DNA of 64,000 bases from Clostridium sp. Lineage in GTDB: Bacteria > Bacillota > Clostridia > Clostridiales > Clostridiaceae. The position numbers and the translations under genes are program-made. Positions within the stretch are counted from its first letter, which is position 1; each line of letters starts with the position of its first letter. The notes beneath the pieces were generated by a model, which was not told where the DNA came from, did not search any database, and saw nothing but the letters and a program-made list of their open reading frames with translations. Positions 1 through 64,000 of this stretch are shown in pieces. The DNA is taken from contig NZ_JBOFYU010000035.1 in NCBI RefSeq assembly GCF_051654825.1, forward strand, positions 2,081 through 66,080, in the 5' to 3' direction.

Positions 1-2
1 TT

Positions 3-329
3 GCTCAAGGTTTAGATATACATGAACATATAACAAGTCCAACATTTACAATTGTTAATGAATATGATTCTGGAAGACTTAAACTATATCATTTTGATGT
101 TTATCGCGTTAGCGATCCTGATGAAATATATGCAATTGGATTTGATGACTACATATTTTCAAATGGTGTTTCAATTATAGAATGGGCTAATTATATAGAA
201 GAAATACTTCCTTCTGAATATTTACACATACTTATAGAAAAAGATTTAGAAAAAGGTGAAAACTTTAGAAAAATCACTATTACTCCTTATGGAGATAAAT
301 ATAGTTATATAAAGGAGTTAAGCATATGA
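3..329 (+). CDS. tsaE: tRNA threonylcarbamoyladenosine biosynthesis ATPase TsaE, 5'-truncated by the window edge
   Basis: Own translation: ...ITSPTFTIVNEY..LYHFDVYR..IIEWAN; its TGA overlaps the tsaB ATG (ATGA). Confidence 0.92.
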   Translation, partial: AQGLDIHEHITSPTFTIVNEYDSGRLKLYHFDVYRVSDPDEIYAIGFDDYIFSNGVSIIEWANYIEEILPSEYLHILIEKDLEKGENFRKITITPYGDKYSYIKELSI

Positions 330-1042
330 TAGTTTTAAGTATTGATTCATCGTCTCAAGTTGCTACTGCTGCAATTTTAAGAGATGATTGCCTACTTAGT
401 GAATATACAATTAATAACAAGCGAGAACATTCTGTTTTAGTTATGGATATGGTTCAAAACTTATTAAAAGATAATAATTTAGATATTGATGATATTGATG
501 GATTTGTAGTTTCTAAAGGACCTGGTTCATTTACAGGACTTAGAATAGGTATGGCTACAGTTAAAGGTCTTAGCTTTGGATCTAATAAGCCTTATGTAAG
601 TGTTTCAAGCTTAGATGCTCTTGCATATTCATTAATTAACTTCCAAGGTATTATCTGCCCTATAATGGATGCCTTAAGAGATAGTGTTTATACTTGTCTT
701 TATAAAAATATAGATGGTAAGCTAACTCCTATTAGTGATTATTCTGCTTTAGAATTATCTGAGTTAGTAGAATTATTAAAAGAAAAAGGTGAAAATGTTA
801 TCTTTACTGGGGATGGTTTGACTAAGTATAAGGATTACTTAAAGAAAAACTTACCTAATTCGTATTTTGCGCCTAACCATTTAAGTATAGTAAGAGCCTC
901 TTCCCTTGGAGAACTAGGATTAACTTTACTTTCTGAAGGTATTTCTGATGATGCTAATTCTTCTCCTTTATACTTAAAGAAACCTCAAGCAGAAAGAGAA
1001 CTTGAAAAAAGGTTGGCATTAAAAAATGAAAATAGCTTATAA
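326..1042 (+). CDS. tsaB: tRNA t6A biosynthesis protein TsaB
   Basis: LSIDSS, GPGSFTGLRIG and P.Y motifs; follows tsaE. Confidence 0.95.
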   Translation: MIVLSIDSSSQVATAAILRDDCLLSEYTINNKREHSVLVMDMVQNLLKDNNLDIDDIDGFVVSKGPGSFTGLRIGMATVKGLSFGSNKPYVSVSSLDALAYSLINFQGIICPIMDALRDSVYTCLYKNIDGKLTPISDYSALELSELVELLKEKGENVIFTGDGLTKYKDYLKKNLPNSYFAPNHLSIVRASSLGELGLTLLSEGISDDANSSPLYLKKPQAERELEKRLALKNENSL

Positions 1043-1469
1043 TTTGTTAACAACAAATGATATAGATGGAATATTTGATGTTAGTACCAAATGTTCATTT
1101 ACATCTTGGCTGAGATCATCTTACGAATCAGAACTTAATAATCCTATAGCTAAGTATATAGTCGCGAGAGACTTATCAACTAACACCGTTGTAGGATTTA
1201 TAGGAATATGGATAATAGTTGGTGAAGGTGATATTACAAACATTGCTGTACTTCCTGAATATAGACGAAATAAAATTGCATCTAATTTAGTAGAAAAACT
1301 ACTAGAAGTTTGTAATGAAAATAATTGCTATGTTATAAATTTAGAAGTTAGAAGCTCAAATATAGCTGCACAAAATTTATATCAATCTTTTGGTTTTAAA
1401 AAAATAGGATTAAGAAAAGCTTATTATTCTGATAATAAAGAAGATGCTATTCTTATGCAAAAAAACTAG
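1026..1469 (+). CDS. rimI: Ribosomal protein alanine N-acetyltransferase (GNAT)
   Basis: ITNIAV.PEYRR, LEVR.SN..AQ.LY, GLRKAYY; tsaE-tsaB-rimI synteny. Confidence 0.9.
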   Translation: MKIAYNLLTTNDIDGIFDVSTKCSFTSWLRSSYESELNNPIAKYIVARDLSTNTVVGFIGIWIIVGEGDITNIAVLPEYRRNKIASNLVEKLLEVCNENNCYVINLEVRSSNIAAQNLYQSFGFKKIGLRKAYYSDNKEDAILMQKN

Positions 1470-1497
1470 CCACACAATAGTATGGCTAGTTTTTTTT
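1459..1497. terminator. Bidirectional intrinsic terminator between rimI and ribU
   Basis: AAAAAAACTAGCCA...TGGCTAGTTTTTTT inverted repeat between convergent genes. Confidence 0.85.
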
Positions 1498-2086
1498 ACG
1501 CTATTTTAATCTTATCTTTTTTATTTTCAAAGTTTGAGTCAACTTTAAAAATTGCCTTAGAAACTTTTTTATATAGTATATATGTTATTAAACATACTAG
1601 TACTGCCTTTACTCCATTAAAAGGAATTAATCCAACTGCTACATAATTTAAAAGTTCTGCCTTTTCCATTTGCATTCCGTAAGCTGGTAGTAATAAATAA
1701 ACATTTGCTAATATTCCTATTACCTCTATGCTTAATATACCTAATCCCATTCCTAATAAAGCAGATTTTCTACTTTTATTTCTATGATATATCCATGATG
1801 CTGGTACTACTAATGATATTCCTACTATAAAGTTTGCTAATTCTCCAACAAATCCTGATTGTGTTCCCTTAACTAACAATATTAAAATATTTTTAATTAA
1901 TTCTACTACTATTCCAGTCATAGGACCAAATGCAAAAGCTCCCATAAGTGCTGGAATATCACTTAAATCAATTTTTAACCATGGAAATGGCGTAATAGGA
2001 AAATCAAAATACATTAGTACTACTGATATAGCTCCTAAAAGCGATATCTTTACAAATTTGTTTAAATTTTTGTTACTTGTGTTCAT
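1496..2086 (-). CDS. ribU: ECF transporter S component, riboflavin-specific
   Basis: Hydrophobic protein with KIDLSDIPAL.GAFAFGP motif; preceded by an FMN riboswitch. Confidence 0.88.
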   Translation of the reverse strand: MNTSNKNLNKFVKISLLGAISVVLMYFDFPITPFPWLKIDLSDIPALMGAFAFGPMTGIVVELIKNILILLVKGTQSGFVGELANFIVGISLVVPASWIYHRNKSRKSALLGMGLGILSIEVIGILANVYLLLPAYGMQMEKAELLNYVAVGLIPFNGVKAVLVCLITYILYKKVSKAIFKVDSNFENKKDKIKIA

Positions 2087-2133
2087 ACACTATCCCTCCT
2101 AAAATTTATCTTCTAGGGTAATAGTTAGGAAAT

Positions 2134-2167
2134 AAAAAAACTCTGATGCAACACAATTACATCAGAG
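2134..2167 (-). terminator. Attenuator terminator of the FMN riboswitch
   Basis: CTCTGATG/CATCAGAG stem followed by a T-run on the minus strand, between aptamer and ribU. Confidence 0.75.
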
Positions 2168-2230
2168 CTAAAATTCACTTAAACAGATTTATTCTATACC
2201 TATAGCATATAATAAACCATTAAACTACTA

Positions 2231-2340
2231 CCTTCTTTCATCCAGACTATACTGTCGGCTTCGGAATTTAACCGAATCATACTATTTCTAGCTCGCGGGC
2301 TTTACCGCCGGTGGGGAATCTCGCCCCGCCCTGAAGATAT
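2231..2340 (-). ncRNA. FMN riboswitch (RFN element)
   Basis: Minus strand TCTTCAGGGCGGGGCGAGATTCCCCACCGGCGGTAAAGCCCGCGAG...AGCCGACAGTATAGTCTGGATGAAAGAAG matches the RFN consensus. Confidence 0.96.
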
Positions 2341-2356
2341 ATTAAATTATAGTCCC

Positions 2357-2385
2357 ATTATATGTTATAAATATGATTTGTACAA
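2357..2385 (-). promoter_or_regulatory. SigA promoter for FMN riboswitch-ribU
   Basis: TTGTAC-17 nt-TATAAT. Confidence 0.75.
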
Positions 2386-2397
2386 GCTTTTTTAAAA

Positions 2398-4560
2398 TTA
2401 TTCTTGAATATCTTTCATAGATAATGATATTCTATTTCTTTTTGCATCCACTTCCATTATTTTAACTTTAACTATGTCTCCTACTTTGACAATATCTAGT
2501 GGATGCTTTACAAATCTGTTAGCCATTTGACTTTTATGAACTAGCCCATCTTGATGCACTCCAATATCAACAAAAGCACCAAAATCCGATACATTTCTAA
2601 CTGTTCCCATTAATATCATCCCTGAACTTAAATCTTTTAAATCTATAACTCCAGTTTTTAAAATAGGCTTAGGCATTTCTTCTCTTGGATCTCTTCCTGG
2701 TTTTTGTAATTCCTTAATTATATCCTTAAGTGTATGTTCTCCAACTTCTAATTCTTTAACCAAATTATTTAAACCTTTTTCTTTTACTCTTTCTTCTATA
2801 TCTTTAAGGTTCTTATTTTTTAAATCTGCTTTTGTATAATTTAATATTTCAATTAATTTTTTTGCTACATCATATGACTCTGGATGCACTGATGTATTAT
2901 CTAACTCTTCTTTACTTTCTGGAACTCTTAAGAATCCAGCACATTGCTCATAGGCCTTTTGCCCTAGTCTCTTAACCTTAAGTAATTCCTTTCTTGTCTT
3001 AAATGTTCCAGCTTCTTCTCTATATGCTACAATATTATTTGCTATGCTTTGATTTATACCTGCAATATGATTTAGTAATGCTGGTGTCGCAGTATTTAAG
3101 TCTACTCCCACTTTATTTACTGAATCTTCGACTACTCCTACTAATGATTCTTCTAACCTTTTTTGAGTTACATCATGCTGATATTGACCTACACCTATTG
3201 CCTTAGGATCAATTTTAACTAGCTCTGCCATTGGATCTTGAAGTCTTCTTCCTATTGAAATAGCTCCTCTTACAGTAACATCTAAGTCTGGATATTCCTT
3301 TGTTCCAAGCTCTGATGCTGAATATACAGAAGCTCCTGCTTCAGAAACTATTACATATGCAACTTCTCTTCCTGTTTCAGCTTTTATTTCTGATATCATC
3401 TCTGATATTACTTCTTCTGATTCTCTTGATGCAGTCCCATTTCCTAATGATATTACATCTACCTTATGTTTATTTATTAACTCTTTTAATATCTTTTTTG
3501 TTCCAGCTATATCACGCTTAGGGACTGTTGGATATACTGTAACATTTTCTAAAAACTTTCCTGTATCATCTAGTATAGCTATTTTACATCCTGTTCTAAA
3601 CCCTGGATCATAACCCATAACAACCTTTCCTTTTATAGGTGGTTGCATTAATAGAGCCTTAAGATTCTCTTTAAATACCTTTATCGCTCCTTCTTCCCCT
3701 ATATCTGTTAATTCACTTCTAACTTCTCTTTCTATTGAAGGATATATAAGTCTTTTTAAAGAATCTTTTATTGCTAATCTTAAATATTCATCAGTAATAC
3801 TATTATTTTTTAATAAATTATTTTCTAAATAACTTATTATCTTTTCTTCATTTGCTATTATTTTTACAGAAAGTACTTTTTCCTTTTCTCCTCTATTTAT
3901 AGCAAGTATTCTATGCGGTGGTATCTTAGATACATCTTCACTATACTCATAGTACATTTCATATGGAGTATCCTCACCCTTTCCTTTAGATTCTATCTTT
4001 CCTTCTCTTAATACTAATGCTCTTATCCATTTTCTATATTTAGCCTCATCAGAAATCATTTCTGCTATAATATCTAATGCTCCTGAAATAGCATCTTTTT
4101 CATCAGCTACTCCTTTTTCATCATTTATAAATCCTTTAGCTTCTAATGTTATATCACCTTTAAAATTTCCACTACAAATAATATCTGCTAATGGCTTTAA
4201 CCCTTTTTCTAAGGCTATTGTTGCCCTTGTTCTTTTCTTTTGCTTATAAGGTCTATATATATCTTCAACCTCTGTTAACGTAGTTGCCTTTTCTAAAGAT
4301 AAATTTATTTCCTTAGTTAATTTTCCTTGTTCATCTATTAATCTTAAAACATCTAATTTTCTATCTTTTAAATTTCTAAGATAAGTTAATCTTTCTTGAA
4401 ACTTTCTTAAAACCTCATCAGTTAATGCACCTGTTTGTTCTTTTCTATATCTAGATATAAAAGGAACTGTATTCCCTTCGTCAAGTAATGCAATAACATT
4501 GTTTACTTGACTAAGCTTTAAGCCTAATTCTTCTTCTAAACGTTGTTCAATATTAACCAT
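2398..4560 (-). CDS. tex: Tex family transcription accessory protein with C-terminal S1 domain
   Basis: TVPFISRYRKE, GYDPGFRTGCK, VSEAGASVY, S1 domain FGAFVDIGVHQDGLVH. Confidence 0.95.
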   Translation of the reverse strand: MVNIEQRLEEELGLKLSQVNNVIALLDEGNTVPFISRYRKEQTGALTDEVLRKFQERLTYLRNLKDRKLDVLRLIDEQGKLTKEINLSLEKATTLTEVEDIYRPYKQKKRTRATIALEKGLKPLADIICSGNFKGDITLEAKGFINDEKGVADEKDAISGALDIIAEMISDEAKYRKWIRALVLREGKIESKGKGEDTPYEMYYEYSEDVSKIPPHRILAINRGEKEKVLSVKIIANEEKIISYLENNLLKNNSITDEYLRLAIKDSLKRLIYPSIEREVRSELTDIGEEGAIKVFKENLKALLMQPPIKGKVVMGYDPGFRTGCKIAILDDTGKFLENVTVYPTVPKRDIAGTKKILKELINKHKVDVISLGNGTASRESEEVISEMISEIKAETGREVAYVIVSEAGASVYSASELGTKEYPDLDVTVRGAISIGRRLQDPMAELVKIDPKAIGVGQYQHDVTQKRLEESLVGVVEDSVNKVGVDLNTATPALLNHIAGINQSIANNIVAYREEAGTFKTRKELLKVKRLGQKAYEQCAGFLRVPESKEELDNTSVHPESYDVAKKLIEILNYTKADLKNKNLKDIEERVKEKGLNNLVKELEVGEHTLKDIIKELQKPGRDPREEMPKPILKTGVIDLKDLSSGMILMGTVRNVSDFGAFVDIGVHQDGLVHKSQMANRFVKHPLDIVKVGDIVKVKIMEVDAKRNRISLSMKDIQE

Positions 4561-4718
4561 TTATTCCTCCTAAAACTCTCGTCAAATTTTACATAATGAT
4601 ACTATAATTATAATATTATTTACAAGTAATACAATGAAATATATTCTACATAATTTTTATTTTCTCTAATGCTGTAAAATATATTAAAATTGAATCTATT
4701 TAACACTAATGAACATTA

Positions 4719-4747
4719 TTGATATTATGTCTATAAAGAAGTATAAT
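4719..4747 (+). promoter_or_regulatory. SigA promoter
   Basis: TTGATA-17 nt-TATAAT upstream of the 4781 gene. Confidence 0.65.
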
Positions 4748-4780
4748 CTATTTGTAAATATTTTACAGATAGGTGATTGT

Positions 4781-5122
4781 ATGGATAAATTTATTTTTGT
4801 TATCAATAAAATAACTAGCATTTTACTTATATTTTTTATAGTTTTATTAGCTTTAAGCCAATATTCTATTATTCAAATATCAGATACTCTTAAAAGTATT
4901 TGTTATTTCTTATCTTTAGTTTTAATTATATTATCTTCTACACGGGAGCTTTTTACTACTAATTCAGGATTTTCAAAATTTATTAGTATTTCTATCCTAT
5001 TATCCTCATTAATAGGTGGAATTTTTGCCATAATTAATAGCGAATTAAATATATTTATTTATATATGTATTTTATTTTCATTAATCTTTGGGTTAATTGA
5101 TTTAGTTTATAAAAAAGCTTAA
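4781..5122 (+). CDS. Hypothetical small membrane protein, about 4 TM segments
   Basis: Very hydrophobic ORF; AGGTGA SD places the start at ATG 4781, not 4709. Confidence 0.7.
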   Translation: MDKFIFVINKITSILLIFFIVLLALSQYSIIQISDTLKSICYFLSLVLIILSSTRELFTTNSGFSKFISISILLSSLIGGIFAIINSELNIFIYICILFSLIFGLIDLVYKKA

Positions 5123-5208
5123 CTTAATTAAACATATTTTAGATTATTTCTCATAATTCTATATCTCAAGTAATAGTATTAATTAAAACTATTATTTGAG
5201 GTATTTTT

Positions 5209-6561
5209 ATGAAGAAAAAATTTCTTTACTATTTTACATTAATTTCATGTATTTTATTATTATGCTTATCTAGCTATTTTAATATTACATATTCATCCTT
5301 TAACCCTGAAAAGGTAAAGGAAAGTATTACTGTTTTATCATCGCAAACTTATAATGGTCGTTTACCTGGTAGTAATGAAAACACTCTAGTTAGTGAAGCT
5401 ATTAGAAAATCTTTTGAAGATTCTAAGCTTTCTCCATTAAACGAATCATATAAGGAAGACTTTACTACAACATGCCCTGTTAAAACTAACACCGCACCTT
5501 ATATAAAATTTTATGAAAATGGTGATATTGCTAAAGAATTAACCTATGGCAAAGATTTTAAAGAAGATATGCTTAACTTTAAAATTAATTCTATTACTTT
5601 TTCTAAAGAAAATACTATTAATATTTATACTAGATCCATAGACGTAACTACACCTGAAGGAACATGCTTATTTTACGTATCTGACAAAGATGATTTTTCC
5701 TTTAGGAGTTCTTTTATGAGCAACTGCCCTTATGATATGGTTATAATGATTACTACTAATACTTATAATGCTATTTTAGATTCTATTAGAAACGGGTTGG
5801 AAGTTGCTATTCATATTCCATTTTCAACTGAAGAAAAAAGCATATCAAATGTTGTTGGTGTTATAGAAGGTAAATCAAAAGACCTTCCTCCACTTGTTTT
5901 AACAGCTCATTACGATCACCTTGGAAGTGATGGTCTAGGAAATATATATTGGGGTGCTTTAGATAATGCTTCTGGAACTTCTTTTCTTTTAGAATTACAA
6001 AGAAGCCTATCAACTTATGCTAAACCTAATAGAGATATTATTTTTGTTGCTTTAAATGCTGAAGAATTTGGTTTATTAGGCTCTAAGGCATTTGCAGAAG
6101 GTAACTTAGAAATTTTAAAAGGTGCTGAAGTAATTAACTTCGATATGATTGGTGCTAAGGACTTTCCAATAACATTTATGCAAGGCGCAAACTTTAAAGA
6201 TAAAGATTCAGATTTATTAAAATCTATTCAAGAAATATGTACTAAAAATAATGTTCCATTTGAAGTAACGTATCAAGATTCTAGTGATCATGCAAGCTTT
6301 AATAATTTAGGAATTGATTCATTAAGCTTTTGTCATAGTGATATGAGTAGAATTCATACCCCTAATGATAAAGTTGATGTAATAGACTTAGATGCTATTG
6401 AAAGCGTATATAATGTAGTTGAGGAAAAAATATTCGATTCCTCTTATAGCAAGATGTCTAATTTCTTATATAGTAAATATTCTATGATTACTTTTTCTTC
6501 TTTATTAGTAATCTTACTACTTGTAGGATTTATTAGTAGAAATAAGAAAAATAATCTTTAA
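5209..6561 (+). CDS. M28 family metallo-aminopeptidase with signal peptide and C-terminal TM anchor
   Basis: AHYDHLG, GALDNASG, NAEEFGLLGS, NFDMIG, SDHASF, HTPND motifs. Confidence 0.88.
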   Translation: MKKKFLYYFTLISCILLLCLSSYFNITYSSFNPEKVKESITVLSSQTYNGRLPGSNENTLVSEAIRKSFEDSKLSPLNESYKEDFTTTCPVKTNTAPYIKFYENGDIAKELTYGKDFKEDMLNFKINSITFSKENTINIYTRSIDVTTPEGTCLFYVSDKDDFSFRSSFMSNCPYDMVIMITTNTYNAILDSIRNGLEVAIHIPFSTEEKSISNVVGVIEGKSKDLPPLVLTAHYDHLGSDGLGNIYWGALDNASGTSFLLELQRSLSTYAKPNRDIIFVALNAEEFGLLGSKAFAEGNLEILKGAEVINFDMIGAKDFPITFMQGANFKDKDSDLLKSIQEICTKNNVPFEVTYQDSSDHASFNNLGIDSLSFCHSDMSRIHTPNDKVDVIDLDAIESVYNVVEEKIFDSSYSKMSNFLYSKYSMITFSSLLVILLLVGFISRNKKNNL

Positions 6562-6597
6562 TAAATAGACTAATATCTAATTTTATAATTTAAAGAA

Positions 6598-6658
6598 AAG
6601 CACCTAGAAATATTAATGTATCTACGCTTTAGATACATTAATATTCGTCTAGATGCTT
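6598..6658. terminator. Long hairpin between convergent peptidase and prfB genes
   Basis: Perfect 16-bp core AATATTAATGTATCTA/TAGATACATTAATATT plus outer pairing. Confidence 0.7.
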
Positions 6659-6712
6659 CTATAATATACTAGTATTAATTTAACTCTATAGTTCACTTTA
6701 ATTAATCATAAC

Positions 6713-7811
6713 TTAACTTTGCTTTAAAAATGCACTTATAAAATTATCTATTTCCCCATTCATTACAGAATTTAAGTTTGCAGTTTCTTCACCAGTTCTA
6801 TGATCTTTAACCATATTATATGGATGGAAAACATATGACCTTATCTGGCTACCCCACCCCATATCTTTTAACTCACCTGTTAAATCTTCTATTTTTTCCT
6901 TATGAGCTCTATCCTTCAGCTCTATAAGCTTAGATTTTAACATATTCATAGCTGAATCCTTGTTTGAAAATTGACTTCTTTCATTTTGACATTGAACTAC
7001 TATTCCAGTTGGAATATGAGTAATTCTTATAGCTGATTCAGTTTTATTAACATGCTGACCACCAGCTCCACTTGCTCTATATGTGTCAATTCTTAAGTCA
7101 TCAGCCTTTATTTCTATATCTTGATCCTTAGTTAATTCAGGTAAAACTTCTAATGAAGCAAAAGATGTTTGCCTTTTACCATTTGCATTAAATGGTGATA
7201 TTCTAACTAGTCTATGTACTCCCTTTTCTGCCTTAAGATAACCATATGCAAATTCACCCTTTACCTTTAATGTGACACTTTTAATTCCAGCTTCATCACC
7301 TTGTATTAAATCTAGTACGTCAACCTTAAAGCCTTTTTTTTCACACCATCTTGTGTACATTCTTAAAAGCATATCAGTCCAATCATTTGCATCTGAACCA
7401 CCTACACCTGCATGTAACGTTAAAATAACATCATTTCTATCATATTCTCCAGAAAGTAATATCTCTATCTTATATTCATCTACTTCTTTTTCAATAGATT
7501 TTATTTCATTTATTATTTCTTCTGCAGATTCATTATCATCTTCTTCCATGATTTCTGCTAAAACTTCCACATCATCTACTCTTCTAATAAGTGAATCATA
7601 TCTTTCTATTTTATCTTTTATCCTTTTACTTTCCTTAGTTACTTCCTCAGCTCTTTTTATATCATCCCAAAAGCCTTTTTCTTGCATTTGCAAATCTAAT
7701 TCAGCTACTTGCTTTTCTAGTGCTCCCTTGTCAAAGAGAAGCCCCCATTTCTTCTATGTTATTTTTAATTGCACTAAGCTTTGATAGCTCATTTTCTAAT
7801 TGAATTAACAT
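6713..7811 (-). CDS. prfB: Peptide chain release factor 2, decoded by a programmed +1 frameshift
   Basis: GGQ and SPF motifs; upstream frame MLIQLENE...MGASL-TGA from ATG 7811, with CTT-TGA-C at 7736-7730 joining the main ORF. Confidence 0.96.
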
Positions 7812-7856
7812 TTATTCACATCCTAACTATATTAATTAAAAATATTCTTTGTAGTG

Positions 7857-7882
7857 AAAAAAGTGCCCTAAGGCACTTTTTT
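7857..7882 (-). terminator. Intrinsic terminator after secA
   Basis: AAAAAAGTGCC-n4-GGCACTTTTTT. Confidence 0.75.
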
Positions 7883-7883
7883 A

Positions 7884-10400
7884 TTATACTTCCCTACCGC
7901 AGCAGTTCTTATACTTTTTACCGCTTCCACAACTACATAAGTCGTTTCTTCCAGCAGTTTCTTCTTTTCTTACAGGTTGCTTTTTAGCATCTGTTCCTTC
8001 ACCGCCACCATGGCTAGCTCCAGTTTCTTCTGCAACTCTTTCTCTTTCAACTGGTCTTTCAGCTTTAAGATGGAATAAGAATTTAACGGTTTCAATTTTT
8101 ATCCCTTCAATCATTTCCTCAAACATTGTACTACCTTCCATTTGGTATGCTTGAGTAGGATCTATTTGCTTGTATGCTCTTAATCCAATTCCTTGCTTTA
8201 AATGATCCATGTTATCTATATGAGCCATCCATTTTTGGTCAACAACTCTTAATAAAATAACTCTTTCAACTTCTCTAAATTGTTCTTCACCAAACTCTAA
8301 TTCTTTACCTCTATATACTTCTAATAATAAATTAGATATCTTTTCTATCATTTCCTCGTTAGATAAATCAATTAAATCTTCAACTGTAAATCTTCCATGA
8401 GGTAAACATAAGTCTTCAAGATATTGAATCATCTTCTTTATTTCTTCTTCATAATTATCTTCAATTCCATCTAAATGAGCTTTAACTGCATCTGAAACTA
8501 CTTCTATTATCATAGATTCAATTTGTTCTTTAAGGTTTTTACCTTCTAGAACTTCTGCTCTTTGTCTATAAATAACTTCTCTTTGCATATTCATAACATC
8601 ATCATATCCGATAAGGTTCTTTCTTATATCAAAGTTGTTACCTTCAACTTTCTTTTGAGCATTTTCTAAAGCTCTACTTACCATTTTATGATCAATAGCT
8701 TCATCATCTTCTAATCCTAGTTTTTCCATAAGCCCTTGAATCTTTTCTGATCCAAATATTCTCATTAAATCATCTTCTAATGATATGAAGAATGTTGATG
8801 CTCCTGGATCACCTTGACGTCCTGCTCTACCTCTTAACTGATTATCTATTCTTCTTGATTCATGTCTTTCAGTACCAATAATTTTAAGTCCGCCAGCTTC
8901 TCTAACACCTTCACCTAGCTTTATATCCGTACCTCTACCAGCCATATTTGTAGCTATAGTAACCATTCCAAATTCACCAGCATGAGTAATTATCTCTGCT
9001 TCTTGTTCATGGTATTTAGCATTAAGCACTTGATGCTTAACCCCTCTTTTCTTTAATAAGCTTGAAATATATTCTGACTTTTCAATACTTACAGTACCAA
9101 CTAAAACTGGTTGACCCTTTTTATTAGCTTCTATTATTTCTTCAACAATAGCATTGTACTTACCTTTTGCATTTTTATAAATTAAATCAGTATTATCTAT
9201 TCTTGCTACTGGTCTATGTGTAGGCACAACTATAACGTCTAAAGAATAAATTTCTCTAAATTCATTTTCTTCTGTTAATGCTGTTCCTGTCATTCCTGAT
9301 AACTTTTCATACATTCTGAAATAATTTTGGAATGTTATTGTTGCTAAAGTTTTAGATTCTCTTTCAATCTTAACTCCTTCTTTAGCTTCAATTGCTTGGT
9401 GAAGACCATCTGAATATCTTCTACCTTCCATAAGTCTACCTGTAAATTCATCAACTATAATAACTTGATCATCTTTTACCATGTAGTCTTTATCTAATTT
9501 CATAGTGTAGTTTGCTTTTAAAGCTTGTGTTATATAATGTTGTAATTCTAAATGTTCAGCATCTGCATAGTTATCTATTCCAAATGCTCTTTCTGCTCTA
9601 GCTATCCCATCTTCTGTTAGCATAACTGCATTAGCTTTTTCATCTATAGTGAAATCTCTTTCTGCTAACAGCTGTTTTACAAAGTTATCTGCAACATTGT
9701 AGAACTTAGTTGATTTTTCTCCAGCTCCTGAAATTATAAGTGGAGTTCTAGCTTCATCTATAAGGATTGAGTCAACTTCATCAACTACAGCAAAGTTTAA
9801 TTCTCTTTGTACTCTTTCCTCTTTATAAATAACCATGTTATCTCTTAAATAATCAAAACCAAATTCATTATTAGTTCCATAAGTAATGTCTGAGCCATAA
9901 GCTGCTCTTCTTTCATCAGGAGTTAATCCATGAACTATACAACCTGATGTTAATCCTAAGAAACTATATAATCTTCCCATTTCTTCTTGGTCTCTTTTTG
10001 CAAGGTAATCATTAACAGTAATTAAATGAACCCCTTTACCAGTAAGAGCATTTAAATATAAAGGAAGTGTTGCAACTAATGTTTTACCTTCCCCTGTTTT
10101 CATTTCAGCTATTCTTCCTTGATGTAATACCATTCCACCAATTAATTGAACTCTGTAATGTCTCATTCCAAGAACTCTTTTGGAAGCTTCTCTACATACA
10201 GCAAAAGCTTCTGGTAATATGTGATCTAATGATTCACCTTCTGATATTCTCTTTTTAAACTCTTCCGTTTTTCCTCTTAGTTCATCATCAGAAAGCTTTT
10301 GCATATCTGCTTCTAATGCTTCAACTTTATCTGCCGTTTTTTGTAATCTTTTTACTTCTTTCTCACTATACGTCCCAAATATTTTTTCTAAGAATCCCAT
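7884..10400 (-). CDS. secA: Preprotein translocase ATPase SecA
   Basis: [39 protein letters not shown]-terminal [14 protein letters not shown]. Confidence 0.98.
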
Positions 10401-10582
10401 ATTTCTTATCCTTCCAATCGTATCTTATTTTGCGTAAATTTTATACCTTTAAGAAACCATTTCTTTCTTTGTATAAATTATACCATTTTCACCCTTATAA
10501 GTTCAAGAAAATAACATAAATAACATTCTTAATAAAAAATGAAGTGCATAAACACTTCATTTTTTATTTATACTTATAAACT

Positions 10583-11113
10583 TTATATATATTCAGGTTC
10601 TAACAAACCATAATCTCCATCTTTTCTTTTATACATAACACATAATTTATTTTCATCTGAATCTTGATATACAAAGAAATTATGTCCTAATAATTCCATT
10701 TGTAAAACTGCTTCATCTGATGACATTGGCTTTATGCCAAATCTTTTTACCTTAACAAGCTTTCCATCATTTTTATCTTGTTCAATAGCAACTTCATCTA
10801 AACCATGGAATCTTAATGATTCATTATTTCTTCTTGATAGTTTAGTTCTTTGCTTTCTTATTTGTCTTTCTAGCTTTTGTTCCACTAAGTCAATAGATTT
10901 ATACATATCATCAGTATGTTCTTCAGCTCGTAATATAACTCCATTAAAAGGTATTGTTACCTCTACTTTTTGTCTGTTCTTTTGTACTGATAGTGTAGCC
11001 TTAGCTTCAATTTCAGGTGAGAAGTATCTGCTAATTTTTGAAATCTTTTTTTCTACCATTTCTTTTATCGCTGGTGTTAAATCAATATTTTTTGCTATTA
11101 CTGTGACTTTCAT
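10583..11113 (-). CDS. hpf: Long-form ribosome hibernation promoting factor
   Basis: DMYKSID...KLERQIRK.RTK and C-terminal KPM..DEAVLQMELLGH.FF. Confidence 0.95.
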   Translation of the reverse strand: MKVTVIAKNIDLTPAIKEMVEKKISKISRYFSPEIEAKATLSVQKNRQKVEVTIPFNGVILRAEEHTDDMYKSIDLVEQKLERQIRKQRTKLSRRNNESLRFHGLDEVAIEQDKNDGKLVKVKRFGIKPMSSDEAVLQMELLGHNFFVYQDSDENKLCVMYKRKDGDYGLLEPEYI

Positions 11114-11188
11114 AATAAGGTCATCCCCTCTCTTTAAGTTCTAAGCCTAGCTTAGAAGATTTCAAATATATATCTATTCCTTACTTAT

Positions 11189-11217
11189 ATTATACTATTA
11201 GAAAACGATTAAATCAA
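11189..11217 (-). promoter_or_regulatory. SigA promoter of hpf
   Basis: TTGATT-17 nt-TATAAT. Confidence 0.7.
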
Positions 11218-11229
11218 TATTATTAATTT

Positions 11230-11244
11230 AATTTTCTGAATATT
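11230..11244. promoter_or_regulatory. Putative CodY box upstream of the hpf promoter
   Basis: AATTTTCTGAATATT, one mismatch to AATTTTCWGAAAATT. Confidence 0.55.
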
Positions 11245-11272
11245 ATTTGTAATTTCTTCTATCTTTTTTCTT

Positions 11273-11313
11273 AAAAAGCAAGAAGACTATTAACTTACGT
11301 TAATAGTCTTCTT
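11273..11313 (-). terminator. Intrinsic terminator of the raiA RNA
   Basis: 15-bp perfect stem AAGAAGACTATTAAC/GTTAATAGTCTTCTT, then GCTTTTT on the minus strand. Confidence 0.85.
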
Positions 11314-11315
11314 AT

Positions 11316-11519
11316 AAAGCTAGCTGACCTGGATTTTGACCCCACACTCGCCTACTGGAGCTTTTGCTACCCGGACTTAACCTCTCACTACTCACACTCT
11401 CAACCTAAGTTGGTAGGACTAACATCTATACCGCACCGTGATCATTAGAATCTTTGCCTAACTTACGTGGATCGTTTCGCCTGCGACTGGCATCGACTTT
11501 CATCCACAGACCTAGCTTT
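11316..11519 (-). ncRNA. raiA: raiA motif structured non-coding RNA, about 204 nt
   Basis: GC-enriched island closed by AAAGCTAG/CTAGCTTT; conserved segments GAAAGTCGATGCCAGTCGCAGGC, ATCCACGTAAG, GGCGAGTGTGGGGTCAAA; typical position between comFC and hpf. Confidence 0.9.
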
Positions 11520-11527
11520 ATATAAAT

Positions 11528-11555
11528 ATTATATCTCACTTTTTGCAACTGTCAA
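11528..11555 (-). promoter_or_regulatory. SigA promoter for the raiA RNA, inside the comFC 3' end
   Basis: TTGACA-16 nt-TATAAT ending 8 nt before the RNA's first stem. Confidence 0.75.
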
Positions 11556-12176
11556 TACATTTATTGTACAACCTTCAATCTTTTCTAACATACTTTTACA
11601 CTCTTTAACTGTATATCCAGTTGTAACCACATCATCTATTAATATTATTGATTTTCCTATCAAATATTTTTCATCTTTAACAGAAAATACCCCTTTTACA
11701 TTTTCCGATCGCTCTTCTTTTGATAATGTTTTTTGTTCCTTTGTATCTTTTATTTTAATTATCCCGTTATAACATTTCATATTATATCTTTCTGCTATTA
11801 TTTTACCCATAAATTCACATTGATTAAATCCTCTCTTTTTAAAGGACTTTTTACTTAATGGTACGTACATTACTAAATCTGCTTTAATATTATTTTCATT
11901 TATTAGCTCACATAAATACTCTCCAAGTATGCGTCCTGCTAAAAAGTTTTTTTCATACTTAAAGGATAAAATCAAACTTCTGATAGTTTTTCCGTAAAAT
12001 GCGTATGATTTTATTTCACCATTACATTTAACTCTTTGTATTTTTCCTTTGCATCTATTGCATATTCCTATATTATCTCCCTCTAAGCAAGATATACACT
12101 TATCATCAGGAGGATAAATAATGTCTAATAATTGATTAATAACTAATTTAATTATTTTAATAATCCCTTTTCCCAT
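11529..12176 (-). CDS. comFC: ComF/ComFC family phosphoribosyltransferase-fold protein
   Basis: C..C/C..C zinc ribbon, KRGFNQ, ILIDDVVTTGYT. Confidence 0.9.
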   Translation of the reverse strand: MGKGIIKIIKLVINQLLDIIYPPDDKCISCLEGDNIGICNRCKGKIQRVKCNGEIKSYAFYGKTIRSLILSFKYEKNFLAGRILGEYLCELINENNIKADLVMYVPLSKKSFKKRGFNQCEFMGKIIAERYNMKCYNGIIKIKDTKEQKTLSKEERSENVKGVFSVKDEKYLIGKSIILIDDVVTTGYTVKECKSMLEKIEGCTINVLTVAKSEI

Positions 12177-13165
12177 ACTTTTTTGTTAAAATCTCTAGCC
12201 ATACCTTTTACCTTATCCATATTTTCAGATATGTCTTTTGATACCATCAGTACTTCTCCAGAGACTTTATTTCCTTTTCCAACCTCCGCACACATAAAAA
12301 TCATCTTTTTATAAGAATAAGAAATATCATCTGCAAATAATATTACTATACTCATATCAGTAATGTATTCAATATAGTTTTCCACATAGTTACTCACAAT
12401 AAATAATGATTTATCCTTTATCTTTAATAATCCATCTATATCTTTAGTGCATGAATCCCTATTTAATCTTACTACCTTGGTTCCAGAAATATTTAATTTT
12501 TCTGAATAGTAACTATAAATACTTTTTGATTTTTCTTCTGTTGGTGCTAATATTAATACAGTCTTTTTATTATCTCTAAACCATTTTAAATAATCATAAA
12601 GACTATACGGAATATCCTCATCTAATTTAATTCTAGTTGATATTATTCTTGGCTCTACAAACGGTCTATTGGATTGTAATTCTGAAACTTCTATACGTTC
12701 CCCTAATGTTACAACTTTTTCTATTGAGTATAATATTATCCTTTTGCTATATAAATACATAGCTTCTATAAGCTCTAATAATTCTTCTTTTCCTACATAA
12801 GAAAAACTACTAATATCATCAATTATGCACAAGTCATAATATCCTCTTATATTTATTGCATTTTTAAAGCTAGTAAATATTATTTGTACATCTTCTACTC
12901 CCTTTTCTAAATAAGAATATGTGACATTCTTGTTTGTTAATTTTATGTTGTTTATCAAATTAATATTTGATTTATTTTTTCCCCATATATATAATACTTT
13001 TCCACCATTTCTTAATAGTTCATTTATTATGCTAGAATAAATAATTGAACTATTATATGGAGTGCTTATTATAGTTAACATTTTTGATTTTCTTAAATAC
13101 CATTTATTTATCTTAGTAACACATGTTGCAAATTCTTTATGATTAATTACATTCTCATATCTCAT
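12152..13165 (-). CDS. ComFA-like degenerate SF2 helicase-fold protein
   Basis: Position upstream of comFC; IIDD and PFVEPRI segments; no Walker A motif. Confidence 0.55.
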   Translation of the reverse strand: MRYENVINHKEFATCVTKINKWYLRKSKMLTIISTPYNSSIIYSSIINELLRNGGKVLYIWGKNKSNINLINNIKLTNKNVTYSYLEKGVEDVQIIFTSFKNAINIRGYYDLCIIDDISSFSYVGKEELLELIEAMYLYSKRIILYSIEKVVTLGERIEVSELQSNRPFVEPRIISTRIKLDEDIPYSLYDYLKWFRDNKKTVLILAPTEEKSKSIYSYYSEKLNISGTKVVRLNRDSCTKDIDGLLKIKDKSLFIVSNYVENYIEYITDMSIVILFADDISYSYKKMIFMCAEVGKGNKVSGEVLMVSKDISENMDKVKGMARDFNKKVWEKGLLK

Positions 13166-13180
13166 TAGCCCACTCCTTGT

Positions 13181-15409
13181 TTATTCGCTAAAAATATTAT
13201 TCGATGTAATCTCTAATATTCTATCCTTTAAAGAAGAATATCTATCCATACTTCTAGTATTAGATACCATATATTTTAATGCCTTCGGAATTCCTACAAC
13301 TACCACTAACTCTTTTGCTCTAGTTATTCCTGTGTATAACAAATTTTTATTCATTAAAAATGGTGAACCCATAAATGCAGGCATAATTATTACTTTAAAT
13401 TCACTTCCTTGGCTTTTATGAATAGTTATTGCATAGGCTAATTCTAATTCATCTAAATATATATAATCATAAACAACCTTTCTTTCATCATCAAAGATTA
13501 CTGTAAAGTTTTTTTCTGATTCATTTATACTTTCTATAAAGCCCATATCTCCATTAAATACACCTACACCTTCATTTTCTCCATTTCCCTTAATCCTTAA
13601 CCACTTTAGCGAATAATTATTTTTAGTTTGCATAACCTTATCGCCTTCTCTAAAAATCATTTCCTTTAACTTCTTTTCTTTTTTAGTAGGAGATTCAGGG
13701 TTTAATATTTCTTGTAACCTATTATTTAAATTTTGTACTCCTAGATCACCTTTTCTAGTTGGAGTTAAAATTTGAATATCCTTTAGTTTATCCCATTTGC
13801 TATTAAATTTAGGAAGCCTTCTATTAATTAAATCTACTACAGTGTATATTATAGAATCATATTCTTCCTTTACCTCAAAGAAAAAATCACCTTGCTTTTT
13901 ATTTAATTCAGGCATTTCCCCATTATTTATCTTATGCGCATTTGTTACAATCATACTCTCTTTTCCTTGCCTAAAAATATCCTTAAGCCTAACCACTTTA
14001 ATAAAATTACTTTCTATTAAATCCTTAAGAACATTACCTGCTCCAACCGATGGAAGCTGATCAACATCTCCAACAATTATAACCCTAGTTCCAAGCTTTA
14101 TTGCTTTTAAAAGGTTTTGCATAAGCATTATATCTATCATAGATGCTTCATCAATTATAACTACATCTCCTTCTAATGGTGATGACTCTCCCTTACCAAA
14201 AAATGAGTTTTCTTCTTCACTTACACCCATTTCTAATAATCTATGTATAGTTTTAGCTTCTCTTCCTGTGGATTCAGTCATTCTTTTAGCTGCTCTTCCT
14301 GTAGGTGCTGCTAAAAGCACTTTCATTCCATTATTTTCATATATTTCTATTATGGCTTTTATTATAGTTGTCTTTCCTGTCCCTGGACCACCGGTGATTA
14401 TCTCTATTCCACTTTCAAAAGCACCTAAAATAGCTTCTCTTTGAGATGGCGCAAAATTTATTTTGTTTTTTTGTTCAAAAGCACCTATTTCAAATTCAAC
14501 ATCAGAATTTATAGTTCTAAAGTTTTCTATACTTAATGTAACTATCTTATTTGTCACACCTAACTCGCAGTAATAGTATGGTAATAAAAATACACCTTCT
14601 ATTTCTCCTATCTTTTCAATTTTAATTTTTCCTTCTAACGCAGAATTATATATATTTTCCTCAACTAATTTAGCGCTTACCATTAAAACATCCGAAACTT
14701 CCACTATTAATTTTTCCTTAGGCATAAAGGTATTTCCTGATGATGAAAACTGATTTAATACATATCTTATTCCACTTTGAACTCTAAATTGAGAAGTATT
14801 TTCTATTCCTAAACTCTTTGCTATCCTATCTGCTGTTATAAATCCAATTCCTGATATATCATCACACAAAACATAAGGATTATCTTCAACTACTTTTCTA
14901 GCTTGAGCTCCATATTTTTTATATATTTTTATACACTGATTGGTTGTCATACCATGACCTTGAAAATATATCATTATATCTTTCAAATCTTTTTGCTCTA
15001 TATATGATTCATATATTATAGCAAACTTCTTTTCTCCGATGCCCTCTATCTCTTGAAGTTTTTCTATATTGTTATCTAATATGTCTAATGTATTTTCCCC
15101 AAACTTTTCAACTATCTTTTTAGCTGTAACAGGTCCTATTCCATGAATTATACCTGTACTTAAATACTTCTCTATTCCCTCTATAGAATTAGGAAGAACT
15201 TCTTCATATTCTTCTATATTGAATTGACGTCCAAACTGTTTATGAAGAACCCATTGGCCCTTTAGCTTTACATGTTGCCCTTCTTTCAAAAACGGCACTA
15301 CTCCCACTGCATTTATAACTTCTTTATTAACTATAATTTTAGATACTACATATCCTGTGTCATCACTTTTAAATACAATAGATTCTACTATCCCATTTAT
15401 AGTTTCCAT
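13181..15409 (-). CDS. recD2: ATP-dependent RecD2 helicase
   Basis: HhH repeats, ITGGPGTGKTT, IIDEASM, YAITIHKSQGSEF, LYTGITRAK. Confidence 0.95.
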   Translation of the reverse strand: METINGIVESIVFKSDDTGYVVSKIIVNKEVINAVGVVPFLKEGQHVKLKGQWVLHKQFGRQFNIEEYEEVLPNSIEGIEKYLSTGIIHGIGPVTAKKIVEKFGENTLDILDNNIEKLQEIEGIGEKKFAIIYESYIEQKDLKDIMIYFQGHGMTTNQCIKIYKKYGAQARKVVEDNPYVLCDDISGIGFITADRIAKSLGIENTSQFRVQSGIRYVLNQFSSSGNTFMPKEKLIVEVSDVLMVSAKLVEENIYNSALEGKIKIEKIGEIEGVFLLPYYYCELGVTNKIVTLSIENFRTINSDVEFEIGAFEQKNKINFAPSQREAILGAFESGIEIITGGPGTGKTTIIKAIIEIYENNGMKVLLAAPTGRAAKRMTESTGREAKTIHRLLEMGVSEEENSFFGKGESSPLEGDVVIIDEASMIDIMLMQNLLKAIKLGTRVIIVGDVDQLPSVGAGNVLKDLIESNFIKVVRLKDIFRQGKESMIVTNAHKINNGEMPELNKKQGDFFFEVKEEYDSIIYTVVDLINRRLPKFNSKWDKLKDIQILTPTRKGDLGVQNLNNRLQEILNPESPTKKEKKLKEMIFREGDKVMQTKNNYSLKWLRIKGNGENEGVGVFNGDMGFIESINESEKNFTVIFDDERKVVYDYIYLDELELAYAITIHKSQGSEFKVIIMPAFMGSPFLMNKNLLYTGITRAKELVVVVGIPKALKYMVSNTRSMDRYSSLKDRILEITSNNIFSE

Positions 15410-15539
15410 ATTATCTCTCCAAATCTTCTAATAATATTTTAATCTTACGAGTTTTATTATATAATTATAGCATAATATAAATTTTAAAAATTATCTTAAA
15501 ATAAAACTAAATTAGAAAATAAAATGGAGGACTAAATTT

Positions 15540-16676
15540 ATGTTAATTAAAAACTGTAATATTATATTCCTTGATAAAATTGAAAACGGTTCTGTTTTAG
15601 TAGAAAACGGTAAGATAAAAGAAATTAATCCTACTGAAACATCTTCAGATTGTATTATAGACGGTGAAGGTCTTTACCTTTCTCCAGGATTTATAGATGT
15701 TCATATACATGGTGCTGGTGGACATGACACAATGGATGGAACTGTTGAAGCTATTAATGAAATATCTAAAGCTATAGTTAAACATGGAACTACATCATTT
15801 ACACCAACTACAATGACAGTTTCAAAGGAAGCTATTAGAAAATCCATGGAAGCCATCAAAACTTGTAAAGAAAATGGTACTGATGGTGCAAACGTTCTTG
15901 GTGCTCACTTAGAAGGACCTTTTATCAGTCCTAGTGCTATTGGAGCTCAAAACCCAAATTATTTAATTCCACCAACTGTAGAAAACTACAACGAAATGGT
16001 TGGAGATGCTGAAGATGCTGTTGTTTCTATAACAGTTGCTCCTGAAGTACCTGGTGCAAAAGAATTAATATCATACCTTTCTAATAAAGGAGTTGTATGT
16101 TCAATGGGACATACTAAAGCTACTTATGAAGAAGCTATGGATGGTATTAAATGTGGATGTTCACATTCAACTCACTTATTTAATGCAATGACTCCATTTG
16201 CTCATAGAGAAGCTGGTGTTGTAGGAGCAATTTTTGATAGTGAAATAACTACTGAAACTATTTCTGATGGTATACATATATCATACCCATCATTAAGAAT
16301 AGCTTATAATCAAAAAACTACTGATAAAGTGTTATTAGTAACAGATGCTATGATGGCTTGTGGAATGCCTGATGGTATGTATTCATTAGGTGGGCAAGAT
16401 GTTGTTGTATCTGAAGGTGCTGCTAGATTAACTACTGGTAGCTTAGCTGGTTCAGTATTAACTTTAGATAAGGCAATCAGAAACGTCTTCAAAAATGTAG
16501 GATACCCATTACATGAAGTTGTTAAAATGGCTACATTCAACGGAGCTAGACACTGTAAGGTTGAAGATAGAAAAGGCCTTATTAAAGAAGGATATGATGC
16601 TGATTTAGTATTATTCGATGAAGACATTAATGTTAAAAAAGTAATTGTTAACGGTAAATTAGTTCACAATGCTTAA
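15540..16676 (+). CDS. nagA: N-acetylglucosamine-6-phosphate deacetylase
   Basis: PGFIDVHIHG, HLEGPF, THLFNAM, VTDAM, LAGS. Confidence 0.97.
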   Translation: MLIKNCNIIFLDKIENGSVLVENGKIKEINPTETSSDCIIDGEGLYLSPGFIDVHIHGAGGHDTMDGTVEAINEISKAIVKHGTTSFTPTTMTVSKEAIRKSMEAIKTCKENGTDGANVLGAHLEGPFISPSAIGAQNPNYLIPPTVENYNEMVGDAEDAVVSITVAPEVPGAKELISYLSNKGVVCSMGHTKATYEEAMDGIKCGCSHSTHLFNAMTPFAHREAGVVGAIFDSEITTETISDGIHISYPSLRIAYNQKTTDKVLLVTDAMMACGMPDGMYSLGGQDVVVSEGAARLTTGSLAGSVLTLDKAIRNVFKNVGYPLHEVVKMATFNGARHCKVEDRKGLIKEGYDADLVLFDEDINVKKVIVNGKLVHNA

Positions 16677-16687
16677 TATTTAAAAAT

Positions 16688-16720
16688 TAAAAGAGGCTAG
16701 CCTAATGCTAACCTCTTTAT
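16688..16720. terminator. Terminator between nagA and metK
   Basis: AAAGAGG.TAGC/GCTA.CCTCTTT hairpin between convergent genes. Confidence 0.7.
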
Positions 16721-16725
16721 TTTAA

Positions 16726-17901
16726 TTAAAGATACTTCTTAATTTCTTCTACTTTATTTAATTGTTCCCAAGGTAGATTTAAGTCATTTCTTCCAAAGTG
16801 ACCATATGCAGCTGTTTGCTTGTATATTGGTCTTCTTAATTCTAAATCTCTTATTATAGCTCCCGGTCTTAAGTCGAAAGCTTTTTCAACTACTGATACT
16901 ATTTCTTCTTCTGTAATTTTACCAGTACCAAAAGTTTCTACTTCTATTGATACAGGCTTAGCAACACCTATAGCATAAGCTAGTTGTATTTCTAACTTAT
17001 CTGCAACTCCTGCTGCTACTAAGTTTTTAGCTACCCATCTAGCTGCATATGCTGCTGATCTATCTACTTTTGTTGGATCTTTTCCTGAGAAAGCACCACC
17101 ACCGTGTCTTCCATATCCACCATAAGTATCAACTATTATCTTTCTTCCTGTTAATCCTGAATCTCCTTGTGGTCCCCCCACAACAAATCTTCCTGTTGGA
17201 TTTATATAATACTTTGTTTGCTCATCTAATAATTCTGCTGGAACTACAGCCTTTATTACATGTTCCATTAAGTCTTCTCTTATTTGTTCTTGAGTAACTT
17301 CTTCACCATGTTGAGTTGATATTACTATAGCATCTATTCTAATTGCTTTATTATCTTCATATTCAACTGTAACTTGTGTTTTTCCATCTGGTCTTAAATA
17401 TGGTAAAGTTCCATTTTTTCTAACTTCTGATAATCTTCTTGATAATCTATGAGCCATAGCTATTGGTAATGGCATAAATTCTTCTGTTTCATTAGTTGCA
17501 AAACCAAACATCATCCCTTGGTCCCCTGCCCCTACAGCTTCAACATCATCTTTTTGACCTTCTCTTGATTCTAAAGCTTCATCAACACCCATAGCAATAT
17601 CTGATGATTGTTCATCTATTGATGTTAATACTGAACATGTGTCACAGTCAAATCCAAACTTTGCTCTATCATATCCAATGTTCTTTATTGTTTCTCTTAC
17701 AACCTTTGGAATATCTACGTAACAGTTTGTTGATATTTCCCCCATTACTAATACCATTCCTGTTGTAACTGCTGTTTCACAAGCTACTCTTGCATTTGAA
17801 TCCTTTGCTAAAATACTGTCTAAAACTGCATCTGAAATTTGGTCACAAATTTTATCTGGATGCCCTTCTGTAACTGATTCTGATGTAAATAATCTTCTCA
17901 T
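16726..17901 (-). CDS. metK: S-adenosylmethionine synthetase
   Basis: [28 protein letters not shown]. Confidence 0.98.
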
Positions 17902-17976
17902 ACTATATAATCTCCTTTCAATTTATTTGATATTAATTCTATATTAATTTTTTTATTTTTCTAACTATTATGTAAA

Positions 17977-18007
17977 TAAAAAAGGTCTCTTCGATAAGAA
18001 GAGACCT
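17977..18007 (-). terminator. Attenuator terminator of the SAM-I riboswitch
   Basis: AGGTCTCTTC/GAAGAGACCT stem followed by a T-run on the minus strand. Confidence 0.8.
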
Positions 18008-18023
18008 ACTATAAGTCATACTT

Positions 18024-18126
18024 TTCTTATCTTGCAAATATAATTTGCTGGAATTGGCACCTTTGTGATATTCACAGGTTGCCGGGTTTCATAGGGCCCT
18101 TTCCCTCCACCTCTCTGGATAAGAAC
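18024..18126 (-). ncRNA. SAM-I (S-box) riboswitch
   Basis: TCTTATCCAGAGAGGTGGAGGGAAAGGGCCCTATGAAACCCGGCAACC...GGTGCCAATTCC...GATAAGA upstream of metK. Confidence 0.97.
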
Positions 18127-18149
18127 TAATATCAAATTTTACGTTTTGA

Positions 18150-18178
18150 ATTATATCATCTTTTAAATATATGGTCAA
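18150..18178 (-). promoter_or_regulatory. SigA promoter of metK
   Basis: TTGACC-17 nt-TATAAT. Confidence 0.8.
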
Positions 18179-18326
18179 GTATATTTTTATACTTTATATT
18201 AATAAATAATCATTTTTAATTATAATCTTCACCTTTAATGATTTATATTTTTCATCTAAAATTGCTTCTAATATTATATAATTACAATTTTTTACAAATT
18301 ATTAAACTCAAAAAATTTTATAAAAC

Positions 18327-18354
18327 AAAAAAGCAAGATATTATCTTGCTTTTT
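18327..18354 (-). terminator. Terminator of the tRNA operon
   Basis: AAAAAAGCAAGATA/TATCTTGCTTTTT inverted repeat just after the last tRNA. Confidence 0.8.
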
Positions 18355-18356
18355 AA

Positions 18357-18441
18357 TGGTGGGGGAGGACGGATTCGAACCATCGAAACGAAACGTAACA
18401 GATTTACAGTCTGCCCCCTTTGGCCACTCGGGAACTCCCCC
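18357..18441 (-). tRNA. tRNA-Tyr(GTA)
   Basis: Cloverleaf, CTGTAAA anticodon loop, long variable arm, encoded CCA. Confidence 0.97.
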
Positions 18442-18446
18442 ATTAT

Positions 18447-18521
18447 TGGAGCTGGCAATAGGAATCGAACCTACAACCTGCTGATTACAAGTCAGCTGCT
18501 CTACCGTTGAGCCATGCCAGC
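18447..18521 (-). tRNA. tRNA-Thr(TGT)
   Basis: Cloverleaf, CTTGTAA anticodon loop, encoded CCA. Confidence 0.97.
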
Positions 18522-18547
18522 ATATTATTTGCTTTTAATTATTTAAG

Positions 18548-18623
18548 TGGTGGGCACAACAGGGATCGAACCTGTGACCCTCTGCTTGTAAGGCAGATGC
18601 TCTCCCAGCTGAGCTATGCGCCC
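18548..18623 (-). tRNA. tRNA-Val(TAC)
   Basis: Cloverleaf, CTTACAA anticodon loop, encoded CCA. Confidence 0.97.
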
Positions 18624-18637
18624 TTAAATTTATAAAA

Positions 18638-18722
18638 TGGTGGGGGAGGACGGATTCGAACCATCGAAACGAAACGTAACAGATTTACAGTCTGCCCCCT
18701 TTGGCCACTCGGGAACTCCCCC
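18638..18722 (-). tRNA. tRNA-Tyr(GTA)
   Basis: Same sequence as 18357-18441. Confidence 0.97.
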
Positions 18723-18731
18723 ATTTTATAT

Positions 18732-18806
18732 TGGAGCTGGCAATAGGAATCGAACCTACAACCTGCTGATTACAAGTCAGCTGCTCTACCGTTGAGCCAT
18801 GCCAGC
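18732..18806 (-). tRNA. tRNA-Thr(TGT)
   Basis: Same sequence as 18447-18521. Confidence 0.97.
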
Positions 18807-18823
18807 ATATTCTTAAGTTTTAA

Positions 18824-18908
18824 TGGTGGGGGAGGACGGATTCGAACCATCGAAACGAAACGTAACAGATTTACAGTCTGCCCCCTTTGGCCACTCGGGA
18901 ACTCCCCC
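18824..18908 (-). tRNA. tRNA-Tyr(GTA)
   Basis: Third copy of the same sequence. Confidence 0.97.
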
Positions 18909-18974
18909 ATTTAAACTTAATTAACTTTTAATTTACCAACCGAAACTTATGTATCTGTCCGGCTGACAATGATT

Positions 18975-19003
18975 AGTATATATTTATACCAACTTTTTTT
19001 CAA
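18975..19003 (-). promoter_or_regulatory. SigA promoter of the tRNA operon
   Basis: TTGAAA-17 nt-TATACT. Confidence 0.75.
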
Positions 19004-19090
19004 CTTCCAAATTCACTCATTTAGATAAATTACTTTTTATATTCTTTTATTTTCTCTTTTTTTCTAACTATTATTAAGCAATATGTTTTT

Positions 19091-19528
19091 TTAAACTTCT
19101 TCATTTAACAATGAAAAATCTATATATCTATCTAGTATTTTCTCGAAATTCTCATAATCACTATCACTTAATCTAGTTTTTACAGTTCTAATAACGAATT
19201 CTGTATGTGTTAATACATCATTTTTTTCTAAACTCTCATCTATTTTCATTATATCTATTGCAGAAAGCTTTTTTATTATTGATTTTAACTCTTCTATTTC
19301 TTCTTTAGTCATGGATTTATTTATTTCCTCTGGATTAACTTTAAAGAAGTTTACACTACTAATTACATCAACACTACTATCATCCACATCTATACTATAT
19401 TCTTCTGCATAATCTCCCACTTCTTCTAACACTTCTAAATCATCATTAGGCTCCCAAAAAAACATTGCATATATAGGTAAACTTGCTCCAAAAATAAATC
19501 CTAATATAGTAACTAATATTCTTTTCAT
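19091..19528 (-). CDS. Hypothetical acidic protein with an N-terminal signal/TM segment
   Basis: GGAGTG SD; hydrophobic N-terminus; D/E-rich body. Confidence 0.7.
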   Translation of the reverse strand: MKRILVTILGFIFGASLPIYAMFFWEPNDDLEVLEEVGDYAEEYSIDVDDSSVDVISSVNFFKVNPEEINKSMTKEEIEELKSIIKKLSAIDIMKIDESLEKNDVLTHTEFVIRTVKTRLSDSDYENFEKILDRYIDFSLLNEEV

Positions 19529-19647
19529 TTTTATTCACTCCTTAGGTCTAAAATAATTCCCTAAAATTTTTTTTTTATACATAAATAATATTTTTATTAT
19601 ATTTATTTATTTTTAATCATATATATCTATACTAGGAGGTGAATTGC

Positions 19648-20181
19648 TTGGAGAAATTGAAAACTTATTATAAATCTTCACTTGCGTACTATGAAATAGC
19701 TAATTTTATGAAAGACTACTTAAATAGTAGTACTGTTATAGTTTGTATTGGAACAGATAAATGTATTGGAGATTGTTTAGGTCCATTAGTTGGAACATAC
19801 TTAAAAGAAAAACATTTCCCACTTCCCGTTTATGGAACTATTCAAGAACCCATTCATGCTTTAAATATAGAAAAAAAACTTGAAGAAATTAAAAATTCAC
19901 ATCCTAGTGCATCTATTATAGGTATAGATGCATGCCTTGGAGATCAAAAAGCTATAGGTGAAATTCATTCTAGAAACTATCCTATACATCCTGGAAAAGG
20001 AGTTGGTAAAACCCTTCCTGATGTTGGACTTGCTTCTATTATAGGAATAATAGATTCTAGTAATAACTCTGAACTCTTCACATCTAGGAGTATACGACTT
20101 GATTTAGTTATGCAAATGGCAAAAGTAATCACTGATAGTTTAATTCATACTTATTATTTGTATAGTTTAAATAATACTTAA
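19648..20181 (+). CDS. yyaC: Spore protease YyaC family
   Basis: CIGTDKCIGDCLGPLVGT, IDACLG, PGKGVGK.LP.VG; TTG start after AGGAGG. Confidence 0.88.
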   Translation: MEKLKTYYKSSLAYYEIANFMKDYLNSSTVIVCIGTDKCIGDCLGPLVGTYLKEKHFPLPVYGTIQEPIHALNIEKKLEEIKNSHPSASIIGIDACLGDQKAIGEIHSRNYPIHPGKGVGKTLPDVGLASIIGIIDSSNNSELFTSRSIRLDLVMQMAKVITDSLIHTYYLYSLNNT

Positions 20182-20242
20182 ATTTAACAACAAAAAGGTA
20201 TAGACTATAATAGCCTATACCTTTTATCTATTTAATATAATA

Positions 20243-21277
20243 TTAATCAATTAATGTTATTTCTTGTCCAATTAATACAGAATCTAATTTATCTAAATAA
20301 CTTAACACATATCCTGTTCCTTCTGCTACTGCTTCTACAGAATTGTGCGCTATAGTTACAGATACTCCAGTTTCTTTCTCTATAAGCTTATCTAATCCAA
20401 ATAATAAAGCTCCTCCTCCAGTCATAAGGATTCCCTTCTCTATTATATCAGCTGCTAATTCTGGTGGTGTTTTTTCAAGTATAGTTTTTACACTGTCCAC
20501 AATTAGACTTACAGATTCCTTAAGAGCTTCGCTAATTTCATCACTAGTTACAGAAATTTGATCTGGTAAACCAGTTACTAGATTTCTTCCCTTCATTGTT
20601 GATGAAGTTTCTCTAGCTCCTGCAAATGCAGAACCAACTTCTATCTTTAAATCTTCTGCTGTTTTTTCACCAATCATTATCTTATATTGATTTCTTATGT
20701 ACCTAATTATTGCTTCATCAAATGTATCTCCAGCAACCTTTATTGAGGATCTAACAACGATTCCTCCTAATGATATAACTGCTATGTCAGTAGTTCCTCC
20801 ACCAATATCAACAACCATAGTTCCATTAGGTTTTGTAATGTCTAATCCTGATCCTATTGCTGCTGCTAAAGGCTCTTCTATAAGATGAACTTCCTTTGCA
20901 CCAGAATTTTTTGTTGCATCCATTACAGCTCTTTTTTCAACTTCAGTAGCTTGTGATGGAACACATACCATTACCTTTGGTGCTGTTATCTTTCCTCTAC
21001 CATATGCCTTTTTTATAAATTCTTTTAACATTTTTTCTGTTACATCATAATCTGATATAACTCCATCTCTTAATGGACGAACAGCTACAATATTTCCAGG
21101 TGTTCTTCCTATCATTTTTCTTGCTTCTTCACCTACTGCAAGTACCTTATTTGTACTTTTATTTATAGCAACAACTGAAGGTTCTTTTAATATTATTCCC
21201 TTCCCCTTAGCATAAACTAAAACAGTGGCTGTTCCTAAATCTATACCTAGGTCAGTTCCTTTTCTCCAAAACCACAT
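20243..21277 (-). CDS. mbl: MreB-like rod shape protein Mbl
   Basis: GIDLGTA, EEPLAAAIG, VDIGGGTT, LMTGGGALL; follows spoIIID. Confidence 0.9.
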   Translation of the reverse strand: MWFWRKGTDLGIDLGTATVLVYAKGKGIILKEPSVVAINKSTNKVLAVGEEARKMIGRTPGNIVAVRPLRDGVISDYDVTEKMLKEFIKKAYGRGKITAPKVMVCVPSQATEVEKRAVMDATKNSGAKEVHLIEEPLAAAIGSGLDITKPNGTMVVDIGGGTTDIAVISLGGIVVRSSIKVAGDTFDEAIIRYIRNQYKIMIGEKTAEDLKIEVGSAFAGARETSSTMKGRNLVTGLPDQISVTSDEISEALKESVSLIVDSVKTILEKTPPELAADIIEKGILMTGGGALLFGLDKLIEKETGVSVTIAHNSVEAVAEGTGYVLSYLDKLDSVLIGQEITLID

Positions 21278-21390
21278 TCCCTTCACTCCTACTTAATTAT
21301 TAATACACTTACGAAATTTTACAAATTTCTTTATATTATTTAATTATATATGGAATATGATAATGATTCAATATTTACCATAACAAACTT

Positions 21391-21642
21391 TTAATCAACA
21401 GCCTTATATTTTAACTTGGTAGCTTTTCCACCTCTGATATGCCTTTCAGCCTTATTCAATTCTAATATTGAATGTGTTTGTTCTGCTATAACAGGGTTAA
21501 TTTTAGGCAATCTTTCAGTCATGTCCTTATGAATTGTACTTTTACTTACACCAAATACCTTTGCAGTTTTTCTTATTGTATCTTGAGAATCTATTATGTA
21601 TTGAGCTACCTCTAATACTCTCTCTTCAATATAATCTTTCAA
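21391..21642 (-). CDS. spoIIID: Sporulation transcription regulator SpoIIID
   Basis: YIEERV...TIRKTAKVFGVSKSTIHKDMTERL...RHIRGGKATK. Confidence 0.96.
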   Translation of the reverse strand: MKDYIEERVLEVAQYIIDSQDTIRKTAKVFGVSKSTIHKDMTERLPKINPVIAEQTHSILELNKAERHIRGGKATKLKYKAVD

Positions 21643-21745
21643 AATACTCCCTCCTTAAATTACATATTAATTAATATTCCTAGTTTTTTATAAAATATAC
21701 TTTTTTATTCACCAGCTATACTTATGTATAGCTGGTGAAATTAAA

Positions 21746-22516
21746 TTATTCTTTTACTTTATAAGTAAAATAAGTTGTTGGATCTAAATCTTTACCATTA
21801 GAATCTTGAACTTGTAAATTCATATGTTCACCGAATTCTTTGTTAGAGAATATTTTTGAACTATTTCCTACAGCTCCTATAACAGTTTCCTCTGTTACTT
21901 TATCTCCAACCTTTACTAATATCTCATCACTTAAGTTACAATACTTTGTATTTATTCCATTAGCATGAGCTATTACTACGTAATTACCTTCTTCAGATTT
22001 GTTGGAAACTTCTTTTACTTCTCCAACAGCTGCTGCCTTTACTTCTGTTCCGACTTTAGCTCCAATATCTATTCCTCTAATATTCCTTCTTGTTCCATCT
22101 TTCATTTCTTTTGGTTGAGGATATGAATACACTCTGCTTATTTCACCGTCTACAGGGTTAATAAACTTAACTTCAGTAGTTGTTCCTGCTGCAACATTAA
22201 CATCTTCTTCTACAGCCACCTCATCTTCAGTTGCTGTTTCTGTTGCCACTTCCTCTTCTACTTCTGCTTGTGCAACTTCTTCTTCTACTTCACCTTGAAC
22301 TCTATCTGCATTTTGTTTTTGAGCCTCTGAAGTATTTTTTTCATCCACATTTAAAGTGAATTCCTTTTCTGGATTATTAGCTTGCTCCTTTGTGTTATTA
22401 TTTTTTGTTGTTACAACTGCAATAGTTGCTACTACACATAAGCAAATGAATAGAATTAAATAAAAGCCCTCCTTTCTGAAAAAGTCTTTTACCTTGTTTT
22501 TCTTATTTTGGTCCAT
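21746..22516 (-). CDS. spoIIQ: SpoIIQ-like M23/LytM-domain membrane protein
   Basis: N-terminal TM, acidic linker, M23 fold; lies between spoIID and spoIIID; SigF-type promoter. Confidence 0.75.
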   Translation of the reverse strand: MDQNKKNKVKDFFRKEGFYLILFICLCVVATIAVVTTKNNNTKEQANNPEKEFTLNVDEKNTSEAQKQNADRVQGEVEEEVAQAEVEEEVATETATEDEVAVEEDVNVAAGTTTEVKFINPVDGEISRVYSYPQPKEMKDGTRRNIRGIDIGAKVGTEVKAAAVGEVKEVSNKSEEGNYVVIAHANGINTKYCNLSDEILVKVGDKVTEETVIGAVGNSSKIFSNKEFGEHMNLQVQDSNGKDLDPTTYFTYKVKE

Positions 22517-22535
22517 AATCAACACCTCCTTTTTG

Positions 22536-22564
22536 TATTCTTGCCCGTTCTTCTAAATTAATAC
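22536..22564 (-). promoter_or_regulatory. SigF/SigG-type promoter of spoIIQ
   Basis: GTATT-14 nt-GGCAAGAATA. Confidence 0.65.
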
Positions 22565-22686
22565 ATTTATGAAATTATTTATTTACCCTAAATTTCTACA
22601 TATATTGCAATAATAGAAAAAGTCTATAGGTTTCCCTATAGACTTTTAATTTAAAACTTATTATATTCTCTCTATGTCTTACTTAT

Positions 22687-23760
22687 TTAGTTATTACTAC
22701 TAAACTTTAAATCCTTTATTTTTACTCCTGTATAATAATGAGTTAATATCTCCTCATAACCTTTTCCTTCTTTAGCCATAACATTAGCGCCCCATTGACT
22801 CATTCCAACACCATGTCCATACCCCTTACATTTAAAAATAATATCCGAATCAGTTATCGTATATTCAAAATTAGTTGAATTTAACTTTATTAAGTATCTA
22901 AAATCAGTTCCTTTAATTGTCTCTTTTCCTAATCTTATTTTCTTAACTCCACCTGATTCACTTCTTTCTACGATTTCAATGTTTGATGATAAACTATCCT
23001 TTGATAAATTTGCATTAGGATAACTTGAATTTACGCTATTAATAAATTCATCTATAGGTATAGGTAGCTCACTAGTATATTTAGGTGCAACTTCTTCCCC
23101 CTTGCTTTCCTTTGATACCAAGTATGGAACTTCATTCGAAAAAACATCTACAGCATTTTCAGTTTTACCTGAACTAGTTGAGAAAAATTGAGGATACATA
23201 ACTAATTCCTTTTGATAAGTTAATACCTTTCCCTTTGTAGTATTAACAGCCTCTTCAATTTTACTCCAATTGCTATTTGCATCCTTCTCTGTCCACTTAG
23301 CTAATCGCTCTTCTTTACCTATATAAACTTGACAATGAGTTGTATCACATATTTCTGCTCCTTTTTCATTTGCAACATTACAAGGCTTTATCTTCTTACT
23401 AGATAAATACGTTCTTGCAGATATAGATTGTGCCTTTAATGCCTCTAATTCAAAGCTAACTGGCATTTCCCCTGATACAACACTCATTATATATTCTTCC
23501 ATAGGTACTTCAACAACCTTATCTTCAGCTGTAATTAATACTTTCACTGTTTCATTTGATTTTATTTCAATAAATGTTTCTTCAGCTTCTTCTGAATCTT
23601 CTGTTGTTACCTCAGGCTCTTTTGCTACGTCAATACTCTCATTATTCTCTGTAGAAGAATTAATAATCATCATAGGTATTGATACCATAAAAAATAATAC
23701 CAACACACTAATACTTAAAAGTAAACATAATTCTTCAAGTACATTCCTTCTTGCTTTCAT
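22687..23760 (-). CDS. spoIID: Stage II sporulation lytic transglycosylase SpoIID
   Basis: EALKAQ..SARTY, CDTTHCQVY, GYGHGVGMSQWGAN. Confidence 0.95.
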   Translation of the reverse strand: MKARRNVLEELCLLLSISVLVLFFMVSIPMMIINSSTENNESIDVAKEPEVTTEDSEEAEETFIEIKSNETVKVLITAEDKVVEVPMEEYIMSVVSGEMPVSFELEALKAQSISARTYLSSKKIKPCNVANEKGAEICDTTHCQVYIGKEERLAKWTEKDANSNWSKIEEAVNTTKGKVLTYQKELVMYPQFFSTSSGKTENAVDVFSNEVPYLVSKESKGEEVAPKYTSELPIPIDEFINSVNSSYPNANLSKDSLSSNIEIVERSESGGVKKIRLGKETIKGTDFRYLIKLNSTNFEYTITDSDIIFKCKGYGHGVGMSQWGANVMAKEGKGYEEILTHYYTGVKIKDLKFSSNN

Positions 23761-23849
23761 AGTGCTCCTCCTTTTAAGCTTGTACATTTTAATATATGTT
23801 TACTTATTCAAAATATACTTTATTTTAGATTTTTTATGTTAACATTAAT

Positions 23850-23890
23850 TTCAATAAAAGGCTTAGATAAAATCTAAGCCTTTTATTGAA
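23850..23890 (-). terminator. Terminator after murA
   Basis: TTCAATAAAAGGCTTAGAT/ATCTAAGCCTTTTATTGAA inverted repeat. Confidence 0.75.
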
Positions 23891-23913
23891 ATTAATACAC
23901 AATATTATAAATA

Positions 23914-25173
23914 TTAATTTTCAATTCTATATATATCAGCACCTAATTTTCTAAATTTATCTTCTATATTAGTATAGCCTCTATCTATATGATATAACTC
24001 ACCTATTTCTGTTTCTCCTTTAGCTACTAATCCTGCTAAAATCATTGCTGCTCCTGCTCTTAAATCTGTTGCTTTTACATCGCATCCTGTTAAGTTTTTT
24101 ACTCCATCTATTATCGCTGTTCTTCCGTCTATTTTAATATTTGCTCCCATTCTAACAAGCTCTGCAACATGCATAAATCTATTTTCAAACACAGTTTCTG
24201 TTATAACACTAGATCCCTCTATTAAAGATAATAAACTCATCATTTGAGGTTGCATATCTGTTGGAAATCCTGGGTATGGTAAAGTTTTTATATCTACAGG
24301 TTTCTTTATTCCTCTACCATCTACAATCATCTTTTCTCCATCTACATTAAACTTAACGCCACATTCCTTTAATTTTTCTATTGTAGGCCTTAAATGTTCT
24401 TCATTTACACCATTTATAGTAATTATGCTATTTGTTATTGCTGCAGCAACCATAAATGTCCCTGCTTCAATTCTATCATATATAGGTTTGTACTCTATAC
24501 CTTTTAATGATTCAACTCCTTGTATAGTAATTCTCCCCATTCCAGCACCGTCTATTTGTGCTCCCATACTATTTAAAAAATTAGCTAAATCCCATATTTC
24601 TGGTTCTTCTGCTGCATTTTCAATTACAGTTGTGCCTTTAGCCAATACTGATGCCATTAATAAGTTTTCTGTAGCACCAACAGAAGGAAAATCTAAATAT
24701 ATCCTATTTCCTACTAAACCTTTTGACTTAGCTTCTACAAAACCATGTCCTATTTCTATATCAGCACCTAATAATTTAAATCCCTTTAAATGAAGATCTA
24801 TAGGTCTGCTTCCTATATTACATCCTCCAGGTAATGATATCTTGCACTTTCCATATCTAGAAAGCATTGGCCCCATTATTAAAAATGATGCTCTCATCTT
24901 TCTAATTAATTCACTGTTAGCATCCATCTGCTTTAAATTTTGAGTATTAATTTGTAAATCTCCGCTTTCTTTACAAAAGCTAACATCACAATTTAATTCT
25001 CCAAGTAAATTTACTAATACTGTAACATCCTCAAGCAAAGGTGCATTTTTTATTGTCAATTTATTAGGATTCAAAATACTTGCCACAATAATAGGCAAAA
25101 CAGAATTTTTTGCTAAACTAATATCCACTTCACCCTTTAAGCTTCTTCCACCTTTAACTATAATTTTTTCCAT
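23914..25173 (-). CDS. murA: UDP-N-acetylglucosamine 1-carboxyvinyltransferase
   Basis: LPGGCNIGSRPIDLH, PDRIE-like IYDRIEAGT, PYPGFPTDMQ, DLRAGA. Confidence 0.97.
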   Translation of the reverse strand: MEKIIVKGGRSLKGEVDISLAKNSVLPIIVASILNPNKLTIKNAPLLEDVTVLVNLLGELNCDVSFCKESGDLQINTQNLKQMDANSELIRKMRASFLIMGPMLSRYGKCKISLPGGCNIGSRPIDLHLKGFKLLGADIEIGHGFVEAKSKGLVGNRIYLDFPSVGATENLLMASVLAKGTTVIENAAEEPEIWDLANFLNSMGAQIDGAGMGRITIQGVESLKGIEYKPIYDRIEAGTFMVAAAITNSIITINGVNEEHLRPTIEKLKECGVKFNVDGEKMIVDGRGIKKPVDIKTLPYPGFPTDMQPQMMSLLSLIEGSSVITETVFENRFMHVAELVRMGANIKIDGRTAIIDGVKNLTGCDVKATDLRAGAAMILAGLVAKGETEIGELYHIDRGYTNIEDKFRKLGADIYRIEN

Positions 25174-25194
25174 ATTATCCTCCATAATGAATTA

Positions 25195-25836
25195 TTAGTA
25201 TGTTATGAATATCATTGGAGTTCCAACAATAAGATATTCTCCTGTATCGTATTTCATATATCCAATGTTAATTTTTTTATCATCACTTAAATTTGCCTTC
25301 GCTATATAGCCATTATGGATATTTAGAGAGGTTAATGTATTGTTCTTTAAATTCTTTTGTATTACGTCTTGTACATCTTTTGAGTTTTTGTTTATTACTT
25401 TTCCTTTAATAAAACTATAGTATAATAAATCCTTTGATCTTTTATTTTGTAATTTAGCTAAATCTTTTTTTAACTCTTTTGAAGTAATACCTGATTCATT
25501 ATTTAAATATATAACTTGCACCTTAGTCTTATCTTTTTCATACCAAATAGATACATTTAACTCCATATTTGAATCCTTATACATTATTTTATTTTTAGAA
25601 ATATCTAAATTAGCTAATCTATCATCTAATAGATTAACCAACCTATCTTGTTCATCTTCAAAAGAATTCTCACAATAATACTCCATCTTAACTCCATTTT
25701 GAACAAATTCATAACTTTTAGTTACTTCATTCTCTATTTCGTTAAAACATTTATCTGTATCCCCTAATAAATTTGGAGTTGCTCCAATAAACACTAAAGA
25801 AAAAATTGCTAGTATGATGAATATAATCCTTCTCAT
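25195..25836 (-). CDS. YwmB-like exported protein
   Basis: Signal peptide; C-terminal INIGY...IVGTPMIFITY; atpC-ywmB-murA synteny. Confidence 0.65.
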   Translation of the reverse strand: MRRIIFIILAIFSLVFIGATPNLLGDTDKCFNEIENEVTKSYEFVQNGVKMEYYCENSFEDEQDRLVNLLDDRLANLDISKNKIMYKDSNMELNVSIWYEKDKTKVQVIYLNNESGITSKELKKDLAKLQNKRSKDLLYYSFIKGKVINKNSKDVQDVIQKNLKNNTLTSLNIHNGYIAKANLSDDKKINIGYMKYDTGEYLIVGTPMIFITY

Positions 25837-26016
25837 AAAACTCCCACCTTTCCTTTAGATTATTGTCCCATTATTCTAATATTATTCAAAAAAAATTAGC
25901 TACATAGTATACTATATAAATTTAGTAGAAATTTGTGATTCATTGTCATATATTTATGAATTATATAAATAAAAAAAGAAGCAATTCTAAATTAGATAGA
26001 ATTACTTCTTTATACT

Positions 26017-26424
26017 TTATTGATTTATGCTTATTGTTTCAATTCTAGCATTTGCTCTTGCCAATGCCATCTTTGCTCTTTCCACATCTATATCCTTTGA
26101 TTCTGAAAGTCTCTTTTCAGCTCTTTTTAAAGCATCTTCCGCTCTTGTTTTATCAATATCTGAAGAATTTTCCATTGCATCACAACAGAATTTCACTTCA
26201 TTATTTTTAACATAAACTACTCCCGCTGAAGTAAAAACTCTTTCTTTACTTCCATCTTCATTAGTAATTATAGTTGGTGCTGGAATAGTGCTTATAATAA
26301 TGGCAGTATGATTTGATCTAATTTCTACTTCACCATTAGTAGTTTTTATTCTTATAGCTTCAATTGACTTTTCTATTGGGTCTTTTCCTGGTGTAATTAT
26401 TTCTAATTTTAAACTTTTACTCAT
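26017..26424 (-). CDS. atpC: F1F0 ATP synthase epsilon subunit
   Basis: Last gene of the atp operon; LEIITP...ID..RAE.AL.RAE.RL. Confidence 0.92.
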   Translation of the reverse strand: MSKSLKLEIITPGKDPIEKSIEAIRIKTTNGEVEIRSNHTAIIISTIPAPTIITNEDGSKERVFTSAGVVYVKNNEVKFCCDAMENSSDIDKTRAEDALKRAEKRLSESKDIDVERAKMALARANARIETISINQ

Positions 26425-26442
26425 AATAGGTTACACCCTCCA

Positions 26443-27846
<1,404 letters not shown>

Positions 27847-28698
27847 TTATTTTTGAGCTTCTGCTCCTCCTACAATTTCTGATATCTCTTGAGTTATCAT
27901 ACTTTGTCTAATTCTATTAAACTTAATGTTTAGGTCTTTTAATATATCATTCGCGTTTCTAGTAGCTCCATCCATAGCTGTCATTCTAGCATTTTGCTCA
28001 CTAACCTTGGAATGTAAAATAGCTCTTCTTAGCTTACTTTTAAAATACACATCTAAACTTGAATTCAAAACTTCACTTACATTTGGTTCAATTAACATAT
28101 CTGACTTAGGCGTATTACTCTTATCTATTGGAAATAGCCTTTCAATTTTCACCTCTTGTTTTATAGGAGAAATAAATTCAGTAAACACAACATTAACCTC
28201 ACAAACTTCTCCTTTTTTAAACCTATATAAAGCATCTTGATATATTGACTTTACTTCTTTAACAGTAGGTATATCAGGTATTTCTATATACTCTCCTACT
28301 GTTGTGAATCCATATTTTTTCATATATGAAATTCCTTTAGCACCCGCTACTACAACCTTTGCAGTGCCTTTATTTTCTATCATAGTATTTAAACTACTCG
28401 CTATATTACCATTAAATCCACCACAAAGACCTGTATCTGATGCAATTACAATATAAAGTTTATCCGAAGTCTTAACCTCGTTGTTAAAAAATTGACTCTC
28501 AAAGTCATCTGGTATAACTGCCATCAATTCATCTATTATTTGCTGGCATACATCGAAATATCTTTCATTAGCAACAAGCTCTTTTCTTGCTTTTCTAAGT
28601 TTAGAAGTGGCTACAAGATTCATAGCTTTCGTTATTTTTCTTGTACTTTCAACTGACTTTATTCTTCTTTTTATTTCAATAAGTCCTGCTGAACCCAT
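27847..28698 (-). CDS. atpG: ATP synthase gamma subunit
   Basis: KITKAM.LVA, GLCGGFN, RQ..ITQEISEIVGGA. Confidence 0.97.
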   Translation of the reverse strand: MGSAGLIEIKRRIKSVESTRKITKAMNLVATSKLRKARKELVANERYFDVCQQIIDELMAVIPDDFESQFFNNEVKTSDKLYIVIASDTGLCGGFNGNIASSLNTMIENKGTAKVVVAGAKGISYMKKYGFTTVGEYIEIPDIPTVKEVKSIYQDALYRFKKGEVCEVNVVFTEFISPIKQEVKIERLFPIDKSNTPKSDMLIEPNVSEVLNSSLDVYFKSKLRRAILHSKVSEQNARMTAMDGATRNANDILKDLNIKFNRIRQSMITQEISEIVGGAEAQK

Positions 28699-28737
28699 AC
28701 TTCCACCTCCTAAAGAATTGCATAGCTTTTAAGTAAG

Positions 28738-30252
28738 CTATGCATCTTGTAAAAATACTTTCTTAAATTCTAATATAGTTTTATCTAATTCAGCTTTAAT
28801 CTCATCTGTAAGAACTTTTCCTTCTACTATTTGTTTTAAAACATCTCTATGATGAGTATCTACATATTCTAGAAGTTCACTCTCAAATCTTCTTACATCT
28901 GATATTTTTATATCTGATAAAAAGTCATTAACAGTTGCATATAATATAACTATTTGTTTTTCTACAGGCATTGGATTATATTGATCTTGTTTTAAAACCT
29001 CAACTAATCTCTTTCCTTTATCTAATCTCTTCTTAGAGTCCTTATCTAAATCTGATCCGAATTGTGAGAATGCAGCTAATTCTCTATATTGCGCAAGTTC
29101 AAGTCTTAAAGTTCCTGATACTTGTTTCATAGCCTTAATCTGTGCATTACCTCCAACTCTTGATACAGATATCCCTGCATTAACTGCTGGTCTTTGACCT
29201 GAATGGAATAAATCTGCCTCTAAGAATATTTGTCCATCTGTAATAGAAATTACATTCGTTGGTATATATGCTGTAACATCGCCTGCAAGAGTTTCAATTA
29301 TAGGTAAAGCAGTAAGTGACCCTCCACCATTTTCCTTTGAAAGCTTAGCCGCTCTTTCTAATAACCTTGAATGTATATAGAATACATCTCCAGGATATGC
29401 CTCTCTTCCTGGTGGTCTTCTTAAAAGTAATGACATAGTTCTATAAGCAACAGCATGCTTAGATAAATCATCATATATAATTAATACATCTTTACCTTGA
29501 TGCATAAAATATTCTGCCATACTACATCCAGCATATGGTGCTAAATATTGTAATGGAGCTGATTCAGAAGCTGTACCACTAACTATGATTGAATAATCTA
29601 AAGCTCCCATTTCTTCAAGAGTATTAACTATATTTACAACAGTAGATTGCTTTTGTCCAATAGCTACATAAACACAAATAACATCTTTTCCTTTTTGGTT
29701 TAATATAGTATCTATCGTTAAAGCTGTTTTCCCTGTTTGTCTATCTCCTATAATAAGTTCTCTCTGACCCTTTCCTATTGGAATCATTGAGTCTATAGCC
29801 TTTATACCTGTTTGTAATGGTTCATTTACTGAACTTCTATCAATAATACTAGGTGCTGCAACCTCTATTGGTCTATACCCACTATAATTGATAGGCCCTT
29901 TACCATCTATAGGTTCCCCTAAAGAGTTTACTACTCTTCCTAATAAGTCTTCACCTACAGGCACTTCTACAATTTTATTTGTTCTTTTAACTATGTCACC
30001 TTCTTTTATTCCTTCTTCAGGTCCTAAAAGAACACATCCAACATTATCTTGCTCTAAATTTAAAGCCATACCATATACATCATTAGGGAATTCTAATAAT
30101 TCCCCTTGCATACAATCATCTAAACCATAAACTCTAGCAATACCATCACCAATTTGTATTATTGTTCCTGAATCAACTGTTTTAATTTCTTTTTCATATC
30201 TTTCGATTTCCTTCTTTATTATGGAAGTTATTTCTTCAGGCTTAATATTCAT
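28738..30252 (-). CDS. atpA: ATP synthase alpha subunit
   Basis: [21 protein letters not shown]. Confidence 0.98.
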
Positions 30253-30262
30253 GATTTCACCT

Positions 30263-30802
30263 CTATTCTGCGCTTAACATTAAATCTTTTAACTCATCTA
30301 ATTTAGATTTTACAGTACCATCAATAACATCATTTCCAACTCTTACATATATTCCACCTAAAATACTCTGATCTATAATCTGATCTAAAATAATCTTTTT
30401 GTTATACTTATTTTCTAATTTAGTTACTAATTGATTAAATTCATCATCTGTAAGTTTTATGGTAGTTTTAACTACTCCTCTTACAGTATTCTTATGCTCT
30501 AAATCAATTTTCTTCATTTCATTTAGCTTTTCTCTTAAGTATAATATTCTATCTTTTTCAATAAGAATCAATAAAAATGATAATAATTCTTCATCTATAT
30601 GACCCTTAAAAATATTTATAAAAGTTTTTTTCTTCTTTTTAGTACTTATTTGCGGATGTCTAATTACCTCATGGAATTCCTTATTGTTATCAATTATGCT
30701 GCAAATCTCCTCAAGGTCTTGTATATATTGATCTACCTTACCTTTTTCTTGAGCAACTTCATATAATGCTAAAGCATATCTCCTATCTAAGTATTCATAC
30801 AT
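30263..30802 (-). CDS. atpH: ATP synthase delta subunit
   Basis: [23 protein letters not shown]. Confidence 0.95.
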
Positions 30803-30804
30803 GC

Positions 30805-31284
30805 TTAATTACCTACCTTAGTAATAAAATCACCAATTAACTCTCTATTTTTTTCTTCATCTATATTTTTTTCTATAACCTTTTTAGAAAGTTCAAGCGC
30901 TAATTCTATAGCTTGTTGTTTTAATTGGAATTCTACTTTTTCTTTTTCTCTAGCAATATCTATCTTAGCTCTTTCTAAAATAATTTTTGCTTCCTTATGT
31001 GCTTCACTAACTATTTCTTCGTAAGTAACTTCTGCTTTTCTCTTATGTTCCTCTATTATTTTTCTACCGTCTTCTTTTGCACTTTTTAATGATCTCTCAT
31101 TTTCTATAGCTATTATTCTAGCTTTTTCAAATTCTTCATCGGCATTATCTAATTTTTCATTTATAATTTCTTCTCTTTCACTAATTATAGCTTTAACTTT
31201 ATTAAAGAAAAAATGCTTTAATATAGCTAATAATATTATAAAGTTAATTATGGTAGCTATAATTACACTTGGATTCATTTCCAT
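30805..31284 (-). CDS. atpF: ATP synthase b subunit
   Basis: N-terminal TM followed by coiled coil; operon order. Confidence 0.93.
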   Translation of the reverse strand: MEMNPSVIIATIINFIILLAILKHFFFNKVKAIISEREEIINEKLDNADEEFEKARIIAIENERSLKSAKEDGRKIIEEHKRKAEVTYEEIVSEAHKEAKIILERAKIDIAREKEKVEFQLKQQAIELALELSKKVIEKNIDEEKNRELIGDFITKVGN

Positions 31285-31323
31285 TATATATTTATACCTC
31301 CCTTCTGGAGTTAATAATTTCTA

Positions 31324-31557
31324 TTATTTTACTCCAACAAATATTAGAAGTATTGAAATTAATAATCCGTAAATTGCAGTTGCTTCAGCAAACCCTGCTC
31401 CAATTATTAATGTAGTAGTAATTTTCCCGCTTGTTTCTGGATTTCTTGAAATACCTTCTACAGCCTTTCCTGTTGCGCTTCCTATTCCTATTCCTGCTCC
31501 TAATCCTACTAATACTGCAATGCTTGCTGCAATTGCTCTAATTCCTATATCTGTCAT
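31324..31557 (-). CDS. atpE: ATP synthase c subunit
   Basis: GxGxGxG, RNPE loop, AEATAIY. Confidence 0.96.
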
Positions 31558-31576
31558 TTTAAAATCCTCCTAAAAA

Positions 31577-32257
31577 TTAATGTTCTGAAACTATTTTAAT
31601 ATTTATCATTGTTAACATTACAAAAATAACCATTTGTATTACTCCATCAAATATGTCAAAATACGCATGGAGTGGTACAGGCAATCCTACCTGAGCTATA
31701 AAAGCTAATTTATGCAAGTTTTCATAAACTAGTTCTATTATGAAGGTTGCTGCTAATACATTACCAAATAATCTTAGTGATAAAGATACTGGCAACATTA
31801 TTCTTTCTAATAGATTAATAGGTAACATTACTGGTATCGGTTGAGCATATCCCTTTATATATCCTCCCATACCATGCTTTCTTATTGCATATCCATTAAC
31901 TGCTACAAAACTTATTATAGCCATTCCTAAAGTTACACTAAAGTTCTTTGTTGGGGGAATGACTCCAACTAACCCCACTAAGTTCATTAAAAGAATATAA
32001 ATTCCTAAACAACCTACAAAAGGTATAATATCACTATATTCTTCACCAACATTATTATCTACAACACTTTTTATTGATGTGTATATAGTTTCTACTGCGG
32101 CTTGCTTTTTACCAGGTTTTACTTTTAAATCCCTAGTTGCCCACCATGCTAAAATAGCAATTAAGATAATAATTACCCATTGAACCACCATGTCTGGAGT
32201 TATATCCAAACTTACTGGACCTATAGCAAAAGATATTATAGGTTTCAATGGCTCCAT
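31577..32257 (-). CDS. atpB: ATP synthase a subunit
   Basis: PVSLSLRLFGN, IQM.IFVMLT. Confidence 0.96.
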   Translation of the reverse strand: MEPLKPIISFAIGPVSLDITPDMVVQWVIIILIAILAWWATRDLKVKPGKKQAAVETIYTSIKSVVDNNVGEEYSDIIPFVGCLGIYILLMNLVGLVGVIPPTKNFSVTLGMAIISFVAVNGYAIRKHGMGGYIKGYAQPIPVMLPINLLERIMLPVSLSLRLFGNVLAATFIIELVYENLHKLAFIAQVGLPVPLHAYFDIFDGVIQMVIFVMLTMINIKIVSEH

Positions 32258-32623
32258 CTAACCACTTCCCTTCTGACTTTTTATCCAATACAATGTTAAA
32301 AAAACAAAATGACTTACATATCCTAGAATAAAAGCTATCACTGTTTTTAAACTAAAAATTATAGGAATTGCTAGTACAACTGTAATTAAAATTCTTATAA
32401 AATAAGTCATTGGATAAAAAATCCCTTTTTTTTTCTTCTTTAATACATATTCAGTTATTAGTGAATTTGATACAAAATTTAAAAAACTAATTGCTAATCC
32501 ATATACAGTTATTAGCGAAAAATTTATATCTACTAGTATTGATAATATAAGTGAAAAAATGATAGTTCCTACTAATTCATATTTTAACACTGCTATAATA
32601 AATTTATTCATTTCCTTACTCAT
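32258..32623 (-). CDS. atpI: ATP synthase protein I
   Basis: Hydrophobic first gene of the atp operon. Confidence 0.75.
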   Translation of the reverse strand: MSKEMNKFIIAVLKYELVGTIIFSLILSILVDINFSLITVYGLAISFLNFVSNSLITEYVLKKKKKGIFYPMTYFIRILITVVLAIPIIFSLKTVIAFILGYVSHFVFLTLYWIKSQKGSG

Positions 32624-32823
32624 ATTATCTTACCTCCAACTAACTCTTGTAATTATAGTCCCGAAGAATAATTAATAAAAACATTATATAAATCCAAATT
32701 TTACTATGAGATACTAAATAGGCTCATTATTTTAATTTATATTTACTTTGCTCATATAATTAACATTATAATTTATATTTCTAAATTTATAGGTAAAATA
32801 GGACAAGCCTATTCATTTGATTG

Positions 32824-32838
32824 AATTTTCTGAATATT
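32824..32838. promoter_or_regulatory. Putative CodY box upstream of the atp operon
   Basis: AATTTTCTGAATATT. Confidence 0.45.
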
Positions 32839-33115
32839 TAATATTTCCAATAACCTCTTGATAACATTTTCATTGCATGTTTAGTTATTATTATTGCTTT
32901 TTTTTATATTACCAAAATTAGTAATGAATAATTTTATTTTATATTATTCATTATTTTTTTGATTTTATTCAAGTATTTTATTTTTTTATTATTAATGAAC
33001 TCTATTTTTCTAAATAATTCATATATATATGTTTTACGATATTATATTAGGTAATATTCATAGTATTTAATGCAATATTTCTTACCTTTTTATGTGTATA
33101 TATCAACATCTTAAT

Positions 33116-33151
33116 AAAAAAGACCTCTATTTTAAAATAGAGGTCTTTTTT
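33116..33151 (-). terminator. Terminator after thiolase
   Basis: Palindrome AAAAAAGACCTCTATTTTAAAATAGAGGTCTTTTTT. Confidence 0.8.
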
Positions 33152-33271
33152 GCTGACACATACTCACATTATTTATATATATATCAATTCTATATATAGT
33201 ATTATTTTAACATATATTACAACAACCCACTATACTATATGAAAATAAACTATATATATTTATGATTAATA

Positions 33272-34450
33272 TTATCTTTCAACTATAAGAGCTGTTCCCA
33301 TTCCGCCACCTATACATAAAGTAGCTAATCCTGTTTTAGCATCTCTTCTTTTCATTTCATGTAATAATGTTACTAATATTCTTCCTCCTGAAGCTCCAAC
33401 CGGATGTCCAAGTGCTATAGCTCCACCATTTACATTTACTTTGCTCATATCAAAGTTTAAATCTTTAGCTACAGCTAAACTTTGAGCTGCAAAAGCTTCA
33501 TTAGCTTCTATTAAATCTAAGTTATCAATAGTTATGTTTGCAACTTCTAATGCCTTTTTAGTAGCATGGAATGGACCATATCCCATTATTGATGGTTCTA
33601 ATCCTTTTTGTCCATATGAAAGGATCTTTGCTAAAGGAGTTAATCCTAATTCTGCTGCTTTTTCAGCACTCATAACTACAAATGCAGCTGCTCCATCATT
33701 AATTCCTGATGCATTACCAGCAGTTACAGTTCCATCTTTTGCGAAAGCAGGTCTTAATTTAGCCATACCTTCCATTGTAGCACCAAATCTTGGATACTCA
33801 TCAGTATCAAATACTTTTGGTTCCCCTTTTCTTTGCGGAATAACTACAGGAACTATTTCATCTTTGAATTTTCCTTCTTTTATAGCCGCTTCAGCTTTTA
33901 CTTGTGATTGAACAGCAAATTCATCTTGCTCTTCTCTAGTTAAATTCCATTCTTTTGCTATATTTTCAGCAGTAACTCCCATGTGATAGTTATTGAATGC
34001 ATCCCATAAAGCATCATTTATCATTGAATCTACCATTTTTCCATCGCCCATTCTTTGACCCCATCTTGAAGTCTTTAATAGATATGGTGCTTGTGACATG
34101 TTTTCCATTCCACCTGCAACTACTACATCAGCATCACCAGCTTTAATCATTTGAGCTGCTAAAGCTACTGTTCTTAATCCTGATCCACAAACTTTATTTA
34201 TTGTCATTGCTGGAACTTCAACAGGTAATCCTGCTTTAACACAAGCTTGTCTAGCAACATTTTGACCAAGTCCTGCTTGGATAACATTTCCCATAACTAC
34301 TTCATCAACTAGTTCACCCTTAACACCAGCTCTAGTTATAGCTTCTTTAATTACAAGAGCACCTAAATCAGCTGCTGATACATCCTTTAATGATCCTCCA
34401 AACGCACCAATTGGTGTTCTTACTGCACTTACAATTACTACTTCTCTCAT
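33272..34450 (-). CDS. thlA: Acetyl-CoA acetyltransferase (thiolase)
   Basis: [35 protein letters not shown]; start MREVVIVS after GGAGGG. Confidence 0.97.
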
Positions 34451-34491
34451 TCTCAAATACCCTCCTAATCTCATCGTTAGAATCGTCAGAT

Positions 34492-34509
34492 TTGTTAAAC
34501 AATTAACAT
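34492..34509. promoter_or_regulatory. Rex operator at the thlA promoter
   Basis: TTGTTAAACAATTAACAT vs TTGTTAANNNNTTAACAA; just downstream of TTGATT-16-TATAAT (34543-34516). Confidence 0.75.
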
Positions 34510-34568
34510 AATTCAATTATACCACTTTTATTCCCATAATCAATAAATAATTAAATTTATTTCCATTT

Positions 34569-35720
34569 TTATCTGTCAAATTCCATTATTTCTTCTTCTC
34601 TTATACCAAAATATTTTTCAATAGCATCTACTATTCTTTGAGATGCTAAACCATCTCCATAAGGGTTAACAGCCTTGCTCATTTCATTGTAAGCTTCTTC
34701 ATTCTTTAAAAGTGTGTTTGCTTCAGAAATAATTTTATTAACATCTGTTCCAACTAACTTTACTGTTCCATAAGCTACCGCTTCTGGTCTTTCAGTAACA
34801 TCTCTAAGAACTAATACTGGTTTTCCTAAATGTGGTGCTTCCTCTTGTAATCCACCTGAATCTGTCATAACCATAAATGACTTATTCATTAAATTATGTG
34901 TTTCTTTAGTATCTAATGGAGGTAATAAATGAACTCTTTCCTTTCCTCCTAGCTTCTCCTCAACTACATCTTTAACTACAGGATTTAAGTGAACTAAATA
35001 AACTAATTCAACATCTGAATTTTCTTCAACAATTTTATTTAAAGCAGCACAAATATTATCTATTCCTTCTCCCCAGTTTTCTCTTCTATGAGCAGTTATC
35101 ATTATTACTTTTTTATTTTCAAAATCTATATTATTTAACTTTTCATTTTCAAATACGTAATTTTCTTTTACCGTATGGAGCATTGCATCTATTACAGTGT
35201 TTCCTGTTATATATACATCACTTTCATTTATTCCTTCTCTTAATAAATTATTTTTTGATCCCTTCGTAGGTGCAAAATGTAAATCCGCTAACGCTCCAGT
35301 TAACTTTCTATTCATTTCCTCTGGGAATGGGAAATATTTATCAAATGTTCTTAACCCTGCTTCAACATGACCAACTCTTATTTGTTGATAGAATGCTGCT
35401 AATGCTCCTGAAAAAGTTGTTGTTGTATCTCCATGAACTAATATCATGTCTGGTTTTTCATTTATAAATACTTCTTCTAAACCTTCTAAAACTCTATTTG
35501 TTACACCAGTTAAAGTTTGTTTTGTTTTCATTATATTTAAGTCAAATTCAGGTTTTATTTCGAAAAATTCAAGAACTTGGTCTAACATCTCTCTATGTTG
35601 CGCTGTAACACATACCTTTGATTCAATTCCCTCTCTTTTTTCAAGTTCCTTTACTAATGGAGCCATTTTTATAGCTTCCGGTCTAGTTCCAAATATTGTT
35701 ATTACCTTTTTCTTTTTCAT
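34569..35720 (-). CDS. wecB: UDP-N-acetylglucosamine 2-epimerase (non-hydrolysing)
   Basis: FGTRPEAIKM, HGDTTT, HRREN, TDSGGLQEEAP. Confidence 0.96.
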   Translation of the reverse strand: MKKKKVITIFGTRPEAIKMAPLVKELEKREGIESKVCVTAQHREMLDQVLEFFEIKPEFDLNIMKTKQTLTGVTNRVLEGLEEVFINEKPDMILVHGDTTTTFSGALAAFYQQIRVGHVEAGLRTFDKYFPFPEEMNRKLTGALADLHFAPTKGSKNNLLREGINESDVYITGNTVIDAMLHTVKENYVFENEKLNNIDFENKKVIMITAHRRENWGEGIDNICAALNKIVEENSDVELVYLVHLNPVVKDVVEEKLGGKERVHLLPPLDTKETHNLMNKSFMVMTDSGGLQEEAPHLGKPVLVLRDVTERPEAVAYGTVKLVGTDVNKIISEANTLLKNEEAYNEMSKAVNPYGDGLASQRIVDAIEKYFGIREEEIMEFDR

Positions 35721-35737
35721 ATTTATTCCCTCCATGT

Positions 35738-36232
35738 TTAATATCCTAATTCTAATTTCATAGCCAAGCTATCATCTTCATCTATCCAATTCTCAACTAA
35801 TATAGATCTATTTATATCCTTACTATCTCTTATAACTACTTCTTTTATTCCAGCATTTATTATCATTCTTTTACACATAGAACAAGAATTAGCATTTAAT
35901 ACATATTCTTTTGTTTTAGAATCTTTACCAACTAAATATAATGTAGCTCCTATCATATCTCTTCTTGATGCACTTATTATTGCATTAGCTTCACTATGAA
36001 CACTTCTACATAATTCATAGTGAGTTCCCCTTGGTACATTTAATTTTTCTCTTATACATGTTTTTATATCAATACAGTTTTTTCTTCCCCTTGGTGCTCC
36101 TGTATATCCAGTTGATATTATTTCATCATTTTTTACAATTATTGATCCATAATTTCTTCTTAAACAAGTTCCTCTTTCTAAAACTGTTTCTGCAATATCT
36201 AGATAATAATTATGCTTATCTCTTCTTTCCAC
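35738..36232 (-). CDS. dCMP deaminase family protein
   Basis: HSEANAII and CSMC zinc motifs. Confidence 0.85.
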   Translation of the reverse strand: MERRDKHNYYLDIAETVLERGTCLRRNYGSIIVKNDEIISTGYTGAPRGRKNCIDIKTCIREKLNVPRGTHYELCRSVHSEANAIISASRRDMIGATLYLVGKDSKTKEYVLNANSCSMCKRMIINAGIKEVVIRDSKDINRSILVENWIDEDDSLAMKLELGY

Positions 36233-36322
36233 TTTAACACCCCAACATTATTAAAATATATTTACATTTCTATTTATTAAAACTTTAAATAATAAAAAAA
36301 GTGGCAAATGCCACTTTATTTA

Positions 36323-36952
36323 TTACTTTGTTCCAAATAGTCTGTCTCCAGCATCTCCTAAACCTGGCACAATATATCCGTGTTCATTTAATTTTTCATC
36401 TATTCCTGCTACATATATGTCAACATCAGGATGTGCTTTTTGCACTAATTCAATTCCTTCTGGTGATGAAATTAAACACATAAGTTTTAAATTTTTAGCT
36501 CCTCTTTTCTTAAGCATAGTTATAGCATCTGCAGCTGATCCTCCAGTTGCTAGCATTGGATCTACTACTATTATATCTCTCTCAGCTATGTCTTGAGGCA
36601 TTTTACAGAAATATTCTACTGGTTGTAAAGTTTCTTCATCTCTATATAACCCTATATGACCTACCTTAGCTGCTGGTATTAACTTAAGCATACCATCAAC
36701 CATTCCTAAACCTGCTCTTAATATAGGAACTATAGCCATTTTCTTTCCTGCTAACATCTTGCACTTTGTTTTGCATATAGGTGTTTCTATTTCAACTTCT
36801 TCTGTGCTTAAATCTCTAGTTACTTCATAAGCCATAAGCATTGATACTTCTTCAACTAATTCTCTAAAATCCTTTGACCCTGTATCCTTACTTCTTATAA
36901 ATGCTAGTTTATGTAATATTAACGGGTGATTGATTTGTGTAACTTTACTCAT
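36323..36952 (-). CDS. upp: Uracil phosphoribosyltransferase
   Basis: [27 protein letters not shown]. Confidence 0.98.
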
Positions 36953-36975
36953 TATTATATTCCTCCTAAAAGATA

Positions 36976-37425
36976 TTATTTGCTATATTTATTTTCAATT
37001 GCTGTTATCTTATCTAATCTTGCTTGATGTCTATCACCTTCAAAATTAGAATTTAAAAATGTTTTAACTATATCTAATGCTAATCCAGCTCCAACAACTC
37101 TTTGACCTAAAGCTAAAATGTTTGCATTATTATGCTCTCTTGTTGCATGTGCACTAAATGTATCTGAGCATAAAGCTGCTCTTACACCTGGAACTTTATT
37201 TGCTGCAATACTTATTCCTATTCCAGTTCCACAAACTAGTATCCCAAATTCAAATTCCTTTGATGCTACTGATTCTGCTACAGGTAACGCATAATCTGGA
37301 TAGTCACAAGAATCCTTACTATATGTACCAAAATCTTTTACTTCATATCCTTCATTTTCTAGGTATGATTTAATTTCATTTTTTAAATCAATTCCCCCAT
37401 GATCTGAACCTAAAGCTATTTTCAT
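36976..37425 (-). CDS. rpiB: Ribose-5-phosphate isomerase B
   Basis: GSDHGG, DYPD, CGTGIG, HNNANIL. Confidence 0.96.
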
Positions 37426-37496
37426 AATCTTCTTTCCTCCTACCTAGTTAATTTTTATAAAAAAAGAGAAAGAGTTACCCCCTTCCTCCCATTATG

Positions 37497-38546
37497 CTAA
37501 ACTTCTATTATATCAAATCCAGCTGCCTTATTAAGTCTATTCATTATAGCAATACCTACTCCATTTTGCTCAAAACCTTGACATAATATTATATCAACAT
37601 TTAAATCATCACATTTTCTTAATGATTCGAAAAGGTTTTGTGCAACTTCGTTTAGATTATCTTTACTCCCTAAAGATATAATCTTATTGCATTTAAAATT
37701 ATTGCTATTTTCATCTGTAGATAAAATAGCAACATCTTTGCCACATTCTATATAATTGTGTACCATTTCATTAATTTTTTCAATAGTTTTTTCATTATTT
37801 CCATTTATTATTTTTAAAGTTGCTTTTGGTGCATAATGCCTATATTTCATTCCAGGCGCTTTCGGCTTTAACTTTTCACTAGGTTTTTCCATTATAGCCT
37901 TATCTATACTTATGCCTTGATGAATCTCTCTAAGCATCTCTAATGTTATTCCGCCAGGTCTTAATACTAATGGAGGATTAACAGTACAATCAACTATTGT
38001 TGATTCTACTCCAATATCACTTTTTTCTCCACCTATAATATAATCAACTTTTCCTGATAAATCCTCAACACATCTTTCTAATTCAGTGGGACTTGGTCTT
38101 CCTGATATATTTGCTGATGGTGCCGCTATAGGACAACCCGAACTTTCGATAAGCCTTAATGCTATTTCGTTATTAGGCATTCTTATTCCTATTGTATCTA
38201 ATCCAGCACTAGTTGTATCTGGAATTATATCCTTTTTCTTTAATATTACTGTTAATGGCCCTGGCCAAAATTTGTTCATTAATTCTTTTGCAACATCTGA
38301 TACATCATATACAAAATCATCAATTTCCATTGATGATACATGTATAATTAAAGGATTATCTTGTGGTCTTCCCTTTGCCTTAAATATTTTAGATACAGCC
38401 TCATCATTTAAAGCATTAGCTCCTAGTCCATATACAGTTTCTGTTGGAAATGCTACTATTCCTCCACTTTTTATTATCTCACCTGCATTTTTTATATGTA
38501 CAATATCTTTTTCTAAATCATTAATAACAGCTACCTTTGTTTCCAA
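37497..38546 (-). CDS. sua5: Threonylcarbamoyl-AMP synthase (Sua5/TsaC2)
   Basis: FPTETVYGLGA, KGRPQDNPLI, APSANISGRPSPT, APGMKYRHYAP; likely TTG start. Confidence 0.95.
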   Translation of the reverse strand: METKVAVINDLEKDIVHIKNAGEIIKSGGIVAFPTETVYGLGANALNDEAVSKIFKAKGRPQDNPLIIHVSSMEIDDFVYDVSDVAKELMNKFWPGPLTVILKKKDIIPDTTSAGLDTIGIRMPNNEIALRLIESSGCPIAAPSANISGRPSPTELERCVEDLSGKVDYIIGGEKSDIGVESTIVDCTVNPPLVLRPGGITLEMLREIHQGISIDKAIMEKPSEKLKPKAPGMKYRHYAPKATLKIINGNNEKTIEKINEMVHNYIECGKDVAILSTDENSNNFKCNKIISLGSKDNLNEVAQNLFESLRKCDDLNVDIILCQGFEQNGVGIAIMNRLNKAAGFDIIEV

Positions 38547-38565
38547 AAGTCCTACCTTCCTTCTT

Positions 38566-39168
38566 CTAGATTTCCTCATATCCTCTAGCTAACTTTATAC
38601 TTTCTATAGCACTTGAGGTATATGTTGCCTTAACACAGTTTTTATAAATTAGATCTAATAGCTCGTATTTTTTCAAATCTCCATATCCAATAATTCTAAA
38701 ATAGTACTGTCCTTCAGGGTTTACCCTCTTTAGTCTATAATAGTCCTCTGAAAGTTCATTATATCTACTTAAAAATCCCTTAGTTACAGGTTTTAAATTT
38801 CTACTTTTCTTTTTGCTTTCAGTAATAACTACTATCTGCACTTTTTGTTTTTTTCCTTCTGTATGTACTAATGCTACTCTTTCACAAAGGACAAAAATAT
38901 TTTTTGAAAACAATCCACTTTTAACTGATAACTTACTATCAATAATTTTATAATTAAGTTTATATTCATTCGCTTTCTTTATACAAGCCATTACTATTAA
39001 TAATTCAATAAAACCTAAATAACTCCATAAAAATATTGATTTAACGTTTGCTAATAGAGTAATTAAAGGAAGAATTATAAATAGTCCTAACATAATAAAG
39101 AAAAATCTCCTTTTCTGACTTTTTTCCTTTTTTAATGCCTTATCTATTTTCACTTCCCTTTCCCCCAA
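38566..39168 (-). CDS. Hypothetical membrane protein (2 TM segments plus a basic soluble domain)
   Basis: 200-aa ORF within the prfA-sua5 run. Confidence 0.7.
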   Translation of the reverse strand: MGEREVKIDKALKKEKSQKRRFFFIMLGLFIILPLITLLANVKSIFLWSYLGFIELLIVMACIKKANEYKLNYKIIDSKLSVKSGLFSKNIFVLCERVALVHTEGKKQKVQIVVITESKKKSRNLKPVTKGFLSRYNELSEDYYRLKRVNPEGQYYFRIIGYGDLKKYELLDLIYKNCVKATYTSSAIESIKLARGYEEI

Positions 39169-39216
39169 TTGCTTTCAAAGCCTTACATTAAATTAAAATG
39201 TAAGGCTTTAAGCATA

Positions 39217-40302
39217 TTAAATAGCGTCTGTATTTCCCATTTTCTTCATTTTTTCTGCTTGATCTGCTGTAATTAATGCATTAATTACTTCATCAATATC
39301 ACCATTTAAATAAGTTTCTAATTTATATAAAGTTAATCCAATTCTATGGTCAGTAACTCTTCCTTGTGGGTAGTTGTATGTTCTTATTCTTTCACTTCTA
39401 TCCCCTGAACCAACTTGGCTTTTTCTGTCTTCTGCTATTCCAGCCATTCTTTCTGCTTCTGCTGCTTCATATAGTCTTGATCTTAATACTTTCATAGCTT
39501 TTTCTTTATTCTTAAGCTGTGATTTTTCATCTTGACATGCAACTACCACACCACTAGGTATGTGAGTAATTCTTACAGCTGAATCTGTTGTATTAACACA
39601 CTGTCCACCGTTACCTGATGATCTATAAACATCTATTCTTAAATCTTTTTCATGTATGTCTATTTCAACGTCATCAACTTCTGGTAAAACTGCAACTGTT
39701 GCTGTTGATGTATGTATTCTTCCACTTGACTCTGTATCTGGAACTCTTTGTACTCTATGAACCCCACTTTCATATTTAAGCTTTGAGTAAGCACCATTTC
39801 CTTTAATCATAAATACTACTTCTTTAAAGCCACCAATATCAGTTTCGTTTGAACTCATTAATTCAACACTCCACCTTTGGTTTTCAGCATATCTTGTGTA
39901 CATTCTGAAAAGATTAGCTGCAAATAATGCTGCTTCATCTCCACCAGCTCCACCTCTAATTTCAACAAATACGTTTTTATCATCATTAGGGTCTTTTGGT
40001 AATAATAATATTTGAATTTCTTTTTCTAATTCTTCTTCTCTAGTTGAAAGCATTGATATTTCCTCTGAAAGCATTTCTCTCATTTCTCTATCACTTTCTT
40101 CTACTAACATTTCTTTGTTAGCTTGTAAGTCTTCAACTACACTCTTAAACTCTTTGTATGCTGTTACTATAATTTCTAAGTCAGCATGTTCCTTACATAA
40201 TTTTCTCCATTCAACTTGGTTTGCCATTATTGATGGATCTGATATTTTTACTGATAATTCATCATATTTATTTTCTATAAAAGCTAATTTATCTAATAAC
40301 AT
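39217..40302 (-). CDS. prfA: Peptide chain release factor 1
   Basis: PDT (PxT) and GGQ motifs. Confidence 0.97.
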
Positions 40303-40365
40303 AAGTATCACTCCGTACTATAATTTTTCATATTTTTTTATTATATCATAACTGGTAGAAATTTA

Positions 40366-41226
40366 TCAACTTTTTAACTTTCCAATTACTACCCTATCTA
40401 ATGATGCTAAATCTTGTATTATTTTAATATCTTCAAAACCTGAAGCTTCCATTAACACCTTTAATTCTTCTCCTTGGTCGTGACCTATTTCAAAAGCTAA
40501 AATTCCATCTTTAACTAAAACATCCTTACTTTGATGAACTATTTTTCTATAGAAATAAAGTCCATCACTTCCACCTGATAAAGCTGTATAAGGCTCATAG
40601 TCCTTAACATCACTCATTAATGTTTCTATTACTTCATCTTTAATATATGGTGGATTTGAAACTATTACATCATAAATCTTTTGTTCTTCCATAGATTTAC
40701 TTAGTAAATCACTCCTTGTAAAAGTAACTCTGCTATTTAAATTATATCTATTTATATTTTTTTTAGTCACTTTTTCAGGAATATCATAATAATCAATTGA
40801 TTCTACTGTTATATTCTTTCTGTAATAAGCAAGTGCTACACCTATAGCACCACTTCCAGAACATAAATCACATATCCTTAATGTTGAATCTTCTGGAACT
40901 TCCCTTAAAACTTCTTCAACAAGAATCTCAGTATCTCCTCTTGGAATTAAAACACCTTCTTCAACCCATAAATCTAATCCCATAAATTCAGTTTCTCCTA
41001 AGATATATTTTATGGGCATTCTTTCTTCTCTTTTGCTTATTAAGCTTTTATATTCTTCCACAATATTTTCTTCTACTTCTTTATCTCTATTAATAATTAA
41101 ATATAATCTATCTTTATTTAATACCTTACCTAGTAATAATTGTGAATCTAAAATATATGTTTCGATATTTTGATTTTTTAATTTTTCTATTCCGAAATCT
41201 AATAATTCACCAATTGTATTTTTCAT
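40366..41226 (-). CDS. prmC: Release factor glutamine methyltransferase
   Basis: LIPR.DTE, DLCSGSG, SNPPY. Confidence 0.95.
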   Translation of the reverse strand: MKNTIGELLDFGIEKLKNQNIETYILDSQLLLGKVLNKDRLYLIINRDKEVEENIVEEYKSLISKREERMPIKYILGETEFMGLDLWVEEGVLIPRGDTEILVEEVLREVPEDSTLRICDLCSGSGAIGVALAYYRKNITVESIDYYDIPEKVTKKNINRYNLNSRVTFTRSDLLSKSMEEQKIYDVIVSNPPYIKDEVIETLMSDVKDYEPYTALSGGSDGLYFYRKIVHQSKDVLVKDGILAFEIGHDQGEELKVLMEASGFEDIKIIQDLASLDRVVIGKLKS

Positions 41227-42129
41227 TTACTTTAACCCTTCCGCATTTTTTAACGCTTCAATTGCAACTTCAATTTGGTCATCATCAGGCTCTCTTGTTG
41301 TTAACTCCTGAAGTTTTAAACCTGGATAAGATATAATCTTACCTAAAGTACTATCTGTTTTTCCAAGCCATTTTATTATTTCATATGTTATTCCTGAAAT
41401 TAATGGAATTAGGACTACTCTTAATCCTAATCTTTGCACAAAACTTCCCCAGCCTGTTAAACTAAAAACTATTATACTTACAAACATAATTAAAAATAGA
41501 AAATTAGTTCCGCATCTTGGATGAAATCTGCTAAACTTTTTAACATTTTCTACTGTTAATTCTTCACCAGCTTCATAACAAAATATAGACTTATGTTCTG
41601 CCCCATGGTATTGGAACACTCTAAATATTTCATCCATTTTACTTATTGCAAATATATATATAACAAGTATGGTTATTCTTATTAAAGCTTCTATTAAATT
41701 AAGCAATATAGGAGATAGTCCTAAATTTTTAAATAAAGATGCTATTGCTGTAGGTATAGCTAAAAATAAACCCATAGCCATAAATAATGAAAATATCATT
41801 GTGAATCCTACAATAATATCATTACTCTTTTCACCAAACTTATTTTTAAGCCATTTTTCAAATTTTGAATCTTCTTCCTCTTCAAAAAATGATGCAGAAT
41901 AATTTAACGTATTTATCCCTGTTATTAATGAATCAATTAATACAAATATTCCTCTTATAAATGGTATATTTATAACCTTAAATCTTTTAGTAATAGGTAT
42001 TATATTTTCATGCTTTGTTTCTATCTTGCCTTTTGGAGTTCTCACTGATGTAGCTTGACCTTTAGTCCCCCTCATCATTACTCCTTCAATTACGGCTTGC
42101 CCTCCAACCTCACACTTTTTCATATACAT
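41227..42129 (-). CDS. DUF1385 family membrane protein
   Basis: VGGQAVIEGVMMRG, YHGAEHK, HPRCGT.F, LTTREPDD.Q.EVAI. Confidence 0.85.
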   Translation of the reverse strand: MYMKKCEVGGQAVIEGVMMRGTKGQATSVRTPKGKIETKHENIIPITKRFKVINIPFIRGIFVLIDSLITGINTLNYSASFFEEEEDSKFEKWLKNKFGEKSNDIIVGFTMIFSLFMAMGLFLAIPTAIASLFKNLGLSPILLNLIEALIRITILVIYIFAISKMDEIFRVFQYHGAEHKSIFCYEAGEELTVENVKKFSRFHPRCGTNFLFLIMFVSIIVFSLTGWGSFVQRLGLRVVLIPLISGITYEIIKWLGKTDSTLGKIISYPGLKLQELTTREPDDDQIEVAIEALKNAEGLK

Positions 42130-42147
42130 CCCACTCTCACATATTAT

Positions 42148-42738
42148 TTATTTAGTATTTTCCTTATATTTAAAATAACAATGTCCGCATAATGATTCAT
42201 ATTCAACGTTATCTATATTATCAATTGCTATTTGTTGACCTTCAAAAACAAAGTTCCCATTTATTTTTCTCCCATTAAATACAGCTTTTCTTCCACATTT
42301 GCATATAGTCTTCATTTCTTCAATACTATGTGCAAGTAATAGTAATCTAGAGCTTCCTTCAAATCCTTCTAATTTAAAGTCTGTTCTTAGCCCATAGCAA
42401 ATTACTGGTATATCTAGAACCACTGCTACCTTAAATAATTCATCAATTTGATTTTTTCTTAAAAATTGAACCTCATCTACTAAGATACAATCAATATTTC
42501 CATTTTCTCTTGAGTACTCTTGAACTCTTTCAAATATATCATCATTTTCATATATTACTAAGTCTACTTTTCTTTCTACACCTAATCTAGAAACTAGCTT
42601 TTCGCCACCTTTTTTATCTGTAGAAGGCTTTATTAGAACTACATTCATTCCTCTTTCTTCATAATTATGTGCCACTTGCATTAAATGGGTTGATTTCCCT
42701 GAATTCATAGCTCCATATCTAAAGTACAATTTGCTCAT
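42148..42738 (-). CDS. tdk: Thymidine kinase
   Basis: GAMNSGKST, VDEVQF, GLRTDF, C.C and C..C zinc motifs. Confidence 0.95.
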   Translation of the reverse strand: MSKLYFRYGAMNSGKSTHLMQVAHNYEERGMNVVLIKPSTDKKGGEKLVSRLGVERKVDLVIYENDDIFERVQEYSRENGNIDCILVDEVQFLRKNQIDELFKVAVVLDIPVICYGLRTDFKLEGFEGSSRLLLLAHSIEEMKTICKCGRKAVFNGRKINGNFVFEGQQIAIDNIDNVEYESLCGHCYFKYKENTK

Positions 42739-42824
42739 TATTTCGCGCTCCTTCTCATGTTATATATAACGATTATAGCATTATAGCTATTCATTAAAAA
42801 GTTTTTTTTATTATGTCGCTCACC

Positions 42825-42853
42825 TTGACTGCTTTTACTTCATATGCTATACT
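42825..42853 (+). promoter_or_regulatory. SigA promoter of rpmE
   Basis: TTGACT-17 nt-TATACT. Confidence 0.75.
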
Positions 42854-42890
42854 CAAGAAGTTATTTTAGTAATCGAAAGAGGTGAAAAAT

Positions 42891-43097
42891 ATGAGAGAAG
42901 GCATACATCCAAATTACAACCACGAAGCTGTAGTAAAGTGTGCATGTGGAAATACTTTTACAACTGGTTCAGTTAAAGATGAACTTAAAGTAGAAATATG
43001 CTCTAAATGCCACCCATTCTTCACTGGTAAGCAAAAAATTATCGATGTTGGTGGAAGAGTTGACAAGTTCAACAAGAGATTCAACCTTAACAAATAG
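42891..43097 (+). CDS. rpmE: 50S ribosomal protein L31, zinc-binding type
   Basis: [26 protein letters not shown]. Confidence 0.97.
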
Positions 43098-43212
43098 AAA
43101 TTCTGGGAAAGATTATATCTTTCCCATTTTTCTTGCCTAAAATTATTAAATATCTTTTTGAAAACTTAAAATAATATATTTAATACTATAAAAAAGAGAG
43201 TGTTATTTTAAA

Positions 43213-44304
43213 ATGAAAAAAATTCTTATTTTGACCGCCTCAACAGGTGAAGGTCACAATCAAGCAGCATTAGCTATTGCTAATTCCTTTGAAAATAATA
43301 ATTATGAAGTTTTAGTTCATGATTTTTTACAAAACAATAGTAATGTCTTAGGAAAGATTTTTACTTCTGGTTATTCTCTATCTGCTTCTGTATTTCCCAA
43401 TCTTTATGGTTTTTTATATAACATTACCGATAATAATCTTACTAATAAATTTTTATATTTTCTTTTTTTATTAACTAAAAAAAGACTTTCTAAAATTATA
43501 TATGAATTTAATCCTGATGTAATTTTAACTACTCATCCTATTTCAGTAAGTATTATAGCTAATCTATCTACAATCCCTAAAATAGTAATTGTAACAGATT
43601 TTAAAGCTCATTTTACATATATCAACGAAAATATAGATGTTTATATAACAGCTAGTGAATATACAAAAAATGATTTAGCTATTAAAGGTATTTCAAAATC
43701 AAAAATATTTCCTCTAGGAATACCAGTAAAAAATGAATTTAGTTCCTTTAACCCATTAGTGTATTCAACAAAGGATGGCGAATACTTTAACATTTTACTT
43801 ATGGGTGGAAGTATGGGACTTAAAAACATTTCTTATGTTCTTAAAGAACTCCTTAACAATACCCATAAACTAAGAATAACAGTTGTTTGTGGCAATAATG
43901 AAAATTTAAAAGATGACTTACTAAAAAGATATGGTACATCTATAAAGGATAAAAAGCTACATATCCTAGGATTTTCTAAAGATGTTGATTCCCTTATGGA
44001 CTATTCTGATTTAATAATAAGTAAACCTGGAGGTTTGACTGTTTCAGAATCCATAAATAAAAAGTTACCCTTACTTATTCCATTTGCAATTCCAGGACAA
44101 GAAACTCAAAATACTGATTTTCTAACCTCTCATGGATATGCACTTTATGTTGATAATTTATTAGAGTTAAATTTAGTAATTGATAATCTAATCACTTGCC
44201 CTAATGAATTAAATGAAATCCGTAATAAATATTCCAACTTATCAAGTACTTATTCTAAAGATGGTATAGTATCAATAGCAAATTTCCTTATAAAAAATAA
44301 TTAG
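43213..44304 (+). CDS. Diacylglycerol glycosyltransferase (MGDG synthase/UgtP-like, GT28)
   Basis: GEGHNQAA, THP, VTDF, GGSMG, SKPGGLTVSE, IPGQE. Confidence 0.85.
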   Translation: MKKILILTASTGEGHNQAALAIANSFENNNYEVLVHDFLQNNSNVLGKIFTSGYSLSASVFPNLYGFLYNITDNNLTNKFLYFLFLLTKKRLSKIIYEFNPDVILTTHPISVSIIANLSTIPKIVIVTDFKAHFTYINENIDVYITASEYTKNDLAIKGISKSKIFPLGIPVKNEFSSFNPLVYSTKDGEYFNILLMGGSMGLKNISYVLKELLNNTHKLRITVVCGNNENLKDDLLKRYGTSIKDKKLHILGFSKDVDSLMDYSDLIISKPGGLTVSESINKKLPLLIPFAIPGQETQNTDFLTSHGYALYVDNLLELNLVIDNLITCPNELNEIRNKYSNLSSTYSKDGIVSIANFLIKNN

Positions 44305-44326
44305 ATGTGGGAAATCCCACATCTAA
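44303..44326. terminator. Bidirectional terminator between the glycosyltransferase and rho
   Basis: TAGATGTGGG/CCCACATCTA. Confidence 0.75.
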
Positions 44327-45775
44327 TTATTTTTTATCTATATCATTTTTATTAAATATGCTTATAAACTCTTTATTATCCTTAGTTTTAGTTAACATAT
44401 TAATTAGCTTTTCAGTAACATTTTCGACATTTCCATCTCTATACATAACTCTTCTTATTGAATATGCTACTTCTTTTTCTTCTTCAGTTAATATTAAATC
44501 TTCTTTTCTTGTTCCTGATTTATAGATATCTATTGCTGGGAATATTCTTCTTTCTTGAAGCCTTCTATCTAAATGAACTTCCATGTTTCCCGTTCCCTTA
44601 AACTCCTCAAATATCATATCATCCATTCTTGATCCTGTATCAACTAATGCTGTAGCTAATATAGTTAAGCTTCCACCTTCTTCGATATTTCTAGCAGCTC
44701 CAAAGAATTTCTTAGGCATAATTAAAGCTCCTGGATCTAATCCTCCTGAAAGTGTTCTTCCTGTTGGAGTTATAGTTAAGTTGTAAGCTCTAGATAATCT
44801 AGTTAAACTATCTAATAATATTACAACATCCTTTCCTTGCTCAACCATTCTCTTAGCTCTTTCAAGAACCATTTGTGATACTTTTGCATGATTTTGTGGC
44901 TCTTCATCAAATGTAGAATAAATTACATCTCCATTAATAGATCTCTTCATATCTGTAACCTCTTCTGGTCTTTCATCTATAAGAAGAACTATTAACTTAA
45001 CCTCTGGATAATTTCTTGATATATTTTGAGCTACCTTTTTTAATAAAGTAGTTTTACCAGCTTTAGGAGGTGCTACTATTATACCTCTTTGTCCCTTACC
45101 TATCGGACATACTATATCCATTAATCTTGATGATAAATCTTTTCCATCATTAGTTTCTAAATGCAATCTTTCTTGAGGATATATTGGCGTTAAAACCTCA
45201 AATGATTTTCTTCCTACTGCTCTCTCCGGATTTTCACCATTTACTCTTTCTACAAAAAGTAATGCTTTAAACTTTTCTCCATCCTTAGCTTCTCTAACTT
45301 TTCCTTCTACTTCATCCCCTGTTCTAAGATTAAATCTTCTTATTTGAGATGGTGAAACATATATATCGTTTTCTCCTGTTTGATAGTTATTACATCTTAA
45401 AAAGCCAAAGTTGTTGTTTTCCATGACTTCTAATACACCTTTAGCAGTATTAGATTCATTTATCATAACTTTTAATCTTTCTCTTTTTTCTTCTTTATTT
45501 TCCATATTATCATTTCTGTTATATGAATTAACAGTGTTTTCATTTCTACTATAAGAATTAACAACTGTAGTAGGTTCAACTTCACTCTTAACCTTAGGAG
45601 CTATTTTTTCCTTAAGTATAACACCATCTTTTTCTATTGCTTTTGGAGCACTTTCTATAATTGAATCTATAAGTTCACCCTTTTTCATTTTACTTATATT
45701 CTTTATACCTAATTCTTTAGCTATATCTTTTAGCTCTGCTAAAGTTTTCTTTTCGTAAATCTCTTTAGTCAACAT
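44327..45775 (-). CDS. rho: Transcription termination factor Rho
   Basis: [36 protein letters not shown]. Confidence 0.98.
45511..45570. repeat. Two imperfect 30-nt tandem units inside rho
   Basis: CATTTCTGTTATATGAATTAACA vs CATTTCTACTATAAGAATTAACA, 20 of 23 identical. Confidence 0.7.
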
Positions 45776-46160
45776 GGCACCTCCACCTTATATCAAAATA
45801 ATAAAGATAAATTACATTTATCTTCAATCTATTTTCTATCTATATATAATAAAATTTCTTTTTAATTACTAACAATTTTAACAAATAACTTTTGGGATTC
45901 TTATTAAGACTTAATTAAAAAAAGATATGTATGTTACAGACATTCTTATATTCTATTATGTGCTACTAGGAATATTTTTTCAAGTCAAATTTAGCTTATT
46001 AATTATTTAAATTATCCCCAACAATCTACAAATTTACTCACATCTAATTTAAATAAATCTAAAAACTGTTTATAACTTTATATATAAAAAACTCTCTAAT
46101 TAATAAAGGTACTGAAAAATTTAAAATTTTTCAGTACCTTTATAATAACGAAGTCTTTTC

Positions 46161-47774
<1,614 letters not shown>

Positions 47775-47801
47775 CTATGAAAGTTATTTTTTAAAAAAGG
47801 G

Positions 47802-47830
47802 TTGACACACCCCTTATCTATTAGTATAAT
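47802..47830 (+). promoter_or_regulatory. Consensus SigA promoter pointing away from pyrG
   Basis: TTGACA-17 nt-TATAAT on the plus strand. Confidence 0.7.
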
Positions 47831-47836
47831 CATAAT

Positions 47837-47922
47837 TACCCCATAAAATAAACTGGGTAATTTATATCCAAAATCATAAAACATATACTATCACATTCTA
47901 GATTTAAAATCTAGTGTTTTTT
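47837..47922 (+). ncRNA. Candidate small RNA divergent from pyrG
   Basis: Promoter, 5' hairpin, and CTAGATT/AATCTAG stem followed by TGTTTTTT; no ORF. Confidence 0.35.
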
Positions 47923-48071
47923 GTGATGTTTTTTATTTATTTTTCAGTAAACGTTTAATTAAATTTTTAAAAAATCTAAAATATAAAGCAGCTAAAAGAT
48001 TTATTATCTTATTAGCTGCTCTTTTAAAATGTATTAATATATATTTTTATAAAATCTATTGAATATTATCT

Positions 48072-48491
48072 TTATATTTTTATATTTACTGATATTTTAG
48101 TCATTATTGGCGGTTGCCCTGATAATGACATAGAATATTTAGCAATTATATCTCCGCCATCTTCTTTCATATCAATTTCTAAGTAATCAGTATATATTTG
48201 TAAGTCCATCATTCCATACGGAGTATTATATAAAGAAATTGATGTTTCTCCCTTTTCAAACTCCATTTTTGTTGTTGTTGTTCCTTCTCTTTCTAATGAA
48301 AATTTATTATTTTCCTTATTAATAGTTAAAGTAGTCTTCGTTCCAGCCATTCCTGAAATCTCTGTTTCATCATAAATAGCTATAAATTCTTCATCATTAA
48401 CTATAAACTTACCTGGAGTAACAACTTCAATAACATCATTTTTATCTATTTCAGTAAAGCTTTTAACTGAAATTATTGCACTTTTTTCCAT
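48072..48491 (-). CDS. DUF1934 family protein
   Basis: YDETEISGM.GT.TTL, YNTPYG. Confidence 0.8.
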   Translation of the reverse strand: MEKSAIISVKSFTEIDKNDVIEVVTPGKFIVNDEEFIAIYDETEISGMAGTKTTLTINKENNKFSLEREGTTTTKMEFEKGETSISLYNTPYGMMDLQIYTDYLEIDMKEDGGDIIAKYSMSLSGQPPIMTKISVNIKI

Positions 48492-48501
48492 AACTTCTCC
48501 T

Positions 48502-49491
48502 TTATTTTGAAACAATTAAATATTTTTGTAATTCTTCATCTGATATAGGATCTACATTTACAAAGTTATCAAATTTAGTTCCAAAATTCCCATACTTAAC
48601 TTCTACATTCTCTTCATCTCTACCCTTGCTATATCTTACAGCTGTTCTTGCTGCAAAATTAATAGCCTCTTCACTAGCTTCTCCTTGTAAAACAATTAAA
48701 GAACCAGTGTGTTTTGATGTGTGGAATGCTATGTAACTACCATCTATGTACTCTTTTATCTTTTCAACTTCGTCGTTAGTTCTAGCAGCTATTACTATGC
48801 TTTTTTCATTTAATCTAAATCTTCTACCATATCTTAATAACGATATTTCATTTTCCGTTAAATCACCCTTATGGTTTAGCATTTCTCTTAATCTTATAGC
48901 ATAATTAGGCTCTGTTAATTTACATCCTCCAGCTGGTGATGGATATTCTGTAATTCCCCACTTTTCTGCTAATTCCATTTGTGGCTTTCTTGATCTTCCT
49001 GAGATTTTTAATAGTTTACTTCTATCTACTAATCCACTACGCTCCATTTCTGTTTCTTCAAGATTTAATGCACATAAAGGTCTAAGTATTTTATCTGCAA
49101 ATCCTGATTCTTTTTTTACTGTATTTAATGCTTGCTTGTTTTGAGACATTGGTCTTTGGTTTAAAACCTCGCCAGTAATTATAAAATCAGCATTAAATTT
49201 TTCTAACATTTCACCTGCATATTTCATCATCATTGCATGACAATCAATACATGGATTCATATTTTTTCCCCATCCATGCTTTGGATTTTTAACCATATTC
49301 ATATGTTCATGTGAAAAATCAATTACTTCTAAAGGTATATCAATTTGCTTTGTCATCTTTATAGCACTTTCTTCACTAAAAAAATATGATCTAAAACATA
49401 TACCTATAACTTCTATTCCTTGTTCTTTTATTAATTTTGCTGCTAATATGCTATCTAATCCACCTGATACCATCGCTAATGCTCTTGTCAT
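48502..49491 (-). CDS. PP-loop thiouridylase-like protein (ThiI/MnmA-related) with a C-terminal RNA-binding-like domain
   Basis: SGGLDS, NPCIDC, TGEVLNQRPMSQ, PAGGC. Confidence 0.7.
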   Translation of the reverse strand: MTRALAMVSGGLDSILAAKLIKEQGIEVIGICFRSYFFSEESAIKMTKQIDIPLEVIDFSHEHMNMVKNPKHGWGKNMNPCIDCHAMMMKYAGEMLEKFNADFIITGEVLNQRPMSQNKQALNTVKKESGFADKILRPLCALNLEETEMERSGLVDRSKLLKISGRSRKPQMELAEKWGITEYPSPAGGCKLTEPNYAIRLREMLNHKGDLTENEISLLRYGRRFRLNEKSIVIAARTNDEVEKIKEYIDGSYIAFHTSKHTGSLIVLQGEASEEAINFAARTAVRYSKGRDEENVEVKYGNFGTKFDNFVNVDPISDEELQKYLIVSK

Positions 49492-49573
49492 TTTTGTTCC
49501 CCCTAGTTTTTTTATATTTATAGTTTAATTTTGTTATTAAAATTAATCAAGAAATAAATTTTTACTCAAACTA

Positions 49574-50218
49574 TTATTTATTGACTTTTTTGTCTTTTGA
49601 TTTTATTTTTTCCATAATCTTTGATTTAAATTGAATTTTTTTCTCCCCTTTATCATCTCCATTTAAAGCTTGCTCTAAATTTTCCTCAGTTTTATTACTA
49701 TCTACAGCATCCTTTGTTTCATCTACAAAACATAATGGTGGAAACATAACACACCACCAATTTTGTCCACTTGCAGAACCAATTAAAACTCTAAAAGCTT
49801 CATACTCACCTTGTGGAAATATTAAATCTCCATACATCTTGTCTGGAAAATTTTCTCTAGATAAAGTGCTTTCTACTGGATAGTCATATCCATTTTCTTT
49901 CACTACATTTTTTGCAATTTCATTTATTTCTTCTTGATTTTCCAGTATTATTTCTCTTGCATCTTCTAAGCTACTTGATTTACTAATCTTTTCTGATGTA
50001 TATTTTATGATTTCATCTCTCACCTTTAACTTTAAAGCTTGATCCTCTTCACTATCACTATTTGCAATAACATGAAATCTTATTATTTCATCCACTATAT
50101 CTTCATAAATTAACTCATTTTTATTTTCTAAGCCTTGTCCACTCTCACTATTAACACAACCTACTGTTGAACCTATTGTAACTATTATTAATAAAATAAC
50201 CATTAAATACTTTTTCAT
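49574..50218 (-). CDS. spoIIR: Stage II sporulation protein R
   Basis: IRFHVIANSDS..DQ.LKL.VRD, G.NWWCVMFPPLC. Confidence 0.96.
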   Translation of the reverse strand: MKKYLMVILLIIVTIGSTVGCVNSESGQGLENKNELIYEDIVDEIIRFHVIANSDSEEDQALKLKVRDEIIKYTSEKISKSSSLEDAREIILENQEEINEIAKNVVKENGYDYPVESTLSRENFPDKMYGDLIFPQGEYEAFRVLIGSASGQNWWCVMFPPLCFVDETKDAVDSNKTEENLEQALNGDDKGEKKIQFKSKIMEKIKSKDKKVNK

Positions 50219-50240
50219 AATTTAAACCCCCTTATAGCTA

Positions 50241-50269
50241 AAGTATTGCCACAATAAGGAGGTTTAAAC
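50241..50269 (-). promoter_or_regulatory. SigF-type promoter of spoIIR
   Basis: GTTTA-14 nt-GGCAATACTT. Confidence 0.6.
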
Positions 50270-50277
50270 ATATATTT

Positions 50278-51123
50278 TTAAATTGTTCTTGTTAAAAATA
50301 CATCATCATATTTATCTTTCATTTTTTCAAAGCACCTTTGAGCTTTTAACATATCATCAAAGAATGCAAATACTGTAGGGCCACTACCACTCATCATTGC
50401 TCCTAAAGCTCCTAACGTCTTCATTTCTTCTTTAATACCTATGATAAGCTTATGCTTTCTTAATGTAACATTTTCAAGTAAATTTTTCATATTATTTGCT
50501 ACAAAATTTAAATCATCATTTTTCATTGCTTGGATTAATTCTTCATTTTTCGGATGATTTATAGCCTTGCTTAAATCAAATTCTTGATAAACAGCCTTAG
50601 TAGATACTCCAAAAGGTGGTTTAACTAAAACAACTATTTTATCTTTAAATGGCTCTAAAGAAGTAACTACTTCTCCTACACCCTCACACAATGCAGTTCC
50701 ACCCTTTATACAATAAGGTATATCTGCTCCTAATTTTAATCCTAATGTCATTAATTCATCATCTGACGCATTAACATTAAACATATCATTCATAGCTTTT
50801 AAAACAGCTGCTCCATCAGTACTTCCACCTGCTAATCCAGCTGCAACAGGTATATTCTTCTTTATATTTATGTACACCCCCTCTTCTATGTTATAAGTAT
50901 CCTTAAATAACTTTGCAGCTTTATAAGCTAAATTTCTTTCATCTGTAGGAACATATGCCTTATTGCATTTTATATCTATTCCCTTTTTTTGTTTTTCTAT
51001 GTTAATTTCATCATACAAATCTATGTTTTGCATTATCATTCTTAGTAAATGATATCCATCTTCTTTTCTCTTCCCAACTATATCTAAGGATATATTAATT
51101 TTAGCATATGCCTTTATCTTCAT
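50278..51123 (-). CDS. ispE: 4-diphosphocytidyl-2-C-methyl-D-erythritol kinase
   Basis: AKIN.SL, IPVAAGLAGGSTD, MSGSGPTVF. Confidence 0.95.
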   Translation of the reverse strand: MKIKAYAKINISLDIVGKRKEDGYHLLRMIMQNIDLYDEINIEKQKKGIDIKCNKAYVPTDERNLAYKAAKLFKDTYNIEEGVYINIKKNIPVAAGLAGGSTDGAAVLKAMNDMFNVNASDDELMTLGLKLGADIPYCIKGGTALCEGVGEVVTSLEPFKDKIVVLVKPPFGVSTKAVYQEFDLSKAINHPKNEELIQAMKNDDLNFVANNMKNLLENVTLRKHKLIIGIKEEMKTLGALGAMMSGSGPTVFAFFDDMLKAQRCFEKMKDKYDDVFLTRTI

Positions 51124-51218
51124 ATATTCCAATCCTTTCCTACTCTTACTAGGTTTCACCTTATTAAAACAATTATATATATTTTTTTTAATATAGTAAA
51201 CCTATGAAAGGATAACTT

Positions 51219-53843
51219 TTATACTGATAGTTTATTATCTCTATCAAAATCATCTTTTTTATCATTAATATTATTCATAACCCTTATTAGAGGTTCTATC
51301 TCTTCAAAAAATACTATTACAGTATCATCCTTATTTGCTTTTAGTAATATCTCCTCTAACGCTTCTACCTCATCTAATATTACAGTAGCTTTATTTTCAC
51401 CTCTTGCTTTTTTAATTCCTTCCAAAATCAAATTAGCAACTACTCCTTCTTTTCTTCCTCTCTTGTATCTGTCTTCTTTAATAACTACATAATCTAACAA
51501 CTCTGAAGATAACTTTCCTATTTGAATAGCCATATCATCGCTTCTATCTCCCGGAATACCAATAATTCCATATAACGTTCCTTTATTTATCCTATTAACA
51601 GATGATAGTGCAGCTTTATATCCCTCTATGTTATGACCATAATCTAACACTACATTAACACCATTTACATTATAAATATTGAACCTTCCAATATTTTGAG
51701 TTGAATTCAACTCATAACTTTCTAATCCATTCTTTATCATACAGTAATCCACTTCTAAAGCTACTAATGCACCACATGCCGCAAGTATATTTTCTATATT
51801 AAATTCTAAATTTCCATCTAATGTTATAGGGATTTTATTTATATCTATAACATTATAATATTTTCCTCTATTAAATATAGTAATCCAATTTTCATCTGTA
51901 TAAATAGCAATTTCTCCATTTGCTATATTATTTTTTATAAAAGTATTTTCCTTATCCTTACTAAAGTAAATCTTTCTTTTTTCTATTCTATCGATAATTT
52001 TCATACTCCATTTATCATCTGCATTTAAAACAACATATCCACTTTCCTTTACAGCTTCACCTACTAATGATTTAACATGACACAAGTCTTCCATTGTATT
52101 AATTTCATCTATACCTAAGTGATCTTCTGTTATATTAGTGATAACAGCTATATCAGCTAAATCATAAGCTAGGCCTTTTCTTATTAATCCCCCCCTAGCC
52201 GTTTCTAATACAGCAACATCTACGTCTTTATTAAGTAATACAGCCTTAGCGCTCTCTACACCAGTATCATCACCCTTATCTATACATCTTCCATTTATAT
52301 AAATTCCCTCTGTACTTGTCATTCCAATACTATAGCCCATTTTAGATAATATATGACTTATAATTCTTGTTGTAGTTGTCTTACCATTGGTTCCCGTTAT
52401 GGATATTACAGGAATGTTATCCGGTTTTCCATCATATAACATATCAATTATTTCTTTTCCAACAGGTCTTCTTATATTGTCATTTGAATTTTCATGCATT
52501 CTTAATCCTGGAGCTGCATTTACTTCCATAACTATTCCATTATCTTTTATAGGCATTGATATATCACTTGTGCATATATCAATTCCACAAATATTTAATC
52601 CTATTGCTTTAGCTGCCCTTATACATATATCCTTATTTTCTTCAGAAATAATATCTGTTACATCTATTGAATCTCCACCTGTAGAAAGATTTGCATTTTG
52701 CCTTAAATATACTTTTTTATCTTTCTCTAATATAGTTTGTAAGCTTGCACCTTGATTAAATAAATATTTTTCTACTTCACTATCAATTTTTACTTTAGTT
52801 AATGGTTTTTCATGATCAAATCCTCTTAACGGATTTGAATTCAATTTATTTATTAAAGACCTTACTGTATCTATACCATTTCCTATTATAAAAGGCGGTC
52901 TTCTTAAAGATGCAGCTACTACCTTATAATCAACTACACAAACTCTATAATCATTTCCTTGGTGATATTCTTCAAGTATTAAATCGTTAAAATTATTTCT
53001 TAGCTTTTCATATGCTGCTACTAATTCCTTTTCGTCTCTTATATTTACAATTACTCCATTTCCCTTACTACCATATTGAGGCTTTAAAACCAAAGGATAA
53101 CCTATTTTTTCTCCAGCTTTTAATAAATTTATAATATTATAAACTTTTTCTCCTCTAGCAACTGGAATACTTTGTATTTCTAAAAGATTTTTAGTAAGTA
53201 GTTTGTCACAAGAAATATCTACAGCAACGCAACTAGTTCCTTCTACTATAGAAGCCTCTATTATCTTTGCTTTCTTACCATATCCTAATTGATAGAAATT
53301 GCTATCTCCTAACTTCATTATAGGAATATTAAACTCTCCTGCTGCATTACAAATAGCTTTTGTACTAGGTCCTATTTCTTCTTCTCTTAATACATCTATT
53401 ATAAGTTCAATTCTCTCATCATAATTTATAGGTCTTTTTTCTATTAAAGCATTTATTATATCTATAGCTAACCTTGAGCATTCTAGCCCTGTTTTAGCAT
53501 ATTCGTATTGAAAAACTATATAGTATAAGTCATCTTTTATTTCTCTAGCTTTTCCATACACTACTTCTATTCCTAATTTATTTTGTAGTGCTATTATTAT
53601 ATGTTCACATATATGAGCTAAATAAGTTCCCTCGTTTAATCTTTTTACAAATCCACCTTCTTCATCTATTCCACATCTATGAGTATTTAATTCTGGAATC
53701 ATGCTTACTAAGTTAAAATTAAAATCTTCAATATCTTTACTTGGTATTTCACAATATCCTTCTAAATCAACATCGATTCTAATGCATTTTTTATGTGAGT
53801 ATATATTTCGCCCTTCATATACCCTACTTTTTATTGTTTTCAT
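51219..53843 (-). CDS. cphA: Cyanophycin synthetase
   Basis: N domain, ATP-grasp domain (VLKPQYG, ANLSTGG, EVNAAPGLRMH) and Mur-ligase domain (ITGTNGKTTT). Confidence 0.95.
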   Translation of the reverse strand: MKTIKSRVYEGRNIYSHKKCIRIDVDLEGYCEIPSKDIEDFNFNLVSMIPELNTHRCGIDEEGGFVKRLNEGTYLAHICEHIIIALQNKLGIEVVYGKAREIKDDLYYIVFQYEYAKTGLECSRLAIDIINALIEKRPINYDERIELIIDVLREEEIGPSTKAICNAAGEFNIPIMKLGDSNFYQLGYGKKAKIIEASIVEGTSCVAVDISCDKLLTKNLLEIQSIPVARGEKVYNIINLLKAGEKIGYPLVLKPQYGSKGNGVIVNIRDEKELVAAYEKLRNNFNDLILEEYHQGNDYRVCVVDYKVVAASLRRPPFIIGNGIDTVRSLINKLNSNPLRGFDHEKPLTKVKIDSEVEKYLFNQGASLQTILEKDKKVYLRQNANLSTGGDSIDVTDIISEENKDICIRAAKAIGLNICGIDICTSDISMPIKDNGIVMEVNAAPGLRMHENSNDNIRRPVGKEIIDMLYDGKPDNIPVISITGTNGKTTTTRIISHILSKMGYSIGMTSTEGIYINGRCIDKGDDTGVESAKAVLLNKDVDVAVLETARGGLIRKGLAYDLADIAVITNITEDHLGIDEINTMEDLCHVKSLVGEAVKESGYVVLNADDKWSMKIIDRIEKRKIYFSKDKENTFIKNNIANGEIAIYTDENWITIFNRGKYYNVIDINKIPITLDGNLEFNIENILAACGALVALEVDYCMIKNGLESYELNSTQNIGRFNIYNVNGVNVVLDYGHNIEGYKAALSSVNRINKGTLYGIIGIPGDRSDDMAIQIGKLSSELLDYVVIKEDRYKRGRKEGVVANLILEGIKKARGENKATVILDEVEALEEILLKANKDDTVIVFFEEIEPLIRVMNNINDKKDDFDRDNKLSV

Positions 53844-54660
53844 TTTTATTAATTTCCTCCTCAAAAGGTTCCTTAGTCAAAAGATTAAACTTATTTCCTT
53901 CTTTAAGAACATGTAATTTAACATTAAACATACTCAATAATTCATCAGAATATTGTTCTGAAACATTTGTATGAGTTATTCCAGTACCATCTATAAAATA
54001 TACAGCACCAGTTCCTACAACTTCAGCAATCCCTTTATCAGAAACTATAATTGCAGTATCTTCATCTATACCTACACCTAAAGCTTCAGGATTTTGTGCT
54101 ATTCCTGTTAATAATCTTCCTATTCTTCCTCTTTGAGCAAAATGCTGATCTATTATCACATTTTCTACAAGACCTAATCCTGAAGACATTTTTAATGTAC
54201 ATTTTCTTGGAGATTCTTCATCTTTACCTTCAACAATCATAGTGTCACTCATAACAGATGCACCAGCTGATGTACCAACAATAATACATCCATTCCCAGA
54301 TGCTTCTATAAGTGAATCATAGATTGGGGTCCCCCCTAATAAGCTAGTTATACGTAATTGATCTCCTCCAGTGAAAAATATTAAATCAGCATCTTTCACT
54401 AGTTTTATATTGTCCTCATTAAATGAGTCCATCCTATTTACTATATCCAGACCTCTTATATTTTTAGCCCCTAAGCCCTTAAATACTTTTCTATACTTTT
54501 CTAGAGCTTCCTTAGGATATTCTGTTGCAACAGTTGCAACCAAAATACTATCCTTCTCTTTATCGATTGAATTGCATACTCTTTTTAAAATTTCTTTATC
54601 TCCCTCTTTATCTTCTGCTCCACCAATTATTATTAAGTTTCCATTTATTTTTTCACTCAT
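53824..54660 (-). CDS. cphB: Cyanophycinase (peptidase S51)
   Basis: IIGGAEDK, FTGGDQ, GTSAGA, DQHF..RGR.GRL, GIDEDT. Confidence 0.95.
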   Translation of the reverse strand: MSEKINGNLIIIGGAEDKEGDKEILKRVCNSIDKEKDSILVATVATEYPKEALEKYRKVFKGLGAKNIRGLDIVNRMDSFNEDNIKLVKDADLIFFTGGDQLRITSLLGGTPIYDSLIEASGNGCIIVGTSAGASVMSDTMIVEGKDEESPRKCTLKMSSGLGLVENVIIDQHFAQRGRIGRLLTGIAQNPEALGVGIDEDTAIIVSDKGIAEVVGTGAVYFIDGTGITHTNVSEQYSDELLSMFNVKLHVLKEGNKFNLLTKEPFEEEINKNENNKK

Positions 54661-54686
54661 AAATTCACCTCTAATCATGCATTTCT

Positions 54687-54716
54687 TATTTTATCCATGA
54701 TTATTTATTATTATTC
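54687..54716 (-). promoter_or_regulatory. Putative SigF/SigG-type promoter of cphB-cphA
   Basis: GAATA-15 nt-GGATAAAATA. Confidence 0.45.
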
Positions 54717-54800
54717 AATAACATTTAATTTACTATAAATAAAAAGCTATTTAGCATTATAAATGCTAAATAGCTTTCTTAAAATTTAGTTATTAACTTA

Positions 54801-56381
54801 TTAAAATATAGCTCTTCCAGGAATTATTATCTTATTCCCTGCTTCTAATTCAGTTTGGCTTTCCATATCATTTATCTTCATTAATTCTTCAATTGTTGTC
54901 CCATACTTCTTAGCTATATCCCAAAGCTTATCGCCTTCACCTATTGAGTAAATAATTACTGAAGCATTTTTCTCTTTTTTACCTTCTGCTCCTTCAGTTA
55001 TATCTACTACCCATTTCTTATTAACCTTATAACATACTTTAGATGTAACACATATAGTAGCTCTTATAGCTATTGTATTAGCTTCTATAGTTGCCTCAAT
55101 ATTTTCTAAGGTTGCTTTAGCGATGACATCCATTCCCTCTTTTGCATTCTTAATATCTATAGTAGCTCCAAATGGAACTTCTCCATTAATCATTCCATAG
55201 CAATTCTCTTCATCTGATGTTTTATATAATACGTTAACCTTTATTACACCCTCAACTTTTACCTTATCTTGTTCTACAATCTTATCTATTACTATTGGAG
55301 AACCTGATGTGCAAATTATTTGCTCAATCTTTTGGTTTTCATCCTTTAAGTACATATTATCTTTAACCATAACTTCCATTGAATTAGTTCCATGGATTAT
55401 TCCAATTTCATTATTTGATTTAACTAAATCAATAGCCATACTTGGTGAGTATGCATCATCTAGCAATTCAATTTTTTCTTTTGAATATACTTTCGCTTCT
55501 CCATTTATTAAGAACTCTACATTTACAACTCTATTTTCACCTAAATCATCTGCTGAAACGCTACATTCACTATTTTTTATTCCTAAATTCATAGTGCTTA
55601 TCATTTCATTACTTGCACCAACTAATTCCTCTTCCTTAGATAAATATACATCTTCATGTAAACTTACCACTTCCTTTGTTTCTTTTCCTTTATACAATAC
55701 TTCTATCTTACAGTAACAACCAATATATACTTTATCTTGTCCTAATTTAAATTCTTTTTTATGAAGATACATTGAGCATTTTAGAATTTCATCTATTTCA
55801 GGCTTATCCATAGTAACCTTTATCATAGTTTTTCCCATAAGCTCTAAATCTTTTTTACCTTTTATACCATTAACTATTTCCTCTTTTTTAAGAACTTGAA
55901 TGTCTTCTTTTCCTTCAATATCTTTTACATACTCAATATCACCTTTTTTATATAATTCCCACTTTAGTGAAAGTAAACCGTCTATTCCAACTTTTCTTTC
56001 ATTCATCCAGCTTACTTCAATATGTTCTACTTCACATTCTACTTCGCATAACATTTTATGTTCATCATTATCCAACTCAAGATAATTTGCAAACTTTTCA
56101 GTAAATACTACTGAATGTATCTTACTTGATGGAGAATCTGAAGATACTTCTTCTTTTGGTAAATAAAAAACTGTATAGTTTAATTGCCCCTCTACCATTA
56201 CTTTATCTCCAACTATTTCTTTGTTGGTTATATTTGCTTTAGTATCGACACCTAAAACTTCTTTCATATCTGGATGAGAATCTCTTATTAAATACTCACC
56301 TTTTAATACATGATTAGAAGAACTTTCCCTAAGTAATTGTTCATATTGAATATTTTCTTTGATTACATCTATTTGTGACAT
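54801..56381 (-). CDS. SPOCS (DUF3794) repeat plus LysM spore coat morphogenetic protein
   Basis: Three repeated SPOCS-like blocks; C-terminal GDKLWDIAKKYGTT LysM. Confidence 0.85.
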   Translation of the reverse strand: MSQIDVIKENIQYEQLLRESSSNHVLKGEYLIRDSHPDMKEVLGVDTKANITNKEIVGDKVMVEGQLNYTVFYLPKEEVSSDSPSSKIHSVVFTEKFANYLELDNDEHKMLCEVECEVEHIEVSWMNERKVGIDGLLSLKWELYKKGDIEYVKDIEGKEDIQVLKKEEIVNGIKGKKDLELMGKTMIKVTMDKPEIDEILKCSMYLHKKEFKLGQDKVYIGCYCKIEVLYKGKETKEVVSLHEDVYLSKEEELVGASNEMISTMNLGIKNSECSVSADDLGENRVVNVEFLINGEAKVYSKEKIELLDDAYSPSMAIDLVKSNNEIGIIHGTNSMEVMVKDNMYLKDENQKIEQIICTSGSPIVIDKIVEQDKVKVEGVIKVNVLYKTSDEENCYGMINGEVPFGATIDIKNAKEGMDVIAKATLENIEATIEANTIAIRATICVTSKVCYKVNKKWVVDITEGAEGKKEKNASVIIYSIGEGDKLWDIAKKYGTTIEELMKINDMESQTELEAGNKIIIPGRAIF

Positions 56382-56532
56382 ACTATCCCTCCCACAGAAT
56401 ACCTAATATTATTTATATTTGCACTGCTATATATTTATTCATATTTAACCTGAATGTTTCCACATTCTCTTTATCAAAAAAGTAAAACGTTCTTTTTTTT
56501 TCTTCAATATTTGCTTTCGGATTAAGACTTTT

Positions 56533-56539
56533 TGTCGAA
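56533..56539 (+). promoter_or_regulatory. Possible Spo0A box
   Basis: TGTCGAA exact match; a 7-mer is weak evidence alone. Confidence 0.35.
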
Positions 56540-56585
56540 TTAAATTCTTTTTAATTGTTTTTATAATATATTTTAAAACTTAATG

Positions 56586-56614
56586 TTGACATCAGTAGAA
56601 ATATGTCGTATTAT
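56586..56614 (+). promoter_or_regulatory. SigA promoter with no downstream ORF
   Basis: TTGACA-17 nt-TATTAT. Confidence 0.7.
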
Positions 56615-56620
56615 AAAGAT

Positions 56621-56708
56621 GGTTATTGACCATATAACCTCTCATAAATTCTCAATACCCTTTTATACCATAGTTGAAAGATGGAAACCCACCATCTTTC
56701 TTTTTTTT
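56621..56708 (+). ncRNA. Candidate trans-acting small RNA, about 88 nt
   Basis: Promoter, 6-bp 5' hairpin, C/U-rich single strand, 9-bp terminator stem followed by T8. Confidence 0.6.
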
Positions 56709-56767
56709 ATAAATATTTATATATGTTATATATATTAAAATAAAATACTATTTATGCTTAATTACAT

Positions 56768-56802
56768 AAAAAAAAGAATCTCGCTAAGCGAGATTCTTTT
56801 TT
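56768..56802 (-). terminator. Terminator of veg
   Basis: AAAAAGAATCTCGC/GCGAGATTCTTTTT. Confidence 0.8.
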
Positions 56803-57037
56803 ATATAGCAAAATATAATTGCACAGTCTTTGTCAATACATCTGAGTAACTGTATGTAACAGTTCTATCATTGTCAGTTTCTAATCTTACTACAAAAATA
56901 CTTGGATAAGTACTTTCAATTACTCCGTTGTTTACTAGGATCTTCTTTCTTCCACCATTTGCTTTAAGAGTTACTTTTTCGCCTAAGTGATCCTCTATGT
57001 CTCTCTTTATAGTGGCAATAGTTTTTAACTTTTCCAT
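56801..57037 (-). CDS. veg: Veg family protein
   Basis: LKANGGRKK...G....TYPSIFVV...TYSYSDVLT. Confidence 0.93.
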   Translation of the reverse strand: MEKLKTIATIKRDIEDHLGEKVTLKANGGRKKILVNNGVIESTYPSIFVVRLETDNDRTVTYSYSDVLTKTVQLYFAI

Positions 57038-57060
57038 ATAAACACCTTCTTTCTGTATTT

Positions 57061-57130
57061 ATTATACACTTATTTCCTTTTTATGTCAATCAAAATTTAC
57101 ATTTTACCACTTTTATAAGCATTTTGTCAA
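57061..57130 (-). promoter_or_regulatory. Tandem SigA promoters of veg
   Basis: TTGACA-17-TATAAT (57089-57061) and TTGACA-18-TAAAAT (57130-57101). Confidence 0.75.
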
Positions 57131-57277
57131 TGTAAACTTTTAACTTACTATAAATAACTTTCCTCTATTATTATTTCTAATATATTTTTTTTTATTCAGA
57201 TTATTAATATTTATTTGCAATACAAAAATTGACTGCACACATACTAAACTTTTGTTAGCAGCCAATATGATTATTAC

Positions 57278-58162
57278 TTATATATATTTTGACTTAGGGT
57301 ATCCTTCCCTGTACTTCCCTCTAGTTTGAAGCCCTCCTATTCCCTTTATGCCCGTAATTGTATTATCAATCACATCTGTTATAGATACAACTTTATCTAT
57401 TCTTGTATATGCAATTTTTTCACATACAAATACAGGATCTAAACAATGAATCAAAACTCTATTTGGTGAACTAGCAAAATTTGCTCCTGCATCTAACATA
57501 CATTCATAACAACTTTGGCAAGCTCCTGCAAAAATAACCAATTCATCATAGCTTGAATTATAATTTCTTAATAGTCTCACTGCTTCCATATAGTACTTTG
57601 AATTTCTATAATTATCTAAGTTTAAATAATCATCTGTTGTTTTAAGTACACCATCATGCCCAGTTAAAACAACTATATCTGGTTTTACTTCCTTTACTAG
57701 TTCTAAAATTTTTTCGGGCTGCTCTCTTTCCGATATCGATACACCAACTGCTTCTAGAGATAATTGTTTATATACCTTTAAACAAGTTTCTAAATATTGA
57801 CTATCACCATCAACATGAAGAATTTTTCCTGGTCTCCCAAACATTAAATTTTTATCTGTAGATGCCTTGTGATTTTTATTGCCTCTATTTTCTATACATT
57901 TCATAGCCTCAGTATCCCCCCTAAGAGATATAGCTTTTTTTATAGCAGAGCTCACCCTAGTATTTAATATTTTTTCCTTTTTTCCAATAAAATTATCATC
58001 TACTTTTTCTAAATCATCCTTTTTTGAATCTGCAATAATCCTAATACTTATTCCTTTTAAAATATACACTGGATTACCATCTTCATCCTCTCTTATATCG
58101 ATAATTTTAAAAGTAATATCCTTATCATATGATTTTCTAACAACTAAGTCACCTATAACCAC
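57278..58162 (-). CDS. yabG: Sporulation-specific protease YabG
   Basis: GD.V.RKSY..DI.F, LTGHD, FAGACQS, GANFASSP.RVLIH. Confidence 0.95.
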   Translation of the reverse strand: MVIGDLVVRKSYDKDITFKIIDIREDEDGNPVYILKGISIRIIADSKKDDLEKVDDNFIGKKEKILNTRVSSAIKKAISLRGDTEAMKCIENRGNKNHKASTDKNLMFGRPGKILHVDGDSQYLETCLKVYKQLSLEAVGVSISEREQPEKILELVKEVKPDIVVLTGHDGVLKTTDDYLNLDNYRNSKYYMEAVRLLRNYNSSYDELVIFAGACQSCYECMLDAGANFASSPNRVLIHCLDPVFVCEKIAYTRIDKVVSITDVIDNTITGIKGIGGLQTRGKYREGYPKSKYI

Positions 58163-58251
58163 ATTATACCTCTTATGATTATTAATTATCTTTTATTATA
58201 TGCAACTTATTTGAACATGTTCACAAAAAAAGTGCCTATGGCACTTTTTTA

Positions 58252-59250
58252 TTATAAAGAGTATCTAGTTTTAAATTGTTCTAAGAAGTTTAACCAATGC
58301 TCTTGCTCATTTATTATTCCTTCTATTTTATTACTAAATGTATTTTGCCCCCAGTTAACCTCATTATAATAATATCTATTAGCTAACCTCCAATATCTTT
58401 GTGGAAATTGAAGATATGCATATAATACCTTGTACTCTTCTTCTCTTAGAGGAGATATTTCATTATATGAGTCTATTATTCCACTGGCAAAATTAATGTC
58501 CCAATTTACTCTTTTTAATACTTTAATCATAAAATTTGAAATATCAAAGGATCTTATTTCTCTTTTACAATAATCAAAATCAATAATATGGGTGTTTTCA
58601 TTTTCCCCTAGTATTATATTATGATAGGTATAATCATGATGACAAAAGCTCTTATCTGTTTCTGCCATTTCACAAAGCTCATAATAATTTGATTCAACCA
58701 AAGTATCTAATGCTTTCTTTCCCATTTCTTTATAAAATTCCATTGATTTAAGATATAATAAATCGAAGTTATTTTTACTATTCTTTTTTCTTACCATGTC
58801 TCTCATTTTATCTAGAGACTTTATTCTTTTTGTCATAAGGTGAGGCCATCTACCTAAGTCACTTTTTAATTTTGAGTTTTCTGGTGGATCGTATCCCTTT
58901 GAGGCTTCGTGCATTCTCGCTAATGTTTTTGCTGCAAGCTTAACCTCATCTATGTTATGAAAGTCACATTCTCTTCCATCTAACCACTCTGATAAAGTAT
59001 ATAAATCTTCATTTACTAGAGCATATGGCTCTCCTTCTATGTTTAAAAAATATTTATCTACACCTTCAAATCCATTATTTATTAAGTGTTCCTTAGCACC
59101 ATAAACAAACAATAATTTTTGAGGACCATAATTTATTTTCTTTAAACATCGCTCTCCCTTATTTGTCTTCAGATAGTACACCCCTTTGTTAGCCTTTATA
59201 ACTTCGATTTTAATATCAAATTGTCTTTCTATTTCAAATTCTCTCATCAT
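58252..59250 (-). CDS. cotS: CotS family spore coat kinase-like protein
   Basis: CLKKI, FCHHDY.YHN, IIDFDY, LQFPQRYW. Confidence 0.9.
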   Translation of the reverse strand: MMREFEIERQFDIKIEVIKANKGVYYLKTNKGERCLKKINYGPQKLLFVYGAKEHLINNGFEGVDKYFLNIEGEPYALVNEDLYTLSEWLDGRECDFHNIDEVKLAAKTLARMHEASKGYDPPENSKLKSDLGRWPHLMTKRIKSLDKMRDMVRKKNSKNNFDLLYLKSMEFYKEMGKKALDTLVESNYYELCEMAETDKSFCHHDYTYHNIILGENENTHIIDFDYCKREIRSFDISNFMIKVLKRVNWDINFASGIIDSYNEISPLREEEYKVLYAYLQFPQRYWRLANRYYYNEVNWGQNTFSNKIEGIINEQEHWLNFLEQFKTRYSL

Positions 59251-59355
59251 AGTGCTCACCCCCTCTATATTTATATGTATATAATCATTCTTTTATTAAC
59301 ATTTTTTAACTATATATAATATAATAAATTAAAACCAATGTGAAAGGATTAAATC

Positions 59356-60477
59356 ATGATAATAGGTATAGATGGAAGAGCGGCCAAATGGTATAGAGGT
59401 ACTGGTATAGGAACATATACCTATCAACTAATATCAAATTTAAATAAAGTTGATTCAAAAAATAATTATTCAATATTTCTACCTGAGGGCTCCGCTCTTA
59501 ACTTAGGTGATAATTTTTCAGTGGAATCTGTAAAAGCTATGTCCAATAATAATTTTTGGGAGGAGGTACAAGTTCCTAACATCTTTAATAGTGATACTAC
59601 GGATCTTTATCATGTGCCCCAAAACGGAGTAGGACTTTCATCTAAGATAAAATGCCCTACTGTTATTACTTTGCATGATATAATCCCCCTAAAGATGCCT
59701 AAAACAGTTAGTGATAGATATCTTAAAATTTTTAATGAAAAACTTCCTGAAATTATAAGTAACTGTAATGGAATAATAACAGTTTCAGAGTTTTCAAAAA
59801 AAGATATTGCCAAAGAATTTGGATTTCCAGAATCTAAAATATTTGTTACACATCTTGCAGCAGAAGAAATATATAAACCCCTAGATAAAGTGAGCTGCAA
59901 GAAAATAATTGAAACTGAATATGGTATAAAAGATAAGTTTATTCTTTATGTTGGAGGATTTAGCCCCCGAAAAAATATAATTGGTCTTATAGAATCATTT
60001 TCACTTTTGAACAATGAAATTAAAAATAACTTAAAGTTAATTATTACAGGCAAAAAAGGATTGTCCTATGATATATATAAAAAACGGGCAGAGGATTTAA
60101 AAATTTCTGATTCTGTAATTTTTACCGATTTTATTCCCCTTGAAAAACTTCCTATTTTCTATAATGCATCTGAATTACTAGTTTATCCTTCTTTTTATGA
60201 AGGATTTGGACTACCACCACTTGAAGCTATGGCTTGTGGTACTCCTGTAATATCTTCAAATATTACATCATTACCTGAAGTTTGTAACAATTCTGCACTT
60301 CTAGTTAACCCATATGATGTTGTAGAACTATCAATTTCTATAGAAAAAGTTATTAATGATAATATACTTAGAGAAAATATGATTAATAGTGGATTTATTA
60401 CAAGTTCTTATTTTTCATGGGAAAAAACAGCTTTAAAAACTATTCACTCTTATAAAAAAATTATAAATACTCTCTGA
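59356..60477 (+). CDS. Glycosyltransferase family 4
   Basis: [33 protein letters not shown]. Confidence 0.92.
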
Positions 60478-60514
60478 TTTAACAAAGGGCATCTAATAAG
60501 ATGCCCTTTACTTT

Positions 60515-61567
60515 CTAATAAAAATATTTTTCAAATCTAAATATGAAATTCTCTAAAAATTCTTTTCTATATACTTCATTTGATAGCTTATTATTAAATC
60601 TACTTAAAAATACCTCTTGCTCCCATGTTTTTTGTTTATAATAGTAATCTCTAACTATAGTTACAAAGTCTTTTGGAAATGTCATTAACGCATATAAAAC
60701 CTTTACTTCATCACTACTTATTTCAGATATGCTATTATATGCATTAAATATAATTTCTACTTTTTCACTATCGTAAGCTAAATTCTTTATTACTTTTATA
60801 ATATAGTTGGTTATATCTACTATTCTCATATCAATATTACAATAATCAAAATCTATTATCTCAACATTCTCTCCATCAATAATAAAATTATGATGTGCCA
60901 AATCATTATGACATAATACTCTTTTTTCTTTATCATTTAATAACACATTATAATTTGATACTGACAAAAGCTCAATTGATCTTTTTATATACTCTATACT
61001 ACTATCTACATTTTCTAAAAACAACTTATCAAATTTATTTTTATATTTAAATTTTTCTACAAATGCCTTTAAATCTAACATATCTTTTAATGATTTCTTA
61101 AATTCTTCTGGAACATAAGCTCCAACATTTCCCTTTATTATATTGCTATCTAACTCATCAAATATATATTTAGAAGCTTCATGCATATTAGCCATTGCTT
61201 TAGCACACATTTCAATTTCTATTGGATTGTTAAATCCTGCTTCTCTTCCATCTATCATATCTAACAGAACATAAGTTTCACCATTCCATTTTATATATAT
61301 TTCTCCATGTTTATTTTTATAATATTTTAACACATGCGAATATTTATTCGATACATACTCTAATGCCGTATCTATAAATTTAAGCTTAGCTTCGGATGAG
61401 TTAACTAATTTTAAAATTTTTCTTCCTTCAGATGTTGTTAAAATAAATATTTTTCTTAATGGAATTACATCAGTTACCTCAATACCTAACTCACTAAAAA
61501 ACTCTTCACTTAAGTCATATTTACACAATATATTTTTTTCAATATATCTTGTTTTATTAACCAACAA
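60515..61567 (-). CDS. CotS family spore coat protein
   Basis: LCHNDLAHHN, IIDFDY, TFPKDF. Confidence 0.88.
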   Translation of the reverse strand: MLVNKTRYIEKNILCKYDLSEEFFSELGIEVTDVIPLRKIFILTTSEGRKILKLVNSSEAKLKFIDTALEYVSNKYSHVLKYYKNKHGEIYIKWNGETYVLLDMIDGREAGFNNPIEIEMCAKAMANMHEASKYIFDELDSNIIKGNVGAYVPEEFKKSLKDMLDLKAFVEKFKYKNKFDKLFLENVDSSIEYIKRSIELLSVSNYNVLLNDKEKRVLCHNDLAHHNFIIDGENVEIIDFDYCNIDMRIVDITNYIIKVIKNLAYDSEKVEIIFNAYNSISEISSDEVKVLYALMTFPKDFVTIVRDYYYKQKTWEQEVFLSRFNNKLSNEVYRKEFLENFIFRFEKYFY

Positions 61568-61577
61568 AATCCCTCCA

Positions 61578-62327
61578 CTAAATTATTATACTTTTCCCAT
61601 CTATAATCTTAGCCTTGCTAAAAAGATCAATATATTCATCTTCCGTTAGTAAGTCTCTTCCCCTTAAATACTTATCCCATACTTTTAAAGTTTCAAAAGG
61701 ATATGACGCTAATCCTTTTAAATATTCAATACTATCATTATTTAATAATGATTTTTGAACATAACTAACTATTAAAGATTCTAAGTCAATATCACTATTT
61801 CTTCTTCTTATCCTCTTTATATAGCTATACAAATCATTTTCAATTAAATTGTAAGTTAAATATTTTATTGATCCTATATTTAATCCACTATCAGTCTTTT
61901 TCAAGTTTCCTTGGTCAACTCTTACTAGGCATACTTCATAATTCCTCATGCTTCTTTTTATTAAATCCATATAATTGCTTTTTAAAACATGATTTATTGA
62001 TAGTTCACCCCTATTTATAAATTCCTTCCCATTTTTTATTATATATTCATCTACTATACTAGAACTTGCTATACTTTTTTTATAATTTAAATCCATATAT
62101 AATTTTTTTAGTTGAACCTTATAGGATTCTATATCCTTTCCAATAGATGACCCAACTCTAGGAAGTAAATTTTCAACATAAGGGTTAACTAAATTATGAA
62201 ACTCAACAATTAAGTCTAATTGTTTTGATATAGCTTCAGTAGTTGTTTTATCATCACCCTTAAAACTACTATCTAATATTTCTATATTTTTATTATAAAA
62301 ATATGAATATATGTCTTCTCGCTTTAT
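61578..62327 (-). CDS. Divergent CotS-related protein; start extended to a probable non-AUG codon
   Basis: Frame stays open 79 codons upstream of ATG 62096; AGGAGG lies 8 nt before ATA 62327. Confidence 0.6.
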   Translation of the reverse strand: MKREDIYSYFYNKNIEILDSSFKGDDKTTTEAISKQLDLIVEFHNLVNPYVENLLPRVGSSIGKDIESYKVQLKKLYMDLNYKKSIASSSIVDEYIIKNGKEFINRGELSINHVLKSNYMDLIKRSMRNYEVCLVRVDQGNLKKTDSGLNIGSIKYLTYNLIENDLYSYIKRIRRRNSDIDLESLIVSYVQKSLLNNDSIEYLKGLASYPFETLKVWDKYLRGRDLLTEDEYIDLFSKAKIIDGKSIII

Positions 62328-62343
62328 TTCAATCCCCTCCTAA

Positions 62344-63339
62344 TCACCTAAAAAAAGTATCTACAAATTCTTCCCTCTTTTCTCTATCCTTTAGATACTT
62401 ATTTATTTTATTTACCATAAATTCCTCTCCCCAAGGTTGTTGCTCCCAATAATATTGTAGACCTATTTGCCAAAATCCTTGTGGAAACCTTATAAACCCT
62501 TTAATTAACTTTAATTCCTCTTCATAAAGTGTATGTGTATTGCTATAACTATCTAATATAATATTTGCAATTTTATTATCCCAATTTCCACCCTTCATAG
62601 CTCTTATAAGTAATGATGATACGTCATGTAAATGTGAATCCAATATACAATAATCAAAATCTATTATATTTATGCAACTGTTCTCATCTATTAATATATT
62701 ATGATGAGCAAAATCATGGTGGCAAAACCCTCTTTTAACTACTTCCTTATCCATTATTTCCTTATACTTATTTTCCTTTAATTCTAAAATTGAATGAGCT
62801 CCCCTCCGTAATTCATCCTCCATTGCTTTTAGGTATATATTATCGAATTCAGATTTATATGCCTTTTGACTAATTCTTCTTTTAAAATCTAATATTTCTT
62901 CACACCTTGTTTCAAATACCTTTATCCAAGAATACCATCCAATTCTAGGTTTCATTCCCTCATCTAATATAAATCCTTCACTGCATTTATGAAGTTCACC
63001 CAACTTCTCTGATACTCTTTTTAATTCATCTAAATCTTCATATCTACTACTTCTCGATGAAATCCACTTTGTTAAATATGCATAATTTCCACCTAATTGG
63101 ATATATCCTCGATTATCCCGAGTATTAATTATTTCAGGTATTTTTTCAAATCCTTTATCTTGAAGATGTTTTATAGCTGAAAAAATAAAAGAAAAATGAG
63201 AGTACTGATACTTAACTATTTTTATACAGTAATCTCCCTCCTTAGTTTCTATCTTATATGTGTTTTTAACTTTTTCTATATTTACGATTTCTAATAAGTA
63301 GCTCTTTTCTAAGGTTTTTTTCAAATATAAAAGATCCAT
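62344..63339 (-). CDS. CotS family spore coat protein
   Basis: CIKIVKY, FCHHDFAHHN, IIDFDY, FPQGFWQ. Confidence 0.9.
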   Translation of the reverse strand: MDLLYLKKTLEKSYLLEIVNIEKVKNTYKIETKEGDYCIKIVKYQYSHFSFIFSAIKHLQDKGFEKIPEIINTRDNRGYIQLGGNYAYLTKWISSRSSRYEDLDELKRVSEKLGELHKCSEGFILDEGMKPRIGWYSWIKVFETRCEEILDFKRRISQKAYKSEFDNIYLKAMEDELRRGAHSILELKENKYKEIMDKEVVKRGFCHHDFAHHNILIDENSCINIIDFDYCILDSHLHDVSSLLIRAMKGGNWDNKIANIILDSYSNTHTLYEEELKLIKGFIRFPQGFWQIGLQYYWEQQPWGEEFMVNKINKYLKDREKREEFVDTFFR

Positions 63340-63492
63340 AAATATCTCCCCACTATTTCTAATTATTTATTATATGTTTCTTTTTATTTTAGTGTGTTTA
63401 TTATCACATAATTAAAATTTCAATAATATCTTGTTATATATATTTAATTTATTAATATCTATAATATATATGAAATAAAAGGAGGATACTTT

Positions 63493-64000
63493 ATGAAAAT
63501 TTCTATAGACGCTAGAGGAATTAATCTATACAGAGGAACTGGAATTGGAACATACACTGAAAATGTAGTTCGAGAATTACTTAATATAGATAAAAAAAAT
63601 AATTATACACTCTTTTGGACTGGTGAAAATTATTCAAATTACAAAACACAAAATAGTAAAATAGTCTTTTCCTCTAGAAAGCATGGGAGCTTTTATGAAA
63701 ATTTCTATTTTCCTAACTATACCCTTAATAATAATATTGATTTACATCATATACCTCAAAATGGTATAGGCTTAAACTCTAATTACTCAACTAATTGCAT
63801 AGTTACTCTTCACGATTTGATTCCATATGTATTACCACAAACAACTGGTAAGGGCTATCTTGCAAACTTTCTTAAAAATATGCCTACAATTATTGAATCT
63901 GCAAAAGGAATAATTACTGTATCTGAGTATTCAAAGCAAGATATATTAAAGTTTTTCAACGGATTTCCTGCTGATAAAATTTTTGTTACTCCTTTAGCTG
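63493..64000 (+). CDS. Glycosyltransferase family 4, 3'-truncated by the window edge
   Basis: Own translation [21 protein letters not shown]...HIPQNGIG...TLHDLIP; GGAGG SD. Confidence 0.88.
   Translation, partial: MKISIDARGINLYRGTGIGTYTENVVRELLNIDKKNNYTLFWTGENYSNYKTQNSKIVFSSRKHGSFYENFYFPNYTLNNNIDLHHIPQNGIGLNSNYSTNCIVTLHDLIPYVLPQTTGKGYLANFLKNMPTIIESAKGIITVSEYSKQDILKFFNGFPADKIFVTPLA

Follow-up and report, generated by a model that had tools for sequence, protein, structure and literature searches.

A raiA/ModT noncoding RNA gene of Clostridium sp. with a predicted promoter inside the end of comFC

We identified a raiA/ModT noncoding RNA gene on the minus strand of a Clostridium sp. contig, within a 64-kb stretch of DNA that was analysed as a whole (hereafter, the window). 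The locus is very probably an orthologous, SigA-driven, trans-acting ModT gene with its own promoter in the end of the upstream gene comFC. Earlier studies have already described this RNA family, including its expression as a stand-alone transcript, the SigA promoter and the sizes of the isoforms. The main texts of the studies in C. acetobutylicum and C. difficile (PMC10861870, PMC11706538) make no mention of an overlap between the promoter and the comFC stop codon.

Read 5′ to 3′ along the minus strand, the locus is made up of comFC, the raiA RNA, a terminator, a promoter-like site, hpf and secA. Its features are the following:

11529-12176, minus strand: comFC, a 215-aa ORF encoding a ComF-family protein with a phosphoribosyltransferase-type domain
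11550-11555, minus strand: -35 box TTGACA, formed by the comFC codons Leu (TTG) and Thr (ACA)
11528-11533, minus strand: -10 box TATAAT, containing the comFC stop TAA (11531-11529) and the final two bases of the Ile codon before it
11521, minus strand: transcription start predicted from promoter geometry, 7 nt past the -10 box
11315-11520, minus strand: raiA motif / ModT noncoding RNA, full RF03072 model; the core, and the extent of the short isoform
11273-11314, minus strand: intrinsic terminator, a 16-bp hairpin followed by C and T5; the 3′ extension of the predicted long isoform
11189-11217, minus strand: hpf promoter-like site, TTGATT-17-TATAAT, 75 nt before the hpf ATG
10583-11113, minus strand: hpf, encoding the long-form ribosome hibernation-promoting factor

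The typical synteny of raiA is present, with a ComF-family ORF upstream and a gene for long-form HPF downstream, all on one strand. The comFC product matched Pfam Pribosyltran with 30 bits, and its top NCBIfam match was the ComF family TIGR00201, a hit with an E-value of 4e-28 that does not reach the curated cut-off. The hpf product matched Pfam Ribosomal_S30AE and Ribosom_S30AE_C, as well as TIGR00741 with 92.7 bits, over the cut-off. These Pfam and NCBIfam profiles bear out the identities that both neighbours had received in the initial annotation, which was made from the sequence alone. The hpf gene is the "raiA" gene after which the raiA motif was named. Directly upstream of comFC lies a 337-aa ORF (12152-13165, minus strand) that overlaps the comFC start by 25 nt. 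At the thresholds used, neither Pfam nor NCBIfam gave a match to this ORF, which occupies the usual place of comFA. Further upstream, a 742-aa ORF (13181-15409) is helicase-like by eye.

The window element is a member of the raiA/ModT RNA family. Annotation with cmscan against Rfam placed RF03072 (raiA) at 11315-11520 on the minus strand, with 188.2 bits, an E-value of 4.5e-48 and a match covering positions 1-209 of the 209 positions of the model. A search with the Rfam raiA model had been proposed as a check when the element was first noticed, and its score lies above the gathering score of the family (101.3 bits), with the model matched in full length. The first description, a GC-enriched structured element of about 204 nt, also agrees with what we found at these coordinates: the closing arms AAAGCTAG (11519-11512) and CTAGCTTT (11323-11316) span 204 nt, the element is closed by AAAGCUAG / CUAGCUUU as described, and its G+C content is 47.6% against 29.3% for the 64-kb window.

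Helices of this RNA covary among relatives. Covariation was detected in 20 of the 55 predicted pairs in an alignment of 25-26 relatives, including pairs of P1 and of internal helices, and in the outer closing stem compensatory two-sided changes were seen at 8 of 9 pairs. The high Rfam score over the core segments gives indirect support to the pseudoknots PK1 and PK2 and the triangular core of the family, which the window RNA may share. P1a comprises 9 bp (UAAAGCUAG / CUAGCUUUA). In the published structure, the two ends of the RNA pair to give P1, which has a conserved length and carries GU and GGU bulges (PMC12968392). A conserved single-stranded linker, published as UUAGA(C/A)GUAA, connects PK1 and P6. 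The conserved segments GGUCUGUGG and CCAGGUCAGC are found in the window RNA. Its linker reads AUAGAUGUUA, which keeps the core UAGA-GU-A and differs from the published form at positions 1, 6 and 9. Position 1 is A in most same-genus relatives too, the changes at positions 6 and 9 are common to one relative (L024), and the change at position 6 alone occurs in another (L028). A 40-aa ORF (11426-11548) inside raiA crosses helices that covary as RNA.

The element is single-copy in its own genome. The search covered 41 genomes, the window's own among them: 40 carry exactly one raiA match, and the sole genome without a match is only 59% complete. The genome also encodes khpA (KH_KhpA-B, 87 bits) and khpB (Jag_N, 78 bits, and KH, 61 bits). 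Other structured RNAs of the window were an FMN riboswitch (2226-2342, minus strand, 113 bits), a SAM-I riboswitch (18024-18125, minus strand, 95 bits) and six tRNA genes (18360-18908, minus strand) that score as three repeated pairs.

The promoter of this RNA is written into the coding sequence of comFC. The TTGACA hexamer (11555-11550), a 16-nt spacer and the TATAAT hexamer (11533-11528) amount to 12 of 12 consensus matches, and no other perfect match was detected within 10400-12300 (1.9 kb scanned). The whole 64-kb window held 3 perfect matches, compared with 0.15 expected from shuffled sequences; the other two, both TTGACA-17-TATAAT, are located at 47802-47830 (plus strand) and 57061-57089 (minus strand). 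The comFC frame ends with GTA TTG ACA GTT GCA AAA AGT GAG ATA TAA, so that the last nine codons and the stop carry the raiA promoter. This confirms the arrangement originally read from the sequence, with TTGACA as Leu-Thr and the TAA stop within TATAAT. From the comFC stop to P1 there are 8 nt. Based on promoter geometry, raiA transcription is predicted to start at approximately position 11521, one base before model position 1 and the closing stem P1. With this start, located 7 nt downstream of the -10 box, the transcript would begin essentially with the 5′ arm of P1. One contig from an RNA run (X3), 100% identical to the window, aligns up to 11521, which is the predicted start, with 3 unaligned letters beyond.

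This overlap is conserved throughout the genus. An unbiased Rfam search of 40 relatives yielded 30 loci with flanks, of which 21, the window counted, are same-genus loci. All 21 displayed TTGACn-16-TATAAT, and in every case the comFC stop TAA falls within the -10 box. The distance from the end of this box to model position 1 is 8-10 nt in each of them, suggesting that transcription would start at or just before P1. The TTGAC of the -35 box and the complete TATAAT were invariant in these loci (21/21 for both), and the sixth base of the -35 box follows the Thr codon. We also scanned approximately 185,000 species-representative genomes for the pattern TTGAC-N17-TATAAT-N13-18-GGTCTGTGG. The scan returned 104 matches, 100 of which had an ORF with a ComFC-type C-terminus, ...L-T-x-x-x-x-x-(I/V/L)-stop, ending in the -10 box. 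These ORFs were at least 200 aa long in 92 of the 100 cases, and the remainder were mostly cut at the edge of the locus. The named records among the matches belong nearly all to Clostridium sensu stricto or Sarcina, and the species include C. perfringens, C. tertium, C. paraputrificum, C. celatum, C. baratii, C. tyrobutyricum and C. ragsdalei.

Codon usage at the end of comFC points to a constraint on the hexamers. All 21 same-genus loci encode the Leu of the -35 box with TTG, while elsewhere in the comFC genes of these loci TTG makes up 8.7% and TTA 66% of 320 Leu codons. Meanwhile, third positions of the spacer codons for Ala, Ser and Thr vary freely among the same 21 loci, with GCA, GCT, GCC and GCG used for Ala and AGT, AGC and TCT used for Ser. 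In the larger set, the third base of the Thr codon, which is position 6 of the -35 box, varies as well (ACA 52, ACT 42, ACG 3, ACC 3). The last residue of ComFC is Ile, Val or Leu, yet its codon is always NTA (ATA 86, GTA 11, TTA 3), and the stop codon is always TAA in the set of 100 ORFs. With TTG, NTA and TAA fixed and the spacer and last residue variable, conservation tracks the hexamers and not the protein. The comFC 3′ end is thus under two constraints, because the promoter sits in its coding sequence. A dual constraint of this kind had been put forward in the initial annotation, along with the synonymous-site comparison that now supports it in the 21 loci.

One relative offers what may be regarded as a natural experiment. 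At locus L005 (relative G004, 1-2600), a gene for a 203-aa multi-pass membrane protein is located on the opposite strand (748-1359) between comFC and raiA. The comFC gene ends at 612 with a different tail (...LALARAKL), and a perfect promoter is still attached to raiA, inside a 30-codon relic of a comFC-like frame that ends in ILTVNNTYI-stop. The promoter thus stayed with raiA after comFC was displaced, in agreement with a constraint on the hexamers. Loci from other families of the order present a different picture (L002, L010, L014, L017, L018, L019, L020, L022 and L027). Their comFC genes end 8-22 nt before P1 of raiA, and a consensus promoter sought at the same position was none better than 7-9 of 12 matches. 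The raiA RNA of those families may be co-transcribed with comFC, or transcribed from a non-consensus promoter.

No terminator lies between comFC and raiA; therefore, read-through of the comF operon must also yield 5′-extended raiA RNA. The overlap may also be more than compaction: a heavily used consensus SigA promoter placed on the comFC stop in every species of Clostridium sensu stricto would physically couple the two genes. RNA polymerase at the raiA promoter would block or terminate transcription of the comF operon close to its end, read-through would give 5′-extended precursors on which ribosomes end 8 nt before P1, and the output of ModT and the expression of competence genes would be antagonistic. 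We consider such coupling unlikely. If it were true, the adjacency of comFC and raiA in two phyla would reflect coupling and not a shared biochemical function.

The same proximity invites a second reading, in which raiA is mainly the 3′ tail of a comF operon transcript (recD2 / 337-aa ORF / comFC) that is released by processing at P1, with little contribution from the hexamers. The 8 nt from the comFC stop to P1 without an intervening terminator fit this reading, as do the loci of the other families, in which co-transcription is plausible for some lineages. Against it stand the 12/12 promoter of the window, the retention of this promoter in 21/21 same-genus loci with codon usage forced against the bias of the genes themselves, and the promoter that stays with raiA at L005.

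RNA data bear on this question as well. These were Logan assembled contigs, which carry no strand and lose low-coverage ends, and the runs were mostly metatranscriptomes or unlabelled. In three RNA or probable-RNA runs (X3, X4 and X5), contigs 100% identical to the window covered only 11331-11521 and did not reach into comFC, which speaks against a comF operon tail. A transcriptome with a close relative displayed a word depth of approximately 1.7e5 confined to 11321-11529. This contig pattern is consistent with a discrete and very abundant raiA RNA, although strandless contigs are also compatible with read-through. In a further metatranscriptome (X8), contigs of a related species ran at least 255 nt past both raiA ends (11315 and 11520), with a word depth of several hundred; these border-crossing contigs could stem from read-through in that relative or from DNA carry-over. 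A further point against the operon tail is the near-rRNA abundance reported for raiA RNA, since expression of competence operons is normally far lower. Published transcription start mapping and promoter alignments of relatives display a SigA promoter (PMC11706538). Taken with the points above, this makes processing from a comF transcript a very unlikely origin of the RNA, and we retain the interpretation of a ModT gene with its own promoter.

The 3′ end of this gene is marked by an intrinsic terminator. Its stem (11314-11279) has 16 pairs and a 4-nt loop and is followed by C and TTTTT (11277-11273), with a dG of -20 kcal/mol. A terminator had been annotated here with a stem of 15 bp; the hairpin and the T-run are present as described, and the stem has one pair more. 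Some transcription may continue past it towards hpf, since only 4 of the pairs are G-C and the T5 run is interrupted by C. The terminator hairpin starts at 11314, directly after the last base of the 3′ arm of P1 (11315), and in the minimum-energy fold of a 254-nt stretch P1 and the hairpin form side by side without competition. We predict from these borders raiA products of approximately 249 nt with the hairpin and approximately 207 nt without it. Several same-genus relatives have no separate hairpin, and therefore the long isoform is not universal. Among these, loci L001, L012 and L013 have a T-run directly after the 3′ arm of P1, and P1 itself may serve as the terminator stem in them, giving the short isoform only.

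Approximately 200 nt separate the raiA RNA from the hpf ATG, and this interval holds the promoter-like site TTGATT-17-TATAAT (11217-11189), in line with the separate hpf promoter originally proposed. Sites of the form TTGnnn-17/18-TAnAAT are found 44-92 nt before the hpf ATG in 14 of 21 same-genus loci, the window counted. The hpf contigs from two fish-gut metatranscriptomes (X1 and X2) stop at 11165 and 11167, approximately 150 nt short of raiA and 15-17 nt downstream of where the hpf promoter would start transcription.

These observations weigh on a third reading, in which raiA would act in cis on hpf as a leader or riboswitch, with the hairpin at 11314-11279 as a regulated terminator (expression platform). 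Such a reading is in keeping with the Rfam type label "Cis-reg; riboswitch", with the position of raiA upstream of hpf on the same strand (hpf is the downstream neighbour in 20 of 21 same-genus loci, the window counted) and with a terminator that abuts an aptamer-like fold. We rejected this very improbable reading, since the terminator stem neither overlaps nor competes with P1, about 200 nt and a separate, recurrent promoter-like site precede the hpf ATG, some relatives have another downstream gene or no hairpin, the hpf RNA contigs end well before raiA, and the orthologues act upon complementation in trans with flanking mRNA unchanged (PMC10861870, PMC11706538). The alternative already favoured in the initial annotation, a stand-alone transcript and not an hpf leader, is supported by the promoter of the RNA, the abutting terminator, the separate hpf site and the published orthologues, and this conclusion is already in the literature.

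The properties of those orthologues provide insights into what the window RNA might do. In C. acetobutylicum, raiA is an independent trans-acting transcript, and its deletion impairs sporulation and aggregation (PMC10861870). ModT of C. difficile is among the most abundant and stable RNAs. Transcription from its SigA promoter gives two isoforms, which are told apart by a 3′ hairpin, and the RNA has effects on entry into stationary phase, on c-di-GMP levels and on sporulation (PMC11706538). A SigA promoter and two isoforms were described for C. difficile, C. perfringens and P. sordellii, the C. perfringens isoforms measured approximately 210 and 240 nt in northern blots, and the C. perfringens orthologue complements a C. 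difficile mutant (PMC11706538). Knock-outs were complemented in trans, and levels of the flanking mRNAs were unchanged (PMC10861870, PMC11706538). Cryo-EM revealed that P1, whose length is conserved, protrudes from a compact core, and a KhpA-KhpB heterodimer binds the RNA (PMC12968392).

C. perfringens (L050) is a related species of Clostridium sensu stricto whose locus resembles that of the window. It displays TTGACT-16-TATAAT overlapping a comFC that ends in ...LTIAKSRI-stop, and its SigA promoter and isoforms of approximately 210 and 240 nt match the predicted 207 and 249 nt of the window. It is nevertheless another species, and its RNA differs in the variable loops P5, P7 and P8 and in three bases of the linker. 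The C. acetobutylicum RNA (Ca-raiA) belongs, like that of the window, to the subtype of approximately 204-206 nt (without P2 in the Rfam alignment) and has comFC upstream. It is independent, abundant and trans-acting, and its cryo-EM structure displays the conserved P1 (PMC10861870, PMC12968392). However, its downstream gene is gntR where the window has hpf, and it has one isoform only and no predicted terminator nearby, whereas a strong hairpin follows P1 in the window. ModT of C. difficile 630 belongs to the same Rfam family and binds KhpA and KhpB, the genes for both of which are present in the genome of the window. However, C. difficile 630 belongs to a different taxonomic order, its transcription start is described as intergenic, while the promoter of the window is intragenic, and the downstream gene is a PTS antiterminator in place of hpf.

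Based on these findings, we postulate the following working of the locus. SigA, the housekeeping sigma factor, would read the TTGACA-16-TATAAT promoter at the end of comFC, where it covers the stop and the nine codons before it; we infer this sigma factor assignment from the hexamers. Transcription would proceed from approximately 11521 through the conserved fold of 206 nt and stop at the hairpin and U-tract ending at 11273. This would give a long isoform of approximately 249 nt and, where the terminator hairpin is lost or bypassed, a short one of approximately 207 nt. By analogy with its published orthologues, the RNA would act in trans as an abundant, stable and compactly folded molecule, would probably work as a ribonucleoprotein with KhpA and KhpB, and may influence how cells pass from growth to stationary phase, sporulate and aggregate. 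The downstream hpf would be a separate transcription unit. The 3′ end of comFC carries a double constraint, with the rare TTG as the only codon for the Leu, NTA as the only form of the last codon and TAA as the only stop.

These findings provide the correct annotation of an abundant regulatory RNA that is missed by protein-centred pipelines, and a routine Rfam scan suffices to find this copy. Their practical value is small; the identification holds no surprise for a specialist, and it brings the biochemical role of the RNA no nearer. They do have implications for genetic work, since deleting or tagging the C-terminus of ComFC in these clostridia would unknowingly remove the promoter of raiA/ModT, and published raiA motif deletions and studies of comFC must keep both effects apart. 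For the biology of the family, the locus shows cleanly how the promoter of one gene shapes the coding sequence of its neighbour, with a rare Leu codon, an NTA codon and a TAA stop fixed across approximately 100 species.

Follow-up and report, generated by a model that had tools for sequence, protein, structure and literature searches.

We describe a gene for a small RNA (sRNA) in the spacer between sipL, a spore-coat gene, and veg, within a stretch of 64,000 nucleotides of Clostridium sp. DNA (the window). To judge by its sequence, the locus is with high probability a genuine sRNA gene, and the predicted RNA of ~88 nt is very likely an important regulator. The reading that we favour, at a probability of roughly 0.5, is that of a trans-acting sRNA which would base-pair through a long G-free seed, would be controlled at its promoter by Spo0A, the master regulator of sporulation, and would have its seed mimicked by phages.

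The gene lies on the plus strand. The first-pass annotation had described here a promoter, a 5′ hairpin, a C/U-rich tract and a terminator hairpin followed by eight T, together with two Spo0A-type boxes, one 46 nt before the −35 and one at the −10 (in fact overlapping it), and all of these elements are present. The features of the locus are the following.

56533-56539, plus strand: Spo0A-type box TGTCGAA, exact, 46 nt upstream of the −35
56540-56585, plus strand: A/T-rich stretch, UP-element-like, upstream of the −35
56586-56591, plus strand: −35 element TTGACA (promoter scan)
56604-56610, plus strand: 0A-like box TGTCGTA, which shares two bases (56609-56610) with the start of the −10
56609-56614, plus strand: −10 element TATTAT, at a 17-nt spacer from the −35
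56621-56708, plus strand: predicted ~88-nt RNA, beginning near G56621 and ending with the T-run
56621-56639, plus strand: 5′ hairpin GGUUAU-UGACCAU-AUAACC, present in the minimum-energy fold (arms GGTTAT 56621-56626 and ATAACC 56634-56639, loop 56627-56633)
56638-56667, plus strand: core tract CCTCTCATAAATTCTCAATACCCTTTTATA, common to the host RNA and phages
56640-56675, plus strand: G-free, C/U/A-rich single-stranded region of 36 nt, the putative seed
56676-56700, plus strand: intrinsic terminator stem GAAAGATGG / CCATCTTTC (terminator scan)
56676-56708, plus strand: terminator as a whole, with a 9-bp stem, the 7-nt loop AAACCCA and T8
56701-56708, plus strand: T8 run after the terminator stem
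~56768-56800, no strand assigned: bidirectional terminator of veg, outside the sRNA (fold −22.2 kcal/mol, z = −6.6)

The promoter (56586-56614) is of the sigma-A type and matches the consensus at 11 of 12 positions in the promoter scan. Weak promoter-like matches numbered 27, against 22.8 expected in shuffled sequence; that the unit stands beyond chance is therefore argued not from the pattern scan but from its near-invariance in >100 species between flanks that have fully diverged. The sRNA folds at −16.4 kcal/mol (z = −3.3 versus shuffles), and the 36-nt tract at 56640-56675 is unpaired in both the minimum-energy and the centroid fold. At its 3′ end, 56676-56708 was the sole strong plus-strand terminator match in a scan of 3.5 kb. 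The first-pass annotation had also remarked that the T-tract exists on the plus strand only and that veg is already provided with a terminator of its own. Both remarks hold: no T-run follows the 56676-56700 hairpin on the minus strand, and the veg terminator at ~56768-56800 is flanked on its two sides by an A-run and a T-run, so that the 56676-56700 hairpin is not that of veg. The gene veg is convergent with the sRNA, and no same-strand gene lies downstream of the sRNA terminator. Besides Veg, the neighbouring genes encode SipL (three SPOCS domains and a LysM domain), YabG, an S51 peptidase and a CotS-type kinase.

The locus was said to hold no open reading frame. The sole frame found, of 51 aa (56583-56738), begins within the −35 and reads through the terminator, and the ATG near the sRNA start site is unconserved, with TTGG, AAGG or GAGG in other species; a small protein as the product of the locus was rejected on these grounds. 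With its own promoter and intrinsic terminator, its non-coding sequence and a conservation confined to the transcribed unit and the promoter elements, the locus has the appearance of a stand-alone, trans-encoded sRNA gene, independent of sipL and veg, as had been proposed.

The gene is strongly conserved in its relatives, where promoter, seed and terminator are all kept. A DNA search recovered the element in 23 of 24 genomes of the same genus, with a body ~97-100% identical and flanks that could not be aligned. When one genome per species was scanned with the 19-mer TCATAAATTCTCAATACCC, at least 120 loci were obtained and, among the matches listed, nearly all belonged to the Clostridium family. 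The carriers listed include Clostridium butyricum, baratii, ljungdahlii, magnum, argentinense, drakei and paraputrificum, as well as Sarcina, Haloimpatiens, Eubacterium multiforme, Caloramator, Thermobrachium and Fonticella. In 111 of the 120 loci, again among the matches listed, the sRNA stands in the sipL-veg spacer, encoded on the other strand from its two neighbours. Across these loci SipL is 23-64% and Veg 53-91% identical. The RNA body is 97-100% identical across >100 species while its flanks diverge completely; conservation sets in 7-8 nt past the −10, where the start site is predicted, and does not go beyond the T-run. One might suppose that there is no functional RNA at all and that the promoter- and terminator-like elements are insulators or leftovers between genes, since weak promoter-like matches are common in AT-rich DNA. 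This we regard as hardly credible: an intergenic block of 88 nt is here better conserved than the flanking protein genes, the −35 and −10 are conserved with it, its boundaries are precise and phages carry independent copies.

Once differences in T-tail length are set aside, the few variable spots of the RNA body are position 1, position 5, the hairpin loop, the length of one T-run, a 4-nt linker and the terminator loop. Changes in the 5′ hairpin fall in the loop (positions 7-12) or form a G·U pair (A5 to G). Among 28 distinct sequences, region 56640-56675 differs only at T41 (length of the T-run) and in the linker (52-55); single changes in it occur in a small number of more divergent members of the family. 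The terminator stem is kept through one compensated pair (G:C to A:U) and G·U changes, and its loop varies. Covariation is almost absent because so little of the RNA varies, and the structural argument consequently rests on where the variation falls. A long-range helix between nt 1-9 and UCAAUACC, suggested by forms of the RNA in the sister family (see below), was disfavoured, and the local 5′ hairpin preferred, because several species break the long-range helix at G8 without compensation.

A covariance model of the sRNA, scored on 195 genomes of the Clostridium family, found exactly one full-length copy in 120 of them, spread over 41 of 59 genera. In a 300-genome sample of the class (177 genera) the same model found the RNA absent outside the Clostridium family. 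Where a genus of the family is without the sRNA, sipL and veg stand only 97-145 nt apart. The genome from which the window comes has a single copy; in a few species there is a second full-length copy, which lies in an ordinary chromosomal context outside mobile elements. A search for plasmid copies found none.

Turning to the promoter, TTGACA and TAWWAT at 17-nt spacing are kept in ~110 species, with variable sequence in the spacer. T/A runs just 5′ of TTGACA recur in nearly all species, and the A/T-rich stretch at 56540-56585 may work as an UP element. Of the 111 unique promoters, 74 have a TGnCG(A/T)A box next to the −10; three more lineages have instead a box just after the −35, with TATCG beside the −10, which brings the spacer box to 77/111. 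When every 7-mer in the 107 nt before the −35 was counted without bias at the 111 loci, TGTCGAA/TTCGACA came out as the most enriched word (33 loci against 0.21 expected from its genome frequency, in species which are related and so non-independent), and the remaining top 7-mers were overlapping variants of it. Its positions cluster at −53 and −63 from the start of the −35, position and orientation differing between clades. In the whole genome TGTCGAA occurs only 73 times. TGNCGAA boxes in or near the promoter, a mark expected of a direct Spo0A regulon member, are thus present at the sRNA promoter, and the tie to sporulation and Spo0A that the first-pass annotation had considered possible gains support at the level of motifs, from the upstream and the spacer boxes alike. 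Placed beside the −10 of a promoter that otherwise follows the consensus, such a box points to repression by Spo0A~P. The TGTCGAA at 56533-56539 sits in the spacer of the divergent sRNA and sipL promoters, and the 0A boxes, lying amid the two, could serve sipL. The sipL promoter itself looks like a mother-cell promoter of the sigma-E-like type.

The same locus is occupied by another sRNA in the Caloramator-type sister family. There, in several genera, the sipL-veg spacer encodes a C-rich sRNA that resembles RoxS/RsaE: a consensus promoter of the sigma-A type is followed by UUGUUGAU(A)ACC...UUUAUCCCCCUA...GCUGCCAAACCCAUAACCCCA, with UUUAUCCCCCUA...CCAAACCCAUAACCCC as its C-rich part, and then by a terminator. 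A C-rich tract is a hallmark of the anti-Shine-Dalgarno (anti-SD) sRNAs of Firmicutes. In Caloramator, Thermobrachium and Fonticella we found a chimera, made of the 35-nt block GACCAUAUAACCUCUCAUAAAUUCUCAAUACCC followed by the C-rich part of the sister-family form. The shared locus and the chimera indicate that the Clostridium RNA is the local counterpart of a C-rich, anti-SD-like sRNA. The shared tract looks like a loop expansion of an ancestral 5′ hairpin, and the Clostridium terminator seems to resemble an ancestral internal hairpin, GAAAGC..GCUUUC.

Comparison with known families returned no direct relative. Rfam 15 cmscan of 56300-57300 at E<=10 gave no plus-strand match at 56586-56708, the only hits being weak terminator-like matches on the veg terminator; over the whole window, at the gathering threshold, Rfam recognized only raiA, FMN, SAM and tRNAs, all elsewhere than at the sRNA. 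RsaE/RoxS (RF01820), the C-rich anti-SD sRNA of Bacillales, had no match in 56300-57300 (E<=10) or in the C-rich loci of the sister family (E<=5), and these loci matched no other Rfam family either. It nevertheless bears several points of likeness in design to the present RNA: ~90-115 nt in length, transcribed from its own sigma-A promoter, closed by an intrinsic terminator, conserved over a large group of Firmicutes, and equipped with unpaired C-rich, G-poor motifs that pair with Shine-Dalgarno regions, as is proposed here. The sister-family sRNA, with CCUUUGUUUAUCCCCC and ACCC/CCCC motifs, is much like RsaE in this respect. The Clostridium RNA has CCUCUC, ACCC and the loop ACCCACC and no CCCC, where the sister-family form has CCCCC, ACCC and CCCC; the two or more unpaired CCCC/UCCC motifs that define RsaE/RoxS are therefore not found in it. 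RsaE/RoxS differs further in its repeated CCCC, in its regulators (ResD, Rex and SrrAB, as against the predicted Spo0A) and in its locus, and we know of no phage copies of RsaE.

A full-text literature search for the seed, as DNA or RNA, found nothing relevant, and no functional characterization of this RNA came to light; Clostridium surveys of 2011 and 2013 may contain a prediction. The RNA sr8384 was considered as the same RNA and rejected, as it is different and species-restricted. We thus regard the RNA of the window as a new sRNA family, which earlier computational surveys of Clostridium may have predicted.

Evidence on the working part of the RNA comes from phages. Prophages of related genomes carry exact copies of 24-31 nt of the tract, and overall some 20-29 nt are kept exactly by phages. 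A scan of IMG/VR with a 17-mer gave 43 contigs, ~33 of them with true tract copies, and the cultured C. perfringens phage phiCp-B has a variant of the tract amid tRNA-like genes. The part common to the phages is limited to (C)UCUCAUAAAUUCUCAAUACCC(UUUUAUA), always in the same sense as the phage genes. In prophages the tract lies 3′ of the gene for a small regulator whose fold is that of sigma-70 region 4 (Pfam; phrog_36), and 5′ of the terminase and portal genes and of variable small genes. On its 5′ side stands a tRNA (Asn, Lys, others), a conserved structured element of ~110 nt or a GGUUAU hairpin, and several copies come directly after a tRNA. The phage GGUUAU hairpins keep the stem and have other loops, with one compensated stem, GGUUAA/UUAACC. 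On the 3′ side are unrelated terminators, a non-terminator hairpin preceding the next tRNA, or the DUF3800-VIII RNA (RF03075, 64 nt). The latter occurs 3′ of the tract in 5 of the 17 viral loci scanned and in one prophage, either directly or ~110 nt away (L193), where simple terminators stand elsewhere; it is a separate hairpin motif, and the RNA of the window has no match to RF03075. An Rfam scan of the phage copies gave nothing besides tRNAs and DUF3800-VIII. All the versions that were folded leave the tract unpaired, with a stable hairpin after it.

Retention of the unpaired tract alone in phages speaks for it as the active part, working at the level of RNA. Invariant in the host and the sole part copied by phages, the unpaired tract singled out by the first-pass annotation would be the functional core. 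The phage copies have, on the folding models, the minimal seed-plus-hairpin design of a processed sRNA. Could the tract act instead as DNA, the RNA being incidental? It would then be an operator, bound by the phrog_36 regulator or a host factor, or a hot spot of recombination between phage and chromosome. The prophage tract does lie always between the phrog_36 gene and the packaging genes, the expected site of late control. We consider a DNA-level role quite improbable, however, as the conserved block of the host is exactly a transcription unit, from start site to T-run, with a consensus promoter, and as the distance between tract and promoter in phages is filled by hairpins of very different length. 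Moreover, some phage tracts lie between tRNA genes with no promoter nearby, the tract is always on the coding strand, and none of the 111 host loci has an inserted prophage. An attachment site of an integrative element was rejected in the same way, because the copies do not mark the ends of prophages and nothing interrupts the host locus in the 111 loci.

The composition of the tract suggests what its partners might be. Its motifs CCUCUC and ACCCUUUU are complementary to purine-rich ribosome-binding regions, and the tract in reverse complement looks like the translation start of a clostridial gene (AAAGGG...GAGAAUUUAUGAGAGG). Targets were searched with complementary words of at least 9 nt, G·U-tolerant runs of at least 13 nt and a fuzzy antisense search, and none of these found an antisense site to the tract of at least 15 nt in the genome. 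Against 3225 predicted translation start regions, the seed scored no better than shuffled seeds, either in duplex energy or in ungapped pairing score. An antisense search of the phage loci returned no clear target, genus-wide matches to the 13-mer complement GAATTTATGAGAG were mostly the sRNA itself or protein-conserved coding sites, and visual inspection of the spo0A leader against the seed showed nothing notable. In a co-variation test on the clade with the altered seed UUCGCAGUACCC, no matching change was seen elsewhere. The start of the S51 peptidase (cyanophycinase) gene has an 11-13-nt match to the seed in this genome and in one other; it was rejected as a target, the match being unconserved. 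The proposal of a base-pairing sRNA with an anti-SD-like seed thus stands in one part: CCUCUC and ACCCUUUU are anti-SD-like, but no target rose above the shuffled-seed controls and none was conserved.

A local action on the neighbouring gene was also weighed. Apart from a 6-nt insertion, the seed resembles the sipL consensus leader in reverse complement (11+5 bp), and by pairing there (UUUAUGGGAGG and GGUAU) it could block the ribosome-binding site in vegetative cells; shut-off of the sRNA by Spo0A at the onset of sporulation would then lift the block. The arrangement of the locus would suit such an action, sRNA and sipL being divergent neighbours in 111/120 loci (among the matches listed) with 0A boxes between them. 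We judge it improbable all the same. The energy of the duplex reaches only the 4th-6th percentile of translation start regions with the consensus leader, and the 15th in this genome. The leader is identical in genera without the sRNA, so that its conservation is independent of the RNA. Transcription of sipL would be expected in the mother cell only, when the sRNA promoter would be off, and phages have no evident reason to copy a seed specific for sipL.

The same null searches bear on another reading, in which the RNA would mainly bind a protein, to sequester, scaffold or guide it, the tract with its hairpin being the recognition site that phages copy; Hfq, a cold-shock or KH-type protein, a ribonuclease or Veg itself might be the partner. 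No mRNA target came from any search run, and the gene adjoins veg throughout. Nearly all positions, the terminator stem included, are invariant in >100 species, which is unusual for a constraint on the seed only, and the exact phage copies of the tract are longer than a usual seed. On this point the near-total invariance of the 88 positions, stems included, exceeds what a seed needs, and a protein partner fits it at least as well as an mRNA does. We still hold protein binding as the main role to be the less likely reading, though a serious rival. Phages swap both hairpins freely (for a tRNA, other terminators or the DUF3800-VIII RNA) and have only the linear tract in common; the orthologous C-rich sRNA of the sister family has the look of an RNA of the classical anti-SD pairing type; the synteny with veg is that of a generally conserved gene block, which persists without the sRNA; and the analyses here point to no protein partner. 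Base-pairing is, as a prediction, the model that fits best by anatomy and ancestry.

The anatomy of the gene, its conservation, synteny and distribution, the phage copies and the enrichment of 0A motifs are observations. The base-pairing model that we infer, which extends to transcription, to the direction of Spo0A control and to the purpose of the phage copies, would run as follows. The near-consensus sigma-A promoter and the A/T-rich region upstream of it would drive strong vegetative transcription from ~G56621. The 5′ hairpin would shield the 5′ end of the RNA, and the intrinsic terminator would close it. Between them, the unpaired 36-nt G-free tract would serve as a long seed for purine-rich mRNA, typically in the Shine-Dalgarno/start-codon region, its CCUCUC and ACCCUUUU motifs mimicking the anti-SD sequence, and pairing would alter the translation or stability of several targets. 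At the onset of sporulation, Spo0A~P bound to the −10-adjacent box and the upstream box would turn the promoter off. Temperate Clostridium phages, by placing the same seed before hairpins of their own, at the 3′ end of an early/regulatory transcript or in the spacers of tRNA arrays, would produce a mimic reaching the same targets. The fullest version of this model, a core, Spo0A-controlled global sRNA that temperate phages mimic by expressing an identical seed of 20-30 nt, from the spacers of tRNA arrays or the 3′ ends of operons, in order to take over the host regulon, is at present doubtful.

Parts of this design have precedents. Region R1 of GcvB in Proteobacteria is a strictly conserved single-stranded seed of ~30 nt that lies between hairpins and has many translation-start targets. 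The present tract is likewise a long, conserved, single-stranded seed of skewed composition between hairpins, whereas GcvB has a G/U-rich seed and C/A-rich targets, depends on Hfq and belongs to another sequence family and phylum. DicF, AgvB/AsxR (EHEC) and 3′ETS-leuZ are short RNAs of phages or spacers, composed of a seed and a hairpin and released from longer transcripts, and the phage copies described here are placed comparably, behind tRNAs or at operon 3′ ends. Known prophage sRNAs, however, are sponges or have seeds of their own, whereas the phage copies here carry the seed of a core host sRNA in the same sense, which makes them a mimic rather than an antagonist. We know of no description of same-sense mimicry of the seed of a host sRNA by phages. 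With regard to sporulation, SpoX and SpoY of Clostridioides difficile are ~80-nt sRNAs tied to sporulation initiation that act on spo0A mRNA, the seed of SpoX being at its 5′ end (PMC10267692). They differ from the RNA of the window in family and in locus.

To the Clostridium family belong major toxin producers as well as acetogen and solvent strains used in industry, and to our knowledge a role has been assigned to very few of its small RNAs. Evolutionary remodelling of an sRNA gene can be followed at the sipL-veg locus, from the C-rich form through the chimera to the present form. The phage copies delimit the functional core of the RNA without an experiment and, if they are mimics, they would represent a new route, seed mimicry, by which phages tap host regulation; if so, a prophage seed could seize entry into sporulation or vegetative physiology during lysogeny or induction. 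As the sRNA is near-identical in all but a few of its carriers, a single probe, a single knock-down design and a single reporter would serve in many species. Near-unchanged in at least 41 genera, placed among sporulation genes and preceded by a promoter with Spo0A motifs, this predicted RNA is a prime candidate for a central regulatory role in the switch from growth to sporulation.

The spacer between sipL and veg in the sister family, the Caloramator-type relatives of the Clostridium family (loci L223, L229, L231, L232 and L230), carries a C-rich sRNA gene without annotation. Its layout runs from a promoter, TTGACA-17-TATAAT, through UUGUUGAU..UUUAUCCCCCUA..CCAAACCCAUAACCCC to a terminator. 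This RNA resembles RsaE/RoxS, and no match to Rfam models was obtained for it at E<=5.

Several RNA features were observed around the shared tract, the core of the window's sRNA that is copied in phages and prophages. DUF3800-VIII RNA (RF03075) stands immediately 3′ of the tract in phages L187, L178, L209, L200 and L027/L046, and about 110 nt downstream of it in L193. In all of these it has the phrog_36 regulator gene on one side and terminase genes on the other; among the neighbouring ORFs, inspected by their N-termini only, no DUF3800 gene was evident. Prophage loci L029, L031-L035, L169, L177, L190 and L197 show a conserved promoter-like block, TTGAAG-17-TAGAAT followed by an invariant TGTAA(A/G)T, placed just 3′ of the tract's terminator and preceding the first late gene or moron. 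Some 110 nt upstream of the tract, viral and prophage loci L169, L172, L177, L180, L190, L202 and L146 share a conserved element, GGGTTAAGTTAATTACCTTCGAGATTATGGAATTA..GATAGGTGCTGAGTGT..ACACTAAAATCTC, which is apparently a structured RNA. A second such element (..CTATTGACAGGCGGTAAGTCCTCACCTACAGGCACATAGTCGAATAG..) is situated inside tRNA arrays. Neither element has a match in Rfam.

Complements of the putative seed, the G-free tract of the sRNA, were also seen in other genes. Two unrelated sugar-metabolism genes of the window's own genome have in common a near-identical start region, TTAGGAGGTATTGAGAATGTTTTT, which holds a 12-nt complement:

C68 ~9828, minus; C261 ~19275, plus: GH42-like beta-galactosidase and SIS-domain protein genes, named from N-terminal sequences only

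In three genomes of the genus (L274, L286, L287), a 13-nt complement lies within the coding sequence of a subtilisin-type (S8) protease and coincides with the conserved DTGIDYLNxEFMRED motif. This complement probably reflects protein conservation and not an sRNA target.

Rfam gathering matches in the window comprise:

2226-2342, minus: FMN riboswitch
11315-11520, minus: raiA RNA
18024-18125, minus: SAM riboswitch
18360-18908, minus: six-tRNA cluster

Two upstream regions of the window carry conserved patterns:

56382-56460, minus: upstream of sipL; strong pattern, in the same place in ~95 species
54679-54740, minus: upstream of the S51 peptidase (cyanophycinase-like) gene; conserved in orthologous loci

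The true start of the S51 peptidase is probably the second ATG (MSEKINGN), to which the SD sequence GAGGTG belongs. Upstream of this gene, in the window and in the orthologous loci, the pattern is TGAATAA..N..GGATAAAATA, whose sequence suggests a sporulation-type promoter. That of sipL consists of (T)GAATAAA / TCATAAA, then ~15 nt, ATATAAAT and the leader AGUAGGUAUUUUAUGGGAGGG; it resembles a mother-cell promoter of the sigma-E/K type, followed by a leader that is short and conserved.
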